Origin: a virus
Virus record (IMG/VR): IMGVR_UViG_3300031857_000047
Coordinates: 1-64,000 of that record
DNA length: 64,000 bases
Strand: one strand, 5' to 3'
Positions 1 through 64,000 of the stretch are shown here, in pieces. The position numbers were made by a program, and so were the translations under genes. Within the stretch, counting starts at the first letter, position 1. Each line of letters begins with the position of its first letter. Under the pieces are notes generated by a model. That model worked only from the letters and a program-made list of their open reading frames with translations, ran no database searches and was not told the origin of the DNA.

Positions 1-198
1 ATGCAGATGGTTATTTCAGCCATTGCCATCATTGTGTTCCTGGGCTTGACTGCCTATGATACTCAAAAGATTCGTGAGTTGGTCACAGTAGACGGCGATA
101 CAGGTCGAGAAGAAGTCATTGGCGCACTCACACTCTACATGGACTTTATCAACCTGTTCATTCACCTGCTACAGTTGTTTGGCCTTAAGAAAGACTGA
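1..198 (+). CDS. Bax inhibitor-1/YccA family membrane protein, C-terminal part (truncated by window start)
   Basis: Hydrophobic helices with TAYDTQKI and GALTLYMDFINLF, the C-terminal signature of BI-1/YccA. Confidence 0.85.
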   Translation: MQMVISAIAIIVFLGLTAYDTQKIRELVTVDGDTGREEVIGALTLYMDFINLFIHLLQLFGLKKD

Positions 199-332
199 TG
201 TGGCGTATAAAGTATTATTTGACCACTGGTCAATTGAGATCTAGAACATTCCCAACACTAGAAGCAGCCACTAAATTTATAGTGTATTCTATATACTCTT
301 GGGATGTCTACGACTGTTATAAGATCAATTAA
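198..332 (+). CDS. Small hypothetical protein, 44 aa (MWRIKYYLTTGQLRSRTFPTLEAATKFIVYSIYSWDVYDCYKIN); not in ORF track
   Basis: ATG overlaps the upstream TGA (TGATG), the ORF fills the whole gap, and its TAA overlaps the convergent gene's stop (TTAA 329-332). Confidence 0.6.
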   Translation: MWRIKYYLTTGQLRSRTFPTLEAATKFIVYSIYSWDVYDCYKIN

Positions 333-1039
333 TCCAAAGACTGAGTCTGTTCTAGGCTCAGCTCTTGATCTTCTAGTTCGCGGATCTTGTCCGCAATTTG
401 ATCAATAAGACCTAGGTTTCGGAGTATTTTGAAAACTAGGTTTTCCACTGACCACTCTCCGGCACGTTCAAGACCTGCTTTGCGCATTTTAGTGATCTTT
501 TCTTTGACTGCACGAAGTTTTGTAAGATCTTTACTTAATAGCGCAGTTTCAATGTCGTGAATGACTGCGTCTTTTTTACGTTCCACAGCACTGTCATCTA
601 CTTCTGGTTTTATTTTCTTTGGTTCGACCAGCCATTGATTGCCAGCTATGCTATACACTCCGGTGCTGTGGTGTTCTTCTTGTTGTCCTTGAACATAACA
701 CTCAACAGGAAGACCTTTGATGGTTATGTTGTGTTGTTCGCCCCAGAGTGCCTTTTTGGCATTGAATAGTTCACGATCGTTGTCACTGACAGCACCCTTG
801 ACAATTATGTGTAGATCTAGGTCACTGTGCTCAGTCCACGTATAATTGGCATTTGATCCTGTTATTGTGTAATCTACTACATCTAGGTCAACGCCGATGA
901 ATTCTTCAAAGGCCAGTGCTATTTCTTTGAGCTTTTGCGCCACCGCCGGGTCCAGTTCTTCACCGTCCCATATCTTGGGATTAAGACGGCGATTAACTGT
1001 GATTATATCTGATCGTTCGTGTAATTCTCTTAGACGCAT
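329..1039 (-). CDS. Pol-beta superfamily nucleotidyltransferase
   Basis: ITGSNANY...SDLDLH (GS...DxD) plus a third acidic residue in VECY; helical C-terminal domain. Confidence 0.75.
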   Translation of the reverse strand: MRLRELHERSDIITVNRRLNPKIWDGEELDPAVAQKLKEIALAFEEFIGVDLDVVDYTITGSNANYTWTEHSDLDLHIIVKGAVSDNDRELFNAKKALWGEQHNITIKGLPVECYVQGQQEEHHSTGVYSIAGNQWLVEPKKIKPEVDDSAVERKKDAVIHDIETALLSKDLTKLRAVKEKITKMRKAGLERAGEWSVENLVFKILRNLGLIDQIADKIRELEDQELSLEQTQSLD

Positions 1040-1042
1040 TCA

Positions 1043-1282
1043 TTATTTAGCCCACATCAAGTGGTAATTAGTCAATGCTTGATCATTATAGAATTCTGCA
1101 ATTAAACGACAGTGCATGTCGTTTCTTTCTAGTACCAATTGACAGATATTTTCAGGTTGTTTTAACAACCAGTTAGTATGATCTAATCCAATTGTTTTGT
1201 GTACTTTGGGCCAATCTATTGCTATGTATTCGCCCTCTTCAGGCAACCACTTTAATAATTCTACTCGTTTAGTCTTCATCAC
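1043..1282 (-). CDS. Hypothetical protein
   Basis: 79-aa ORF overlapping the helicase stop and filling the gap. Confidence 0.6.
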   Translation of the reverse strand: MMKTKRVELLKWLPEEGEYIAIDWPKVHKTIGLDHTNWLLKQPENICQLVLERNDMHCRLIAEFYNDQALTNYHLMWAK

Positions 1283-2705
1283 CGAACTGCTTGTTTAAAA
1301 TCTCACGCATCTTAGAACTTTCAACTGTGGCTCTAATCTTGCCTACAGGAGCTCCTTGTGTAGGATCGTGAATGACCCCATCATCGTCAATGCGACTTTG
1401 TATGGTACTGCGAGCCTTGATACTTTCAATAATACTCGAACTACCTCGACTTGTTGCACCGTTATTTTCTTGTTCATCTTCTGGCAGGTCTGAGATTCGA
1501 AGACTTTCTAGATTAAACTCTAGATCAATCTTCATGCCAACTCCGCTCGATGAACGTGTCTTCATCAATTGAATTTGATAGCGTCCACGCTCACGCATGG
1601 CCCTTGATGTAAAGATACCAAACACGTTGTCTGCTGTTTGAATCTTACTTAGTCCACCTGAGATATGACTGTGATCAAACTCAACTTCTTCTACAGCACC
1701 ACGATTCAACTGGGCGGCTGTGACGAACACACAGTTCTTTTCTACTGCTAGATTACGCAATTCTTCTGACACATACTTGTCTTTAATAAACAGGTCTGCT
1801 GGGCTGATCTTCTTGCTCACAGGCATTAACAAGTCTAGGTAGTCAACTAACAGCACATCTACTTTCTTGCCCACTTTGATTTCATATTCTTTCAAGTATG
1901 CACGAATGTCATTAGCAGTCTTGCCACTTGGCATATATTTGACCTGTAGCAATCCTGCTTTTTTACCAATAATCTTGACCTTCATTTCAACGTCGTCGAT
2001 GTCTTTGAAAATATCTTTAGTTGACGTTCCTGTCAGCATGGCATCGATACGCATACTAACCAGTGCTTCTGAAAGTTCAAGTGTTAGATAAACAACATTA
2101 AGACCCATCAAGGCCCAGTTAACTCCTAGATTAGCCAAGAACAAAGATTTACCTGCACCTGAGCCACCTGCAAAGATATTGAGTTCTCCTCTGTTCATAC
2201 CGCCAAACAGTTTACGATCCATACAAGGCCATCCAGTTGATACCTGTCCGTTCTTGTCTTTGATGCCCATCAATCGACCACGAGGATCAGCAAAGTAGTC
2301 TGTTCCCATATCACGAGCAAGACCAATTTGGACGGCTTCTTTAATTAGGACTTCTACTGCACCGTAGTCATGTTTTTCAAGTAATTCGGCTGATTCAATA
2401 ATTGCACGTTCAAGAGCCTTGTGTTGAGTAAACTTTTCAAACTCATCCATAAACCAATCCATGTGGCCTTCTTTAAGGTCATCGGGTCGTTTAAGTTCGG
2501 TTCTGCAAGTGGCATTGACCATTTCATAGTCTGGTAATACATTGTAGCCTTTGGCATACTCGTGGATGAATTCTGCCGCATCTTGTAGTTTACGATCAAA
2601 TAGGCTGTGATCAAAAATACCCTGACAGCGAACAAATACTTCTGCATCTGCCAGCATGAGTTCAAGATATAATTTTTGTACTTCGTAGTCGTATGTCTTT
2701 ATCAT
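1269..2705 (-). CDS. 41: Replicative DnaB-like helicase (T4 gp41-like)
   Basis: Walker A GGSGAGKS, LLVDYLDL, TAAQLNR, KTRSS motifs. Confidence 0.92.
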   Translation of the reverse strand: MIKTYDYEVQKLYLELMLADAEVFVRCQGIFDHSLFDRKLQDAAEFIHEYAKGYNVLPDYEMVNATCRTELKRPDDLKEGHMDWFMDEFEKFTQHKALERAIIESAELLEKHDYGAVEVLIKEAVQIGLARDMGTDYFADPRGRLMGIKDKNGQVSTGWPCMDRKLFGGMNRGELNIFAGGSGAGKSLFLANLGVNWALMGLNVVYLTLELSEALVSMRIDAMLTGTSTKDIFKDIDDVEMKVKIIGKKAGLLQVKYMPSGKTANDIRAYLKEYEIKVGKKVDVLLVDYLDLLMPVSKKISPADLFIKDKYVSEELRNLAVEKNCVFVTAAQLNRGAVEEVEFDHSHISGGLSKIQTADNVFGIFTSRAMRERGRYQIQLMKTRSSSGVGMKIDLEFNLESLRISDLPEDEQENNGATSRGSSSIIESIKARSTIQSRIDDDGVIHDPTQGAPVGKIRATVESSKMREILNKQFGDED

Positions 2706-2710
2706 AATAT

Positions 2711-2740
2711 ATTATACACTAATTGCTAGGTGTTTTGCAA
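2711..2740 (-). promoter_or_regulatory. Sigma70-type promoter of helicase (TTGCAA-N18-TATAAT, 5 nt before ATG)
   Basis: Read directly on the minus strand; no room for a Shine-Dalgarno. Confidence 0.55.
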
Positions 2741-3665
2741 CACCAAAGTCATAATTCCATTCACGTTGTTTGGTATGATATAATACTGCACCTACACTAG
2801 AACTGGGATCTCCGGGATTAGACAATGACCAACGATACCGCCACATAGGTTCGACTATTTTTTTGTTGGCCGCTGAATTCATTGCACATCCACCCATGTA
2901 GACTAGACTGTCTGCACCCGTTAGTTCTTTAGCCTTGTACATGATCTTGGCAACTTCTAATTCGAATCGTTCTTGTACGGCTGCTGCTAGATCGTGTACA
3001 TCTTGCAAACCCATGCAGTCTATGCCCCAATTCCCAACTCCGCGATGGAAGTTATAATTAATATCAATAGGTCCATTTTTTCCAAAGTATAAATCTAAAC
3101 TGCTTCTAAATCGGACCGGATCGCCCTTCTCTGCCATTTGTTGCAATAGGTATTCATCTTGTATTGGAGTCATCCCTAGCATTTGTGTGAATGCTGAATA
3201 GAATAAACCAAGACTGTTAGGATAACTTTTTGACCATACTTTTTTCATTTCGCCGTGTAGGCCTTGCCAAATGGTGGCACATTCAAATTCGCCTATCGCA
3301 TCAAGCACTACAATAGCACAATGATTGAAAGGACTGGTATAGTAGCCTGCGGCAGCGTGACTGGCATGATGTGATGTATAGGTAATCGGTGCGTAGCCAA
3401 TTCTTATATTTTTTAGATATCGACTTGGTAATACACTTAGATCAAATGCTCTACTGTATTGTCCAGCTTTTACTTGCCTTGCTTTTTTAATCCAAGGCCG
3501 TTCGTACCAAAATATTCTATCAGGAGATCCTAAATGAAATGCTTCAAAAATAGCATTTCTATCGAGTGTATCTTCTTTAGAACTACGATTAGATATTAGT
3601 TTGCCGTCTTTAAAAACAGCAAGACTATTACCGTGATTAAGGGCATTTACCCCCCACGCAATCAT
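2712..3665 (-). CDS. NodU/CmcH-family carbamoyltransferase, N-terminal (Kae1-like) domain only
   Basis: HHASHAAAGYY, VLDAIGE, SLGLFYS, GGCAMN, PGD motifs; the C-terminal GPRALGNRS domain is absent. Confidence 0.8.
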   Translation of the reverse strand: MIAWGVNALNHGNSLAVFKDGKLISNRSSKEDTLDRNAIFEAFHLGSPDRIFWYERPWIKKARQVKAGQYSRAFDLSVLPSRYLKNIRIGYAPITYTSHHASHAAAGYYTSPFNHCAIVVLDAIGEFECATIWQGLHGEMKKVWSKSYPNSLGLFYSAFTQMLGMTPIQDEYLLQQMAEKGDPVRFRSSLDLYFGKNGPIDINYNFHRGVGNWGIDCMGLQDVHDLAAAVQERFELEVAKIMYKAKELTGADSLVYMGGCAMNSAANKKIVEPMWRYRWSLSNPGDPSSSVGAVLYHTKQREWNYDFGVAKHLAISV

Positions 3666-3778
3666 TTGTAGATAAATGGATCACGTTTACGCAATTCTTC
3701 TAAACGTTTTTTCCATGCCTTGCGTTCTTGATATTTGTGCCACGGATATAAAATAAAATCTAATATTTTTTTAATCAC
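3662..3778 (-). CDS. 38-aa basic peptide (MIKKILDFILYPWHKYQERKAWKKRLEELRKRDPFIYK); not in ORF track
   Basis: GTG start overlaps the primase stop, TGA overlaps the carbamoyltransferase ATG (ATGA), and it fills the gap exactly. Confidence 0.7.
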   Translation of the reverse strand: MIKKILDFILYPWHKYQERKAWKKRLEELRKRDPFIYK

Positions 3779-4793
3779 TTTGATTCTCCAATAATGCTAT
3801 TTTGTTTAGCATCTTTCTTTTTTCAATTTCGATCTTTGCTGGATTTGCTGTTGCAGTTTTTATAGCATCAACCACAACAAATAACTTTCCATATTTAAGT
3901 ACTGCGTCTGCACAATCTTTAACTGTGTCGTCCCAAGTGGGAAATGCAATAGACCACCCTAGTTTTTTAGCTTGATCTATTAACATTGTGCCTGCTTTGT
4001 CTTGATCAGGTATAACAATCACTTCTTTACCTATATTGTTAATTATCCTTGCCTGTTGATCGGATATTTCATTAGTGAGTAATGCAACACCATCTATGCT
4101 AAGGGCATCAAACGGGCCTTCAACTACAAACAGATATCGATGTAGTTCTGATTGCTCGTCAACATTAAACACAAAGAAGGGATGTTGATCTGACAGATAT
4201 TTAGGCTTTCCTTCTCGAACCTTTCTAGCGGTATTGCCTACAATCTTGCCTTCATATTGAAATGGTATAATAACTCTATCAGCATAACCAGACAAGGGAG
4301 TCCAATAGAAATGCTTGCTAACAGGATCATATCCTCTATTAGCCACGTACTCAACTACTTCTATTAGTCGTTGTTCTTCATCGCTGGTTAATTTTGCGTC
4401 TAACCATTCTACTAAAGGCAATGCACCTTCGGGTAATGATTTTTCTGTAAAGGCGGGCTTTTCAACAAATGTTTCTGGTTGATAGTCTGTTGATTCAGTT
4501 TTAAGTGCTTCAAATATCAATTGCTTGATATCGTCGTCGTTGGCACCTAACCATTGGCACAGACTCTTAAACTTTGGAGTTATTGGGCTTCCGGGTTTCC
4601 ATCCTGTGGAGTACTTGCAATTGAAACAATTATAAACAATACTGTCATTGATAATGATACCGCCACGCTTTCTAGTATCATGAGCATGACCTCTATTATG
4701 ACAACAGGGCGCATTGAAACTAATCCAGCCACTAGGACTGGATTTTAATTTCGAAGGAAGAAGAGTTCTAAACTTATCAAGAACAAGAGTCAT
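3771..4793 (-). CDS. DNA primase (gp61/DnaG-like)
   Basis: N-terminal zinc finger (PCC...CFNC) and TOPRIM motifs VVEGPFDA, PDQDKAG, KDCAD. Confidence 0.88.
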   Translation of the reverse strand: MTLVLDKFRTLLPSKLKSSPSGWISFNAPCCHNRGHAHDTRKRGGIIINDSIVYNCFNCKYSTGWKPGSPITPKFKSLCQWLGANDDDIKQLIFEALKTESTDYQPETFVEKPAFTEKSLPEGALPLVEWLDAKLTSDEEQRLIEVVEYVANRGYDPVSKHFYWTPLSGYADRVIIPFQYEGKIVGNTARKVREGKPKYLSDQHPFFVFNVDEQSELHRYLFVVEGPFDALSIDGVALLTNEISDQQARIINNIGKEVIVIPDQDKAGTMLIDQAKKLGWSIAFPTWDDTVKDCADAVLKYGKLFVVVDAIKTATANPAKIEIEKRKMLNKIALLENQSD

Positions 4794-4799
4794 GTATAC

Positions 4800-4828
4800 A
4801 GTATACTATCTATATAGTATGCTGTCAA
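4800..4828 (-). promoter_or_regulatory. Sigma70-type promoter of primase (TTGACA-N17-TATACT, 6 nt before ATG)
   Basis: Consensus -35, 17-nt spacer, near-consensus -10. Confidence 0.75.
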
Positions 4829-5618
4829 CAGTTCCTATGTTTGATAATTCCGGAATGTGTTTAATCCTAAACCAATTATATTTTCCAACAATATTTTGAT
4901 AGACAATTGGATCCATAGTAGCAGTAATTGTTTCTAAATCTACCCAACGTTCTGGATTACCGCCTGCACTTTGACTACCTTGTATAATGATATCTCCATT
5001 ATAGTTTGTTGTGTTAATTTGGAATGTGTGTAGACTTTGCGGTGTACCGTATTGCGGTTGTGCGTTAATAATACCACTGATAAAATACAACCGTGTTGCT
5101 GGATCGTAGGGTTGGTAGTTTTTAAATTCTTTGATTACAACGCTGTCTACAGGTTCACCAAAGACATCTCCGTGAATTTCTATAGGACTAAATGCTCCGT
5201 ATTGACTGTCAATATATAAAGGATTTTTTGCAGTTGTTATGTGTGTATTGCCGTCAACTGTTCTTGTTTCTGTATTAACAGAGTATTGGTAAAAGCCAGG
5301 TTCTATGTTGGCTAATTCAGCATTAGATAAAATAACATATGCCCTTCCACTTGCAGCCGTTTGAATTACACAATCTTTTTGTAATATGAGTTCTTTAGAT
5401 TCCCTGTTAACTAGATTAAACACTAGATATGATCCTGTGATATCCTGGGCCTTCTGGTCAGAATTTCGTACCTGTAGGTCTACCCTATTATCAACACCAC
5501 GATGGATTTTTAAATTGCGATTATACACTCTACGATACCTCTCTGTTTGCCAGGCGGCTAACGTATTAGTAAATACGTCTATCTTATTTGGATATAAATA
5601 AACTGAAATGAGTTGCAT
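4806..5618 (-). CDS. Hypothetical beta-rich protein, probably virion-associated
   Basis: 270-aa ORF with Ig-like strand pattern; TAAATA motif upstream at 5639-5644. Confidence 0.55.
   Translation of the reverse strand: MQLISVYLYPNKIDVFTNTLAAWQTERYRRVYNRNLKIHRGVDNRVDLQVRNSDQKAQDITGSYLVFNLVNRESKELILQKDCVIQTAASGRAYVILSNAELANIEPGFYQYSVNTETRTVDGNTHITTAKNPLYIDSQYGAFSPIEIHGDVFGEPVDSVVIKEFKNYQPYDPATRLYFISGIINAQPQYGTPQSLHTFQINTTNYNGDIIIQGSQSAGGNPERWVDLETITATMDPIVYQNIVGKYNWFRIKHIPELSNIGTVDSILYR
5593..5600 (+). promoter_or_regulatory. T4 late promoter consensus TATAAATA upstream of ORF 5648
   Basis: Exact T4 late consensus, lying inside the 5' end of the opposite-strand gene. Confidence 0.45.
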
Positions 5619-5647
5619 ACACTAGCGGACCTTTACAATATTTATCT

Positions 5648-6019
5648 ATGAGAATCACAGAAAATTTACAAGAAAACTTTCCCTTTATAAGTGTCGTAAA
5701 CCACGTAGATCAGGAATACGTGGGCATAATTATCAACCAAGATTCTGCTATCACAAGCATGTATGATTATACACTCATTAAGACTGATCAGGAAAAAGCT
5801 AAGTTTTTAGAATTAGGTGAAGTGTGGTGGTGGGAATCAAATCGTCAAATTCCTATCAATATTTTCTTGTTAAGAGAAATACACGGATTTAGATATGCTA
5901 TTAGAAATTTTTCCACTAAAGATACCAAAGTATTGTTTGGTCCTTGCACTAGCCTAAACGATATTATAATTAAAAGAATTAAGCGTAAATCTATTACACT
6001 AATTAGACGGCCTACTTAA
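5648..6019 (+). CDS. Hypothetical protein
   Basis: 123-aa ORF filling the gap; WWWESNRQIPI motif. Confidence 0.7.
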   Translation: MRITENLQENFPFISVVNHVDQEYVGIIINQDSAITSMYDYTLIKTDQEKAKFLELGEVWWWESNRQIPINIFLLREIHGFRYAIRNFSTKDTKVLFGPCTSLNDIIIKRIKRKSITLIRRPT

Positions 6020-6572
6020 CACCAATAATCATTACACGATTAAAGGCCTTATCTTCAAATTCAAAACGTTTTATACCGTCGTATAGTATTTCATCTAGTG
6101 GATATTTATCCATTAATTCTCGAATAGCAGACATTGGATTCACATGATCGTCGTCGATCATATCGCTGGCTTGCAAACACACTACCGTTCCTTTGGGAAT
6201 ATTTTCAAACCATAACTTTGATTGCATGTGCTCGACGCTTGAATTAATCACTATATCTGGCTTAGGTTTATATTCAAGTAAATTTATGTCAGCAGTATGC
6301 GCCTTAAACTCCCAGGCTCGATAGACCCACAAATTATTAATTGAATCTGCAATAGCTTCGCAGGAAGGATCCTGATCAAAACTTCTAACTTCTAGCACAG
6401 GTATTTTACTACGTACACGAATTAATAAATTAGCAACAGCATACCATCCTGCTAGAATCCAAATTCGATAGCCGTCTTCAATAGGCCTATGCTCTTCTAG
6501 AGTTCGTTCTAATCTTTCAACGAGCCATAGCTTTGACTGCATCTGTGCTGTACTAAATGCATCAAAATCCAT
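6012..6572 (-). CDS. Class I SAM-dependent methyltransferase-like protein
   Basis: WILAGWY (motif I-like), SFDQD, DIVINSSVEH Rossmann pattern. Confidence 0.6.
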   Translation of the reverse strand: MDFDAFSTAQMQSKLWLVERLERTLEEHRPIEDGYRIWILAGWYAVANLLIRVRSKIPVLEVRSFDQDPSCEAIADSINNLWVYRAWEFKAHTADINLLEYKPKPDIVINSSVEHMQSKLWFENIPKGTVVCLQASDMIDDDHVNPMSAIRELMDKYPLDEILYDGIKRFEFEDKAFNRVMIIGVK

Positions 6573-7150
6573 TACGCATATCCATAACTAATCTGTTCGC
6601 AAATTAAATTCATCTGCACAACAATGGCAACTGCATAGGCAGTGGCATGACTCTTCTTAAAATAATAATCACCATTCTCTGGTTTCGTCCATACTTCCTT
6701 CATGATCGTAGTCCAGTCTTTCCCAATCAGATAACGTTTGGCTGGGCGGATCATAGCAAGGACGGCAGATAATTGTTCCACGGAAGTCGGTAGGGTCTTC
6801 CGGATTATATCTCCATGCCCGTTCAAATGAAATAACAGATTTACAAAGTCGTCTTGTTCCAATAGGTCCCATAGTGGTTCAGTCTCCATTAATTGAACTA
6901 GGTGTGTTTCGTCTCTTACACCTTTATAAATTCCAACATTAAGAAAATCTATTTTGAAATATTTTTCATCTTCTGCCTGTTCATATGGTATTGAACATAG
7001 GCCCGTGACAGGATCAACCGGCACAGGGTGCAAGTACACCCCAGTGTTATGTTTAACAAGTTTTCCGTTGTCTTTTCTACTGGCAGGGATATGTTTAAAC
7101 AAAGTTAATGCTTGATCTCTGTCTACGAAGTCTATGTCAATATCTGGCAT
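6572..7150 (-). CDS. Miniature family-C DNA polymerase (DnaE alpha) catalytic fragment
   Basis: PDIDIDF, KHNTGV, KIDFL, LAMIRP, YYFKKSHATAYA occur in DnaE order in only 192 aa. Confidence 0.82.
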   Translation of the reverse strand: MPDIDIDFVDRDQALTLFKHIPASRKDNGKLVKHNTGVYLHPVPVDPVTGLCSIPYEQAEDEKYFKIDFLNVGIYKGVRDETHLVQLMETEPLWDLLEQDDFVNLLFHLNGHGDIIRKTLPTSVEQLSAVLAMIRPAKRYLIGKDWTTIMKEVWTKPENGDYYFKKSHATAYAVAIVVQMNLICEQISYGYA

Positions 7151-7398
7151 TAATTTAGCCTTGTGGTTTCAAAAAGTAATAATGGTAATGTGTCTGCTAA
7201 AAATTGTGCATATTCTTCAGCATCCTCGTGATCGTTAAATCCCGAAAATTTTACATAGACATCGTCGGAGTCGTCAGCAACTACTACTTCGATGTCAACT
7301 TCATCACTGGAGATATGTTCTTCATTTTCAGCCAAGTCTACTTCTTCATCTTCTACAATTTCAGGTTTTGGCTCTTCTCGTCGCTTCTTAAAAATCAT
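7150..7398 (-). CDS. Acidic hypothetical protein
   Basis: 82-aa ORF coupled to both neighbours. Confidence 0.65.
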   Translation of the reverse strand: MIFKKRREEPKPEIVEDEEVDLAENEEHISSDEVDIEVVVADDSDDVYVKFSGFNDHEDAEEYAQFLADTLPLLLFETTRLN

Positions 7399-8081
7399 AA
7401 TATTTTCGCCTCCTTGATGACGTCTTTAACTAACTCTACATCTGCAGGCAAAGATTTAAAACGTCGAGACCAATGATTAGGATCAATAACTGGTCCAATT
7501 ATTTCTAACTGTTCGTCATTCATACGTTTTAACATTTCTTTTCCTGACTTGCTATTTAACACCATCCAAGGACTTATTAAACCCTCTTTAATATCATGCG
7601 TAGCTCTGTTTAAATTAACATATTGGAAGTAATGCTCCCAAGGAGCATTACTAGACTCACTCCAATCCATCATAGTTTTAATAGTTCTCTGTATTGCACC
7701 GTCTGCTGGTTCTATCTTGATTAGTTCACTGACGTATGTATCATACATCTCATCTCGGCACCAGTGATCTAATTTAATTCCACTCTTGATCACAAAGTCA
7801 ATGAATCTTTCTGGGTATATGGGATTAGTATTAACTAAAAAACTACCAAACTTTATAAAAGCTGTGTAATAGGGACTAGATGCAAATTCGTCAAATGTTT
7901 TAGCCTGTTTGGCCTTCTGCGTAAGTTCATAAAATCGTTGATAGGTTAATAAACCAGCTTGAACGTGCCTTTCACTTTTTGACATGTGCCGGCGTTTTTG
8001 TTCGCAGATATGCACTACCAAAGTTTTTTCTTTGGCAAACAACTTATTACAGTATTCGCACTTATAATTTAATGTCTGCAA
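7395..8081 (-). CDS. Hypothetical protein with N-terminal zinc finger
   Basis: YKCEYC...HIC motif; likely start is the TTG at 8081 (ORF track extends to 8114). Confidence 0.65.
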   Translation of the reverse strand: MQTLNYKCEYCNKLFAKEKTLVVHICEQKRRHMSKSERHVQAGLLTYQRFYELTQKAKQAKTFDEFASSPYYTAFIKFGSFLVNTNPIYPERFIDFVIKSGIKLDHWCRDEMYDTYVSELIKIEPADGAIQRTIKTMMDWSESSNAPWEHYFQYVNLNRATHDIKEGLISPWMVLNSKSGKEMLKRMNDEQLEIIGPVIDPNHWSRRFKSLPADVELVKDVIKEAKIL

Positions 8082-8541
8082 TTTGCTTTTTGTCCCAACC
8101 AAGGTCCTTAGCATACTCTTTAATCTCTTTGTCTGTGGTTATTGCAGCAAGTGTTTCTACATCCAACATTTTCATATTAGGAAACATCTCTGCTAAAAAC
8201 TTTTCTTTTTTATTTGTTTCTTTCTTTAGAGGAATATATTCTCTGTAGTGAGTTTTTCCATCTCCGCGACTGCATACACACAATGACTGCCAAACTAATT
8301 TAGGATGTTTTTGAATAGCGTTCCAATTTTTATTGTAGTATTCGTTAACAGTTAAAATAAAATGTTCTAGAACTTCAGGATCTCGAGACTTTGGAGCACT
8401 TATCCAACGATTAAGATTCCAAAAGTCGCCCTTAAGTTCTTTTCGTCCTTCATCATTAGCAGCATCCCATAAATCCTTATATCCCATATCAACTGATGGA
8501 ATAATTGTGTCGAATAGATCTAAGTGTTTATTTTTTGCCAT
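8062..8541 (-). CDS. Putative clamp-loader small subunit (T4 gp62-like)
   Basis: Size and pattern (FWNLNRWIS...YIPLKK...FLAEMFP...EIKEY) resemble gp62; recognised by eye only. Confidence 0.45.
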   Translation of the reverse strand: MAKNKHLDLFDTIIPSVDMGYKDLWDAANDEGRKELKGDFWNLNRWISAPKSRDPEVLEHFILTVNEYYNKNWNAIQKHPKLVWQSLCVCSRGDGKTHYREYIPLKKETNKKEKFLAEMFPNMKMLDVETLAAITTDKEIKEYAKDLGWDKKQIADIKL

Positions 8542-8800
8542 TATCTTTACTCAAGTGATAAAGTATTATACACTGATCTAAGGCATGTTGCAAGGCCGGA
8601 TTTGTTTTTGCTACCATTCTAATTTCTCTCCAAATAAGAGATTCTTTTGATTCTAAATAGGTTGCCTTGCCGTCGCCTGGCTTATTAGGACCATAGTTCC
8701 AACCGATAGCAATTTTATCGGTAGTACCTTCTTCAGTGGCATATACAACACCATCTTGGTGCTCGTATACATAAGTTGCACCTGGTTTAAGATTTCCCAT
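8528..8800 (-). CDS. Hypothetical protein
   Basis: Likely starts at MGNLKPG (8800), coupled to the cupin gene. Confidence 0.6.
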   Translation of the reverse strand: MGNLKPGATYVYEHQDGVVYATEEGTTDKIAIGWNYGPNKPGDGKATYLESKESLIWREIRMVAKTNPALQHALDQCIILYHLSKDNGKK

Positions 8801-9143
8801 TTTTTGCGTATCCAACAGTTTCACGTTCAATGTCATCGTGATCAAACTCTGCCCAATATAGTTCAAACGCAATACAATCTGTCACAGCTTCAAATTGATG
8901 ATATTCACCTGGCGCTACCTTAGTGTACTGTCCTGCTGTTAGCAATGTTTCATCTACTAGGTCGTAATTGTTTTTCCACACACGAATGATCATTTCACCC
9001 TTTTCAACAAAAAAACCATTCCACTTATATCGATGTTTATGTTTAGAACATGTGCCACCTTTTTTAGCTTCAATGCGATGAAACTCTAATACACCGTTTG
9101 CTTCAAGGAGTTCTGTTTGACCCCATACTTTTCCTGCTTTCAT
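8787..9143 (-). CDS. Cupin-domain protein (sugar isomerase-like)
   Basis: SKHKH...FFVEKG...PGEYHQF cupin motifs. Confidence 0.8.
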   Translation of the reverse strand: MKAGKVWGQTELLEANGVLEFHRIEAKKGGTCSKHKHRYKWNGFFVEKGEMIIRVWKNNYDLVDETLLTAGQYTKVAPGEYHQFEAVTDCIAFELYWAEFDHDDIERETVGYAKNGKS

Positions 9144-9676
9144 ATTTTCTCCAAAAAACTGTAATTCTTATTAGGCGATAGAAACCAAACATTGTCTGGT
9201 CCTACTTCAAATGTTCCAAACTTATCCTTAACTGCTTGATTAACTGCTGGAAAGTTAATGTCGTGACCAATAAACCATCCAGTGTCTTTCAGCTTAGGAA
9301 TCCATGCATTTAAGTCTCTAGTAACTGATTTATATCCGTGTCCTGCATCGATAAAAAAGAAATCTAGACTCTTATCCGGAACCGACACTGCCATATCCCA
9401 ACTAATACCTTCAAGGACTGTTAATCTATTATTATATTTTTTTTGAACTTTTTGATTGTAAAATTGGTCAATTTGTTTATCAACAGCATACATGTTTAAT
9501 GCTGGATTATTTTCTAACAGACAAAATAAAGTTCGACCCTCTCGAACTCCGATTTCTGCACCAGTAGTCCATTTATGGTGATTGACAAGATCGTTTATAA
9601 AATATTCTCTACGATTTTGAGAGTGTTTGCTATTGTAAGTCAATGGAACATTTAAAAGAATCTTACCAGCTTTCAT
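9140..9676 (-). CDS. Class I SAM methyltransferase (Methyltransf_24-like)
   Basis: GAEIGVREG, DFFFIDAGH, GHD motifs. Confidence 0.8.
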   Translation of the reverse strand: MKAGKILLNVPLTYNSKHSQNRREYFINDLVNHHKWTTGAEIGVREGRTLFCLLENNPALNMYAVDKQIDQFYNQKVQKKYNNRLTVLEGISWDMAVSVPDKSLDFFFIDAGHGYKSVTRDLNAWIPKLKDTGWFIGHDINFPAVNQAVKDKFGTFEVGPDNVWFLSPNKNYSFLEKI

Positions 9677-10179
9677 ATCACTTTATCCAATTGCAGTACT
9701 TCGCTTTGTCTACTTATTTCTTTAACAAAATATGCACAAGGCGGATTTGGTCCGTCGTGTAACGGAACCGTTAATAATTGACCATTTTTCATTTTTGGAA
9801 AATACCATCGAACGTCTTGATAGATATTTACTATTTCTATGTTCATGTACTCACACTTAAATCCATTAATAGGATTAAAGATAAAAGCATCAAACCCTCG
9901 CTCATTCAAACTGGTAAGTGGCAATACTTCTGGATCAAGGCCGCAATCTCTATCGCCAACAACCATACACCAATCTAAAGGCATTTGTACTTCATAGCCG
10001 CCGATGCTTAATAAAATTGCAGGACTATTGAAACTTTCTAAGAAAATTAACGGCATGAAGAAAAAATCCGGCTCGTTGGGATTAGAATTATCTAAGACTG
10101 AAAATCTAGTATCTTCGTCTACCTCATCTGGTAATTCATTTAGGTCAAAAGACCTATTGTTTAATGTTAGTATTTTCAT
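9673..10179 (-). CDS. Hypothetical beta-rich protein
   Basis: 168-aa ORF coupled to uvsW by ATGA overlap. Confidence 0.7.
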   Translation of the reverse strand: MKILTLNNRSFDLNELPDEVDEDTRFSVLDNSNPNEPDFFFMPLIFLESFNSPAILLSIGGYEVQMPLDWCMVVGDRDCGLDPEVLPLTSLNERGFDAFIFNPINGFKCEYMNIEIVNIYQDVRWYFPKMKNGQLLTVPLHDGPNPPCAYFVKEISRQSEVLQLDKVI

Positions 10180-11630
10180 ATGTTTACCTTAGTAATTGTA
10201 AAGGGGTATTTCGCCTCCTTGTAGTATTTTTTTCGTTCAGTTAAATGTCTTTTAGAATATTTGCAGGCGCTGGTTATATCCCAGATTTCCACGTGGTCTT
10301 TGTCTTCCGCTTTTCTAATGCCTCGCCCAATACTTTGTATAACTCTAACAAAGCTCTTTCCGGGTTCAACAAGAACCAAATTAAAAATCCTTGGAATATT
10401 AATACCCACAGCGGCCACACCGTAAGTCGCCACAATAATCTTGCCATCACTTGTTTTAATCTCGTCATATTCTTCCTTTCGGTCGTCTAGTTTCATCCCG
10501 CCACTGACAAACACAGCTTCAGGTATACGTTCGATTAATTTGTTCCCGGTGTCAATTCTATTGATTAAAACAAGGGTATTGCCAGACAATGCCAACGATT
10601 TAATTTTATTTGCCATCCATGTAATTCTAGAATCATCAGTCACTAGAAATGCATATTCATCAGCAAAACTTCTAAACACTTGAACTTCATTAGTTTGTAA
10701 AATATTAATTTGTAATTGTGCTAGCACACCCTTTTCTTGTAGATCGTGTGCAGACACTTGATTGATAACGGGACCAATACTGGCAAGAATGCCCTGAAAT
10801 TCCCACGCTTCTTTAGGTATAGTTCCAGTAAGTCCCCAACGGATTGCACAGTTATTAAAATTCTGTGTCAACAATTTTGTCAGTACTTCTGCTTTAGCTT
10901 GATGAACTTCATCAATGATAATTGCCGATACACCAGCAGTAAATTCCGCCAACGACAACGTATCGTCGTCATAGCTTTTCTTATCTAATACATTAAGACT
11001 TTGCCATGTGCATATAGTGTGAGTCTTGTTTAATTCTTTTCTATCACCGAAATAAACTCCAACATCTAGTCCAAGGTTTTTGTAGTCTTCCTCAGTTTGT
11101 ACAACAAGAGATTTGTTCGGAACAATAACCATCGTACGCCCATACGTCTCACAAAGATGCGATAGTGTCGCTGTAGTAATCGTTTTGCCTGCACCTGTTG
11201 CTACCTCCTGTAATGATTGTGGGTTTTCTAAAAACTTGTTTACAACATCAAATTGATAATCTCTCAGAATGATGGGCTTACCTGCTTCCGGATGCCCTTT
11301 AGGCCATGTCTTGCCTTTATCTGCCCAATAGTTTTCAGTGACTGCTTGAAATTCTATTTTGTTATGTTGGCGCAAATCATCAATTTCAATTTCATATCCA
11401 GCATCTTCAACGATAGGTAGAATGACGTCTAGATGTGCAAGATAGCCAGTGCCTCCAATACCAAAATATGTTTTTGTTCCATCCCATCGACCTAGTTTAA
11501 AGGCAGGCATATGACGGGCATAAGGCAAATCAAATTTCAATTTGTTAACAATTTTTCTTCGTGTTTCAACACTAAGTCCTTCTAACTTAATGTTGACTTC
11601 ATCTCGAATTACTAGTTTACAAAGTGACAA
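10176..11630 (-). CDS. uvsW: SF2 helicase UvsW-like
   Basis: LRDYQ, ATGAGKT, DEVH, GLTGT, QSIGRG. Confidence 0.88.
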   Translation of the reverse strand: MSLCKLVIRDEVNIKLEGLSVETRRKIVNKLKFDLPYARHMPAFKLGRWDGTKTYFGIGGTGYLAHLDVILPIVEDAGYEIEIDDLRQHNKIEFQAVTENYWADKGKTWPKGHPEAGKPIILRDYQFDVVNKFLENPQSLQEVATGAGKTITTATLSHLCETYGRTMVIVPNKSLVVQTEEDYKNLGLDVGVYFGDRKELNKTHTICTWQSLNVLDKKSYDDDTLSLAEFTAGVSAIIIDEVHQAKAEVLTKLLTQNFNNCAIRWGLTGTIPKEAWEFQGILASIGPVINQVSAHDLQEKGVLAQLQINILQTNEVQVFRSFADEYAFLVTDDSRITWMANKIKSLALSGNTLVLINRIDTGNKLIERIPEAVFVSGGMKLDDRKEEYDEIKTSDGKIIVATYGVAAVGINIPRIFNLVLVEPGKSFVRVIQSIGRGIRKAEDKDHVEIWDITSACKYSKRHLTERKKYYKEAKYPFTITKVNI

Positions 11631-12813
11631 TTTGTTGTTTCCTTATTGGAGTAGGTTTGATATCTCCCAAATAACAAACACATGGATGAACTGATAACCA
11701 TGCAGATGTTGTCGGTTCATTGATAGGTGTGTAGCTATTTGTAATAACTATTTTAACATCAATGTTGTCTTTAAACAACCACTTAGGTGGTTTCTGAAGA
11801 AATATTAAAATCTTTCCATCTCGTACTGTGCCGCCAAGTGCATTGTCCTTAATCCACTCATTTAATTTTGATTTCTTTTCTACAGGATCTCTAAAACAAA
11901 CTTTTATTTCGGATCGCAGAATGCCTGCAAGATCTGCCTCGCCTATAAATTTTGTAAGCCATTCGATAATATTTTGAGTGTTTCGATCTATTAACACACA
12001 AGTAATTCCGTTTATATCTTTGTGAAGATCAAAAAATTCCTTGTTAGTTTTCAACCAAAAATGTTTAGAGCTCGATTCACATATACGCTCTAAAGGAGTT
12101 TTTGTAGGCCTATCAAAAATCACCGGATAGCCCATTGATTTTGCTAGAAATAAATCGTGCTGAAAATTATTTAATTTATGTGCTTGATAAAAATTTTGTG
12201 CGTCGTCTGTAGAATTTATTAATCTAATATCGTTATCTACAATTTCTGCACGTGGTATAATTTGTTCTTGTTGATTCCAAATTTCTGCAACATTATCGAC
12301 TAATTTTAAGAACGATTCGTCGAGTTCAAATTCGTGTTTTCTTAAAAATTCTTCTAGGTGAATTACATTAAATTTGTAAACATCTAGCACTCTAATTTTT
12401 CTTTCAACATCCCATTGACTAGCGCCGTAGCTTAATTGACTAACGTTAAATTCTTTGTCAAACACATCTTTTAGAGAATATGGAAATTTTAAACAGATAG
12501 AAATATCACCGTCATTGTTTTCTTCTACAAACACTTTTTTAGAAAGATCTAATTTTCTAAAGCTGTTTTTCCATATTGGCGACTCGATTAACGTACCATA
12601 GTCAATTCCCAACCTCTTAGAATGAGATTTATATTTTACTAATATTTTTAGTAAAAAATTGCCCTGATTTGCGGTCAATTGATTGCCCATTGAAATCTGA
12701 TTGTAAAAACTGTGCATGGCTGCACTATCTTGATCCATTAGAATCTCTACATCCAAAATTGTTTGGTTATAAAATTCAAGGAACAGATCTTCAATGTAAG
12801 AGAACTTTGACAT
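11617..12813 (-). CDS. Hypothetical protein
   Basis: 398-aa ORF heading the uvsW operon. Confidence 0.7.
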   Translation of the reverse strand: MSKFSYIEDLFLEFYNQTILDVEILMDQDSAAMHSFYNQISMGNQLTANQGNFLLKILVKYKSHSKRLGIDYGTLIESPIWKNSFRKLDLSKKVFVEENNDGDISICLKFPYSLKDVFDKEFNVSQLSYGASQWDVERKIRVLDVYKFNVIHLEEFLRKHEFELDESFLKLVDNVAEIWNQQEQIIPRAEIVDNDIRLINSTDDAQNFYQAHKLNNFQHDLFLAKSMGYPVIFDRPTKTPLERICESSSKHFWLKTNKEFFDLHKDINGITCVLIDRNTQNIIEWLTKFIGEADLAGILRSEIKVCFRDPVEKKSKLNEWIKDNALGGTVRDGKILIFLQKPPKWLFKDNIDVKIVITNSYTPINEPTTSAWLSVHPCVCYLGDIKPTPIRKQQIVTL

Positions 12814-12819
12814 ATTAAT

Positions 12820-12848
12820 ACTATACTGTATTTTTTCGTAAAAGTCAA
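12820..12848 (-). promoter_or_regulatory. Sigma70-type promoter (TTGACT-N17-TATAGT, 6 nt before ATG)
   Basis: Read directly; heads a long coupled minus-strand operon. Confidence 0.7.
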
Positions 12849-13696
12849 TGATTATTTAGGTAATTTTTTAACTCTGGTATAAGCCTATTGATTGGTATAC
12901 CTTGGGCTATTTCGTTTACAGTCCATTCGGTGTGACATAATTTTAAAAACCATTCTTGTCTATCAGGCAAACTTGGGTCGGCAATATTCTCTATACGGTC
13001 ACTGACAGGAAATGCCAAACTTGACTGGTGACAAACCACCGGTATACCGTTAATTGCCGCTTGAACAGCCGGACCACTGTTGTGATTGATTACACAGTGA
13101 TAGCGGTAATCGATATCAAAGGCATCGTAGCTGCCAACAATTTTTTTAGGAGTTTCGATGACTACTCCGGGAACATTAAGCGTAAAAGGAGATCTAGGAT
13201 GTGGTCGCACTACAATGGATTTATCGGTAAATTTCCTAATTTCTGTGATTTTTTGTCGGACCCACTCTGCCATTGAAGGTTGGCCTTCCCATTGAAGACT
13301 ACGGTCGTGTTGACAGGCAATTAAAATTTTATTATTCCTTTCCTGTTGAAAAAATTTTAAATCTATTCCAATTGCGCTCGGCCTATTTTTGTCAAGATTT
13401 TCAGTATTTCCAAAAATTCCATGGCTATGTATGTGGTCTAAACTGACCCGCCATGTTTCGCCCCTACGTAAATTTCCAACTTCAATTATCAGCACTGGTT
13501 TTTTTAGTTTACGGCATTGATTGTATATCAGTTGGTTTCGTTGCATACGTCCGTGCCATAATACTGACCAAATGACATCAACATCTTGACCGTGATCTAC
13601 CACAGAAAATCCAAGTTTTTGTATTCCCTGCTCTAATGCTGCAAATATAGGAACACTGTTTAATGCACCATTTTCTTTGTGAATTTTGAATTTCAT
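12845..13696 (-). CDS. GT-B fold capsule-biosynthesis-like (KpsS/KpsC-like) glycosyltransferase
   Basis: CQHDRS, VVRPHP, HNSGPAVQAAINGIPV, WT..EI..G; likely start MKFKI at 13696. Confidence 0.6.
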   Translation of the reverse strand: MKFKIHKENGALNSVPIFAALEQGIQKLGFSVVDHGQDVDVIWSVLWHGRMQRNQLIYNQCRKLKKPVLIIEVGNLRRGETWRVSLDHIHSHGIFGNTENLDKNRPSAIGIDLKFFQQERNNKILIACQHDRSLQWEGQPSMAEWVRQKITEIRKFTDKSIVVRPHPRSPFTLNVPGVVIETPKKIVGSYDAFDIDYRYHCVINHNSGPAVQAAINGIPVVCHQSSLAFPVSDRIENIADPSLPDRQEWFLKLCHTEWTVNEIAQGIPINRLIPELKNYLNNH

Positions 13697-13703
13697 TGTC
13701 AAA

Positions 13704-13721
13704 TAAATATATGTGTATTTA
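13704..13721. promoter_or_regulatory. Face-to-face pair of TAAATA late-type promoters
   Basis: TAAATA on + at 13704-13709 and on - at 13716-13721, between divergent genes. Confidence 0.45.
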
Positions 13722-13731
13722 ATGAATAACT

Positions 13732-14130
13732 GTGATGAAATTTTCAAAACGATTAAAAAAATCTAATAAACAAGCACGTAATATCCTTGTGCTAGGCACA
13801 GCATTGGGAAATCTCGAGGATCTTCTTGACACATTTGATACAGTGTTTGTAGTTAATGAACTAGAACCCCGTATTCGAAAACGAAATGCAGTTTATAGAG
13901 AGAATTTTGATAATATTCACTTACTCACTGATATTGATTTTATAATTGTGGATTTCAATCAAGAAAAATTCATACCAGAATTAACTCAAATATGGCGTAG
14001 AACTGCTCCTACTATTATTATTCAAGGACCGGAATTAATTTCTGCAGAATGTCAAAAAATACTCAAGGCTGATCATTATGCAATCCGAGAAGTTGCTAAA
14101 GGTTATTACGTTTGGAAAAATAAAATATGA
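13732..14130 (+). CDS. Hypothetical protein, degenerate Rossmann/methyltransferase-like
   Basis: ILVLGTALG...DFIIVD pattern. Confidence 0.5.
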   Translation: MMKFSKRLKKSNKQARNILVLGTALGNLEDLLDTFDTVFVVNELEPRIRKRNAVYRENFDNIHLLTDIDFIIVDFNQEKFIPELTQIWRRTAPTIIIQGPELISAECQKILKADHYAIREVAKGYYVWKNKI

Positions 14131-14178
14131 CCAGTAAATTTACCATAAATAAAACACTCTAATACTGTTAGGAAACCT

Positions 14179-15192
14179 ATGAAAAAAATTGCCTTTGTGA
14201 CAGGGATGACTGGTCAAGACGGACCGTACCTTGCTAAATTACTTGTAGAAAAAGATTATAAAGTTTATGGTCTAGTTAAACGTTATTCAAATCCAAATTT
14301 AGATAATATTAAATTTTTAGGAATTGAAAACGACGTAGAATTAATTACAGGAGATATTACCGATGATGGATGTATGAATCATTTGGTAAAAAGCCTAAAA
14401 CCCAATGAATTTTATAATCTCGCTGCACAAAGTTTTGTAGGAGCTAGTTGGGATCTAAATAAAATGACTACCGAAGTTAATGCTGTGGGCGTTTTAAATA
14501 TTCTTAACGCAATTAAACAACATAACCCAGATACTAGATATTATCAAGCAAGCACCAGTGAAATGTTTGGTAATAGTATTGAAATTTCAGGAGGACAGCA
14601 GGACGAGCACACTCCGTTCTGGCCACGTAGTCCGTATGGTGTTGCTAAATTGTATGCATACTGGATGACTGTAAATTTCCGTGAAAGTTATAGTCTACAT
14701 GCATCAAACGGAATCTTGTTTAATCATGAAAGTCCTATTAGAGGCAAAGAATTTGTCACTAGAAAAATTACAGACGGTGTTGCAAAAATTAAAATGGGAC
14801 TTGCTGACAAAATCACATTGGGTAATTTAGATGCAAAACGTGATTGGGGATTTGCCGGTGACTTTGTTGAAGCCATGTGGTTAATGTTGCAACAACCTGA
14901 GCCAGGCGATTATGTGATTGCCACTGGAGTACAATATACCATTGGTGATTTACTAGAACGTGCATTTAAATATGCCGGCATTGACAATTGGCAAAAATAT
15001 ATTGAAACTAATCCTGCATTTGTGCGGCCTGCAGAATTGCACAGCCTTTGCGGCAATCCTACAAAAGCAGAAACTGTACTAGGATGGAAACGTAAAACTG
15101 ATTTTGACGGTCTTGTTAAAATGATGGTTGAAGCAGATATTAATCGATATAGTAAGACACACGGTATCGATTGGACACTACAAACAAAATGA
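14179..15192 (+). CDS. gmd: GDP-mannose 4,6-dehydratase
   Basis: TGMTGQDG, NLAAQSFV, QASTSE, SPYGVAK, FNHESP, RDWG. Confidence 0.95.
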   Translation: MKKIAFVTGMTGQDGPYLAKLLVEKDYKVYGLVKRYSNPNLDNIKFLGIENDVELITGDITDDGCMNHLVKSLKPNEFYNLAAQSFVGASWDLNKMTTEVNAVGVLNILNAIKQHNPDTRYYQASTSEMFGNSIEISGGQQDEHTPFWPRSPYGVAKLYAYWMTVNFRESYSLHASNGILFNHESPIRGKEFVTRKITDGVAKIKMGLADKITLGNLDAKRDWGFAGDFVEAMWLMLQQPEPGDYVIATGVQYTIGDLLERAFKYAGIDNWQKYIETNPAFVRPAELHSLCGNPTKAETVLGWKRKTDFDGLVKMMVEADINRYSKTHGIDWTLQTK

Positions 15193-15232
15193 AAAAGAAT
15201 TAATTCTTTAATATAGTTTGAAAGTATTAGAA

Positions 15233-15898
15233 ATGAAGAGTTATATTATTTGTTTAAGTCAAATAGAGTCTAGTTTTTCAAGTGCTGTGAAGTTAAAAAA
15301 ATCGTTAGATATGTTTAATATGGAATCTGAATTATTTGAAGGAACATACGGAAACGATGCTCGTAAACAATATATCGAAGAACATAGATTGCGGCACCCC
15401 TGGGGCTTTAAAGGTCCTACTATGCCGTATTCTGAAAGTTTTCGAAATGAAATTCCGCCGGCGGGAGAAATTGGATGTTTCTACAGTCATTACAGGCTAT
15501 GGCAAATGTGCGTAGAAATCAACAAATCTATTATAATATTTGAAGACGATGTTGTAGTAGTGCGTCCTTATATTCCTGTTAATTGGGACGATATTTTAAG
15601 TTTAGCATTTAGCCATCCAAACAAAATGATAAGATATCGTCATTACTTAGACACTCCAACTGGATTGCCGGAGGCTGTACATTACAGATCGTCAAGTATG
15701 CCTGGAAACGGAGGGTATGCAATACATCCGCATGCCGCAAAAAAATTAGTTGAAACTTATGCCAATACATATTTGCCTGCAGATAATGCAATCAATCAAT
15801 ATATAGTTAAAATACAGATACATAATTATATGATGGGGGCTGCTACTAATGAGCACGAAGGAAATATTAGTTTGATTAACACACAAGTTTGGGATTAA
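15233..15898 (+). CDS. Glycosyltransferase family 25
   Basis: GEIGCFYSH..LW, IFEDD, GYAI, PAD motifs; likely start MKSY. Confidence 0.8.
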   Translation: MKSYIICLSQIESSFSSAVKLKKSLDMFNMESELFEGTYGNDARKQYIEEHRLRHPWGFKGPTMPYSESFRNEIPPAGEIGCFYSHYRLWQMCVEINKSIIIFEDDVVVVRPYIPVNWDDILSLAFSHPNKMIRYRHYLDTPTGLPEAVHYRSSSMPGNGGYAIHPHAAKKLVETYANTYLPADNAINQYIVKIQIHNYMMGAATNEHEGNISLINTQVWD

Positions 15899-15902
15899 TT
15901 AT

Positions 15903-16712
15903 ATGAAAAAAGCAGTAGTTACCACATTTCATAAGGCCGGTTATGAACAATACGGCCGAAGAATGATTGAAACTTTTTTGCAAAACTGGCCGAAGGACAT
16001 AACCTTGCATGTCTATGCTGAAGACTGCAATATAACTGAACAGGCCGACAATCTTGTGATCCACGATCTACATGCCTCTGTTCCAGAATTAGTTGCCTTT
16101 AAAACTCGTTGGAAAAACGATCCCAAAGCTAGAGGCGAAATGCCCCAGGGTCCAGTAGATCGAAAAGGCAAGCAATTGGGTATTGGCTTTCGATGGGATG
16201 CTATTCGATTTAGTCATAAAGTATATTCAGTATGCCACGCTGCTGCCAATTGCAATGCTGATATATTATTATGGATGGATGCTGATATGGTCTGTCATAC
16301 ACCTATACCACATCATTTCATTGATAAAATGATAGACGGATACGGACTTGGATTTTTAGGCAGACCTAATAAGTTTACAGAATGTGGATTATACTCTATG
16401 GACCTGCGTGATGCTGCTACGCAAGTTTTTATAAAAGAATTTCAAGCAGTATACGACAGCGGCTCATTGTTTAATATGAAAGAATATAACGATTGTTGGG
16501 CGTTTGACGAGGTTAGAAAATCTGTAATTAAAAGACATACTGCATGGAAATGGAATGATTGGTGCAACGGATTGATCAAAGGAGAAGGACATCCCTTGAT
16601 TAATAGTGCATGGGGTGCCTATCTAGATCACCTTAAAGGCGATAGAAAAAATTACGGTAAAAGTCGTAAAACTGATTTAATCGTAAGACGTGCAGAAAGC
16701 TATTGGAGATAA
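15903..16712 (+). CDS. GT-A fold nucleotide-diphospho-sugar transferase
   Basis: RFSHKV, LWMDAD (DxD), ECG, DCWAF, HLKG. Confidence 0.7.
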   Translation: MKKAVVTTFHKAGYEQYGRRMIETFLQNWPKDITLHVYAEDCNITEQADNLVIHDLHASVPELVAFKTRWKNDPKARGEMPQGPVDRKGKQLGIGFRWDAIRFSHKVYSVCHAAANCNADILLWMDADMVCHTPIPHHFIDKMIDGYGLGFLGRPNKFTECGLYSMDLRDAATQVFIKEFQAVYDSGSLFNMKEYNDCWAFDEVRKSVIKRHTAWKWNDWCNGLIKGEGHPLINSAWGAYLDHLKGDRKNYGKSRKTDLIVRRAESYWR

Positions 16713-16714
16713 TA

Positions 16715-17443
16715 ATGCGAACAATAGCAGCAGTGACAACCATGAATCAAGCATATTATGACACTATAGGTCATCGATTAATTGATACATTTATAAAGTA
16801 TTGGCCAAAAGATGTTAATCTATATGTGTTTACAGAAAACTTTACATTGCCAGTTTCAGCACCTAATATAATTGTTAAAGATTTATTCGCAGAATGTAAT
16901 CCCGGATTAGAAAATTTTTTAACTTGGCGAGGAAAACATTTTACTAGAAAGTTTGCCTATAAAGCATACTGCTGGATAAATGCTTGTAAAATTCTTCAAG
17001 AAGATGTATTGATGTACCTAGACGCTGATACAGAAACTAAAAAAGAAGTCTCACTTAAATGGTTGCTTTCAGTTTTACCAAAAGATCAATTACTGGCCTA
17101 CATGCATGCCATTGCAGAAATCACTGACGAGGGTAAACTTGTTGAAGTTGATAATGCTGAAACTTGTATATATTGGTTTAATAAAAAACATCCGTTTGCT
17201 AAACAATTTATGGATGATTACGAACACATATATGAATCTAGAGAAATTGACAACAACAAAATTTATATAAAACCGCACGATACATGGGTCATTGCCGAGT
17301 GTGTAAGACGTGCTGAAAAAAATAATGTAGGAATACTCAATTTACATCCAGCTAAAGACAGACGAACACCTTTAAAGAAAACTATTTTGCACGAATACTT
17401 TTCTCACTACAAAGGTAAAAGTAAATTTTCAGTTGACGATTAA
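16715..17443 (+). CDS. GT-A fold transferase, paralog of the preceding gene
   Basis: KFAYKA, YLDAD, HDTWV, HYKG in the same order. Confidence 0.68.
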   Translation: MRTIAAVTTMNQAYYDTIGHRLIDTFIKYWPKDVNLYVFTENFTLPVSAPNIIVKDLFAECNPGLENFLTWRGKHFTRKFAYKAYCWINACKILQEDVLMYLDADTETKKEVSLKWLLSVLPKDQLLAYMHAIAEITDEGKLVEVDNAETCIYWFNKKHPFAKQFMDDYEHIYESREIDNNKIYIKPHDTWVIAECVRRAEKNNVGILNLHPAKDRRTPLKKTILHEYFSHYKGKSKFSVDD

Positions 17444-18375
17444 ACAAACCGGCGCATGTGTGCCCAGCACTCGCCGTTTTCTATTTCGTTAAAATTCCAA
17501 TGAAACATTGCCAATCGATTAATCCACTGTTGTCTTTCAAATAGCGCAGGCTTTTCTATTTCTGCTAGAGATTTGTTAGCTATCTCTGAACATTGACTCC
17601 TTATTGGATCTGTTACAAAAATAGGATATCCCTCAATTGCTGCACCAACAGTTGGACTTGAATTATAATTAACTACTGCCCAACAATTTCTTAGATCGTC
17701 AACTAATGTTGTTCCGGGTTTAGATAATCTAATGCCCTTAAGAATACCTAACTTTTTCATTAAATTTTTAGGACTAAGATAATCGGAAGACCCTTTGTCT
17801 CCGGGATGTGCTCGAATAACAATATCTCTATCCGTATATTTTTTTATTTCTTTTATAGTTGAAGCAGTCCATTCTACAACATCATATCCGCCCATACTCC
17901 AACCGCCATTTCTTTGCAAACATAGCAGTATATGATTTCCGTTTTTTCTATAATCTTTTAAAGTTAAATTTAAATTTTTAGACAATTTAATCCAACGGTT
18001 AGGATCTATATCAGTATCGCAATATGTTCCAGTGTTAGGAAAAATTCCATCAAAACTATAACGTAGATAGTGTCCAGGATTGGCTGAATTATTATATAAA
18101 AACAAATTACTGTCTGCTAACAATACTCTCTTTTTAAGTTTTAGTTGAGTGTCTATTATTTGTTTTCTAAATAGAAGATGAGGGCTTTGTTTCGATCCTT
18201 CATGTACCCATCCTATACTCATAGCAACGTCGGCATCAATTAAGTTACGACCATTGTGATTAATAGCAATATCCCCTGACGCTGTCACTCCTTTACTAAA
18301 TCTAGTTAAGATTTCTCCTTTCTCAACATTTTTGTTATTAGGTGGTAGGCAATCTAGATAAGAAACAAATTTCAT
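17440..18375 (-). CDS. KpsS/KpsC-like GT-B glycosyltransferase
   Basis: LLCLQ, IRAHP, YNSSPTVGAAIEGYP, W...EI..G. Confidence 0.6.
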   Translation of the reverse strand: MKFVSYLDCLPPNNKNVEKGEILTRFSKGVTASGDIAINHNGRNLIDADVAMSIGWVHEGSKQSPHLLFRKQIIDTQLKLKKRVLLADSNLFLYNNSANPGHYLRYSFDGIFPNTGTYCDTDIDPNRWIKLSKNLNLTLKDYRKNGNHILLCLQRNGGWSMGGYDVVEWTASTIKEIKKYTDRDIVIRAHPGDKGSSDYLSPKNLMKKLGILKGIRLSKPGTTLVDDLRNCWAVVNYNSSPTVGAAIEGYPIFVTDPIRSQCSEIANKSLAEIEKPALFERQQWINRLAMFHWNFNEIENGECWAHMRRFV

Positions 18376-19805
18376 TTTTTACTCTTCTTAATTTTAGCAT
18401 TAGTTAAATTTTTATTAATAATGCCAATATGATGTGTAAAAAATTCTCCTAGCGGACTATATTGAATACTAAATTCGTTTGCACGATGAGATTCTTCAGC
18501 GAGCGGCCATTGTACGTGGGCCTTGCAATAGGATCTTCCTGGATATTTTTCCATTAATGATTCAAGCATGTGATTGTCATATGGTTGACGTAATTTGTGT
18601 ATTTCTCCGTTATACCAACCTTTAGAATATTCACTTATAAATGTTTGACAAAGTTCATGTTTGGTATTAAATGCAACTATGCCAGTTTCTAAATCTAGTG
18701 GGTTTCCGGGAACCAGTGTTGCCCAAATTTTATCTCGAGGATGTAATAGCTCAAGGGCTTTAGATTTAGAAAGATGACAATTGATAGAAATGTCAGTGTC
18801 TAACCATACAACTAGCCCTTTAAACCTACGTGCCGCCCATACTTGTGTACGACTCTTTTTCCAAAATCTATCAGCCTTAGTCCCGCCTAATCCTTCAGTT
18901 AACCAAGGATCGTTGGATGGGGCAACATCTTTCCAAAAATTGTAAACAGTGCCAAACCCTAAGTCAATTGGTTTATCATCCCAAACAAATACAACATCGC
19001 CTGGTAAATTTTTCCAAGAAGGTAGTGTAATGTTTCCTATATAGTTAAAGTAATCTCTAGACAAAGAGGTTACAAAAGTAATAGCAGATCTAGATTTAAG
19101 GTCTTGATTTACACTAATTTCTTTTGCATACTCTATGAGATAATCATACCAAACATCTCTGTATTCACAATTCTTATAATTTTCAAACCACGGACCGCCT
19201 TCAGTCCAATGATATGCAAAAGGCTTTCCGTCTTTAGATTCTTTATTCCAACCAACTAAGAAATTGTATCGTACATCCAATGATCCAATTTCATCATCCC
19301 TAAGCCATTGGAATCTATGAAGGTATGCACCAGATTCACGATTAACAATGTCTGCGGTAAGATTTAAATTTGACGCATGGCCACAGTTCCATAATATCAT
19401 TGAACTCCAATTTTTTCTAGGATATTGAGATTGTTTCTGTCCGTCCATTTTTGTATGTGTTGACGGAGTGTGATCATGTTTAACTACCATAACTGCTTTT
19501 GTAGGATCTGCTTGTTTAAAAATTTCTTGAATATCCCCATCCCATACAAAATCGCAATCACAAAATAATGCCCAACCATTATAATTTTGTAATACAGGAA
19601 CTAAAAATCTAGTAAATGTAAAATCAGTAGAACTTAATGGATCTGCATCTCTTGTATAATATCCCTGTGAGCGTAACATATCTTGCCGTAAAGGTTTAAC
19701 TTCAGCTTCTGGTGAATGTTTGTATATAGAATATTCACAAACTCTATAGGCAATATCTTCTCTAGCATCATAGCCTATGTATACCGGTAAAATATTACTT
19801 TCCAT
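18372..19805 (-). CDS. Two-domain glycosyltransferase (GT8-like N-domain plus second GT-A domain)
   Basis: STDFTFTRF, FCDCD, RKNWSS, HWTEGGPW; then RFWKK, WLDTD, ETG, YDNH. Confidence 0.75.
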   Translation of the reverse strand: MESNILPVYIGYDAREDIAYRVCEYSIYKHSPEAEVKPLRQDMLRSQGYYTRDADPLSSTDFTFTRFLVPVLQNYNGWALFCDCDFVWDGDIQEIFKQADPTKAVMVVKHDHTPSTHTKMDGQKQSQYPRKNWSSMILWNCGHASNLNLTADIVNRESGAYLHRFQWLRDDEIGSLDVRYNFLVGWNKESKDGKPFAYHWTEGGPWFENYKNCEYRDVWYDYLIEYAKEISVNQDLKSRSAITFVTSLSRDYFNYIGNITLPSWKNLPGDVVFVWDDKPIDLGFGTVYNFWKDVAPSNDPWLTEGLGGTKADRFWKKSRTQVWAARRFKGLVVWLDTDISINCHLSKSKALELLHPRDKIWATLVPGNPLDLETGIVAFNTKHELCQTFISEYSKGWYNGEIHKLRQPYDNHMLESLMEKYPGRSYCKAHVQWPLAEESHRANEFSIQYSPLGEFFTHHIGIINKNLTNAKIKKSKK

Positions 19806-20598
19806 TTAAACTTCTCCATGCTGTTCCATCTTTTAATTCTGATATATGAAATTGTCCATATGCTAGGTGTGAAGCCCAGGCTCGTACTAACCCTTCGTCG
19901 GGATATGCCGGAGTTTCTATCATACTTAAATCTTGTAGTGATACTGGCTTGGCAGCATGTGTTGGCGATAGCGTAAATGCAGGATACCCATACAATATTG
20001 CTTCAGTAGCAGCATTACTATTAAATGTTACTAGTGCATGTACATCATCGTCTAGAGCTTCTTTTAGTGTGTTAGTTATTACTCTATCCTGTCGACTCTT
20101 GACTCTATCTCGAATTTCAATTGGTCTATCTGTATATTTTTTAATGGTGTTTACTGTTTCTTCAACCCACTGATCTAGATCTAGATCGTAAAATTTCATT
20201 GGTTTTTCATCAGGTTTAGCAATTAAAATTTTACGGCCACCTTTTTTCCATTTATGAATAGGAATACGCAACTTATCAAATCTATCCGACGATCTAGGGA
20301 TAATTTTATCGTGTTGTAAATCATTTTTAACAATTCTGTGATAATATTTCCATCCCATGGGATTTAGTGGACCTTGCTGATTTCCTAAATAACCAGTGTC
20401 CATGAAATAAAAATCTCTGCCGCCTAACCAGCATTTTTGTATTATTTTCTTTTTAAGAATACCTCTCAACACAATAGGATCATCTGTTTCTGAATATTTA
20501 AAATCGTCAGTGTTAACTACTCGGCCACCTGAGCCTATAGCAAACATGTTAATATATTCGTCTTTGCCTTCTTTGCTTAAAAATATCCAGTTGTTCAT
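19795..20598 (-). CDS. KpsS/KpsC-like GT-B glycosyltransferase
   Basis: MDTGY, TDRPIEIR, TFNSNAATEAILYGYP, QF...EL..G; likely start MNNW. Confidence 0.58.
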   Translation of the reverse strand: MNNWIFLSKEGKDEYINMFAIGSGGRVVNTDDFKYSETDDPIVLRGILKKKIIQKCWLGGRDFYFMDTGYLGNQQGPLNPMGWKYYHRIVKNDLQHDKIIPRSSDRFDKLRIPIHKWKKGGRKILIAKPDEKPMKFYDLDLDQWVEETVNTIKKYTDRPIEIRDRVKSRQDRVITNTLKEALDDDVHALVTFNSNAATEAILYGYPAFTLSPTHAAKPVSLQDLSMIETPAYPDEGLVRAWASHLAYGQFHISELKDGTAWRSLNGK

Positions 20599-21362
20599 AA
20601 ACGTTCTATGTCCTCTTCGATACATAATTGTCCGTACTGTATTTCTACGATCTTACAGGGAACATCAAACGGATTAGTTAATTGATGCCAGTCGGTTAAT
20701 GGAATTTTAAACTCTTGATGTCGTTCTAATTCTTTTGAAGGTAGTTTATATCCATTAGGCATCATGCTATTAACTACACATTGACCTTCACTAACTATCC
20801 AGTATTCTGCACGTAATTGATGTCGTTGCATACTAAGACTTTTACCTGGATCAACAGTTAGCTCTTTAACTTTCATTCCATCTACTTCATGCAGTACACG
20901 ATAATAACCCCACGGGCGTTCAGTCTTAGGAGCTTTCCATTCTTGTAGAATCCACGAACTAGAATTCATTTTATGTTCGCCGCCTACGCCAAATACAAAT
21001 TCTAAATGAAGCATTTCCTCAAGTAGATCCATTTCTGGGATATTTTCTTTTGTTCTATCGCCGCCGTTGGCAAAGATTATTCGAGCACTTGGGTCTATTG
21101 CTCTAACTTTTCTAATAGCATCTTTGGCACTTCCGTCTGCATCGTCAAAATTGATAACTCGATCTACGTCTTTAATAGCATTTAGTATGTTGGCACGTTC
21201 TTCCCAAGGCATAAACTCTTGCCCTTTCTTACGGCGTAGCCAGGCGTCGGAGTTTGCACCCACGATTAATACATCACCTAGCTTTTTGGCCTCTTTAATA
21301 TAGTTGATATGTCCGGAGTGAATTGGATCAAATCCACCTGTTGCAATTACAATTGTTTTCAT
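20595..21362 (-). CDS. Cytidylyltransferase-like (HxGH; RfaE/TagD type) fused to a ManC-type cupin
   Basis: GGFDPIHSGH, ANGGDR, then RPWG...LSMQRH..RAEYW...EIQYG..EEDIER. Confidence 0.85.
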   Translation of the reverse strand: MKTIVIATGGFDPIHSGHINYIKEAKKLGDVLIVGANSDAWLRRKKGQEFMPWEERANILNAIKDVDRVINFDDADGSAKDAIRKVRAIDPSARIIFANGGDRTKENIPEMDLLEEMLHLEFVFGVGGEHKMNSSSWILQEWKAPKTERPWGYYRVLHEVDGMKVKELTVDPGKSLSMQRHQLRAEYWIVSEGQCVVNSMMPNGYKLPSKELERHQEFKIPLTDWHQLTNPFDVPCKIVEIQYGQLCIEEDIERL

Positions 21363-21871
21363 ATTTTTTGTCCAACAAATACATGATCATTCCATTTTCT
21401 AGAAGCCTTATCGTACGCAATGTCAATCCAGTCTGCAACTATTTTTAAGTTTGTTTCTTCAGCAATTGCTTTAAATCCGTCGTCCATGAATCTCCAACAA
21501 TCAATAACATCATGTCTTGGTCCTGTACTAGGGGCTATACAAATTATAAATCCAGATGATTTTACAACTCGTTTCATCTCGTGCATTAATCTAAATGGAT
21601 TTTTTACATGTTCTAATGTTTGACCGCTAACAACTATGTCATAAAAATTATCATCAGCTGGTATAGAATACGGTTCAGGCATAACGTGAGTAACGTTTTC
21701 GCCAGCTACTATATCAGCAATATGATAGGTTGTAGAAATATCTTTAAAAATATGATAATATGATCGATCCCCTCCTAACCCACGGCCGCCAACATCTAAC
21801 ACAGTTAAATTATTATTTAAATTTAAAAGTGCTACTGCCTTTTTCATATTATCAATTGACGAAGGATGCAT
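21359..21871 (-). CDS. Class I SAM methyltransferase (type 11-like)
   Basis: VLDVGG, DIVVSGQTLEH, DCWRF. Confidence 0.8.
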   Translation of the reverse strand: MHPSSIDNMKKAVALLNLNNNLTVLDVGGRGLGGDRSYYHIFKDISTTYHIADIVAGENVTHVMPEPYSIPADDNFYDIVVSGQTLEHVKNPFRLMHEMKRVVKSSGFIICIAPSTGPRHDVIDCWRFMDDGFKAIAEETNLKIVADWIDIAYDKASRKWNDHVFVGQKI

Positions 21872-21872
21872 A

Positions 21873-22466
21873 TTATACCAACTCTTTTTTTATTTGTTCA
21901 AATGAAACTAATGGCAATTTATTCCAATTATTAAAATAAAATTCCCAAGTACTTCCAACTTCTATTTTATTTTTTGTTGTAGGAGTTTTAAACACTATAC
22001 CGCAACCGTTGTCGATCAATACTAATTTAAATTCAATATCTTCTCTATTAGCAAGGTCAAACGCTAGTCGCCAAACATCACCCAACCATATTTGTTTTTT
22101 TAAAGGAATTGGAATAACTGCTTCTTCTTCGCTTATTGGCAGCATATCATGTAAAATAATAATTCCACCCGGATTTAAACATTCTAGCGCATTATTTAGA
22201 TCGTTACTAACTTGTTCATAATAATGTAATCCGTCAATAAACACAACATCGAATGTTTCTGTGTTTTGTTTAAAAAACTCATCGCTGTACATTCGATGTG
22301 TGCCACCTCTTACAGGATCTACACCCACTTTATGTTCACATGCAACATTATTAAAAACTTTATTTTTATCGCAACCTATTTCTAAATATTTTTTAGATTT
22401 AGTTTTTTTAATTGCTAGGTCAATCAGATCAATTCTCGATTCTTTAGTAAATGGTATTTTTAACAT
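21873..22466 (-). CDS. Class I SAM methyltransferase (Methyltransf_24-like)
   Basis: YLEIG, FDVVFIDGLH, LHD, GDVW. Confidence 0.8.
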   Translation of the reverse strand: MLKIPFTKESRIDLIDLAIKKTKSKKYLEIGCDKNKVFNNVACEHKVGVDPVRGGTHRMYSDEFFKQNTETFDVVFIDGLHYYEQVSNDLNNALECLNPGGIIILHDMLPISEEEAVIPIPLKKQIWLGDVWRLAFDLANREDIEFKLVLIDNGCGIVFKTPTTKNKIEVGSTWEFYFNNWNKLPLVSFEQIKKELV

Positions 22467-22540
22467 TTGGTCCTCATATATTTCTTTTTTTATTTATTTA
22501 GATAATATGCCCACTAAATATAAATTAAATAAGGACAGTT

Positions 22541-23314
22541 ATGAAAATTGGTATTTTTGGATTAGGATATGTAGGATCAGCAGTTGCATGGACACACAGA
22601 CACCACAAAGTTGTTGCTCGTGATCCAAAATTAGGAGACAACTCTGCTTCTTTAGAAGAAATTAAAACTTGCGATGCAGTTTATATCTGTGTTCCTACTC
22701 CTATGTTAGAAGACGGCCATTGTGATGACAGTTTTGTAAAATCTGTACTAGCAGAATTAATAGATTACAATAATATTATTATTTGTAAAAGTACAGTACC
22801 GCCGGGCGTTTATGCGTATCTTGAAAGTAAATATCCTAACATTGTTCATGCTCCTGAATTTTTAACAGCGGCAAATGCTACGGCCGATTACGAATCAGCA
22901 ACGTGGGTGTTAGTAGGTGGTAAAGACAAAAATGTAGAACAAGCAATAAAAATAATTTCTACTAGTACTGTTGCTGCAACACATTATCATAGAACTAATA
23001 TTACAACAGCATCGATGTTCAAATATTTGGCCAATTCTTTTATGGCTACAAAAGTAACATTTATGAACGAGTTCTATCAGTTAGCGAAACACTTTAATGT
23101 TAATTGGGAAGACATTAAAGAAATAGCTAAAAATGACACTAGACTAGGACACACGCATTGGGATGTTCCAGGGCCCGACGGCAAGTTTGGATTCGGTGGC
23201 GCATGTTTTCCAAAAGATGTTGCAGCCATTTGCGAACAAGCCATTGACGCTGGCATGAGTTTGGAATTGTTAGAGCGTGTTGAAACTATTAACAAACGAC
23301 ATAGGTCACTTTAA
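22541..23314 (+). CDS. UDP-glucose/GDP-mannose 6-dehydrogenase family (short form)
   Basis: GLGYVG, CVPTP, KSTVPPG, PEFL, GFGGACFPKD. Confidence 0.88.
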   Translation: MKIGIFGLGYVGSAVAWTHRHHKVVARDPKLGDNSASLEEIKTCDAVYICVPTPMLEDGHCDDSFVKSVLAELIDYNNIIICKSTVPPGVYAYLESKYPNIVHAPEFLTAANATADYESATWVLVGGKDKNVEQAIKIISTSTVAATHYHRTNITTASMFKYLANSFMATKVTFMNEFYQLAKHFNVNWEDIKEIAKNDTRLGHTHWDVPGPDGKFGFGGACFPKDVAAICEQAIDAGMSLELLERVETINKRHRSL

Positions 23315-24205
23315 CAGTTCTCTTTTAACATATTCTTCAATATTTTTAGTTGGCGCCCATCCTAGCACTTTTTTAATTTTAGTATTGTCGGCTAGAGTAA
23401 TATATGCCTCACCTAGTCTAGGCTCGATCATGGTTGTTTGGTCAGAAATCATTGCCGCAAGTTCTAATACAGAATGATTAGTGCCAGTTCCTACATTAAA
23501 TATCTCTCCGTAATGATTGTGTTCAACAGTCATTGCTAGAATGTTTGCATTTACTACATCGTCTACATGAGTAAAATCTCTACGTTGTGTTCCGTCAGGA
23601 ACAACAGTTAACACTTCGCTAGCTCTAAATTGTCGCAAAAATAATCCGACTACCGGTGCATATGGTCCTTTAATAGGCTCTCTAGGACCGTAAACATTAA
23701 AATATCTAAAAGTTACAGTTTTAACTCCAAATAATTTGGTGTACATAGCACAGATTTTTTCACCTGATACTTTAGAAACAGAATAGGGATTTAAACAATC
23801 ATCTGGCATTGTTTCGTTTAATGGCGGCTTGTTTGCTAAACCGTATGCCGACGAGGTTGAAGAATACATTACTTTTTTTACATTATTTTCTCTCGAACAC
23901 TGTAATACTGTAGTTGTTCCTACTACATTAGTTCTAACAGCTCCTAAAGGATTTAAAATTGTAGGTTGTATCCTTGATTCAGCAGCACAATGAAATACGT
24001 AGTCAACATTCCTATATAAATCTTTAGTTAATCCATAATCAGCAATATCATATTTGTAATATAGCGCATTGCTATTATGATAGAAATGTTCGTGAACTCC
24101 TGAACTTTCGTTATCTATTACAATAACTTCGTGCCCTAATGTAATCAATTTATCTACAATGTGTGATCCTATAAATCCTGCGCCACCGGTTACTAAAGAT
24201 TTCAT
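23306..24205 (-). CDS. NAD-dependent epimerase/dehydratase
   Basis: TGGAGFIG, YSVSK, RYFNVYG, RDFTHV. Confidence 0.9.
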   Translation of the reverse strand: MKSLVTGGAGFIGSHIVDKLITLGHEVIVIDNESSGVHEHFYHNSNALYYKYDIADYGLTKDLYRNVDYVFHCAAESRIQPTILNPLGAVRTNVVGTTTVLQCSRENNVKKVMYSSTSSAYGLANKPPLNETMPDDCLNPYSVSKVSGEKICAMYTKLFGVKTVTFRYFNVYGPREPIKGPYAPVVGLFLRQFRASEVLTVVPDGTQRRDFTHVDDVVNANILAMTVEHNHYGEIFNVGTGTNHSVLELAAMISDQTTMIEPRLGEAYITLADNTKIKKVLGWAPTKNIEEYVKRELLK

Positions 24206-24268
24206 TATTCGTCCTTTAAATTATACAAGTATTTATTTAGATGATAAGTACTAGGTTATGAGAATTCT

Positions 24269-24907
24269 ATGAAAAAATTAATATTTCAAATTAATGTTCC
24301 AAATTATATAAAAACAGACATTGTTACTACCTACACGTTTCACTCGGAAATGTATCATGTTAGTGAAACAAAAGCAAGAGAATATGCTAAAAAATGTGGC
24401 GCCGATTACTACTTGTTAACTAATCCGTCTGATTATGCGCCGGCAACAAATAGACATTTAGATTATCAAAAATTAAAAGCGTTTGATTTTGTTAATTATG
24501 ATTCTATAATTTATTTTGATTCTGATTATATCATTAAAAATAATGCGCCAAATTTATTTGACCTCTGTGGTAATAAATTTCATGCTGTGCCTGATCAAGG
24601 AAAATCTGTAGAAAATTTAGCATTAACACTGTCTATGCCTCGTGAGAGATATTTCAATGCAGGGTTTATGTACTTGACAAAAGATATATTAAATGCTACA
24701 CGGAACCAAATATCTAAATATTTAGAGGTAGAATACGAACTGCACGGCCAAGGATTGTTAAATAAAATGTTTTTTGATAATAACATTCAATTTACTCCGT
24801 TAGATTTTAGAGAATGGAATCCAGTAAAACGCACTTTTGGTCTTTACGCAGATCACTACGCTGGAAAACGTAAAGAGAGGTGGGGGCAAGCAAACTATGA
24901 TAATTAA
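24269..24907 (+). CDS. Glycosyltransferase family 8-like
   Basis: YFDSD, YFNAG, QGLLN, HYAG. Confidence 0.75.
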   Translation: MKKLIFQINVPNYIKTDIVTTYTFHSEMYHVSETKAREYAKKCGADYYLLTNPSDYAPATNRHLDYQKLKAFDFVNYDSIIYFDSDYIIKNNAPNLFDLCGNKFHAVPDQGKSVENLALTLSMPRERYFNAGFMYLTKDILNATRNQISKYLEVEYELHGQGLLNKMFFDNNIQFTPLDFREWNPVKRTFGLYADHYAGKRKERWGQANYDN

Positions 24908-25514
24908 TGCTCAGCCAAAGGCGTTTGTTATAACAATCCCCAATCATCCTCATAGTCAACATCTAAGTGATCAATGTATTGAATCGGGCACATTATTTGG
25001 TTGGAGTCTTAAAAAATTTGATGCTATCAATGGCTATAATTTATCAATAAACGATTGGGATTACTATAATATACGATTACCAGAAAACATCAAAGGCGAG
25101 AGATCAAAATTTTTAAAAAGAAAAGGAGTTCAAGGATGTTTTTTAAGTCATTACTTATTATGGAAAACATCTATCGATATAAATGAACCGATTATTGTCT
25201 TAGAACACGATGCAATTATTACTGATTTTTGGAAACCAATAGAAGTATCTACTGATGTTCTAAAATTGTTTAGTATATCATATTCAAGTGTCAAAGACGA
25301 CATGTTTACCGGAACATGGCAAGTAGGTGCTCAAGCATATATTATTACTCCTAATGGAGCTGCTAAACTAATAACATGGATAGATGAAAATTTTGCATAT
25401 CATGCAGATACATTATTAGGAAATAAAATTATAACATGGCAAAATTATAATAGAGATTTAATAGTATTGAATAATAATAATATATCTACTACCAACTTTA
25501 AAAGAAAAAAATAA
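24897..25514 (+). CDS. Glycosyltransferase family 25
   Basis: GCFLSH..LW, LEHDA, GAQAYIITP.GA.KL; likely start MIINA. Confidence 0.8.
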   Translation: MIINAQPKAFVITIPNHPHSQHLSDQCIESGTLFGWSLKKFDAINGYNLSINDWDYYNIRLPENIKGERSKFLKRKGVQGCFLSHYLLWKTSIDINEPIIVLEHDAIITDFWKPIEVSTDVLKLFSISYSSVKDDMFTGTWQVGAQAYIITPNGAAKLITWIDENFAYHADTLLGNKIITWQNYNRDLIVLNNNNISTTNFKRKK

Positions 25515-25517
25515 TTT

Positions 25518-25973
25518 TTAAAGAGATGCGTCTTCTAATCCAGCTGTTCTAAGTTTAACAATGTTTGATAATTGCCATTGTTTAATGTCTAATGCTTTGA
25601 TAATGCCTAACCACTTGTTGCGTAGAAGAGCAAAGTCATTGATAATTTTTTCAAAGTCTACCACGTCAGCTTCGCCTTCTACAAACTTTTCACAGTCTCT
25701 AGAGCTTAACTGACGTTGGTAGTTTTCAAGATATTTACGGAAGTGTTGACTACGAAGTCTACGAAGTTCAATATTAAGATATTCTAAAATACCTTCAATT
25801 TCTTGAAGTTGGTTAAATCGATTCTCTACAATGCCGGGCATTTGCGCAGAGGCCTTCTCGATGTTTCCCGCTACGCGGACATCTTGTTTTGCTTGAATTA
25901 ATTCAGCTTCATAATAAGCCACAGCATCAGGAATGTTTGAAATATCCTTAGAGACTCGATCATACCAATTCAT
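25518..25973 (-). CDS. uvsY: Recombination mediator UvsY-like
   Basis: Helical ~150 aa, GIIKALDIKQWQLSNIVKLR C-terminus, next to uvsX. Confidence 0.75.
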   Translation of the reverse strand: MNWYDRVSKDISNIPDAVAYYEAELIQAKQDVRVAGNIEKASAQMPGIVENRFNQLQEIEGILEYLNIELRRLRSQHFRKYLENYQRQLSSRDCEKFVEGEADVVDFEKIINDFALLRNKWLGIIKALDIKQWQLSNIVKLRTAGLEDASL

Positions 25974-26216
25974 TTATTCCTCATCTTCGTCGTAGTAATC
26001 TTCTTCTACGTCGTCTTCAACTTCTTCACCATCAATACTGTACTCGATCGCAGTATCTAAATATGGGTCAACTCCTAAAAGGCTTTCAAGAGTAGATTCT
26101 TTGATACCATAATCCAATAGTGTATTAACAAAGTCGGCAGCTAAGTCTTTTCTGTGTTTCTCTGGAATATGTTCAATAACCAATGTCCAGATATCAGCAA
26201 TTAAATCGTCTTTCAT
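25974..26216 (-). CDS. Acidic hypothetical protein
   Basis: 80-aa ORF coupled to uvsX. Confidence 0.65.
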   Translation of the reverse strand: MKDDLIADIWTLVIEHIPEKHRKDLAADFVNTLLDYGIKESTLESLLGVDPYLDTAIEYSIDGEEVEDDVEEDYYDEDEE

Positions 26217-27292
26217 TCGTTGACCTCCAAGTCTGATTCAACTGTAGTAGTTATCTCAGAAGTGGAAATTTCACCGTGTTTTGAAATGTCTGCCATTGCA
26301 ATATCCAATCCATCTTTCTCATTCTTTTCCCATGCCTTGCGGAATTGTTTGATGATTTCGCCGTCCTTGGTAGTGTAGACAAGACTGTTTCCTTCTTTCT
26401 TAAGCAGACCTTTAGCTTCAAACAGATCGACTAATCCACTATAAGGACTCATACCTGTTTCGTAAGGAATCTCCACCTGTACACTTTCAAACGGCTTTGC
26501 ATAACGAGTCTTCATGATCTTACAGGCAGCACGAATGCCTTGTACTGTAGTGGTCTTGTTGCCGTCTGCATCAAGTTTCAGTTTTAATTTACGCATAGCA
26601 ACCACAATGGAACTTGCGTAGATGAAACCTTGTCCGCCACTGATCTTGTCATCGGGATCAAACATATCCTGACTAGCGTATGTGTGATTGGTACATACCA
26701 TACCAATATTATAAGCGCCAAACATATTAACACAATTACGAACAAGTGCTGTTAATGCTTTAGGCTTACGACCCATGTCACCTTTCAAGTCACCTGCTTG
26801 GAACTGATTAATGTCAGTTGGCGTTAACAACATACCCAACGAATCAATAATGAATAGTACCTTAGGACGATCTGCCTCATCCATAGTTTTGTATTCTGCA
26901 ATAAATTCTGTAATAGTTTTTGCCACGTCGTCAATCATGGCCATGTTAAGTTTCAACAACTTTTCTGGACTTGTATCTACACCAAGTGCGTGTAGCCATG
27001 CTTCGTCGAGTGCGTTTTCAGTATCAATCAAAATAGGATAGATACCAGCTTGCTGTGCGTTCTTTACTAGGTTGCCTGAACAGATAAACGATTTACCTGC
27101 ACCTGATTCACCAGCAAATACAGTGACCTTGCCCAGAGGAATACCTCTATTAAAGTCTCCGCTGATAAGATAGTTTAATGCGTAGTTGTTTGTACTAACC
27201 CAATCAGTTGGGTCGTTAAAGCCAATACTAAGTCCATCGATACTCTTAGTTATTGACTTTCTAAATTTAGAAATATCAAATGCTTTTGCCAT
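26213..27292 (-). CDS. uvsX: RecA-like recombinase UvsX
   Basis: GESGAGKS, IDTENA, IIDSLG, SGG.GF.YASS. Confidence 0.92.
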   Translation of the reverse strand: MAKAFDISKFRKSITKSIDGLSIGFNDPTDWVSTNNYALNYLISGDFNRGIPLGKVTVFAGESGAGKSFICSGNLVKNAQQAGIYPILIDTENALDEAWLHALGVDTSPEKLLKLNMAMIDDVAKTITEFIAEYKTMDEADRPKVLFIIDSLGMLLTPTDINQFQAGDLKGDMGRKPKALTALVRNCVNMFGAYNIGMVCTNHTYASQDMFDPDDKISGGQGFIYASSIVVAMRKLKLKLDADGNKTTTVQGIRAACKIMKTRYAKPFESVQVEIPYETGMSPYSGLVDLFEAKGLLKKEGNSLVYTTKDGEIIKQFRKAWEKNEKDGLDIAMADISKHGEISTSEITTTVESDLEVNE

Positions 27293-27309
27293 ATTATTAT
27301 GCCTTATTG

Positions 27310-27339
27310 AAAAAAGAGTGCGAGATTGACCCGCACTCT
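27310..27339 (-). terminator. Rho-independent terminator after gp32
   Basis: agagtgcg...cgcactct stem followed by a U tract on the minus strand. Confidence 0.75.
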
Positions 27340-27352
27340 ATGTTTAGCTAAA

Positions 27353-28333
27353 TTACTTCTGACGGTTGCGAATCATGGCAAGGATGTCTTGCGCACGACT
27401 TGCACCTTCAGTTGAAGCTGCTGGCGCCGCTGCCGTAGGCTTGGCTACCGGAGCAGGCTCCTCATCAAAATCTTCACTGGCTTTAGCAGCCGGTGTTGAT
27501 GTATTAGCTGTTGCACGATGTGGATCACCTGTTGCGGCTCCCATACCTGCTGGCTTAAAATATTGACCCCAACGATCCATGTCATATGCTTCACCGTCAA
27601 CTGACGCTTCAAACATTTCTTTCATGACCTTGAGTTCAACGTCAGTTGGCTTCTTGGGCAAGAAGTCTGACAGATTGTGCAGTTGATGTGCCTCTAATGC
27701 TGCCGCTTCAACTTCGGTCAATGAACGCTCACGACGGCTCCACTTTGATGTAGAATAATCAGCAAAGCCACCTTTCGATGTCTTGGCAATACGGAAGTCT
27801 ACACCCTTGAGGTAGTCAGTTGGCAATTCTTCCAACTCTGGATCCATCAAAGCTGAACGAATGATTTGATAAATCTGTGGACCGATAATGAATCGACGGA
27901 TTGGATTTTCTGGTTTCTTATCTTCACCGATTGGATCTTCAACAACGAAGCCTTGGAAAATGTATGAACGCTTCTTCCAGTACTTGCGACCCATTTCTTC
28001 CAAACTCTTATCCTTGAACCAGCCACGTACTTCTGAAAGGATAGGACAAACTGAACCGTCGTTGTACATTTCCACGCAAGGTACTTGTACCTGCACTGGA
28101 CGACTGTCTGTTTCACCTTTGATGCCTGCGAACGGCAATTTGATCATTGCACGTTCTACCCAGAAAAACGTATTGGCTGAGTTGCCATCGGGTAGCAAAC
28201 GGATAACCGCTTCCTTGCCTTCTTGCATGTTCCAATGTGGGTAAATTGCGTTGTCTCCACCGCCGGTGGATTGTCCTGTGGACTTTGATTGTGCTTCTTG
28301 AAGTTTCGCACGGATTTCTGCTAATGTAGCCAT
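27353..28333 (-). CDS. 32: Single-stranded DNA-binding protein (T4 gp32-like)
   Basis: AVIRLLPDG, CVE...CPI, YWKKRSY, GVDFRIAKT..GGFADYSTSKW, low-complexity tail. Confidence 0.88.
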   Translation of the reverse strand: MATLAEIRAKLQEAQSKSTGQSTGGGDNAIYPHWNMQEGKEAVIRLLPDGNSANTFFWVERAMIKLPFAGIKGETDSRPVQVQVPCVEMYNDGSVCPILSEVRGWFKDKSLEEMGRKYWKKRSYIFQGFVVEDPIGEDKKPENPIRRFIIGPQIYQIIRSALMDPELEELPTDYLKGVDFRIAKTSKGGFADYSTSKWSRRERSLTEVEAAALEAHQLHNLSDFLPKKPTDVELKVMKEMFEASVDGEAYDMDRWGQYFKPAGMGAATGDPHRATANTSTPAAKASEDFDEEPAPVAKPTAAAPAASTEGASRAQDILAMIRNRQK

Positions 28334-28396
28334 TTTATATGCCTCCTATGTTATGCCTAAAATGTTTATATGCCTTATGCACATGTATTATTATGC
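28334..28396 (-). repeat. GCATA direct repeats (three as AGGCATA) in the gp32 leader
   Basis: Plus strand: tttatatgcct 28334-44 and 28365-75, ttatgcct 28351-58, ttatgc 28375-80 and 28391-96. Confidence 0.7.
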
Positions 28397-28418
28397 GCTT
28401 TTTATTTATCAAGGTCAA
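28390..28418 (-). promoter_or_regulatory. Nested gp32 promoters: sigma70 TTGACC-N17-CATAAT with TAAATA (28403-28408) in the spacer
   Basis: Read directly. Confidence 0.6.
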
Positions 28419-28452
28419 TGATTATCTGCTATTTTTTTAATATTATTTTGCC

Positions 28453-28482
28453 AAAAGAAAAAAGTGGGTCATGCCCACTTTT
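28453..28482 (-). terminator. Rho-independent terminator
   Basis: gtggg-catga-cccac stem plus U tract; the loop holds the TGA of the 28469 frame. Confidence 0.7.
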
Positions 28483-28649
28483 CTCTATATGCTGCCATTG
28501 CTCTTTGTCTAGCTAGCCACAATCTAAATTTTACATAATCTGATAAATCATCGTCTTCAACAAGTTTACCAAATGTATGTGATCTTAGATTGCGTCCAAA
28601 TGTAATTTCATCATCAACGACAAAACTATCACTGTCTTCTAGATCTCGA

Positions 28650-28871
28650 TTACTTAGCGGCTGGCTTTGCGTCTGCTTTAGGTGCGTCTTTCTTAGCAGG
28701 CTCACTTTTGGCAGGCTTTTTCTCGTCCTTTTTGGCTTCTGCCTTAGCTGGTGCAGTAGCACTTGCTGCTGGTGCTGCTGGCTTAACTTCTTCTTTCTTA
28801 GCAGCAGGTGCCTGGGCAAATGCTGATACTGCAAACAATGATGCTACTACGATTGCGATTGCTGATTTCAT
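28650..28871 (-). CDS. Small secreted Ala/Lys/Pro-rich protein (Asr-like composition)
   Basis: Sec signal peptide ending AFA-Q, AAGGA Shine-Dalgarno, low-complexity mature part. Confidence 0.8.
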   Translation of the reverse strand: MKSAIAIVVASLFAVSAFAQAPAAKKEEVKPAAPAASATAPAKAEAKKDEKKPAKSEPAKKDAPKADAKPAAK

Positions 28872-28890
28872 TTTAAAGTTTCCTTTATGT

Positions 28891-28918
28891 TATACGCAAA
28901 GAATTGTCCCTGCGTATA
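28891..28918 (-). promoter_or_regulatory. 5' leader hairpin (12-bp stem, CAAU loop)
   Basis: uauacgcaggga/ucuuugcguaua pairing just upstream of the RBS. Confidence 0.55.
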
Positions 28919-28963
28919 TATATAACGCTGTAGCCTACAATTCCGTTGACAACTGATTTAGCC

Positions 28964-28987
28964 AAAAGAAAGGGCACCTAAGTGCCC
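28964..28987 (-). terminator. Rho-independent terminator
   Basis: gggcac-ttag-gtgccc followed by tttctttt. Confidence 0.8.
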
Positions 28988-29029
28988 AATCTAATAGAGT
29001 TAACTAGACTCTAACTGCTACGAACAATC

Positions 29030-30994
29030 TTAATAGCCTGCAAGTTCCCTAATACGAGCCAATTCTGCAATCTGTGGATCTTGTTGTTGTGGTGCCATTC
29101 TTTCTACCATTTTGCGAGCAATCATTTCTGCCTGTTCACCAAACTTCTTGCCTACCATAATAGAAACGCCTTCTGGACCTTTAGGGAATGTTCCTGATTC
29201 ACGATCATAAAAACTGTGAATAAATTCTGCAAGTTCTTGTACATTCATTGCCTTCTTTATACCTTGCTGTGCTAGATGTTTAGCCTTAGAATACTCTTGA
29301 CCATGCTTACCAGGTGTCACTGGCTTGCTTGGTGTTGGATCCGGATCAAATGGGGGATCATCATCTTTTTCACCGGGTTCATTATCAGCTTCGCCCATTC
29401 CTAATTCTTGTTTTCTACGTGCTAGGCCTGCTGAGCTTGTTGGAGATTTAGTTTTTTCATCTTCTAGATCCTTTAGAGTCATTGGATCTTCGCCTTTTTG
29501 TTTACGTAGATATGCTGGAACATCACTTTTGTTAGGACCGTCTGCTGCTTCTTGAGGTAATTCCTCGCCTTCTGGCGGTTGTTCACCGGCCGGCTCTTCT
29601 TCTTGGAAGTCGCCAAAGTCTAGGCCTTCAAGTGCCTCTGGCACATTAGATTCTAACCAATCTTTGACTAGTCCTCTAACATCTGCATCTGGATCCAATT
29701 TTGCTGCTTCTTTAATCTCTTTGAATAGTGTAGGATCTTCAATGATGCCTTTTAGACTTTCAATGGCATTACTACCGTCGACTCCAACGGAAAATGCTTG
29801 TCCTACTAGTTCTTGTAATTCTTGTTTTGCTGTCTGTTGTTCTTCTGGATCTTGACTAGCAATAGCAGAATCTTCGCCTAACCCCATAACCCAAGATTCA
29901 AAACGATCAAACTCTGAATGTTCTTCGAGTTCTAATTGTTCGTCGGTTCCTTGTGTTGCAGTTGTCATTGCGACTATGTCGTCATAGCCTATGTCGCTTT
30001 CTTTCATTAGTCTATACAAGACTGGGAACACATTTTTAATATCTTCTTTGAAGTTTCTAACTGTGAATTTTTCTGTAAACTCTTCTACAAATTCTTGTGG
30101 AACTTCTTCTTGTGGCTGTGCCTGGAATGATTCACGATATTGTTCGTAATGACTTTGCTTGCTCATTGCCTTGATTTGTTCACGCAATTTGTTTAATTGC
30201 TCTGCTGATCTTTCTACAACATTATTAGTTTCTGAATTCATTAAGTCATTACGCACAACATAATTGCCAAAGCTCTTTAGTTGAGCAATTTCTTCACTCA
30301 TGTTGATAATACTTTTGCCAAGATCGTCGTAAGGAACACCACCGTTGGCCACATGTCTCTGCATTGCACGAGCGCCTGCTAGGTGAATGAACGGATACTT
30401 AAAACGTTCACCGTCTTGATTTTCCACAAACAGTCCAGAAATGTTTCTGCTTCTAGCACCGGGTGCTGCATCATCCATAACTGCTTGACTGTGTTTGATA
30501 ATTAGACGTGTATCCATTAACTTTTGATAACTAACGGTCTTTGATCCGTATAGTGCGCTTTCACTCATAATGCTTTCTCCAACAGGTTTAACCACTGTGT
30601 TTGGTTGTTCTTTAGGTTGATTGTTTTGACTTAGAAATTCATAATCTCGTTGATCTAGATTATCTTTAGCAATATCTCTAGTGTCAAACGCCATTAGTCT
30701 ACGCTTGGCAAACTGTCTTAACTCTTTTAAAAATCCGTACCAATTTGTTTTTTGATTGCCGTCCATTGACTCTGTAATTCCTGTAGAGAAATATACCTTC
30801 AGTGAACTTTGTTCTGCTAGGCTAATACTAACATGTCCAATGGCTGTTTCACCTTCCATATAATCAAAATCAAAGAAGCGAGCATCCTCGGGATTGATAG
30901 TGATAGCGCCGCTACTATCGCCTAATTTTAGGCCTTTGAAGCGGCTTCTAATTTTATAGAATAAATCGGTGGCTATATTGTTTGTTGCGTCCAT
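29030..30994 (-). CDS. Large acidic late protein, probably head-associated
   Basis: Likely start MDATN, 5 nt after TAAATA (31000-31005); low-complexity acidic C-half ending LARIRELAGY. Confidence 0.65.
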   Translation of the reverse strand: MDATNNIATDLFYKIRSRFKGLKLGDSSGAITINPEDARFFDFDYMEGETAIGHVSISLAEQSSLKVYFSTGITESMDGNQKTNWYGFLKELRQFAKRRLMAFDTRDIAKDNLDQRDYEFLSQNNQPKEQPNTVVKPVGESIMSESALYGSKTVSYQKLMDTRLIIKHSQAVMDDAAPGARSRNISGLFVENQDGERFKYPFIHLAGARAMQRHVANGGVPYDDLGKSIINMSEEIAQLKSFGNYVVRNDLMNSETNNVVERSAEQLNKLREQIKAMSKQSHYEQYRESFQAQPQEEVPQEFVEEFTEKFTVRNFKEDIKNVFPVLYRLMKESDIGYDDIVAMTTATQGTDEQLELEEHSEFDRFESWVMGLGEDSAIASQDPEEQQTAKQELQELVGQAFSVGVDGSNAIESLKGIIEDPTLFKEIKEAAKLDPDADVRGLVKDWLESNVPEALEGLDFGDFQEEEPAGEQPPEGEELPQEAADGPNKSDVPAYLRKQKGEDPMTLKDLEDEKTKSPTSSAGLARRKQELGMGEADNEPGEKDDDPPFDPDPTPSKPVTPGKHGQEYSKAKHLAQQGIKKAMNVQELAEFIHSFYDRESGTFPKGPEGVSIMVGKKFGEQAEMIARKMVERMAPQQQDPQIAELARIRELAGY

Positions 30995-31005
30995 AGTTAT
31001 ATTTA

Positions 31006-32592
31006 TCAAAAACCACTAGACACAAATATCGGCATTGGCATTTGATCTTCGGTTATTTTTTCTGTCATTTTTTCGTAGATCTTGGGATCCCAGTCTGATA
31101 ATATGCCAGCCATTCTTATGATTAGTAGCATAGCACTTACTAGGTCGTCGTGTTCGCCTGTTTTTGCGCCAAATCCTACTCCGTGTGCTACGAACGTCTT
31201 TAATTCAGAAATTAAGGGTTTACTAGAAATTTTCATTTTTCCTGTTTCTAACATGTGTTTAACCTGGCTACAAGCAGTGATTTTTGACTTGTGAGTAGTA
31301 TTAAATCCTTTTCTGAATTTGCGTACATGACCCTTACGAATCGGCTCAGAAAGGAATAAACCTGGAAAATTCTCTTCACCTATGTTATTGATCACAATTA
31401 GAGCAGCTTCACCTAGAGTGTTATTTTCCACCGAATAGTATAGTTGAGGAGCACTGCCTTTTTCCATACCACGGTCTTGAATGTACTTGCATATTTCTCG
31501 TAGATGTTTAACCTGTGCTTGTATAGGAGTTAGATTATGTCGCCACTCTGCTACCTGTTCCATACTAGGCATTTCAAATACTTGAATAGCACCATAGTCT
31601 CCACCTGTGCCTAAGCTAGGATCTAACGACACTAGGTATGTTGCCCTAGGATCAATGTCTTTGTACCAGCGGGTTTGACCCATGGTCATTATAGGATCAA
31701 TACCTTTCATTTCTGCAAGACGTACTGCGTTGATTAGCGTTTCGTCAAAAATCAAGAACTCGCAATCAAACTCACGGCGGAAACGTTCTTCACCAATCTT
31801 ACTACGCTCAGTTTGTGCCCATTTGTCATCGCGGTCTGGATGCTCTGCCCAATGTGCAAAGAACGAAGCAAATCCGTTTTGACCTAATTTTTGTTCGTTG
31901 CCAAACTCATCAAACTTCTTATTAGCTTCTGTCCAAATAAGCGCAAACTGATCTTCATCACTGTTTGGGGTTGATGTAATAATACACTTACCACCTGTTG
32001 ATAATGTAGGTGATAGTGCAGTCCAGAACTCTTTGGCTTTTTCTGGTGGTTGCACAAACGCAAACTCGTCACAATAAATTAACGAAAGAGATTTACCACG
32101 ACCTGTATTTTCTGTAGTAGTTGTTGCCTGTATACGTGCGCCATTATCATATTCAATGGTGTTTCTATTATAACTGTGTACCCCAGCACGAATAAAGTCG
32201 GGCAAGTTTTCATAACCATATCGATAGCGGTTCATAATATCTTGCGCACCTTCATACTTGTGAGCAGCAATTAACACCTGTGCTTCTGGAATAAACATTG
32301 TATACCATAATAGATAACCAGTAGCACACGTGGTCTTGCCCATCTGTCTAGGCAACATGGCAATACACTGTTTATTATTGTGATAAGATTCAATTAGACG
32401 TTCTTGATATTCATAGGGCTCAAAGGGAATTGAACCTCGAACAGGATGTTGAATTTTTAAAAAGTTTTTACAAAAATACAATGGACCAGTTATAGGATCC
32501 ATGCAGGCTTCAAGATGCTTGACTTCCTCTAGGGTATACCTTTGAGGAGCATGAGCTTTCTTAATTAATACGCCATCTAATGATTTTGACAT
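31006..32592 (-). CDS. 17: Terminase large subunit (gp17-like)
   Basis: PRQMGKT, YCDEFAF, TSTP, LDPS.G.GGD, ENN, HDDLV. Confidence 0.95.
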   Translation of the reverse strand: MSKSLDGVLIKKAHAPQRYTLEEVKHLEACMDPITGPLYFCKNFLKIQHPVRGSIPFEPYEYQERLIESYHNNKQCIAMLPRQMGKTTCATGYLLWYTMFIPEAQVLIAAHKYEGAQDIMNRYRYGYENLPDFIRAGVHSYNRNTIEYDNGARIQATTTTENTGRGKSLSLIYCDEFAFVQPPEKAKEFWTALSPTLSTGGKCIITSTPNSDEDQFALIWTEANKKFDEFGNEQKLGQNGFASFFAHWAEHPDRDDKWAQTERSKIGEERFRREFDCEFLIFDETLINAVRLAEMKGIDPIMTMGQTRWYKDIDPRATYLVSLDPSLGTGGDYGAIQVFEMPSMEQVAEWRHNLTPIQAQVKHLREICKYIQDRGMEKGSAPQLYYSVENNTLGEAALIVINNIGEENFPGLFLSEPIRKGHVRKFRKGFNTTHKSKITACSQVKHMLETGKMKISSKPLISELKTFVAHGVGFGAKTGEHDDLVSAMLLIIRMAGILSDWDPKIYEKMTEKITEDQMPMPIFVSSGF

Positions 32593-32597
32593 AGTGT

Positions 32598-32603
32598 TAT
32601 TTA
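32598..32603 (-). promoter_or_regulatory. TAAATA late-type promoter 5 nt before terminase ATG
   Basis: Recurrent motif at a fixed distance from start codons. Confidence 0.65.
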
Positions 32604-32606
32604 CAT

Positions 32607-32634
32607 AAAAAAAGCACCCCGAAGGATGCTTTTT
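32607..32634. terminator. Bidirectional-type intrinsic terminator
   Basis: A tract-agca...tgct-T tract. Confidence 0.65.
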
Positions 32635-32652
32635 GGTATTGCTGTAAACTAA

Positions 32653-33570
32653 TTATTTTTTCAAACGGCCGTCTTTTTCAGCAGACTTCAACATGGCTGC
32701 ACGATCTGCATAGCTACCACGCTTGACATCTTTGGCAGCATCTTTTTCACCTTGTGTAGGATTCTTAACATGCTTTAAAGGGTCAAACTTAGCTTCTGCT
32801 AAACGAGCACGTAGTTCTTCTTTGATACTAGCACGTAGTTCTTCTTTGCTTTCGTAAGCGCCAGCAGCCATAGGATTGTCGCCACGATATGGTTTACCGC
32901 TAAAACTTTTCTTTGGCTTGTTTAAGTCGTCGCCGTCTGGAATAGCAGCATCCATGCCGCGATATTCTTGATCTGGTGCGTCAGTAGGAGCATTACCAAA
33001 TGCTTCTTCCTTGTCTTTCTTGCCATCTTTTTCGTCGTCTTTTTCCATGTCGTGATCGTCCATGTCATGATCGCCGTCGCCGTCACGATCGCCCATAGAC
33101 TTTTGAATAGAGTCAATGCCTTTATCGTCACGGTCTAGATCACCCATTGGAGGCATATTGTCTGCATCCATGTCACTAGGACCACCCATGTTATCTGCAT
33201 CAGGTTCACTGTGAGGTTCTTTTTTGTCTAAGTCAGGCAACATTTTTAATGGACCTGAATCTAGATTGCCTAGATCACCTATACCTGGCATTGGTGGTTT
33301 GATACTCATAATACTAGGTTCTGCACTAATTGGAGGCATCGCCATTGGTGCTGGTTGATTAATCATGTCTGGATTGACTTTGGTCATCAACTTCATTAAT
33401 TCAGCAATGTTGTCCATGCCCTGTGCATTGAGGTTCACGCTCATGCTTGGAGGCGGCTCATCTGGTTTAGAAGGAATAGTTGGAGCAGGCATTCCCATAG
33501 GATCTCCGCAAGCTTCTACTGCTGGTTGGTCAAGCTCGCGCATTCTTTGCATTAATTCATTGAAATTCAT
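32653..33570 (-). CDS. Low-complexity Asp/Pro/Met-rich protein, possible internal head/scaffold protein
   Basis: GGAG Shine-Dalgarno; DRDGDGD motif; composition. Confidence 0.6.
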   Translation of the reverse strand: MNFNELMQRMRELDQPAVEACGDPMGMPAPTIPSKPDEPPPSMSVNLNAQGMDNIAELMKLMTKVNPDMINQPAPMAMPPISAEPSIMSIKPPMPGIGDLGNLDSGPLKMLPDLDKKEPHSEPDADNMGGPSDMDADNMPPMGDLDRDDKGIDSIQKSMGDRDGDGDHDMDDHDMEKDDEKDGKKDKEEAFGNAPTDAPDQEYRGMDAAIPDGDDLNKPKKSFSGKPYRGDNPMAAGAYESKEELRASIKEELRARLAEAKFDPLKHVKNPTQGEKDAAKDVKRGSYADRAAMLKSAEKDGRLKK

Positions 33571-33571
33571 A

Positions 33572-34132
33572 TTAACTCCCTAAGGCGCTTTTTACGCCTG
33601 TCTTATCAGTTTTGGCCTTAGGCAGTTTATACTCTGACTGACCGTTGTCTTTCTTTTGTTGTTTAGCAACTTTGCTTAAATCTTTTAAGAAGCTCTTGTT
33701 AAAGTCATCTCCAAAGAAATCTTTGTGTTTGACATTAGCGGCTTCCTTATACTGACTGTCTGTTAATAACCCGTCAGCGTTTAAAATTTCTGTTTCACCT
33801 TGATCAGTTTCGGAAGATTCGTTGCTGCCTCTTACTCTAAAACAAGTTTCATCTAAGCCCATGCTCTTGATATCACTACTGATTTCAGGACCTGTAATTG
33901 GGTATTCGCAAGCAACTTCAAATACGTGAACTTCACAGTTCTTCATGGTTGGAAAATCCATGGGCACTGCCTGGATTGGTGTTGTACTGATTTTTTCCAT
34001 TTTCATAACTTTACATCTTTCTAGAGATGTTTTCAAGTTTGATTGGAAATCTTCGGGCAAATCACCAGCAACTTTAATCTTAAAGCTGTATGATTTTTTA
34101 CCCTCGGCAAGATATTCTTTGAAAGTTTTCAT
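33572..34132 (-). CDS. Probable capsid-packaged internal protein
   Basis: N-terminus MKTFKEYLAE matches the T4 capsid-targeting sequence; TAAATA 5 nt upstream. Confidence 0.6.
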   Translation of the reverse strand: MKTFKEYLAEGKKSYSFKIKVAGDLPEDFQSNLKTSLERCKVMKMEKISTTPIQAVPMDFPTMKNCEVHVFEVACEYPITGPEISSDIKSMGLDETCFRVRGSNESSETDQGETEILNADGLLTDSQYKEAANVKHKDFFGDDFNKSFLKDLSKVAKQQKKDNGQSEYKLPKAKTDKTGVKSALGS

Positions 34133-34140
34133 AGTAGTAT

Positions 34141-34623
34141 TTATGCTTTTCCGCTTAATTTTTTAATAAGATCGTTTCGATCAGTTATTACGTAGCCAAC
34201 ACCGTTAAGAACATCATTTGGATCTTCGTTATTGTCTTTATCTATCTTGTACTTTTTAAGCTGTAGATCTACAGCCTTTAGTTTTTTTTCAATCTTATTG
34301 GTTTTTGCAGTAATTGCATGTCCAAGCATTGAACTTGCAACTTCAAAAATTCGACTGCTATATCGTACTTCTACATTCATACCCAGATCCATTAGATCGT
34401 CATAGGCTTGTTCGGCTTTTGAAGCTAGATTTTCTAACTCGTTATCATCTAGATCGTCAAGCTCTTTGATCTGTGGCAGTCCGCGAGTAATTTCAGCTAC
34501 CGCTTTGTAGCTATCGTCTAGGCTGCGTACTTCAGTATGGTCAACTTTTACTTCTGGAACAACTTCTTCCTTTGCAGGTTTTGATTCTTCCAAATTAAAA
34601 AGCTCTTCTAATTTTTTAGTCAT
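34141..34623 (-). CDS. Terminase small subunit (gp16-like)
   Basis: KLEELF, RIFEVASSML, ITDRNDLI pattern; near gp17 and gp4. Confidence 0.6.
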   Translation of the reverse strand: MTKKLEELFNLEESKPAKEEVVPEVKVDHTEVRSLDDSYKAVAEITRGLPQIKELDDLDDNELENLASKAEQAYDDLMDLGMNVEVRYSSRIFEVASSMLGHAITAKTNKIEKKLKAVDLQLKKYKIDKDNNEDPNDVLNGVGYVITDRNDLIKKLSGKA

Positions 34624-34630
34624 ACTTTAC

Positions 34631-35071
34631 TTATTTCCGTTTGGAGCCTTGGTGAAAAATATCACCTTCGTTTACGATTCTAAATCGAATACCTTGTTGT
34701 TTGCACCATGCTTGTGCAGCTTCCCATTTTGCCATATTCTTAACATACTGTTGTTGATTGTATTGACTCTTTCCTACATTTTCCAACCGTGTTTGACTCA
34801 ATGGTTTTACTTCAATGACCTCTGCATGTTTTTTACCGTTCTTGTCTACGTATACAATAAAAAAATCAGGAACATATATTGTATATTTTCCTGTTAATGG
34901 ATCTCTGTATGGAATCTGTATGCTTTCACTAGCCCAGCTCTGTACACCCTGATGTTCGTCTAACATCTTCATGAAAATAAACTCCCAACTGCTACGAGCC
35001 AGTGGTTGTTTCTTTCCTACATATTTGTCGGCATTCTTAACTTCGAAACGCCCTTGTGCAAATTTAGCCAT
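34631..35071 (-). CDS. Head completion nuclease (T4 gp4/TnsA-like)
   Basis: RSSWE, WASE, YVPDF, IEVKP, AKWEAA. Confidence 0.88.
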   Translation of the reverse strand: MAKFAQGRFEVKNADKYVGKKQPLARSSWEFIFMKMLDEHQGVQSWASESIQIPYRDPLTGKYTIYVPDFFIVYVDKNGKKHAEVIEVKPLSQTRLENVGKSQYNQQQYVKNMAKWEAAQAWCKQQGIRFRIVNEGDIFHQGSKRK

Positions 35072-35436
35072 TATGCAAAAATATTTCTAGTTTGATTTAG
35101 TTTTTCAAATATATCAACTCGATAGCCTAATGTGCTGGTAGATGATCTGTTATTGTTAAGTATTTCAGCAACAACGGCACTAATTTGAACTCCGTTGAAT
35201 GTTTTTAATGTGTCAATGATTTTAAAAACAGGAGTACCGTCAACTTTTGCTTGTTTTAATAATACTTGAGCAGTTAGTGTTGCGGCATCGTCATCAAACC
35301 CTCTGCTTTGAAAAAAAGCAATTGCCGCAGTTACTTCATTGGCACTAAATTCTAAAGGCTGCTGACCATATTGATCAAAAAATAATTTTGTGCCGGCTGC
35401 ACTATCTTGTTTTACTGGTATTGGTAAACTAGGCAT
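35071..35436 (-). CDS. Hypothetical protein (possibly baseplate-associated)
   Basis: 121-aa ORF coupled on both sides. Confidence 0.6.
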   Translation of the reverse strand: MPSLPIPVKQDSAAGTKLFFDQYGQQPLEFSANEVTAAIAFFQSRGFDDDAATLTAQVLLKQAKVDGTPVFKIIDTLKTFNGVQISAVVAEILNNNRSSTSTLGYRVDIFEKLNQTRNIFA

Positions 35437-36539
35437 TATAAAAATTCTCCAAGGTCTTGGACGGGAGGTACTATTGATCGTTGTGTGGCTGGAGTATTGT
35501 CGATATTTCCAGAATTTTTAGGCAATACTAATCCTACTATTCCGCCAACACTACCTATAATTCCACTAATCGCTGCCGGACTACTTAAAACATTAATAGC
35601 TTCGTTCCGTAAACTTGCACCAGATAGTTTTCCAATATTCTTTGCGGTGTTCACTGCTTTTATGGCTGTCCCTAAAAATCCACCCACACTGCCAAATGCT
35701 GATCCGCCTGCAACGTCCCCGAATATACCTTCTAAACCATCTAGTACTCCGCCTTCACCTAATAGATTTCCTACGCCGCCACCTGCTACAGTCAACGGGC
35801 TAGGTACATTATCATAATAAAGATTGGCAAAGCCTTTGGGTGTGTCACGTGAAACATTTCCAGAACCGTAAACAACCGATTCGTATTCTATATTCATTGA
35901 CATCTCATTAAACTCATTTGCCGAATAACCAGCATCACCGTGCTGCCAACTTGTTATTTTTGGATTGATTAGTTTATAACTTAAAAAACGTCTTCGACTC
36001 ATAGTAAATATGGTAATAGAGTCAAAGAAGTCTACTGTTTTTCCTTGTCTGTCTAGGCTGTATCTAAAACCTTCAAATGCTGTTCCTGATGCCTGTAGGT
36101 TAGTTTTTGAAAATGCAGCTTCTGGATTATGTCGATCCTGTACATATGATCCCATATACAATGCCCATAACGCATTTATAACGCCAGCGGTATCGTCATG
36201 AAATTTCATGCTGATGCCTTCATAACTGAAGTTTTTATAAATTATGTGTTTTCTATTGTATTGATTTTTAGTGACTGTTTCAAATTTATACTTGGGTAGA
36301 TCTGTACTTTTTATCAAATAGCCAATTTCATCAGCATGAGTGTTTGTAAATGTTGCAGATGTTAACACGCTCTTGTTAATTTCAAATTTCACATAGAACA
36401 TGAACTTGCTACGAGGCATCATCCTGTAGCCGTTTTCTACAAACAATCTGCTAGCATGGCGCCAGCTGGCTAGGCCACCTTTAGGTGTTAGTAGGCCGTC
36501 TCCGACACCACCAAGAAATCTTGTGAATACATTTGACAT
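35436..36539 (-). CDS. Tail-tube-fold protein (gp19/gp54-like)
   Basis: DLPK...NQYNRK...SMKFHDD...LINPKITS...MNIEYE; adjacent to the tube gene. Confidence 0.65.
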   Translation of the reverse strand: MSNVFTRFLGGVGDGLLTPKGGLASWRHASRLFVENGYRMMPRSKFMFYVKFEINKSVLTSATFTNTHADEIGYLIKSTDLPKYKFETVTKNQYNRKHIIYKNFSYEGISMKFHDDTAGVINALWALYMGSYVQDRHNPEAAFSKTNLQASGTAFEGFRYSLDRQGKTVDFFDSITIFTMSRRRFLSYKLINPKITSWQHGDAGYSANEFNEMSMNIEYESVVYGSGNVSRDTPKGFANLYYDNVPSPLTVAGGGVGNLLGEGGVLDGLEGIFGDVAGGSAFGSVGGFLGTAIKAVNTAKNIGKLSGASLRNEAINVLSSPAAISGIIGSVGGIVGLVLPKNSGNIDNTPATQRSIVPPVQDLGEFL

Positions 36540-36555
36540 ACAATTATTTAGTCGT

Positions 36556-36586
36556 AAAAAAACCTGGAGTTTAATCCAGGTTTTTT
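36556..36586. terminator. Bidirectional intrinsic terminator after the tail tube gene
   Basis: aaaaaaacctgga-gtttaa-tccaggtttttt. Confidence 0.8.
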
Positions 36587-36600
36587 AATAGTTAAAACTA

Positions 36601-37233
36601 TTAACCGCGACCAGTTACTGATTCGCCAATAGTTCTTCCAACCAGTGCTCCGATACCACGCTCTGGGCCTGTACCGTTTGCACCTGCAAACTGAACAGCA
36701 TTATCACACTTGATGGTTAGTGCTATAGACATTGGTTCGTTTGTTCCGTAGTTAGCTTCACCGTAGTTTACTTCAGAAACAAAACAACCATAAATTTCCC
36801 ATTTTTCAAGGATGTTTGGTTCCAATGTTCCGTTGCCACCATCTAACATTTCGATGTTCATTTGGAATTTATAATCAATACCAGAACGTGCAGAAGCCTG
36901 TTCCATGAAATCGTATTGTTTCTGGATCTGTTGTCCAACAATCTTTTGCACCTGTCCGTTAGCATCATCACGAAGATTCAATGTAAAATCGCCCCACGAT
37001 GGTTTACCAGCAAGTTTGACCTTTGAGTTGTAGATCTCAATTGTCATTTCTTCAAAAGTTACTGTTGGTCTAGTAACGTCAGAAACTTGTTTTGTTAATT
37101 CTGTACTAGCTTCAACACCAAAACCTAGCAATAGCACCCTAAAGCGATATTTTAGTTTTGGCATCAGCAGCGCAGTGCCGCTGTTGCCGTTTGAAGTAGG
37201 AACCGAAATTCTATTTAAGGAAGTTAGTGCCAT
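36601..37233 (-). CDS. 19: Tail tube protein (gp19-like)
   Basis: PKLKYRFRV, KLAGKPSW..TLNLRDD, W.IYGCF; directly downstream of sheath. Confidence 0.85.
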   Translation of the reverse strand: MALTSLNRISVPTSNGNSGTALLMPKLKYRFRVLLLGFGVEASTELTKQVSDVTRPTVTFEEMTIEIYNSKVKLAGKPSWGDFTLNLRDDANGQVQKIVGQQIQKQYDFMEQASARSGIDYKFQMNIEMLDGGNGTLEPNILEKWEIYGCFVSEVNYGEANYGTNEPMSIALTIKCDNAVQFAGANGTGPERGIGALVGRTIGESVTGRG

Positions 37234-37235
37234 TT

Positions 37236-40200
37236 TTAAATTTCTCCTGTATTCTTAATACGCAATGGAATGTAAATAAATTCTACCGCTTTTACTGGCT
37301 CAATAGCAATATCTACCCATAGCTCGTTGCGATCGACTCTTGCATTTGTGTTATTAGACTCGTCGCAAACTACTGCGAAGTCATATAGAGCACGTAAGCC
37401 TACCAACTCGATCAATAGACTCTCAACAGCGCCTTTAATCTCGTCTCGTGTAATCTTGTCATTTGGTTCAAAGATATAAGGACGAGCAAGTTTAGTCAAC
37501 TGACTACGTAGATATACTGTTAAACGTGCTACGTTAATACGATCTAATGCTGATGCATTTCTTGCACGAGTCTTTTGACCGTACGCAACTAGACCAACTC
37601 CAACAAAGAATGGAATTGGATTAACTTTTAGATCATACAATGTATCGCGTTGACCTTCGTTCAATGCCACTGACTGGAATTCACCAGTTGCTGCATCAAT
37701 GTAGCCAACGCCTGTTGCATTGGTAATACCACCACGTCTTGTACCTGCTGGTGCAAACCATGGATAGCTAACTTGGTCGCTTAGAGCGATTGTACGCAAC
37801 ATCATGTGTGTTGCTGGAACAACTGCGTTAGCACCGCCCAAGTCTGTGGTAAATCCGTTTGGATACCAAACTGCTGAATACTCGTCATAGCTAACAATAC
37901 CTGTATCACCGTTGTCTAGTGCTCCGTTAGCATTAGTGCCCCAAGCTGTTAGGCTTGTTGCATCCGATGGTAATCGTAATGGTGTATCACCTAGAACAAA
38001 CGCTGTCATGCCGCGATCTAAGTTCAAGTTGATCAAGTTGCTGTATGCTTCTGGATATCCAGGGCAAGCAATTAGGTTAAAGTTTCTACGCTCTTCGTCA
38101 CGGATTTCTGAACTTGTATCGATAACGCTCTTTAGTTTTTGTACAACTAGAGCACGTTGAGCTTTACGACCAAATGATCCTGAACCGTCTTCGTTATTTG
38201 GAGAAGCTGTAATCCAACGATCAGTTGCATAAGCACTTTGTCCGTCACCAATTACTGGACTATTGCCGGCATCGTTATAAAATGCTTCGTAGCGGACGTT
38301 CTTAGCTGCTGTATCGATGTAGCTGTTAGCATAACGTTTAACGTTGCCACCACTTCTACGTAGGTTCCATAACAACATACCTTTTGGATATAGTGCTGGA
38401 TCTGGACAGTCAAAGTCTACATAGTTACTGCTTAACAAGTCTTTAATCGTTGCTGCTGTATTACCGGTTGCACCACTTGCACCATAACGTGCATCGGCAA
38501 ATAGAACACCGTCTTCTGTAGTTTGATCTGTTTTGTCAACTAAAACCCATTCTAAATTTAATCCATCATAGCGATAGATAGTTGGAAAGTTTTCTAAATC
38601 TGCTGTACTAATCCAAAGATCGCCGTTGGCTAAATTACTGCCGCCACTTTGTTTTGTTGGCTCGCTGGCTGCAACAATAGGACCATTAACATCAGTTCCT
38701 GTATAAGGACTTGATGCATCTTTGTATCCAACCCAAATTTCGCCGTTGTGGACCATCATGTCAACTTGATCAAACGCTGGGTTATACCACAATTGACCAT
38801 CTTGTGGTTCTGCCAACGGAGTGGATGCTGTAGCATTATAATCGTCGGCAGCTAACGGAATCCAGTTAGTTGCTACAAAAGTTTCTGTTGCTCCAGTACC
38901 TACTGCATATAAATTTTGTGTACCGTCACCTGTGTCGATATCATATGCTGCAAATACACTAGTAATTGGATTAAAGGTACCGTCTGTGAAGCGCATATCA
39001 CCACCTTGTTTGTGATAAATTTGTACTTCGTTATCGGCAGTAACCGCAGCTTCAACATTTGTTAGTCCGGCTGCATTAATTTCAGTTGCTAGTGTTTCAG
39101 CATCAGTAGAATTTCCAAGAGCTGAGAAAGAAACAGTGACAGGAGCATATGCAGGAGTAGGCAATGCGCCATTTGATGTTCCTAATGTTACTCTACCTTT
39201 TAATGATTCTGCAATCGTAAACGTGTTTTGACCAACGCTAAATGTTCCGGAACCAATGACATCGGAAGTAATTACAGTATTTCCTGTAGTTGCTCTCTTC
39301 CATAGTCTAAAGGATGTAGTTTCTGGAGTAGCATCGATAGAAGAATTTTCAGTGCTATTACTTTGAACAAACAGGCTGTTTGCAGCGATTCCAACGCCTC
39401 CACCACTACGATCTAAGTAGTAAAGGGCTGCATGTGTGCTAGAATAGATAGGAGCTGAATATTCAACCCATGTCTTAGTTGCTGCATTCCAACGCTTGAC
39501 AATCCAACGAGCACCATAGTTAGGCTCAGTTGTTTTGATCCATACAGAACCTGTAGGGCGTGGCTTAGTGTTTGTTGATTTCCACTCCGGAACACTTGTG
39601 TGTGGAGTTTGTTGCAATGCTGGACTGAAATAAGTACCAATTGCTAGACCTAACTCAGTTAGTGCTGTTGCAGAATTTGTACCACCACCTGCAATAATAA
39701 TAGCATCTGAATTTGTTGAATCATCAGATGCTGATAAATTACCGCTATCAGAATGCAAATATAATCTGTTATTGCTTACGACTGCTTGAACACCGTCTAC
39801 TGCTAATGTAATATTGTTAGCTAATGTTGTAAGATTTGAAACAACAGTTATCAGTGTGCCGTTAATATAAAAAGTATTAGAAGGTGTTAATGTGCCAACA
39901 GTAGTTGCTCCGCTGACTGTAGGATGGCTTTGTGCCCAGTCGTTGCTACCAACTTCTACCCAGGTGTCGCCGCCTAACAATGTAGTGTTTCTCTTGTAAT
40001 AAATTACAACTGGCTCTTTAAACAAGCTAAATCCAGCTTCGCCGGTATTGCCGATAGTTTGTGCAACCACCGCATAATCACCAATGGAGCCTACTGAATC
40101 TTTTGGTTTCCGTGTGCCTGAATCAATTTTTACTGTATCGTCATCAGTTAATACCAATGGAGTTTTTACTGCAAACTTCTGGCCGCCTGTTGTGGTAGCT

Positions 40201-40658
40201 GCTGCGCCATTCCACTCTTGGATACCCCAGGATGTTGCTCTTGTATCAAACCACCATGCGCCATCTGCTGGCTCTGCTCCCGGGGCGGTTGTTTGACCTT
40301 CAAGTTCGTCTAGATTGACATCAGCACGAACAATGAATGCTGCGTTAGATACACCCAAGAAGCTATATGCTGCTAGTAAACCATATTCGTTTCTTTCGCC
40401 ACCATGTATAGGGCTCGAAGACGCTGTCTTCTCAAAGAAAGGAACACCGTAAGTGTCAACAAGTTCTCGTTGACTAGTGATCTTAAATGCTTTGCCGGTG
40501 TTAGCCGGTGTTGTTCCTGCGGCAGTACCTGTACCTGCTGCATTAGATTTGTTTTCTGCGGTTGCAATTACAATAAGAGGAGTCGTACCAGGTTCTGCTG
40601 GTGTGTAAAAACTCTCATCAATTACTGTAACTTGTACGCCGGGTGATATTAGTGCCAT
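37236..40658 (-). CDS. 18: Contractile tail sheath protein (gp18-like), 1140 aa
   Basis: SPGVQVTVIDES N-terminus; PWFAPAG..RG, DRINVARL, FEPND, PVKAVEFI. Confidence 0.93.
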   Translation of the reverse strand: MALISPGVQVTVIDESFYTPAEPGTTPLIVIATAENKSNAAGTGTAAGTTPANTGKAFKITSQRELVDTYGVPFFEKTASSSPIHGGERNEYGLLAAYSFLGVSNAAFIVRADVNLDELEGQTTAPGAEPADGAWWFDTRATSWGIQEWNGAAATTTGGQKFAVKTPLVLTDDDTVKIDSGTRKPKDSVGSIGDYAVVAQTIGNTGEAGFSLFKEPVVIYYKRNTTLLGGDTWVEVGSNDWAQSHPTVSGATTVGTLTPSNTFYINGTLITVVSNLTTLANNITLAVDGVQAVVSNNRLYLHSDSGNLSASDDSTNSDAIIIAGGGTNSATALTELGLAIGTYFSPALQQTPHTSVPEWKSTNTKPRPTGSVWIKTTEPNYGARWIVKRWNAATKTWVEYSAPIYSSTHAALYYLDRSGGGVGIAANSLFVQSNSTENSSIDATPETTSFRLWKRATTGNTVITSDVIGSGTFSVGQNTFTIAESLKGRVTLGTSNGALPTPAYAPVTVSFSALGNSTDAETLATEINAAGLTNVEAAVTADNEVQIYHKQGGDMRFTDGTFNPITSVFAAYDIDTGDGTQNLYAVGTGATETFVATNWIPLAADDYNATASTPLAEPQDGQLWYNPAFDQVDMMVHNGEIWVGYKDASSPYTGTDVNGPIVAASEPTKQSGGSNLANGDLWISTADLENFPTIYRYDGLNLEWVLVDKTDQTTEDGVLFADARYGASGATGNTAATIKDLLSSNYVDFDCPDPALYPKGMLLWNLRRSGGNVKRYANSYIDTAAKNVRYEAFYNDAGNSPVIGDGQSAYATDRWITASPNNEDGSGSFGRKAQRALVVQKLKSVIDTSSEIRDEERRNFNLIACPGYPEAYSNLINLNLDRGMTAFVLGDTPLRLPSDATSLTAWGTNANGALDNGDTGIVSYDEYSAVWYPNGFTTDLGGANAVVPATHMMLRTIALSDQVSYPWFAPAGTRRGGITNATGVGYIDAATGEFQSVALNEGQRDTLYDLKVNPIPFFVGVGLVAYGQKTRARNASALDRINVARLTVYLRSQLTKLARPYIFEPNDKITRDEIKGAVESLLIELVGLRALYDFAVVCDESNNTNARVDRNELWVDIAIEPVKAVEFIYIPLRIKNTGEI

Positions 40659-40689
40659 TCCCTATTCTCCTGGTAATAGTTGCTCATAT

Positions 40690-40711
40690 TATTTAGCGGT
40701 ATCCGCTAAAA
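40690..40711. promoter_or_regulatory. TAAATA promoter of the sheath operon within a 9-bp inverted repeat
   Basis: atttagcgg-tat-ccgctaaat. Confidence 0.5.
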
Positions 40712-40762
40712 TTGGTACGTTATACCTAGAAGAAAAGGGGTTGAAAAGGTGTAAATAGATAT

Positions 40763-41098
40763 ATGAGACCACTTTGTAGGTGCGGACAACGACCCCGTGC
40801 TGTTAATTATAAAAAGAATGACAAGATTTACTATCGTAGTCTATGTGAAATCTGCATGTCGCACGGAGTTAATCATGGAATACCCCGCTGGGCTAGAGCA
40901 GGGTATAGGATAAAATCACAATGTGATAAATGCGGTTTTAAATCAATGCATTCTGAAGTTTTTAGAGTATTTCACGTTGACGGTGATCTCAACAATTGTA
41001 GGCACAGCAATCTAAAAACTGTCTGTGTCAACTGTGCTACTGTGTTAGGCAAGGACGGAATAATGTGGCGGCAAGGGGATCTCGTCGCCGATTACTAG
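40763..41098 (+). CDS. Zinc-finger/HNH-like protein
   Basis: Several CxxC pairs; HVDGD..N...SNL...CVNC; TAAATA 5 nt upstream. Confidence 0.7.
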   Translation: MRPLCRCGQRPRAVNYKKNDKIYYRSLCEICMSHGVNHGIPRWARAGYRIKSQCDKCGFKSMHSEVFRVFHVDGDLNNCRHSNLKTVCVNCATVLGKDGIMWRQGDLVADY

Positions 41099-41701
41099 GC
41101 CTTTTGATCGATCATATAATTCATCAATAGATCCGTTGTTATCTATAATTCCATCAAATTTACAACCAATCCATGCCCACTCGCTGGCATGGATCTTTTT
41201 CATTTTCATAGAATTTAATCCAACGTTGTTGCCTTGATTTGCGCTAAGGGCGTCTTCATACCATGCGGGTAGATCACCTCGCTGCACCCAATAAATTTTT
41301 CCACCTGCTTTTTTAATAGCTTCAATTTCGTTAGGAAAACGACAATCACTAATTACCACATGATCTTTACTATTGCGTATTTTGTTTTCTAAACTGGCAA
41401 TCCAGATATCATCATGAAATGCTTTACGGCAAACTTCTGTACCCCAATATTGTAATACCCATCTAGGAGTTAATGTAGGCATGTCTAATCGTTCAGCCCA
41501 CCAAGTATCAACTTGCTCTCGCCATTCGCGAGCTTCTTTAGTGCGCCCTTCTAACATGGTTCTGTCCCAGCCGAATACATGGGCAACAGCATCTTTTAGT
41601 GTTGATGCAAAACTTTCTCTTCTAAATTCGTGGAAGTTAACTAGATAGTCAGCGACTGTGTCCTTGCCGCTGCCAATAAATCCGCATATTCCTATAATCA
41701 T
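41045..41701 (-). CDS. Deoxynucleoside monophosphate kinase (T4 gp1-like)
   Basis: GFIGSGKDT, LQYWGTE, ISDCRFPNE, HASE. Confidence 0.9.
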   Translation of the reverse strand: MIIGICGFIGSGKDTVADYLVNFHEFRRESFASTLKDAVAHVFGWDRTMLEGRTKEAREWREQVDTWWAERLDMPTLTPRWVLQYWGTEVCRKAFHDDIWIASLENKIRNSKDHVVISDCRFPNEIEAIKKAGGKIYWVQRGDLPAWYEDALSANQGNNVGLNSMKMKKIHASEWAWIGCKFDGIIDNNGSIDELYDRSKGLVIGDEIPLPPHYSVLA

Positions 41702-41721
41702 AAATGTCTCCTATTAGATAC

Positions 41722-41750
41722 ATTATACTATAGAAAGTTTATAAGGTCAA
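41722..41750 (-). promoter_or_regulatory. Sigma70-type promoter (TTGACC-N17-TATAAT) of dNMP kinase
   Basis: Read directly; AGGAG RBS downstream. Confidence 0.75.
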
Positions 41751-41756
41751 ATAAAT

Positions 41757-42515
41757 TTAACCAATTATGAATGTGTATCCGCTGCCACCTGATACTAGCG
41801 TTTCTAGTTCTTTAGTCAATCTTTCCAAATCAGCAGTTGCTTCTGATTTCATAGCAGCGCCGTTGAGACTGCTGCCGCCTCCGGGTCCTGCAATTTGAGC
41901 AAATTTTTCACGTGCCTGTCCAAGCATCATTTTACAGTTGGCCAATGTATAGTCTTTGATCCATTGCCCTGCATAGGTATCTTCAATGATGGCAAAGTCG
42001 GGCTTAGTATTATAAACCTGTATCATGATTTCTTCAAATCCACGGGGACGCTGTAAGATTGTTAGTTTTCGACTCTGTGGATGCCAATTAAAACCAATAA
42101 ATGATCCAAACATTTTGCCTACTAGTTCCTGATACTGACTAAACAATTCATAGGTTAGTAGGCCGCCCATGTTTGTTGATGATAACAAATAGGTATTTGT
42201 ATAGGCCAAGTTGAATGGTTCAAATACAGTGCCACCAGTACCATTGCCGGTTCTTGAGCCCACTGATCGTCTAAAAATCTGTCGTACCTGCTGAACTTCT
42301 TTTGGTAGAATATAGTCGTTTTGATTTTCTTGAAGTGTCAAAAACATATAGCTTTCTTCTACAGCATTATCTGAACGTTGGCGGAAAACGCCTAGACTGC
42401 GGGTTAGGGCAGTTTCGTAGTGTATAGGATCTAGTTCTACATCAATCATGCCGTCGCCCAGCATGGTTTTACAGTAATCGTACACGCTTTGTTTGGATTG
42501 ATCAATTTGGCTCAT
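41757..42515 (-). CDS. 13: Neck protein gp13-like
   Basis: YCKTMLG...IDVEL, WIKDY..A..K..LG..R.KF...GPGG...LNG; likely start MSQID at 42515. Confidence 0.82.
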   Translation of the reverse strand: MSQIDQSKQSVYDYCKTMLGDGMIDVELDPIHYETALTRSLGVFRQRSDNAVEESYMFLTLQENQNDYILPKEVQQVRQIFRRSVGSRTGNGTGGTVFEPFNLAYTNTYLLSSTNMGGLLTYELFSQYQELVGKMFGSFIGFNWHPQSRKLTILQRPRGFEEIMIQVYNTKPDFAIIEDTYAGQWIKDYTLANCKMMLGQAREKFAQIAGPGGGSSLNGAAMKSEATADLERLTKELETLVSGGSGYTFIIG

Positions 42516-42520
42516 ACTGT

Positions 42521-42541
42521 TATTTATCGTAGCGGTAAATA
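42521..42541. promoter_or_regulatory. Back-to-back divergent TAAATA promoters for gp13 and gp14
   Basis: tattta-N9-taaata; ATGs 5 nt and 7 nt downstream on each side. Confidence 0.7.
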
Positions 42542-42548
42542 TACTACT

Positions 42549-43814
42549 ATGCCAAGACTCTCTCTTTACCGTCCCGAAAAGGGCAATGACTACAAATTTA
42601 TAGATAAAACCGCCTGGGAAATGTTCCAGGTTGGCGGTACGGATGTACTTGTTCATAAGTATATAGGGCCCGGTACAAGTTCTGAAAACACACCATCTAC
42701 TCCTAATTATACAGGAGATAGTGTAAGCAATATTCAAGACCTACTATTTTTAGAAAATAGAGACAGAAAATACGATCCCGACATTTATCAGTTGCGTGGA
42801 GTTTATAGTCTACAAGATATAGATTTTAATCTAAGCCAGTTTGGCTTGTTCCTACAAAACGACACTATTTTTATCACCTTTCACATCAATGACACTGTGG
42901 AAAAATTAGGCCGTAAAATTATTGCAGGAGATGTCATTGAACTTCCTCACTTAAAAGACGAGTATGCACTTAACGATTTACAGTTTGCGTTAAAAAGATT
43001 TTTCGTCATAGAAGAAGTTAGCCGAGCTGCTGAAGGATTTTCAGTAACTTGGTATCCACATCTTTATCGTGCAAAATGCAAACCTTTAGTTGACAGTCAA
43101 GAATTTAAAGACATTCTAGATGGTGTTGCCGGAGAAGGCAGCGATAAAACATTGCGTGATATCATGTCAACATATGAAAAAGAAATGCAGATTACACAGG
43201 CAGTTCTTGATCAAGCAGAAAGTGATGCTCCTAAAAGTGGATACGATACTACACGTCATTACATGATACAAAAAGATGATAATGGCAGGGTAGAACTTGT
43301 AGATGCATCGGGTACAATAAATCTTGCCAGTCATCAAACTCAAGCAACAGATGCCAACGGTAATTTGTTGTTTGACGACGATAACAATCCAATATATGTG
43401 GGAGCAACTGCTAGTACCATATATCAGAGTCCAGAATACAACGGTCCTATGACAGGTGACGGCGACGGTATTCCACCAAACGGTGCGCCATTTACCGCAG
43501 GAATTACATTTCCTATTACTCCGTCTATCGGGCAGTTCTGTTTAAGAACAGATTATCTACCTAAGAGATTGTTTAGATACAACGGCACTAGATGGATAAA
43601 AGTAGAGGATGTAAATCGAATGACTATGAGTAATATGGGACACGAGGATGTTATTAATGGTGGGTCACCCGACAACGTATTCTTAGACAAAGAAGTAAGA
43701 TTAACACAAAAGACTAGTTTTATTAATAACAATGCTGAGGCCAATGTTAACGGGCACACAATTAAAGAGAAGCAAAGCCTTAGTAAGGCGCTTAGACCAA
43801 AGGCGGACGAGTAA
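42549..43814 (+). CDS. Neck/head-closure protein gp14-like with C-terminal extension
   Basis: DLLFLENRDRKY, LSQFGL, GDVIELP; likely start MPRLS at 42549. Confidence 0.65.
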   Translation: MPRLSLYRPEKGNDYKFIDKTAWEMFQVGGTDVLVHKYIGPGTSSENTPSTPNYTGDSVSNIQDLLFLENRDRKYDPDIYQLRGVYSLQDIDFNLSQFGLFLQNDTIFITFHINDTVEKLGRKIIAGDVIELPHLKDEYALNDLQFALKRFFVIEEVSRAAEGFSVTWYPHLYRAKCKPLVDSQEFKDILDGVAGEGSDKTLRDIMSTYEKEMQITQAVLDQAESDAPKSGYDTTRHYMIQKDDNGRVELVDASGTINLASHQTQATDANGNLLFDDDNNPIYVGATASTIYQSPEYNGPMTGDGDGIPPNGAPFTAGITFPITPSIGQFCLRTDYLPKRLFRYNGTRWIKVEDVNRMTMSNMGHEDVINGGSPDNVFLDKEVRLTQKTSFINNNAEANVNGHTIKEKQSLSKALRPKADE

Positions 43815-45454
43815 TGGATTATTTTTATGATGGGCAGATAAGACGATATGTCACACAATTCATGCGTGTGTTCATAGGTTTCAAATATAAAACTGGCGAC
43901 GGAACTATACGCCATGTGCCAGTGATGTATGGCGACATGACTAGACAAGTGGCTGCTATTATCAAAGAAAATTCAGAAAATAAAATGTCCACTGTGCCTA
44001 AAATTGCTTGCTATATTAGTGGATTAGAAATGGATACTAGTAGACTAGCTGATGCTAGTTTTGTCAGCAAGTTAAATATCAGTGAACGTGCTTGGACTGA
44101 AGAAAACGGAGAAGTTGGTTATAAAAACTACCAAGGTGCAGGCTATACCGTTGAAAGACTAATGCCCACTCCGTTTAAATTATCTATGAAAGCAGATATA
44201 TGGACTTCAAACACTGATCAGAAACTTCAACTAATGGAACAGATACTGGTGTTGTTTAATCCCAGTTTAGAAATTCAAACTACGGACAACTACATTGACT
44301 GGACCAGTCTCAGTGTTATAGATCTTTCAACTCTTAATTTCAGTTCAAGAACAATACCACAAGGCAACGAAAGCGAAATAGATATTTGTTCAATAGAATT
44401 TAAAATGCCTATCTATATTAGTCCACCTGCCAAAGTTAAGAAACTTGGAGTTATTAGAAACATTGTTGCCAACGTGTTTGGCGAAACAGGCGACATATTA
44501 TCACTAGATGATTTAATCTATGCCGGCACAGGCAACACAATTCATACTAGAAATGTCAACGGGCGTTTTAGAGTTCTATTATTAAAGAGCAATAATGATC
44601 AAGACAATGATTTTGATGTTTCTATTGTTTCTCCTAATGAAGTTATAATAGCTAACAAATTAGAACCTCCTACAAAGACTGGAGAACTAGTTGATTGGAA
44701 TACCGTTATAAACATGTACGGTGGATATATTTCTGGGATCAGTAAAATATTCTTTTTGCAAGCTGACGGTAATGAGTTAGGTGGTACATTTGTAGTAAAC
44801 GAACTAGATCCTACTCGATTGCTCGTTAGCCTAGAAGATCGACCATCTAATACTGTATTATACAGCTCAGTATATCCTAGTGGAAGAACCACCGTTGATG
44901 CTATTGTTGATCCCTACAAGTTCAATCCTAAAAGACCCAATAAAGAATCGTCTGATCAAGCTATCGTAGCAGGTGTAAGATATTTGGTGCTCGACGATGT
45001 TAATCCTAGTACATCAGTTGGTACCGTTGTTAAAAATCCACCGTTTAATCCACAGTTTACATATGATGGTCCAGATGCATGGAAAAATTTAAACGGTAGC
45101 GATCCAGTTATTGCAGCTAACAGTATTATAGAGTGGAGTGGTACTGAATGGGTCAATCTAATGCTTACATGGGTTGTTTCAAATCCCTTGCCTTCTCAAT
45201 ATTCATTAATTGCATATAGTCTAAACCAAATTGTGATATACGACGGTGTTGCCTATCGTGCCACAGCCAATATAACTCAAGAAGAAAATACAGCTATTCC
45301 TTCGGATAACGATAAATTTTTAGAAATCAGCATTCTTTTCCAAAATTTAAAAACTGGTATCCAATATCGTTGGGGAGCCGACGGACAATGGATGAAGAGT
45401 TTTGAAGGCGAATATGCGTCAGGATACTGGAGACTTGATCTGGATCCGCAATAA
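43814..45454 (+). CDS. Tail terminator gp15-like with C-terminal extension
   Basis: YFYDGQIRRY, VPVMYG, PTPF.L....IW......QL.EQIL..FNP. Confidence 0.75.
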   Translation: MDYFYDGQIRRYVTQFMRVFIGFKYKTGDGTIRHVPVMYGDMTRQVAAIIKENSENKMSTVPKIACYISGLEMDTSRLADASFVSKLNISERAWTEENGEVGYKNYQGAGYTVERLMPTPFKLSMKADIWTSNTDQKLQLMEQILVLFNPSLEIQTTDNYIDWTSLSVIDLSTLNFSSRTIPQGNESEIDICSIEFKMPIYISPPAKVKKLGVIRNIVANVFGETGDILSLDDLIYAGTGNTIHTRNVNGRFRVLLLKSNNDQDNDFDVSIVSPNEVIIANKLEPPTKTGELVDWNTVINMYGGYISGISKIFFLQADGNELGGTFVVNELDPTRLLVSLEDRPSNTVLYSSVYPSGRTTVDAIVDPYKFNPKRPNKESSDQAIVAGVRYLVLDDVNPSTSVGTVVKNPPFNPQFTYDGPDAWKNLNGSDPVIAANSIIEWSGTEWVNLMLTWVVSNPLPSQYSLIAYSLNQIVIYDGVAYRATANITQEENTAIPSDNDKFLEISILFQNLKTGIQYRWGADGQWMKSFEGEYASGYWRLDLDPQ

Positions 45455-45461
45455 GTAATAG

Positions 45462-45854
45462 ATGCAACAACGTGCTGGGTTATTATTTCTCGCTAAAAAT
45501 ACAAATAGACTGCTGTTGATCTTAGAGGATCAAAAGTGGACTGTGCCCACATTTCCTAGACAGGCTTCATTGTTAGAGGACGCTCAAGAATTATTAGATG
45601 CATATTCTATAGGAAGAATATTACCTATAGAATTATATCTTAGTGAGGATCGAGGGTTTGAATACGGTACATATGTTTGTCTAACTGATAGTGAGTTTTT
45701 AACTTCTGCCAGTCAAACTATTTGTTGGGCAAGTTTTGAATGCCTGCCAAAAAACTTGCATGGTGGACTGAAAACCACCTTAAATAATCCGCTGATAAGA
45801 GCAAAAATTGATACTATAATGGTGCTAGAAAATGATTCCAAAAATACAAAATAG
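45462..45854 (+). CDS. Degenerate Nudix-fold protein
   Basis: AGLLF...LLLI...WTVP...W......P..LH.G outline, without an intact Nudix box. Confidence 0.5.
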   Translation: MQQRAGLLFLAKNTNRLLLILEDQKWTVPTFPRQASLLEDAQELLDAYSIGRILPIELYLSEDRGFEYGTYVCLTDSEFLTSASQTICWASFECLPKNLHGGLKTTLNNPLIRAKIDTIMVLENDSKNTK

Positions 45855-46110
45855 TCAACGTTTTACAGACGACTATAAAAATTATCAAGAACGGATTATT
45901 AAAATATCCGACCCGATTGCACAAAAAGAATTAATTAATCTATTGGTGCAGTTAAAAGAACAAGTTTCTTACATTGATCGTAGTCACGAAAGTATGTTTA
46001 TTACTGGAAGAATAAACAGTGAAGTTTCTGATCTACGATCAAATTTGATGACAATCAAAAAATCTTTAGATCAGAAACTTACTCACTGGGAACGCATCAA
46101 GCAAAATTAA
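45832..46110 (+). CDS. Hypothetical coiled-coil protein
   Basis: 92-aa helical ORF. Confidence 0.6.
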   Translation: MIPKIQNSQRFTDDYKNYQERIIKISDPIAQKELINLLVQLKEQVSYIDRSHESMFITGRINSEVSDLRSNLMTIKKSLDQKLTHWERIKQN

Positions 46111-49100
46111 GCCTGCGCTTCACCCCATCGTAGAATAATGCTGGTGCTAACCGCTGTGCCAGATACTTTATACACATTAATCGCCAATACGTCAGGACCA
46201 TTAGGGAATGTACCGCGACCGCCAATTGCAGTTGTTGTAAGTTCTTTTAACTCTGCCAAACTTAGCTCGCCTGTATTTCCTGGATTTGAAATAAAGGAAA
46301 ATACCTGTTCTCCCGGTAGAGCAAAAGCCACGTCACCAAACTGGAAAGTTATATTTGCTGCTGCTGCAACTGTGGTATTGGCATTCTGAGTAAATGTCAC
46401 TCGACGAACAGTGGTAAATCCTAGTGTTCTAGTTGTGACCGCTGACACTGAAGTCCCTGCAGGAAATTGCGTAGTTGTAGTATCTACCCTAGTTCCAATT
46501 GAAGCTCCTGAACTGTTCCATGAAGCATTGGTAAAGAATAGATAGTTAGTACTTGGATACGATGACGCAGTTTGAGGAATTTGAGTTGTTACAGAAATTC
46601 CAGTATTATTAGGACTGTTTGCACTGGCGTTTGCATTCATAGTAATAATAGTATATGGTACGGTACTAATAGTAAGAGCAGTCCTTTGGGCGTTAGTCAC
46701 TGTTCTATTTCCTACAAGATAGGTACCATTGATTAAAATATCTCCAATTTGCAATCCACTTGCATCGTATTGAGCATTGGTGATAATAAATGTATTTCTA
46801 TCAATTCTAAACGAGTTGGAATAGGTTCCACCTGGTCCAGGGTTTAATGCTGGTGTGCTAACTGAGCTTTGAACAAGTCCAGCAACCTGAGCTGTTGCAG
46901 TTGTTAGAGGAACACCACCCCAGTTAATTGAACCGCCTAGTGCAATTTGTGCAAAGCTAGGCTGTCCGCCTGCTCCAGAACTTGATAAACCAGTCCAAAT
47001 AATATTACTTGGGTTAGCAGGATAGTTTCTAGGATTCAATACCCCTTCAATAACCAAGTTGCCGGTTCCCGTGTCAGCAGCAATAGCAATACTCTTTAAT
47101 AGCAACTGGGCTCTGTTTAGTAGATCTCTTTCGCCCAAATCGCCAACAAGTGCATTAGACACGCTAGGTGCCAAACGAATCATGAACGCTGTTTGTTTAG
47201 TGGTAGTAACACTAACCGCTGCTGCTGCATAACTGAAAATGTATCCTCGATCTTCATCGAACAATCCGTCAGTTAATAATGCTGAACCCCAGTGACTAAT
47301 TGTAGGTGTCAGTGTACAACTAATTAAATTAACGCCAACTCCGGCAGAGTGAGATGCTGCAACGCTACCAGTAAACGAACGATTCAATCCTGCAACAAAA
47401 TTACTTAAAGTTGTTGCTCTTGTACAACCAGTCAGCGTATCTCCAGATCTGTTCGAGTATGAAATAATTTCATTGTCGATATATACAGTGCCCGCATTTG
47501 GGAATCTAGATGCATCTATTAATGTAATTGATGTAGCAGAAGAATTAATTGTTGTTTTTAATTTACTTCTTGCAGAAGCATTTTCAACTTCATAACGAAC
47601 TGGTAAGTTAGCAGTTCTCATATATGCTTCTGTATTGACGTTTGAGTTACGAATTCTATGCAAGAAAATAAACTTACCGTCAGATCCCCTAATCATAAAT
47701 TCAATAAATCCCGCAGCATACCAAGAATATTGAATACCGATCATCTGCATTCTAGATACATCAAATACATATCCCGAAGGACCAGTACCGTCAGCTTTGT
47801 CCATATTCCATTCGTGTTGAGGAATTAACAACTCAGTAACTAGACACAACTTAGCTCCGCTGATAGCATTCACACCTCGCCAGTCAGGAGTCACTGTCAT
47901 TTGAGTATTACTAGTTATTCCGGTAACTGTGTGAGTCATACCTCTCAATACAATTTTATCTCCAGCTTTTAATTGTTCAGCAAATCTTGTGCCGCTTCCG
48001 CTGATAAGATTGCTTTCAATGTTTGCTGATACTGTACCAGTTAACTGTTGAGTACTGCTACGTCTAACAAGAGCCATTTCTTGTCCATCGTATTGATAGA
48101 AAATTCCATTCTGTTCGTCAAACGCCCCTACTCTAACTGTAGATCCATGCCATGTTTTTGCCAGCATCCTGGTGTCAGATCCTAATTCAGCTGTTGTTGT
48201 AGATAATGGCACAATTGATCTTACAGTAAATGTTCTAGAACTGAGTACAGATTCAACAATATAGGTTCCGTTGTATTCAAACGATACCATTCCAACAATT
48301 TCAATAGTTGCTCCAGGTTGTGCTCCGTGATCAGTATCGTCAGTAGTAACGGTTATAATACTGTTTGCTGCCAAGCCAGTTGCCGTTGCCGATGCAATAT
48401 TATAACTAGGTGCAAATAGTGCTCCAGTAGTATACATCATGCCTTTACCAGATTGGTATCGAATGTATTTTTTACTCTGTCGAATTGCCTGCGAACCATA
48501 TTGCGGACCACCTGTACCTAATTGTACACCACCGTCAAACGGTCTATGTGTAAAGAATGTATCAGGTCTAGCATAAAGTGCTCCTGTAATTGCAGCAGTG
48601 GAATTTATAGCACCCGTACTTCTTGCAGGATATCTAAGTCTAGTATCAGACGGAACTTCTGTAATAACAAAAGGACCAGCAGCTAACTGATGATTGGCCG
48701 AGGTTAATGTAATTGCCTGTGCTGCTGACGAACCGGTAGCTACCGCAACAAATTTACTAGAAGCCCCTGAATATGTACTAAATCCAATACCTTCATAGGC
48801 GATAGCGGCAGCACTAGATCTTTCAGTAAATCCGCCAGTTTCACCAGTAAACGATGTTAAAACAAGCCCGCCACTGTCTGCCACAATAACAAAATTATCG
48901 TCACCAAAAATTAAATCATTCCAAGTACCCGATACCGGTAATGTAATTGAAGTCCAAGATGTTCCGTTAGTTGATAATGCTGCTACCGCAGTATTTTTTG
49001 CCACCGTTAAAAATCTAGAGTTTCCAAATGTAACAGCGTTCCACGTTGTGCTACTAGGCAGTGTTGATGCAGTCCAGTTTGCTCCGTTATCTACAGAATA

Positions 49101-52100
49101 TGCTGCGGCTGTTCCCCCTGTGGCTACGGCTACAAAAAATGCTGAGGTGCCTACAGTTCCGCCAGATACGTCTTGCCAATTGGATGAACTTGGCAATGTT
49201 GCTGCGGTCCAATTAATACCGTCTGTAGAGTATGCTGCGGCAGTTGAACCACTTCTTACTGCAACGAAAGCCGAGTTGAAATAGGCAACACTGGTCCAAG
49301 AACCTGAACTAGGTAATACACCCCCCACTGTCCAAGTTGCGCCATTGTCTGTGGAATAATTAGCAACAGTACCACCGCTGGCAATAGCCACCCAGAATGT
49401 TGTAATACCTCCAATTGGTCCTACAGCAATACTAGTCCAAGTTGTAGAGGCGGTTAAATTTCCGCCTACTGTCCAAGTTGTTCCGTTGGTTGAAACTGCT
49501 GTACCGTTACTGCCAGATTTAATAGCAACAAATCTTCCATTATAACCTGCTACGTCAGTCCATGTGCCGGAATTAGGCAAATTAGTTGCAACAGCAGTTA
49601 CTTCCGGAGCAGGTGTTGATGTAATATTAGATAGTATAGTTGCACCTGGAACTAACCCGTGCTTGGATGTAAAATCTACTTGAACAGTGCCAATAGCACC
49701 AACATCTAAGCTGGTGCCTGTTGGCAACTCACCGGTTAACGATTCGCTTAGTGTCAGCGAAGGATATATCAAAAAGCTATCGCCGGTAAACGGTGTTCCG
49801 TTAGCTGAAGCAGAAATGATTGAACCTGCAGATGAATTTGCTACAGTTAATAATAGATCGTTTAACGGAGATGCTCCCCCAATATCTGTTCCTAATATTA
49901 AAATTTGATTTCCATTTCTATAATTTGCGCCGCCGTCTGTCACTATGCTTGAATATGCTCCAGAAATTCGTTCTATTGTAAACTCGGCTCCTGCGCCAGA
50001 ATTTGTAAGATTATTAGAAGGCGGAGTTGTATAAACAGCATCACCGGATACACCAACAGGAGTTCCAACTAATTCCCAATCAACAATTGCACCACCAGTA
50101 ACTCCGTTGACTTGAATAACGATATCGTTTTCTGGACTAGTTCCGCCAAAGCTAGTACCGGCCCAAGTAACAGTGTCTGCTGGAACAAAATCCGCCCCAC
50201 CATTCGCCAGTGACACAGTATATTCTCCTGTGCCGCCTGTTCTTATAACTGTAATAGTTGCGCCTGCACCCAATGTGCTTGTTGTAGATGATTGACTAAC
50301 TGCTGTATATGTTTCACCTCCAGATACAGCTAGTCCGCTATAGGTAAATCCAACAATTGCACCACCGCTATCAATAGAAGAAACAGTAATAGTTATATCG
50401 TTAGTTCCTATTGATCCACCAACTTGATTACCGTCAATTCTTATTTGATCTCCAATTGCATAATTAATACCGTTTGATGTGCTATCCTGAGCATCAGTTA
50501 CGGTATATTCTCCAGCGGTTCTAGAAACATTAAATGTTGCCAATGATCCAATAGCTGCTACGATTGTGCCAGTAACACCAGTATCAATTCCATCGGCCCC
50601 TAACAATGTAAGACCACAAGCTGCTGAAAGATTTGCCTCACCACTTAAAATAGAATTAATATAGACAGCATCACCTGACCCATTGTCGAACGCCATTCCG
50701 CCTTGTACTCCAGTATAGCTAGTTAATGATATTGAAGTATCAGTTGGGTTAATGTCATTTTTTGCATACACTGTTGCTACCGCATTTCCGTTGATAGCCG
50801 ATACAGATGTTCCTGCTGGAATAAATGTACTACCAGTAATTGGTGATCCAGGTGTAGGAGCAGAGCCGCTGTACGCAATTCTTAATGAAGAGCTTGGTGA
50901 ATCAAATACCGAAACGATTGTGCTTGTTGTTCCGTTACTAGCAACGCTGAATACAGGAGCACCAATACTTGCGCCGGTGTAGAATCCTGCCTGTCTAATT
51001 TGAGCAAAAGAAGTGAATAAACTTTCACCAACTGCTGATCCCACTTTTGCAGAAGCATAGTAAGTAAAAGCTACCGCACTAGGAATGCTGTGAACTAAAA
51101 AAGTACCTTCTGCTCTCGAAAATCCGTTAATGTTATTAGACAATCCCTTAACAGTGATAGGAGTTCCAACACTATAACCGTGACTACCATTTGTCGAAAC
51201 TGTTATTAAAGAAGCTCCAAAAAATCCAGTAGTTGCTGACGCATCTGTAGTTATGGCATTAATGGTTAAGTCAGTTGCAGGAATTTCGTAAAAACTAGGA
51301 TAACTTCTCAATAATCCAAGAGCCTGCCATTTAGTTGGTTGCAGTCCGTATTCAAAGTCAGCGTCAAGCATGGCCTGCGGAGCGGCAACACGCATACGCT
51401 CAATAGCATCTGTACCAAAGTCCCAAGGACGAATTGTTTGATATGGCTCTTCTACAAATATTTGTAAATCCGTTGATGCCGAAAGTGTCGAAGTATCTTC
51501 TGATAGATTAATTGTGGTAATTGTATCAGTAGTTTGCCACCACGACGGAAAATCTAAATCACTTAATAGTTCACCGTCACCACTGCTCCTACCATTTTTA
51601 TATTCAAAATTAACTGTGTTTGAAGGATCAGCAAAATTATATAATATTTGCCCAGTATTAGTATTTGTTATTAATAGGACATCACTAGGCAAATAACTGC
51701 CTAGAATTCTAATAGAACTTACTCCAGGAACCTTTGTAGCCATTGCTGTTGGTCCGTTCTGAATAACGTTACCTAAGATTTGAAATTCACTAGTAATTCT
51801 TGCAGCGGCTCCCTGCTCTCCCGACGATTGGTTTGTGACTTGCTCAACAACAGTCTGTCCGTAAGTTGGAGTTACTGGATTATTTGTAAAGATATAATTG
51901 TTGATAATATCTCTTATATATTGTTGACCTGTAATTTCCGGTGATACATCACCTCGAATCATAGGTTCGCCTTTAATATGAAAATAGTCAGCTACCTGTC
52001 TAATTTTTACATTGCCGCCATATTTTAAATCGTGCAAGATAGCATCGATAAAATATCCTACATCTCTAGTACACTTTGCGGGTGCATATGTATAACCAAC

Positions 52101-52265
52101 ATACGGCGAAATACTATTTGTTATGTTATAATTTATAAAAGCTACAACTTGCGCCTGGATGAAGGCTTTGTTTGCCGACAACAGAGCATAAGCATTAGGA
52201 AAAGCATTAGAATCTTTGCTTAATCCTGGTTCAAATACGTAATTGAGTAATTTCTTTTTTGCCAT
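46107..52265 (-). CDS. Large virion structural/fibre protein, 2052 aa
   Basis: Gly/Ser/Thr-rich and multi-repeat; AAGGA RBS; in the structural cluster. Confidence 0.75.
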   Translation of the reverse strand: MAKKKLLNYVFEPGLSKDSNAFPNAYALLSANKAFIQAQVVAFINYNITNSISPYVGYTYAPAKCTRDVGYFIDAILHDLKYGGNVKIRQVADYFHIKGEPMIRGDVSPEITGQQYIRDIINNYIFTNNPVTPTYGQTVVEQVTNQSSGEQGAAARITSEFQILGNVIQNGPTAMATKVPGVSSIRILGSYLPSDVLLITNTNTGQILYNFADPSNTVNFEYKNGRSSGDGELLSDLDFPSWWQTTDTITTINLSEDTSTLSASTDLQIFVEEPYQTIRPWDFGTDAIERMRVAAPQAMLDADFEYGLQPTKWQALGLLRSYPSFYEIPATDLTINAITTDASATTGFFGASLITVSTNGSHGYSVGTPITVKGLSNNINGFSRAEGTFLVHSIPSAVAFTYYASAKVGSAVGESLFTSFAQIRQAGFYTGASIGAPVFSVASNGTTSTIVSVFDSPSSSLRIAYSGSAPTPGSPITGSTFIPAGTSVSAINGNAVATVYAKNDINPTDTSISLTSYTGVQGGMAFDNGSGDAVYINSILSGEANLSAACGLTLLGADGIDTGVTGTIVAAIGSLATFNVSRTAGEYTVTDAQDSTSNGINYAIGDQIRIDGNQVGGSIGTNDITITVSSIDSGGAIVGFTYSGLAVSGGETYTAVSQSSTTSTLGAGATITVIRTGGTGEYTVSLANGGADFVPADTVTWAGTSFGGTSPENDIVIQVNGVTGGAIVDWELVGTPVGVSGDAVYTTPPSNNLTNSGAGAEFTIERISGAYSSIVTDGGANYRNGNQILILGTDIGGASPLNDLLLTVANSSAGSIISASANGTPFTGDSFLIYPSLTLSESLTGELPTGTSLDVGAIGTVQVDFTSKHGLVPGATILSNITSTPAPEVTAVATNLPNSGTWTDVAGYNGRFVAIKSGSNGTAVSTNGTTWTVGGNLTASTTWTSIAVGPIGGITTFWVAIASGGTVANYSTDNGATWTVGGVLPSSGSWTSVAYFNSAFVAVRSGSTAAAYSTDGINWTAATLPSSSNWQDVSGGTVGTSAFFVAVATGGTAAAYSVDNGANWTASTLPSSTTWNAVTFGNSRFLTVAKNTAVAALSTNGTSWTSITLPVSGTWNDLIFGDDNFVIVADSGGLVLTSFTGETGGFTERSSAAAIAYEGIGFSTYSGASSKFVAVATGSSAAQAITLTSANHQLAAGPFVITEVPSDTRLRYPARSTGAINSTAAITGALYARPDTFFTHRPFDGGVQLGTGGPQYGSQAIRQSKKYIRYQSGKGMMYTTGALFAPSYNIASATATGLAANSIITVTTDDTDHGAQPGATIEIVGMVSFEYNGTYIVESVLSSRTFTVRSIVPLSTTTAELGSDTRMLAKTWHGSTVRVGAFDEQNGIFYQYDGQEMALVRRSSTQQLTGTVSANIESNLISGSGTRFAEQLKAGDKIVLRGMTHTVTGITSNTQMTVTPDWRGVNAISGAKLCLVTELLIPQHEWNMDKADGTGPSGYVFDVSRMQMIGIQYSWYAAGFIEFMIRGSDGKFIFLHRIRNSNVNTEAYMRTANLPVRYEVENASARSKLKTTINSSATSITLIDASRFPNAGTVYIDNEIISYSNRSGDTLTGCTRATTLSNFVAGLNRSFTGSVAASHSAGVGVNLISCTLTPTISHWGSALLTDGLFDEDRGYIFSYAAAAVSVTTTKQTAFMIRLAPSVSNALVGDLGERDLLNRAQLLLKSIAIAADTGTGNLVIEGVLNPRNYPANPSNIIWTGLSSSGAGGQPSFAQIALGGSINWGGVPLTTATAQVAGLVQSSVSTPALNPGPGGTYSNSFRIDRNTFIITNAQYDASGLQIGDILINGTYLVGNRTVTNAQRTALTISTVPYTIITMNANASANSPNNTGISVTTQIPQTASSYPSTNYLFFTNASWNSSGASIGTRVDTTTTQFPAGTSVSAVTTRTLGFTTVRRVTFTQNANTTVAAAANITFQFGDVAFALPGEQVFSFISNPGNTGELSLAELKELTTTAIGGRGTFPNGPDVLAINVYKVSGTAVSTSIILRWGEAQA
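48760..49585 (-). repeat. Beta-propeller (Asp-box/BNR-like) repeats within the fibre protein
   Basis: About 6 copies of ST.G..WT...LP.S..W..V......FVAV. Confidence 0.7.
49790..50545 (-). repeat. Three tandem ~85-aa beta repeats within the fibre protein
   Basis: R..G.Y.V...GG..Y..G..I...G...GG....ND..I.V. Confidence 0.65.
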
Positions 52266-52277
52266 TTAATCTTTTCC

Positions 52278-52793
52278 TTATGCTCCGAATGCTATTGAAA
52301 ACGCTGTTACTCTTGCATCAACATAGTCTTTTCTAGTCAAGTGACTGGCTAATGTTGGTGCATTGTTTGCTGCTGCATCTAAAAATGTAGCGTCTGCTGG
52401 AGTATTTTGTCCAATTGCTATGTTATCCATGCCACCAATTTCCGAACTGTTAATAACAACAGCGCCGTTATCTATACTGATAAAATTAGTAGATGCTATT
52501 CCAATATAAACGTCACCATCTACTTCTAATCTTTCTAATACACCGAGATTTCTTAAGTGACTGTTTGTAATATCTTTTGATAAAGACAGTGTCGAATCGT
52601 CATTTTCTATAATATCAAATGCTGCGCCACTGCCGCCTATTTGAATGTTAGCTGCAAATAAAGTCCCGTTTATTGTAGCGTCGTTGTCTATAACTATATT
52701 GTTATCTAGATTAACATTACCTAGATCGTCTACAGCAAATCCAGGACTTGCAAATCCGTAGTTTGATTTTAGTGGGGAGTATTCAACTGTCAT
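52278..52793 (-). CDS. Putative virion structural protein
   Basis: Beta-helix-like repeats and HLTRKDYVD fibre motif. Confidence 0.6.
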   Translation of the reverse strand: MTVEYSPLKSNYGFASPGFAVDDLGNVNLDNNIVIDNDATINGTLFAANIQIGGSGAAFDIIENDDSTLSLSKDITNSHLRNLGVLERLEVDGDVYIGIASTNFISIDNGAVVINSSEIGGMDNIAIGQNTPADATFLDAAANNAPTLASHLTRKDYVDARVTAFSIAFGA

Positions 52794-52802
52794 TTTATTC
52801 TC

Positions 52803-53192
52803 TTATAGGTCATTTATAGCATGATAGTAGCTAACGCTGAATATCAATCTTTTCGATTCTGGACCAATTGGGGATGCAATTAACGTGACTTTTGAATCAT
52901 TGACCGTTGCAGACAATGTAATCATATCATCCTGTAATGAAGTTCTGCCGTATATTGTAATACTAGCCGAAGACGGCCCAGCAACTACTAAACATTTGAT
53001 AATTTCTTTATCAACAGATCCACCATCTACGCACATGGTGTATTCCGCAGACATAAAATCGCCCACGTAGAATTCGTCAATAACTGTGTTAGGGAAAATT
53101 TCAACCCAGGGGCCTTTATAACTGAGATTAACTCCGTTGTTAAATCTCAGGGTGCCCTTGAGTCCGCGTAAAAAATATCTAGTAAAGTCCAT
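52803..53192 (-). CDS. Hypothetical beta-sandwich structural protein
   Basis: 129 aa; TAAATA upstream (53215-53220). Confidence 0.55.
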   Translation of the reverse strand: MDFTRYFLRGLKGTLRFNNGVNLSYKGPWVEIFPNTVIDEFYVGDFMSAEYTMCVDGGSVDKEIIKCLVVAGPSSASITIYGRTSLQDDMITLSATVNDSKVTLIASPIGPESKRLIFSVSYYHAINDL

Positions 53193-53257
53193 ATCGATCC
53201 AATGGTGTATTGAGTATTTAGCATAAACAATATCAGCATTGAATTAACGGGTTCTAA

Positions 53258-55069
53258 TTAGTTGGCAATTTTTAGCAGTTTTTTGTATTCTGGCAGGTAC
53301 AGGTATTCTATCTTGCTTTTTTGCAGCGTTTCTACGGCATCAAACAAGGTTTCTACTAGCGGATCTCCGCCTAGATTAAAACTAGTGTTGAAAATTATTG
53401 GGCAACCTGTAGTATCATAGAACTCTTTAATGAGGTTATAATAATGTTGATTCTGCTCAGCAGTCACTGTTTGAATACGGCAGGTTCCATCAATGTGTAT
53501 AATACTAGGAATCTTTTCTTCTATACCCGGTTGGCAATTTACTGCATACATCATGTGTGGAGTATCTTTCATTCCACGTAAATCGAACCATTCATGTACG
53601 TGCTCCTGCATAATTGATCCTGCAAACGGGCGGAAATATTCTCTATTCTTAACACTGTTTACATAATCTTTTCCGTCACTAAATCTTGGATCAAATAGAA
53701 TACTTCGATTACCTAGTGCTCTAGGGCCGTTCTCGCTACGCCCTTGAAAAAATGCCACGATATTTTTGTTAATCAAAAGATCTACAATGTCTTGATCAGT
53801 AGCATCTGTAATTTCAGCGCCATGGGATTGTGTAAATGCAGCAATATCTGCATCAGAATAATCATACTTGAATCCTAGATATAGCCCGTCTTTTGAATAA
53901 TCTATATTAGATTGTGGTTCTATACTCTTATAAAACATTAAGGCTGCGCCTATTGCAGTTCCGGCGTCATTACTAATAGGTTCTACGTAAATTTCAATTC
54001 CTTCGGCTCTTAGATGTTGTAGATAGTAGTAATTTGCTACACAGTTTAGTCCGTAACCTCCGCTAATTACCACTTTCTTTTGTCCAGTCATTTCTACAGC
54101 TTTTCGAATTAATCTCAAAACTTGTTCTTGAGTTTGAGTTTGACAAGCATATGCTAGATCTCTGCGATTGTCTAGATATGTAACATCGCTATTATCACCC
54201 CAGGACATCTGTGTAGCATCGCTACCTAGATAAGAAAATAACTCAGCATTTACTACAGCACCGTTTGGATACGTTGGAACAATAAGATTCCTATTGGCCA
54301 CTGGAGATATACTTGTGTCATCAAACAATTTAGGAATATTTGAATTTTCTTTTCCATATGGGAACAATCCCATAGTTTTTCCTGCTTCAATACTTGACCA
54401 TCCACAATATTGTGTTACAGCTTCGTAGACTTTGGTAATACCTGCACGATCTGTAATCAATGCTTCGTGCGTCTGCCCTGGTTCGTCGTACATGGTACCA
54501 TCAAAACTTTTAACTAATGCACCAGGATTTGGCCCTCTAAGTCCAATGTGTTTGTACACCGTTTTAAAACTTGCAGGATATTTACAGTCATAGATACTTT
54601 CAGTTTCCCATCCAATGATTTGTTCACCACTAATATTAAGTGGAATAAATGTGCCGGCGCCGTCTACAATTAGTGCTGTTGCTTGATCAAACCCTGACCT
54701 GTAAAATGCACAAGCAGCGTGTAGTTTATGATGCACGTGACTAAGATCAATTACCTGCGGATGTTTGTAAGGATTTTCTTTTCTACTAATTAATCCTAGT
54801 TTTCTTGCAAGTCCGGTATAAATGTCGTCACCGCTAAAGTCAACTCTACCTGCGGTTTCTTGTAGACTTTGTGTATGTGCTATTACAAGATAATCAATCT
54901 TGTCAGTGTAGTCTAGTATTTTAAGCATTGCAGCGTACGGGCCGCCGTCATACTTATTTCTACTTAATCTCTCTTCCTCAATCGAAAATACGATTTCGCC
55001 ATTTTTTAAGAGACACACACTGCTGTTATGTCCTCGAGCTAATGCTGCAATCCAGATATCTTTTTTCAT
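53258..55069 (-). CDS. Full-length NodU/TobZ-family O-carbamoyltransferase
   Basis: GHNSS, EEERLSR, HHKLHA, VDGAG, GKTMGL, GG.GLNCVAN, GPRALGNRS, RPFAG, NTSFN. Confidence 0.93.
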   Translation of the reverse strand: MKKDIWIAALARGHNSSVCLLKNGEIVFSIEEERLSRNKYDGGPYAAMLKILDYTDKIDYLVIAHTQSLQETAGRVDFSGDDIYTGLARKLGLISRKENPYKHPQVIDLSHVHHKLHAACAFYRSGFDQATALIVDGAGTFIPLNISGEQIIGWETESIYDCKYPASFKTVYKHIGLRGPNPGALVKSFDGTMYDEPGQTHEALITDRAGITKVYEAVTQYCGWSSIEAGKTMGLFPYGKENSNIPKLFDDTSISPVANRNLIVPTYPNGAVVNAELFSYLGSDATQMSWGDNSDVTYLDNRRDLAYACQTQTQEQVLRLIRKAVEMTGQKKVVISGGYGLNCVANYYYLQHLRAEGIEIYVEPISNDAGTAIGAALMFYKSIEPQSNIDYSKDGLYLGFKYDYSDADIAAFTQSHGAEITDATDQDIVDLLINKNIVAFFQGRSENGPRALGNRSILFDPRFSDGKDYVNSVKNREYFRPFAGSIMQEHVHEWFDLRGMKDTPHMMYAVNCQPGIEEKIPSIIHIDGTCRIQTVTAEQNQHYYNLIKEFYDTTGCPIIFNTSFNLGGDPLVETLFDAVETLQKSKIEYLYLPEYKKLLKIAN

Positions 55070-55078
55070 TGTATTCCT

Positions 55079-55996
55079 TTAAAATCCGTTAGGCCAAGTT
55101 GGCCACACCATATGACTCACTGAACTGGGCCAATCTATTCGTTTAGCCAGGGTAAGTTCGAATGTAATTTTGTCAAATTTCATTTTTTTCTGCAAACTAT
55201 GTATACTGTCTGCAAGTTCTTTAACAGCATTAATTGAAGTTTCTGTTAATTCTAATTTGTCTTTTAATTCTTGTTCTATCCATATAATGTTTTGATGTGG
55301 AGAAGGGTGGATGTCAAAAAACTTTTCACCAGGAGCATTAGTATCATCAAATTCAAAAGTTAAATCTAAATGTTGTTTTGCTATAGTTTCTAATGGAGTA
55401 AGCCAGTGATCTGCATGATCATTCCATATTTTTTCTTCATAGAACTTTAAATTAGCAATTTTGTCCCAGGCAAGACCAGTTTTTGATCTATTAGGATTAT
55501 CATAGATATGTTTTTCTCCTGATCCAGGAGCATCTCTAAAATCATCCCCCATATCACGTATATCTCCTATACTAGTCATGTACCATTTGCAACCGGTTGA
55601 ATTTAAAAAACCCTGAGTTAAACTTATATTGTTTAAGGTATGCATGAGATATGCTGGTTCATAGAAAAATGTATCAACCCATTTTTGATCATATAGAGAT
55701 TGATTTAGGTAATTAAAAATGCTACCAGCAGTTTTCCAATTAGAACGTCTTTCAGGTAGACTGTGTTCGTGATACCAATCATTACGTAGGTGACTGCTCC
55801 ACTGCACTATAATTAAGTCATCTTCAGTAAATGTGTGTCTGTGATGCGCCTCTACTATTCTCTCAGCAATCGCTCTGTTTCCTAATCCTGCAAGACCCCA
55901 ATTGTAAAATTCATCATAATCAATAGACAACAAATTAGCCCAGGTAGGCCAAGAATAACTGGTATAACTACAACCAAAGGTGAATAATCTTTTCAT
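55079..55996 (-). CDS. SGNH-like hydrolase/acyltransferase-fold protein
   Basis: FGCSYT, GLGN, QWS, DIHP blocks. Confidence 0.6.
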   Translation of the reverse strand: MKRLFTFGCSYTSYSWPTWANLLSIDYDEFYNWGLAGLGNRAIAERIVEAHHRHTFTEDDLIIVQWSSHLRNDWYHEHSLPERRSNWKTAGSIFNYLNQSLYDQKWVDTFFYEPAYLMHTLNNISLTQGFLNSTGCKWYMTSIGDIRDMGDDFRDAPGSGEKHIYDNPNRSKTGLAWDKIANLKFYEEKIWNDHADHWLTPLETIAKQHLDLTFEFDDTNAPGEKFFDIHPSPHQNIIWIEQELKDKLELTETSINAVKELADSIHSLQKKMKFDKITFELTLAKRIDWPSSVSHMVWPTWPNGF

Positions 55997-55997
55997 A

Positions 55998-56924
55998 TCA
56001 AAATCCCATCAACTGTGTAGGCCATTGCATTTTGTCATATTTCTTTTCAAAAAACTCATTAGAAAATAATTTTTCTGTAAATTGCATTTTGCTAAATTTA
56101 AATTTATTAAAATGATCGTCGACTCTTTCAGCTACACTGTAGGCAAAATCCATAGTCTCTTTTGATAAATTTAATCTATCAGCTAATTGACTTTCAATCC
56201 ACAACGCATGTTGTCTTGGGGTTGGATGAAAATCGTCCGTAAACTGTTTAGTACCGCCTCGGCCATCGTCTATGTACTTGTAGGTATGTTCGTTATGTAG
56301 CTGTGCGTGAGTTTCCATGGGCATAAGCCAATGATCCTGATTGTCTTCCCAAATTGTTTTATTGTATATTGATAGCTCTGGAATTTTTTTCCATGCTAAC
56401 ATATCAACGTTAACATCGCCCGGTGTAGGTATGTGTCCTAATTCTCCGTAATCTGCATGATTTCTAAGATCTGCACCTAGGTTTCGAATATCACCCATAC
56501 TGCTCATGTACCATTCACAACCTATAGATTTTAACAGGCCTTGAGTTAATGAAATATGATTTAGGGTATGCATAAAATATGCAGGTTCATAGAAAAATGT
56601 ATCTACCCACTTATTGTCATAGAGTTTTTCATTGATATAATTGAATATACTGCCGCCTGTCTTCCATTGATAGGGCCTATCCGAACAACTGTATTTGTGC
56701 CACCAATCATTACGTAGGTGACTACTCCACTGCACTATGATTAGATCATCTTTGGTAAATCCGTGTTTAACATTAGCTTCTGCTACTCTTTCGGCAATGG
56801 CACGATTACCAATGCCTGCTAGTCCCCAATTATAAAATTCGTCATAGCTGACCGATAGCAAATTAGCCCAAGTAGGCCATGCATAATTAGTATAACTGCA
56901 ACCAAAAGCAAAAAATCTCTTCAT
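55998..56924 (-). CDS. SGNH-like protein, tandem paralog
   Basis: FGCSYT, GIGN, QWS, DFHP; long identical stretches with its neighbour. Confidence 0.6.
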   Translation of the reverse strand: MKRFFAFGCSYTNYAWPTWANLLSVSYDEFYNWGLAGIGNRAIAERVAEANVKHGFTKDDLIIVQWSSHLRNDWWHKYSCSDRPYQWKTGGSIFNYINEKLYDNKWVDTFFYEPAYFMHTLNHISLTQGLLKSIGCEWYMSSMGDIRNLGADLRNHADYGELGHIPTPGDVNVDMLAWKKIPELSIYNKTIWEDNQDHWLMPMETHAQLHNEHTYKYIDDGRGGTKQFTDDFHPTPRQHALWIESQLADRLNLSKETMDFAYSVAERVDDHFNKFKFSKMQFTEKLFSNEFFEKKYDKMQWPTQLMGF

Positions 56925-56927
56925 TTT

Positions 56928-57932
56928 TTAGCAGGTAGGACAGGTAGGAGCAGATGTTACTGAAATTTCTTCTGTTGTAGATTGAAGAATAGGAAAGTTT
57001 TCAATTCCTTTTTTTACAGATTCTACAATGGCATTTTCAACTTTTTCATTCATCTTCATAATACCGTCGTTGCCACGATCTGCAACATCGTCCATGGTAA
57101 TTCTAATTGGGCTGTATTGACGAATTTCTCCGCCCATATCTAAAATATCTAATTTATCGTAGTCCATATAGGTAACATTAATTGGAAAAGTTGAACCAAG
57201 CACTACCGATAGCGGCTTGTTTAACGCTACCGCTAGATGTTGTCCCACCGAGTCACAGCCTAGGAAATAGTCAGCTTGGCCAATAATTCCTGCCCACTGC
57301 CTTAGTGATACATTTTGAGGTAGGGCCACGGGATCTTTGCAACCGTGTTTTTGAAAGTCTATTCCAAGTTCACTCATTACAATAACACCTAGGTCTTCTT
57401 TTTGTAATTTTTTTACAATCTCAATCACATGGACGCCTTCAAAGCTTCTACCGCTTGGATCATATATGATATTATTGTCGGCCTTAACTCCGCGGCCAAA
57501 CGGTTGGAATACAACTACTTTTTTCTTTCCGGTTTTTTCTTTTACTTCTTTAACAATGTTAAATCCTAGTATAGATTCGTCATTAGATAATTTTAAAAAT
57601 GGCTGCTGTAGTTCTCTAATGCCTTTGTTGTTTATGGCAATATCATATGCTTGTGCAATAGAACATTTTTGATTGAAATATTCCCAAACTCGATAGGGCT
57701 CAGGAGTAATTAAATCGCAATTAATTAATTTGTCTTCAAATAAATTTTTGTGCCAATGATCGTAGCACCTTGAATGTAATATTGGGTGACCTCTGTAGAA
57801 GTCTGTTCCACCTTCGCAGACAACTATAAAATTTTTATCAACTTCTTCGGCGTATTTTTCTAAGGCAGGTATTGAACAGAGTACACGGCCGGCGCCTCCG
57901 TTAATAAAAAATGCTTTGGTTCGTTCTGTCAT
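56928..57932 (-). CDS. GT9 (heptosyltransferase)-like glycosyltransferase
   Basis: GGAGRVLCSIPAL; SLRQWAGII..AD.FLGCDSVGQHLA.ALNKP. Confidence 0.7.
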   Translation of the reverse strand: MTERTKAFFINGGAGRVLCSIPALEKYAEEVDKNFIVVCEGGTDFYRGHPILHSRCYDHWHKNLFEDKLINCDLITPEPYRVWEYFNQKCSIAQAYDIAINNKGIRELQQPFLKLSNDESILGFNIVKEVKEKTGKKKVVVFQPFGRGVKADNNIIYDPSGRSFEGVHVIEIVKKLQKEDLGVIVMSELGIDFQKHGCKDPVALPQNVSLRQWAGIIGQADYFLGCDSVGQHLAVALNKPLSVVLGSTFPINVTYMDYDKLDILDMGGEIRQYSPIRITMDDVADRGNDGIMKMNEKVENAIVESVKKGIENFPILQSTTEEISVTSAPTCPTC

Positions 57933-58006
57933 GTGTGATCCCTAAATGTTTTTGATACTATATAATTTAGCATCTTTTCAAGGAGAGAGCAATATTTCTG
58001 AACTCA

Positions 58007-58034
58007 AAAAAAAAGGAGCAATGCTCCTTTTTTT
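58007..58034. terminator. Bidirectional intrinsic terminator
   Basis: aaaaaaaaggagca-a-tgctccttttttt. Confidence 0.75.
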
Positions 58035-58686
58035 ATTCAGTGCCGTCGGGCGCCGTTATTGGTTGTACTTTCCAGGGATCTATAGGCGGCGTACCGCCTG
58101 GAGCAGCACCAAACGTCTGTGGAATATCTCTGAGTTTTTGACGATGTTCTTCCCATTTGGCTTTGATAGCAGCAGGCATGTCGTCTATAACTCTAGGGTC
58201 AGACATTTGTAAATTTCTGTTTCTCCACTCACGAATATCTTGCCATGTTACATGTGGTTTTTTCCATGGATACGGAGTGACAAATGTATTTGTGATAGGA
58301 TCATATGCAATCTCAGTCATTTCATAAGTGTGATCTGGAGGAGGAACCAACGGTCTACGATATACTGTGCCGTCTGGCAGTGTTTCTTCATGTTGGTCTA
58401 AAAGATTATAATCTCGAACTTCATCAGCTCCTACTAGGCAGGCTAATAAAGGATTAAGATTGCAGTCAATTTCTACTTTTATAAGATTTAAGGGTGTTGG
58501 GTAAGTCGCTCCATCCTCATCTGGAGTTTTAAAATCTCCGGTAAGTCTGTTAGTTTCTGCGTCAACAAATACCCAAATTTTATCGTGGCCGTCGTAAGTC
58601 CAAACTCCGACTTTGTTCAATGTTCGAGTTTGATGTAGGTAATCGTCAGGCACATCGTAGGTAAATGATTTTTGAATTTTTGGCAT
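58033..58686 (-). CDS. Tail fibre assembly chaperone-like protein
   Basis: W..IR..RN..L..SD...W..HRQKLRDIP motif. Confidence 0.7.
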   Translation of the reverse strand: MPKIQKSFTYDVPDDYLHQTRTLNKVGVWTYDGHDKIWVFVDAETNRLTGDFKTPDEDGATYPTPLNLIKVEIDCNLNPLLACLVGADEVRDYNLLDQHEETLPDGTVYRRPLVPPPDHTYEMTEIAYDPITNTFVTPYPWKKPHVTWQDIREWRNRNLQMSDPRVIDDMPAAIKAKWEEHRQKLRDIPQTFGAAPGGTPPIDPWKVQPITAPDGTE

Positions 58687-58690
58687 TTTT

Positions 58691-59443
58691 TTATCCGTAA
58701 GTTACTGAAACAAGGCCACCACCACCGTGGCCGCCGCACCAGCAGTTGCCGCCAATGGTATGCACACTCATGCCGCCGCCGCCTGGAAAATATGACTTAG
58801 TGAACCAGTTGGTACACGATCCATTAGGTGAACCGTTAATACAACCGCCTGGACCAAACATAGGGCCAGATGCTGTAGCTGCTGCTAACATGGCATGCTG
58901 CTGGAATGCTTGTGCGCACCAATTATAACTTTGATATGTACTGTGTTGACCGTGGATACAAATATCTCCGCCAAATCCGTTACAGCAGTGTGTAAAAGGT
59001 ATGCAGCAAGGATGACAAAATTGATAGAAACAATGAGTGTCTCCATAATTTCCACCCTTGGCACAAAAATTACTAAGACCAAATCCTTGAACAAAACTGT
59101 CGCATCCAGCACAGCCGATACAGTTGGGTGATGTACTGGTAGTTCCGCCGGCACAAATTGTGTATTGGCATCCGCCAAGATTGGTGCTGCATACAGTTTT
59201 TACCGCATATGCACCGGCACCGCCGGGATTACCTTGTTGGCAGCAGCAACCACCGCCGCCACCACCGCCGCCACCCCACATCTCAAATTTAACATATCGA
59301 GTATTAGAAGGCAATGTAAATTGACAGCAACGTCCTCCGTTAGCCGGACTATCCACGCTGGTGTTATAGATCAAAACTTCTGTAGGAAAATTGGTAGCTG
59401 CAATAGCAGTAATTGTCCCTGTTAACGCTTTTAGAGTTGCCAT
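58691..59443 (-). CDS. Cys/Gly-rich gp38-like adhesin paralog
   Basis: FEMWGGGGGGGGGCCC...GGGGLVSVTY; about 24 Cys by hand count. Confidence 0.65.
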   Translation of the reverse strand: MATLKALTGTITAIAATNFPTEVLIYNTSVDSPANGGRCCQFTLPSNTRYVKFEMWGGGGGGGGGCCCQQGNPGGAGAYAVKTVCSTNLGGCQYTICAGGTTSTSPNCIGCAGCDSFVQGFGLSNFCAKGGNYGDTHCFYQFCHPCCIPFTHCCNGFGGDICIHGQHSTYQSYNWCAQAFQQHAMLAAATASGPMFGPGGCINGSPNGSCTNWFTKSYFPGGGGMSVHTIGGNCWCGGHGGGGLVSVTYG

Positions 59444-59457
59444 TTAATTTTGATTCC

Positions 59458-60219
59458 TTATTTGAAAGTGACCAGTACTTGGCCGCCGGCGCCCCATCCG
59501 CCCCAACAGCAAGCGCCATATGATATAGCTGTACCGCCACCGCCACCTGGGAATATATTTCCGTTGCCCATAATTGCACAACCCATCCAGAATTCACCGC
59601 AATGAGTTGAACCAGTTCTTGCGCCGCCTCCGGCATATGTTCCTTGTGGAGTATATTGCCATGCATCAAATCCGCACCATGATGCGTGAGCTGATCCTGT
59701 AAGTCCGCAAAGACTAAAGTCAGCGCCGCAGGTGCATCCGCAGATTGTAGTGGCGCAATGATAGCAACTAGAAATAGCGTAGAAGCAACTGCTGGTGCCG
59801 CCATACCCACCACTAGCACACAATGCTACTGGATATGAACTTGCTCCTGGATTGCACACGCTACTAGGAAAACCCGAGGTACCTAGGCATGATTGAGAGC
59901 AACAGCCGCTGCCTCCTGCACATAGTCTATAGGTTTCGCCAGGAACCACTCGAGTAGTTTTTCTAGCATAGCTACCTGAACCACCACCCATTGAAGGCTG
60001 TTGACAGCAGCAGGCGCCACCGCCATCGCCACCGCCACCCCATACTTCAAAACGGGCCCACGTTGTTCCTGTAGGTACAGTCCATAGACAGCAAAAACCA
60101 CCGTTGGTTACGTTGTCGTAACTGGTATTTCGAACATATAACTGATTAAATATGCCCGTTGCAGGCTGTATAATGTTTGTTGTAGCGGTATCTGGAAATA
60201 ACGAAGTTAACGTTGCCAT
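59458..60219 (-). CDS. Cys/Gly-rich gp38-like adhesin paralog
   Basis: WTVP.G.T...FEVWGGGG.GGGACCC...GAGGQVLVTF; about 23 Cys. Confidence 0.65.
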   Translation of the reverse strand: MATLTSLFPDTATTNIIQPATGIFNQLYVRNTSYDNVTNGGFCCLWTVPTGTTWARFEVWGGGGDGGGACCCQQPSMGGGSGSYARKTTRVVPGETYRLCAGGSGCCSQSCLGTSGFPSSVCNPGASSYPVALCASGGYGGTSSCFYAISSCYHCATTICGCTCGADFSLCGLTGSAHASWCGFDAWQYTPQGTYAGGGARTGSTHCGEFWMGCAIMGNGNIFPGGGGGTAISYGACCWGGWGAGGQVLVTFK

Positions 60220-60223
60220 TTAA

Positions 60224-60880
60224 TTACCCCGCTTGGTCAGTAGGTGACGGCGTAGTGCCGGGCTCAATAGGAAACGGTACTTTCCAAGGATCAATACCTG
60301 CAAATACCCTAGGTAGATCTCTTAGTTTTTGTCTATATGTTTCCCAAGCTGTTTTATCAACATCAGCTGCTTGTGCTATTTTTCCATCAGTTGCTTGTAA
60401 CATAGCATTTCTAACATTTTTTAATGTTTCCCAATCCATGTGTGGTTTTTTCCACGGATAAGGTTTTACAAATTTTTCTGTTGTAGCATTATATTGTATT
60501 TCTGTGAGTTCGTATGTATGATCAGGCGGAATAGGATTTGGATGACCGTATGTGCTGCCATCTGGTAATACTTCAGATGTATGAGGTAGTTCACCGTATA
60601 TGGTCTCGTTATGGATGCAACTGGCAATTTCTGGATTTATAGCAGCATCTACCATAACTTTGATCTGCCCTTGTGGCGTTGGTACAGTATCGCCATTATC
60701 TTTTTCAGTATAATGAAATCTACTCATAATTTTGTTAGTAGCTGCATCTACAAATATCCACAAATACCTAGGACCCTTATAAGTCCACTGGGCTGTTCTT
60801 TTCAAACTATTTGTTTGATAAAGGTATGCATCAGCAATATCATATGTGAATGTTTTTACGATTGGTGTGTTTTCTGCCAT
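60224..60880 (-). CDS. Tail fibre assembly chaperone-like protein (paralog of 58033)
   Basis: PPDHTYE...PYPWKKPH, RN..L...D, YRQKLRDLP. Confidence 0.7.
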   Translation of the reverse strand: MAENTPIVKTFTYDIADAYLYQTNSLKRTAQWTYKGPRYLWIFVDAATNKIMSRFHYTEKDNGDTVPTPQGQIKVMVDAAINPEIASCIHNETIYGELPHTSEVLPDGSTYGHPNPIPPDHTYELTEIQYNATTEKFVKPYPWKKPHMDWETLKNVRNAMLQATDGKIAQAADVDKTAWETYRQKLRDLPRVFAGIDPWKVPFPIEPGTTPSPTDQAG

Positions 60881-60893
60881 TTTATTTTTCCTA

Positions 60894-61658
60894 TTATCCG
60901 TAATTTACTACTACTAGTCCGCCGGCACCCCAACCGCCCCAACAGCATCCGCCACCGCAGGCTGTTGCACTATTACCGGGTCCTCCCGGATACGCCGGTG
61001 CGCCAAATGGTGAGCAGCCAGAGATAGTTAAACTTGTTGAGCAATGCTCTATACCTAAGAGTAGATTTGCTTTATATTTGGTTGGTCCTGATTTGAACTC
61101 GAACATATTTTGCCAGCAATAGTTTGATGTTTTTGGTTGACTCATGATCTTAGGCTGAGTAAAATCACTTGGTCCAACATCGCAACCCATTTTACACATA
61201 CCAAAGCAGATACCTGTACAGCCTTGATAGCTTCTAAAACATTGTACGCATCCGCCGCATCCGCCGGCTGCGCAAGTCACTGTGGCTCCGCCAGCTTGGC
61301 ATAATACCCAACTAGGATATCCACAGACTCCACAACACTGTGTATTACAGCAGCCGCTGCCGCCTGCACAAATGCAAAATTGTTGTCCTGCTGTAACTGC
61401 TAGATTCTTTTTAGAGTATGCACCACTTTCTGGACCATAGTAAGGACCCATACAACAACATGCGCCACCACCCGAGCCACCACCGCCCCATGTTTCAAAC
61501 ACGGCCCAAGTAATTCCAGCTGGAACGGTCCATAGGCAGCATGATCCACCGTTAGTTACCGACGGAGTGTCGGTATTGTAAATTGCCAGTTGAAATTCTC
61601 TGTTGACCTGATTTACTGCACCGGAGTCGTTAACAAAAAATGATGTCAAATTTGCCAT
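60894..61658 (-). CDS. Cys/Gly-rich gp38-like adhesin paralog
   Basis: Same scaffold; about 27 Cys. Confidence 0.65.
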   Translation of the reverse strand: MANLTSFFVNDSGAVNQVNREFQLAIYNTDTPSVTNGGSCCLWTVPAGITWAVFETWGGGGSGGGACCCMGPYYGPESGAYSKKNLAVTAGQQFCICAGGSGCCNTQCCGVCGYPSWVLCQAGGATVTCAAGGCGGCVQCFRSYQGCTGICFGMCKMGCDVGPSDFTQPKIMSQPKTSNYCWQNMFEFKSGPTKYKANLLLGIEHCSTSLTISGCSPFGAPAYPGGPGNSATACGGGCCWGGWGAGGLVVVNYG

Positions 61659-61668
61659 TGTGGTTCTC

Positions 61669-61992
61669 TTATCTTGTAATTAACCAACCGTATGTAGCAC
61701 CTGTCCACACTAATGTGACACAAGCATTGTTTACGTTGATTACTAAATCTTCATTCAAGTTTTGAATTTTTGAACCGTTTCTAGCAAGTGTAATGTTGCT
61801 TGAACCAGAAACACCGGTTGCGTCAATTACCTGAATGGTATCGTTCTCAATCAAGGTTGCCGTGGCAGGCAATGTGATTGTGAAACCACCAGTGGTGCAA
61901 ATGATTCTATCATTAACTTGTGCCGCATATGCAGTGCCTACGGTTCTAGTCACGTTTTGTGCAGTACCGGTTGTTGTGATGTATCTTCCCAT
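61669..61992 (-). CDS. Small tail-fibre joint/adaptor-like protein
   Basis: TITLP....D.IQVID.......NITL.RNG..I....DL......VTLV......GW motif seen in T4-like fibre proximal domains; TAAATA and GAGG upstream. Confidence 0.6.
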   Translation of the reverse strand: MGRYITTTGTAQNVTRTVGTAYAAQVNDRIICTTGGFTITLPATATLIENDTIQVIDATGVSGSSNITLARNGSKIQNLNEDLVINVNNACVTLVWTGATYGWLITR

Positions 61993-62016
61993 TTTATTAA
62001 TTCCTCGTATATGTAT

Positions 62017-62337
62017 TTATGTTGTAGATGTTTCAATGCCAAAAACAACTGCGCTGACATTGGCACCGCTTGATCTTACCACAATTTTTTGACCTGCTGC
62101 AACAATAATACCTGTTCTTTCTAGAACGCCACGACCTAAAACTTCAGTATCGTATTCTAGATATTCTCCGTTTACTGGTGTATCCAAATCAGCGGTTGCA
62201 ATTCTTACTGCAATTGCTTGGTTTGATCTATTACAAATGTTCACACTAAGCACTGCAAAATACCCTGATGGAACGGTGTAAACGCTAGTATTGGTAGCTG
62301 CTGCTAAATCTGCTATTCCTAATCTTCCTGTAGCCAT
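62017..62337 (-). CDS. Small beta-sandwich virion protein
   Basis: VYTVP...VNICN...LERTG......KIVV...VSAVVFGIE. Confidence 0.6.
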   Translation of the reverse strand: MATGRLGIADLAAATNTSVYTVPSGYFAVLSVNICNRSNQAIAVRIATADLDTPVNGEYLEYDTEVLGRGVLERTGIIVAAGQKIVVRSSGANVSAVVFGIETSTT

Positions 62338-62350
62338 TTAAATTTCTCCG

Positions 62351-64000
62351 TTATGCATTTAAAAATAAGTTCAGTGCGACAGCATATCCATCAACACCAG
62401 CTTTAAAGTTCACTTTACTATTTATGTTAATCTGTACATTAGTTGTAGTTGTGATTTCTTGTCCTGCTATGAAAATAACACCTGCTGTTAACGTATTAAC
62501 ATTCAAGCTAGATCCGCCACCACCAATTTGACTTGAAATGTAGGCTTTAATAGCTCTTTGAGTTGGTATCACTGTATCCGAATCCGCCGTAAAGAACGGA
62601 TCTGTTGAGAATTCAGTGATTGTTGCTCCACCTCCGCCCAACGCTAGTTCACCCAAACTTAGTTCGTTCAATCCTGCTAGATTAAATGCATCTGCATTTA
62701 ATGTTGCAGTACCAGTTGACTGCTCAACGTTGAACAATCCACCAACTCTAAAATTACCGTCTTGGTCAGTTGATGTATAGAATACACGACCGCCATTTGA
62801 ATCAACTGTTTCGTTAGCAGGAATTGGGTCTGTTGTTGGTAGACCCGGATAATTGGTATTGGTTTGATTTCCAGTACCAATGTCTAAGAAGTCATGGCCT
62901 GTTAAACGCACCTGACTGTAGCGTCGTCTAATTGTAGTGACTGCGTTGTGGTCTGGTGATTCCAATGTTCCAACATCCGGACTTACTTGAATCTGAGCAC
63001 TGTACGGACCCACACCTGTTAGATCTCTTACGTTGACGATTCTGTAATAGACATCGTCAATTCCTGCAATTTGCAAGTTTGCGCCGCCTCTTGGAACGTC
63101 TGTAAGATCTTTGAAGTCAATAAATGCGCCAACTTGATAGTTGTCTGCGTATCCGTCACCTGTTACAGTTGTAGATGATGCTGTGTAATTTGCACCTCTA
63201 TTTGAATAGTTTGGTTGTGCCAATACTCCATCACCAATTCTAGCAACATAGGTTGCATCTGCACCTGTATTGTTAGGATCAACAATGGTCATTGTTGGTG
63301 CGCTGGTGTAATTAGATCCTGGCTCATGTACCCAAATTTCTCTTATGAGTCCGTCATTTACCCATGCTCTACCACGTGCTCTTGTACCTACATATACTGC
63401 TAGTGCTCTTCGACCACCTTGATTGAATGTAAGGAATCCTGCATTGCCTGTAGGGTTGCCGTAGGCCGCTGCTGAATATAATTTACCAATAGTTCCAGCC
63501 ATTGTGCCGGTGCCGGTAGTTAGTGTTACAACACTTCCTCCAACTGATGACGAAATATTAAAGCGTGTTGCACTGGCAATTGATTTAATAAAATATCGAG
63601 TGCCGCTTGACACGCCACCAATAACTCCAGAACTAAATTGTACAGTGTCATTAACTGATAAATCTGCGGTACTGGCCACTGTTAGGTAATTGGTATTAGC
63701 TTGATAGAACTGAGTCTTAACCGCTGAACTTCCGTATCCAACTACCACTGTGTTATAAGCACCATCGCTTGCACCAGCATTCCAGTTGGCTGTGGTAGTC
63801 ATAGTAATTTCTGTCCATGTTATACCATCTTCAGATATTGCTGATCTGCTGCTGTTATAGGCAGTTGCCACAAATACGCTACCGTTCCATGTTACATTTG
63901 TCCAACGGGCTGCTGCACCAGGTAATGTAGCAGCAGACCATGTAGTGCCGTTAGTGCTGTAGGCTGCAGATGTTGTAGTAGTACCACTGTTTCCAGCTAC
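62351..64000 (-). CDS. Large virion structural protein, C-terminal part (open beyond window end)
   Basis: Frame is open to 64000; propeller repeats; RLTGHDFLDIGTG...GGRVFYTSTDQDGNFRVG. Confidence 0.75.
   Translation of the reverse strand, partial: VAGNSGTTTTSAAYSTNGTTWSAATLPGAAARWTNVTWNGSVFVATAYNSSRSAISEDGITWTEITMTTTANWNAGASDGAYNTVVVGYGSSAVKTQFYQANTNYLTVASTADLSVNDTVQFSSGVIGGVSSGTRYFIKSIASATRFNISSSVGGSVVTLTTGTGTMAGTIGKLYSAAAYGNPTGNAGFLTFNQGGRRALAVYVGTRARGRAWVNDGLIREIWVHEPGSNYTSAPTMTIVDPNNTGADATYVARIGDGVLAQPNYSNRGANYTASSTTVTGDGYADNYQVGAFIDFKDLTDVPRGGANLQIAGIDDVYYRIVNVRDLTGVGPYSAQIQVSPDVGTLESPDHNAVTTIRRRYSQVRLTGHDFLDIGTGNQTNTNYPGLPTTDPIPANETVDSNGGRVFYTSTDQDGNFRVGGLFNVEQSTGTATLNADAFNLAGLNELSLGELALGGGGATITEFSTDPFFTADSDTVIPTQRAIKAYISSQIGGGGSSLNVNTLTAGVIFIAGQEITTTTNVQININSKVNFKAGVDGYAVALNLFLNA

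Follow-up and report, generated by a model that had tools for sequence, protein, structure and literature searches.

The DNA analysed here (the window) is a stretch of 64,000 nucleotides that forms the first 64 kb of a 110,955-bp IMG/VR record. CheckV estimates this record to be 31% complete; taken with its length, this suggests that the source is a phage of jumbo size, roughly 350 kb. A megablast search with the first 20 kb returned no match among cultured phages. The genes at and around the locus under study are as follows:

3771-4793, minus strand: DnaG-type Toprim primase (Toprim_2, E 2.2e-5; phrog_47 DNA primase, E 1.6e-31)
5648-6019, plus strand: small gene of 123 aa that lies downstream of the C-half in the opposite orientation (phrog_11637, E 2e-32)
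6012-6572, minus strand: 186-aa open reading frame (ORF) downstream of the C-half, its start overlapping the C-half stop (TAATG)
6572-7150, minus strand: the C-half, a 192-aa protein that is the C-terminal half of a split minimal DNA polymerase III alpha, with the second palm part and a trimmed finger core (ORF, phrog_11778, AlphaFold2 [AF2] model, VIA and DnaE profile match)
7150-7398, minus strand: acidic 82-aa ORF upstream of the C-half, its stop overlapping the C-half start (TAATG)
7395-8114, minus strand: 239-aa neighbour with a weak C2H2-like zinc-finger signal at the N-terminus (phrog_11058, E 4.2e-63)

The C-half gene is an intact ORF of 192 codons, and no in-frame start codon lies between the preceding stop and its ATG. 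Its translation begins MPDIDIDF, in agreement with a preliminary description of this DNA that was made from the sequence. That description also stated outright that the gene is translationally coupled on both sides. The TAATG overlaps are indeed present at both junctions (CATTA on the plus strand at 7148-7152 and 6570-6574) and make coupling to both neighbours plausible.

The surroundings of the C-half were compared across 83 related loci. The 239-aa gene lies upstream of the C-half in all 83, including those of Atu_ph07, Phosso and Paride, and the phrog_11637 gene is present in 82. In 70-83 of the 83 loci the genes run in the order phrog_11058, C-half, phrog_11637, virion protein, DnaG-type primase; this order is retained in Atu_ph07, Phosso and Paride, with the primase followed by a DnaB-like helicase or primase/helicase gene. 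Sequence related to the acidic 82-aa ORF was found in 47 of the loci, and this ORF has no meaningful family match in Pfam or PHROGs. The downstream 186-aa ORF, for which Pfam, PHROGs, NCBIfam and PADLOC returned nothing, occurs in only 8 of the 83; it is therefore a lineage-specific, recent insertion that stands outside the conserved block. The zf-C2H2 matches of the 239-aa protein are weak and fall below the Pfam cut-offs. No match to the PADLOC defence library was obtained for the C-half, its neighbours or the N-half described below, and a promoter and terminator scan of the 5.5-13.2 kb region was uninformative (25 promoter-like sites versus 27.9 expected).

Sequence, fold and active site of the C-half

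The C-half is assigned to phrog_11778 ('DNA polymerase') with an E value of 1.6e-65, residues 3-186 aligning with positions 8-194 of the 197 in the PHROGs profile. Pfam returned nothing for this protein, so that it matches none of PF02811, PF07733, PF17657 and PF14579; this is in keeping with the preliminary description, which noted that the GRGS segment is absent along with the PHP, clamp-binding and OB domains. The score against TIGR00594 is 18.5 bits, compared to a cut-off of 434. Among cultured phages, tblastn recovers homologues in 96 jumbo-phage records at 38-57% identity: 57% in Atu_ph07, 55% in Sinorhizobium phage Phosso (where the homologue is annotated 'DnaE-like DNA polymerase III alpha'), 48% in the PA5oct group and about 40% in the RaK2/GAP32/121Q group, with XacN1 and SCTP-2 as further carriers. 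Metagenomic relatives fall into at least 7,977 clusters when grouped at 90% identity, with 440 representatives at the 50%-identity level; among the matches listed, the best-scoring clusters are essentially all 192 aa in length. Homologues number in the thousands, including those in finished genomes of cultured phages, and are approximately 190 aa long, with no more than about 10 residues separating their start from the DxD motif.

The relationship of this family to the bacterial replicase is evident in both sequence and structure. When 90 diverse family members are combined into a profile, E. coli DnaE is matched with an E value of 1.5e-5 and Thermus (Taq) DnaE also at approximately 1e-5, with the active-site motifs in register. 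In the alignment with the E. coli protein, KIDFL corresponds to KFDFL (K553, D555), IRP to FRP (639-640) and FKKSHA to FNKSHS (757-760); the N-terminal MPDIDIDF has an identical counterpart in M. tuberculosis DnaE1. An AF2 model of the C-half, computed with the family alignment, has a pLDDT of 96.6 and a pTM of 0.89. In a Foldseek search with this model, the best 17 PDB matches are all Pol III alpha chains. In a VIA comparison, C-family polymerases occupy all of the first 15 places (Z 6.0-9.4), and the nearest unrelated chain scores Z 3.1; PolC, Taq DnaE, Mtb DnaE1 and E. coli DnaE align over 185-190 of the 192 residues at Z 8.6-9.4. Given the phrog_11778 E value, the number of metagenomic clusters and structural matches that are exclusively to C-family enzymes, the similarity is far beyond chance.

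Residues 1-190 of the model match E. coli DnaE 401-784, a segment in which about 195 residues, including the thumb and part of the fingers, have no counterpart in the C-half. The preliminary description put the loss between the catalytic aspartates, thumb included, at roughly 90 residues. The count is 89 (D5 and D68 are separated by 63 residues, versus 152 for E. coli D403 and D555), and a beta-hairpin (strands 21-27 and 30-39) occupies the place of the thumb. The fingers are trimmed too, whereas only the loss of the thumb had been mentioned: D68 and H168 are separated by 100 residues, versus 205 for D555 and H760, leaving about 105 finger residues missing, and the deletion of about 100 DnaE residues lies between the R-P motif and the K-S-H helix, a loss that might compromise dNTP and template binding.

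The active-site elements of the C-half are listed below, all on the minus strand, with E. coli DnaE catalytic residues taken from PMC8485763:

7130-7144, minus strand: DIDID motif (D3, D5, D7), equivalent by alignment to the E. coli metal ligands D401 and D403 plus a third conserved Asp
7034-7090, minus strand: beta-hairpin, residues 21-39, with H34-x-x-G37, closing the palm where DnaE has a thumb of about 80 residues (AF2 model)
6947-6955, minus strand: K66-I-D68, the counterparts of E. coli K553 and D555, the latter being the third catalytic Asp (aligned to KFDFL)
6737-6751, minus strand: IRPAK finger motif (R135-P136), equivalent to DnaE FRPG 638-641 (profile alignment)
6632-6661, minus strand: FKKSHATAYA finger helix, with S167-H168 equivalent to E. 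coli S759 and the steric gate H760 (aligned to FNKSHSAAYA)

The three aspartates and the IRP and FKKSHA finger motifs singled out in the preliminary description are thus all present and map onto DnaE. Conservation was assessed in a set of 92 sequences (the query and 91 representatives of 50%-identity clusters). Despite being only 31-63% identical to the window's protein, these sequences conserve D3, D5, D7, K66, D68, R135-P136 and S167-H168 at 95-100%. K66, D68 and P136 are invariant (92/92); the remaining positions are R135 (91), D3 and D5 (90 each), D7 and H168 (88 each), with H34 and G37 of the hairpin at 89 each. The homologues therefore keep the metal-binding aspartates. Pairwise Nei-Gojobori comparison of 200 gene pairs from related IMG/VR loci gives a median dN/dS of 0.13 (range 0.05-0.35), indicating that the C-half is under purifying selection. 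It is not debris, as had been surmised from the intact gene.

In the Pol III alpha of E. coli, H760 acts as the steric gate against ribonucleotides and is invariant in Pol III alpha enzymes (Vaisman et al., PMC8485763). The conserved finger motifs and the equivalent histidine in the C-half point to templated incorporation of dNTPs; judged from these residues, a templated reaction would be favoured and a template-independent or protein-modifying activity disfavoured.

The GRGS half and natural fusions

In relatives of the window's phage, the GRGS part of the palm is encoded by a separate gene of 155-180 aa, referred to here as the N-half (phrog_11127). Its product ends ...VWGVGRGSSVASYVLYLIGVHK.DS.KYNL..EFL, covers PF07733 positions from about 12 to 95, and stops just before the DxD motif. 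The motif is exactly the one that the preliminary description had predicted. PF07733 searches found the N-half in Phosso, Atu_ph07, Paride and the IMG/VR relatives G002 and G003. Its distance from the C-half was as follows:

Atu_ph07: N-half present, about 182 kb from the C-half
PA5oct group (Paride): N-half present, about 44 kb from the C-half
G002 (C-half 70% identical to that of the window): N-half of 168 aa, about 185 kb from the C-half
G003 (C-half 73% identical to that of the window): N-half of 155 aa, about 166 kb from the C-half
RaK2: N-half present, about 34 kb from the C-half

The N-half and the C-half are carried by matching sets of phages. The N-half is found in 109 cultured-phage records, and the genus counts of N-half and C-half records are nearly one-to-one, save for 14 Bacillus phages with a full-length DnaE. 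In metagenomes the N-half is as abundant as the C-half, with about 8,000 or more clusters at 90% identity each.

On the phage's own 111-kb, 31%-complete record, six-frame regular expressions, tblastn with three N-halves and PF07733 searches identified no GRGS half. The best tblastn match, at 42.0-42.3 kb, falls in a 326-aa ORF that has no GRGS and is unlike an N-half, and was judged to be due to chance. The record and the relatives G001 and G002 are collinear: in this record as in G002 the C-half lies at about 7 kb, and matching offsets are found for a marker gene at 62-64 kb. By this collinearity, the positions of the N-half (in G002) and of the family-B polymerase fall beyond the 111-kb end of the record, which accounts for the absence of the N-half, and both genes are presumably present in the window's phage. 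Similarly, G001 (79% complete) has no N-half on its contig, and synteny puts the gene just past the contig end. The GRGS half that had been expected elsewhere in the genome was thus found in cultured and metagenomic relatives and not on the record itself.

Both halves are also found as natural fusions: one protein of 375 aa (P0211) and two of 376 aa, 78-81% identical and from different data sources. In all three, the N-half is followed by an 11-residue linker and then the C-half (...EFIKDNKEGIYNIADFDIDT...). DnaE models are colinear across this junction, residues 92-206 of P0211 corresponding to TIGR00594 302-417. The fusions are rare (three clusters versus thousands of split forms), and an IMG/VR scan found no genomic locus for them. 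By 'Rosetta stone' logic, they argue for joint action of both gene products as one enzyme. Together with the separate GRGS gene and the matching phage sets, they support the earlier suggestion that the C-half is one half of a split minimal enzyme.

The natural fused protein was modelled as a proxy for the two-chain complex. Alignments A2, A4 and A6 were discarded, as MAFFT had stacked the unrelated halves on one another, and A5 was used instead. The resulting AF2 model has a moderate pLDDT of 75.6, with low values at the GRGS loop and palm strands; the shallow C-part of A5 probably lowered its confidence. For this reason, the geometry of the rebuilt active site is not established by the fused model. 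Even so, superposition of its residues 74-260 covers the entire palm of E. coli DnaE (271-558) with an rmsd of 3.3-3.5 Å and a Z of 9.3-9.6. The next, unrelated matches reach approximately Z 3 and are nucleotidyltransferases (NTases) of the Pol-beta fold, MenT, Cid1, Trf4 and Rel among them.

Replication context and proposed role

The relatives G001, G002 and G003 encode a family-B DNA polymerase of approximately 890 aa, located about 160 kb from the C-half in G001 and G002. Searches of the phage's own record for a family-B polymerase (PF00136), a DnaE finger domain or an epsilon-like exonuclease were negative; because the record is only 31% complete, these absences say nothing about the whole phage. 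The family-B replicase whose presence the preliminary description had raised was therefore found in the close relatives but not in the record itself. Its occurrence there indicates that the split enzyme is probably not the main replicase, as had been suggested.

We consider it likely that the C-half is the C-terminal subunit of a two-gene minimal Pol III alpha-like polymerase of T4-related 'group 2.2' jumbo phages, and that this polymerase is a two-subunit, non-covalent, thumbless, distributive and template-directed enzyme assisting the family-B replicase. The C-half would supply the three catalytic aspartates, the adjoining lysine and a shortened finger module (the R-P motif and K-S-H helix). 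The N-half, about 160-170 aa in length and ending GVGRGS...EFL, would contribute the helix-turn with which the Pol-beta-like palm binds the triphosphate. The halves, whose genes lie from tens of kb to almost two hundred kb apart, would join non-covalently and without an intein, rebuilding one active site. The assembled enzyme of approximately 360 aa would have no thumb, PHP domain, clamp-binding region or OB domain; from the missing thumb and clamp-binding parts it can reasonably be inferred that it is non-processive. It may carry out short, distributive, template-directed synthesis, for instance in extending primers, in filling gaps or in synthesis linked to recombination, with bulk replication left to the phage family-B polymerase. 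Association of the halves, catalysis and biological role are what we infer from homology, fold, conservation, purifying selection, co-occurrence and fusions.

In a bolder form of this proposal, the two halves would make up the smallest known template-directed C-family polymerase, a thumbless enzyme of approximately 360 aa whose grip on DNA is provided in trans by a phage partner and which, its half-genes being apart, would be switched on only when both are expressed. One candidate for the grip is the zinc-finger-like 239-aa protein, which is encoded beside the C-half in every related locus examined. We regard this extended version as unlikely; if true, it would offer a tractable model for the origin of the bacterial replicase core.

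Other roles for the C-half can be envisaged. The preliminary description proposed a non-processive or template-independent nucleotidyltransferase, and the C-half, alone or with a partner unrelated to DnaE, might act as a terminal transferase or in protein NMPylation. Its complete acidic triad and lysine, the absence of a thumb and the encoding of the N-half far off are compatible with this idea, as are the Pol-beta-fold NTases that appear as distant neighbours of the fused form at approximately Z 3. However, a Pol-beta-type palm without the GRGS helix-turn has no triphosphate-binding element, and the halves occur in matching phage sets and are fused in three natural proteins. Moreover, the R-P and K-S-H motifs and the steric-gate histidine are the features of DnaE that serve templated dNTP selection. 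With the S-H pair (S759/H760) kept, the histidine in 88 of 92 sequences, we consider such an activity quite improbable and depart from the preliminary description on this point.

It is very improbable that the split Pol III alpha is itself the main replicative polymerase, with the family-B enzyme as an accessory. Such a role would sit well with the primase/helicase neighbourhood of the C-half and with the strong purifying selection on both halves, which are present in nearly every member of the group. Yet the split enzyme would be a replicase with no thumb, clamp-binding motif, OB, PHP or proofreading domain in phages whose relatives encode a full-size family-B polymerase of approximately 890 aa, and Iyer et al. 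(PMC7824862) report a T4-type clamp and clamp loader in group 2 phages.

The C-half could also be catalytically irrelevant in vivo, binding as a decoy or modulator to the host Pol III holoenzyme or to phage replication proteins. This would suit a small protein that has lost much of the DNA-binding surface of DnaE and for which we found no published activity, but near-invariant metal ligands, lysine and steric-gate histidine at 31-63% identity are hard to explain without catalysis, and none of the DnaE surfaces for clamp, tau or epsilon binding is present; we view this role as highly improbable.

Finally, the start of the protein exactly inside a conserved DnaE segment, and the precedent of a cyanobacterial dnaE that is split and rejoined by an intein, might suggest a fragment of a full-length dnaE that results from faulty assembly, a frameshift, an intron or an intein acting by trans-splicing, a possibility that is practically negligible: restoration of a full-length gene by assembly correction or by intron or intein splicing is contradicted both by the thousands of homologues of about 190 aa with a like start, finished cultured-phage genomes included, and by the junctions, where the upstream ORF encodes an unrelated acidic protein in another frame, where there is no space for intein halves because two residues precede the DxD (at residue 3) and EFL closes the N-half, and across which the fused forms need only an 11-residue linker.

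Comparison with known polymerases

The C-half shares with bacterial DnaE and PolC (2HNH, Taq 3E0D, Geobacillus PolC 3F2B) the Pol-beta-like palm strands bearing the DxD and third Asp, together with the lysine, R-P motif and K-S-H finger helix, all in the same order and fold. It differs from these enzymes in being about one sixth of their size, in having the GRGS part of the palm on another polypeptide, in the hairpin that replaces the thumb (89 residues missing), and in the loss of about 105 finger residues. It has none of their PHP, clamp-binding, HhH, OB and tau-binding regions, and it scores far below the curated cut-offs of DnaE models.

In cyanobacteria, DnaE is encoded by two genes, dnaE-n and dnaE-c, whose products are joined by intein trans-splicing. 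That system likewise produces a C-family polymerase from two distant genes. The split site is unlike the one described here, which lies inside the palm, just before the DxD, with no intein at either junction. The halves here are also minimal, whereas those of the intein-split enzyme add up to a full-length DnaE.

Full-length DnaE proteins are known from group 3.2 jumbo phages and Bacillus phages (phage G, PBC2, Kirov). These are phage C-family polymerases, matched by the N-half query at approximately 30% identity. Unlike the split enzyme, the group 3.2 and Bacillus phage proteins are described as host-like and unsplit, with a PHP domain, and as the primary polymerase of the phage.

Among the replication-related proteins of environmental jumbo phages that await characterisation, the C-half family is one of the most abundant, and it is the most stripped-down relative of the catalytic subunit of the bacterial replicase. 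Should the two halves prove active as a polymerase, the minimal catalytic core of the C-family polymerases would thereby be defined, and the contribution of a second, DnaE-like polymerase to a T4-type family-B replisome would become apparent.

The closest known system is the split minimal Pol III alpha that Iyer, Anantharaman, Krishnan, Burroughs and Aravind described in 2021 in group 2.2 jumbo phages, where it is found beside a family-B polymerase (Viruses 13:63, PMC7824862). These authors propose that it functions in one-strand synthesis or in repair. A Pol III alpha-like gene was also already annotated in the Atu_ph07 genome paper. For either half, the literature searched contained just the 2021 comparative paper and genome announcements, and no experimental work was found. 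The C-half corresponds to the C-terminal half of that system, which is assigned the binding of Mg2+ and template, with NTP binding falling to the N-terminal GRGS half, and it matches members of this family (phrog_11778: Atu_ph07 gp074, Phosso gp437, PA5oct/Paride_0017 and RaK2-like proteins) over their full length at 38-57% identity, with the same length, start point, motifs and neighbouring genes; its relatives likewise have a distant N-half gene and a family-B polymerase. Particular to the window's copy are the lineage-specific 186-aa gene coupled at the 3' side and an N-half that lies off the fragment. Nothing essential differs, and the C-half represents an uncultured lineage that is very abundant in metagenomes. 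The split-half reading is therefore supported but was already published by Iyer et al. in 2021 (PMC7824862), who recognised and read the split half alike, and it is not a discovery of the present analysis. Relative to the comparative treatment in that paper, the natural fusions, the conservation statistics and dN/dS values, the steric-gate residue and the high-confidence model of the C-half appear to be additions.

Neighbours of the two halves

The gene for the C-half, the DxD-bearing part of the split minimal Pol III alpha, has the following neighbours in the window:

5648-6019, plus strand (opposite to the C-half): 123-aa protein, phrog_11637
6012-6572, minus strand: 186-aa ORF whose start overlaps the C-half stop (TAATG), a probable translational coupling at the 3' end of that gene
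7395-8114, minus strand: 239-aa protein, phrog_11058, with a weak C2H2-like zinc-finger signal

The phrog_11058 and phrog_11637 genes are located on either side of the C-half in 82–83 of the 83 related loci compared, among them those of phages Atu_ph07, Phosso and Paride, where identities are only 33–50%. These two proteins may be functionally tied to the split enzyme. The 186-aa ORF is found in only 8 of the 83 loci and has no match in Pfam, PHROGs, NCBIfam or PADLOC; judged by eye, it may be a methyltransferase of the Rossmann type.

A conserved small ORF is found 3' of the gene for the N-half, the separate GRGS-bearing partner, in the following loci:

L088:1247-1471, minus strand
L089:1766-1993, plus strand
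L005-L007: also present

This ORF (approximately 74–156 aa) lies immediately downstream of the N-half gene in 5/5 phages examined, has the motif ...AVG(N)..VNARGD.LG..G.I... and could be a further candidate partner of the split enzyme. The genes after it in the two IMG/VR relatives look, by eye, like putative GroES-like and MazG-like genes.

Repeat ORF and record end

One ORF near the right end of the window contains repeated segments:

62351-63871, minus strand: 506-aa ORF with segments repeated in large ORFs of related contigs

These segments are common to several very large ORFs of related phage contigs (open frames of 1,100–3,800 aa), with up to 11 matching places within one genome. Together, the 506-aa ORF and its matches look like a modular repeat-containing protein family.

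In the window's record and in the 270-kb relative G002 alike, approximately 7 kb separates the C-half from the left end, and its strand is the same in both. These assemblies may break at one common place, such as a genome terminus or a repeat.

Fused and trimmed forms of phage Pol III alpha

Three natural metagenomic proteins (P0211, P0391 and P0392; 375–376 aa) carry the N-half and C-half in one chain, joined by an 11-residue linker. The fused form is rare, with 3 proteins compared to approximately 8,000 or more clusters for each separate half. We found no mention of such fusions in the parts consulted of the 2021 description of the split enzyme (Iyer et al., PMC7824862).

Phages appear to hold further truncated Pol III alpha arrangements. 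In P0404 (540 aa) and P0405 (551 aa), a PHP domain is followed by the N-terminal part of the palm, where the chain ends. The following profile is grouped with these arrangements:

phrog_13169: 463 positions

In phrog_11165 (782 positions), the N-palm match is at positions 24-111, close to the profile's own N-terminus, suggesting a form without the PHP domain. Such arrangements hint that splitting or trimming of DnaE occurred on several separate occasions among phages.
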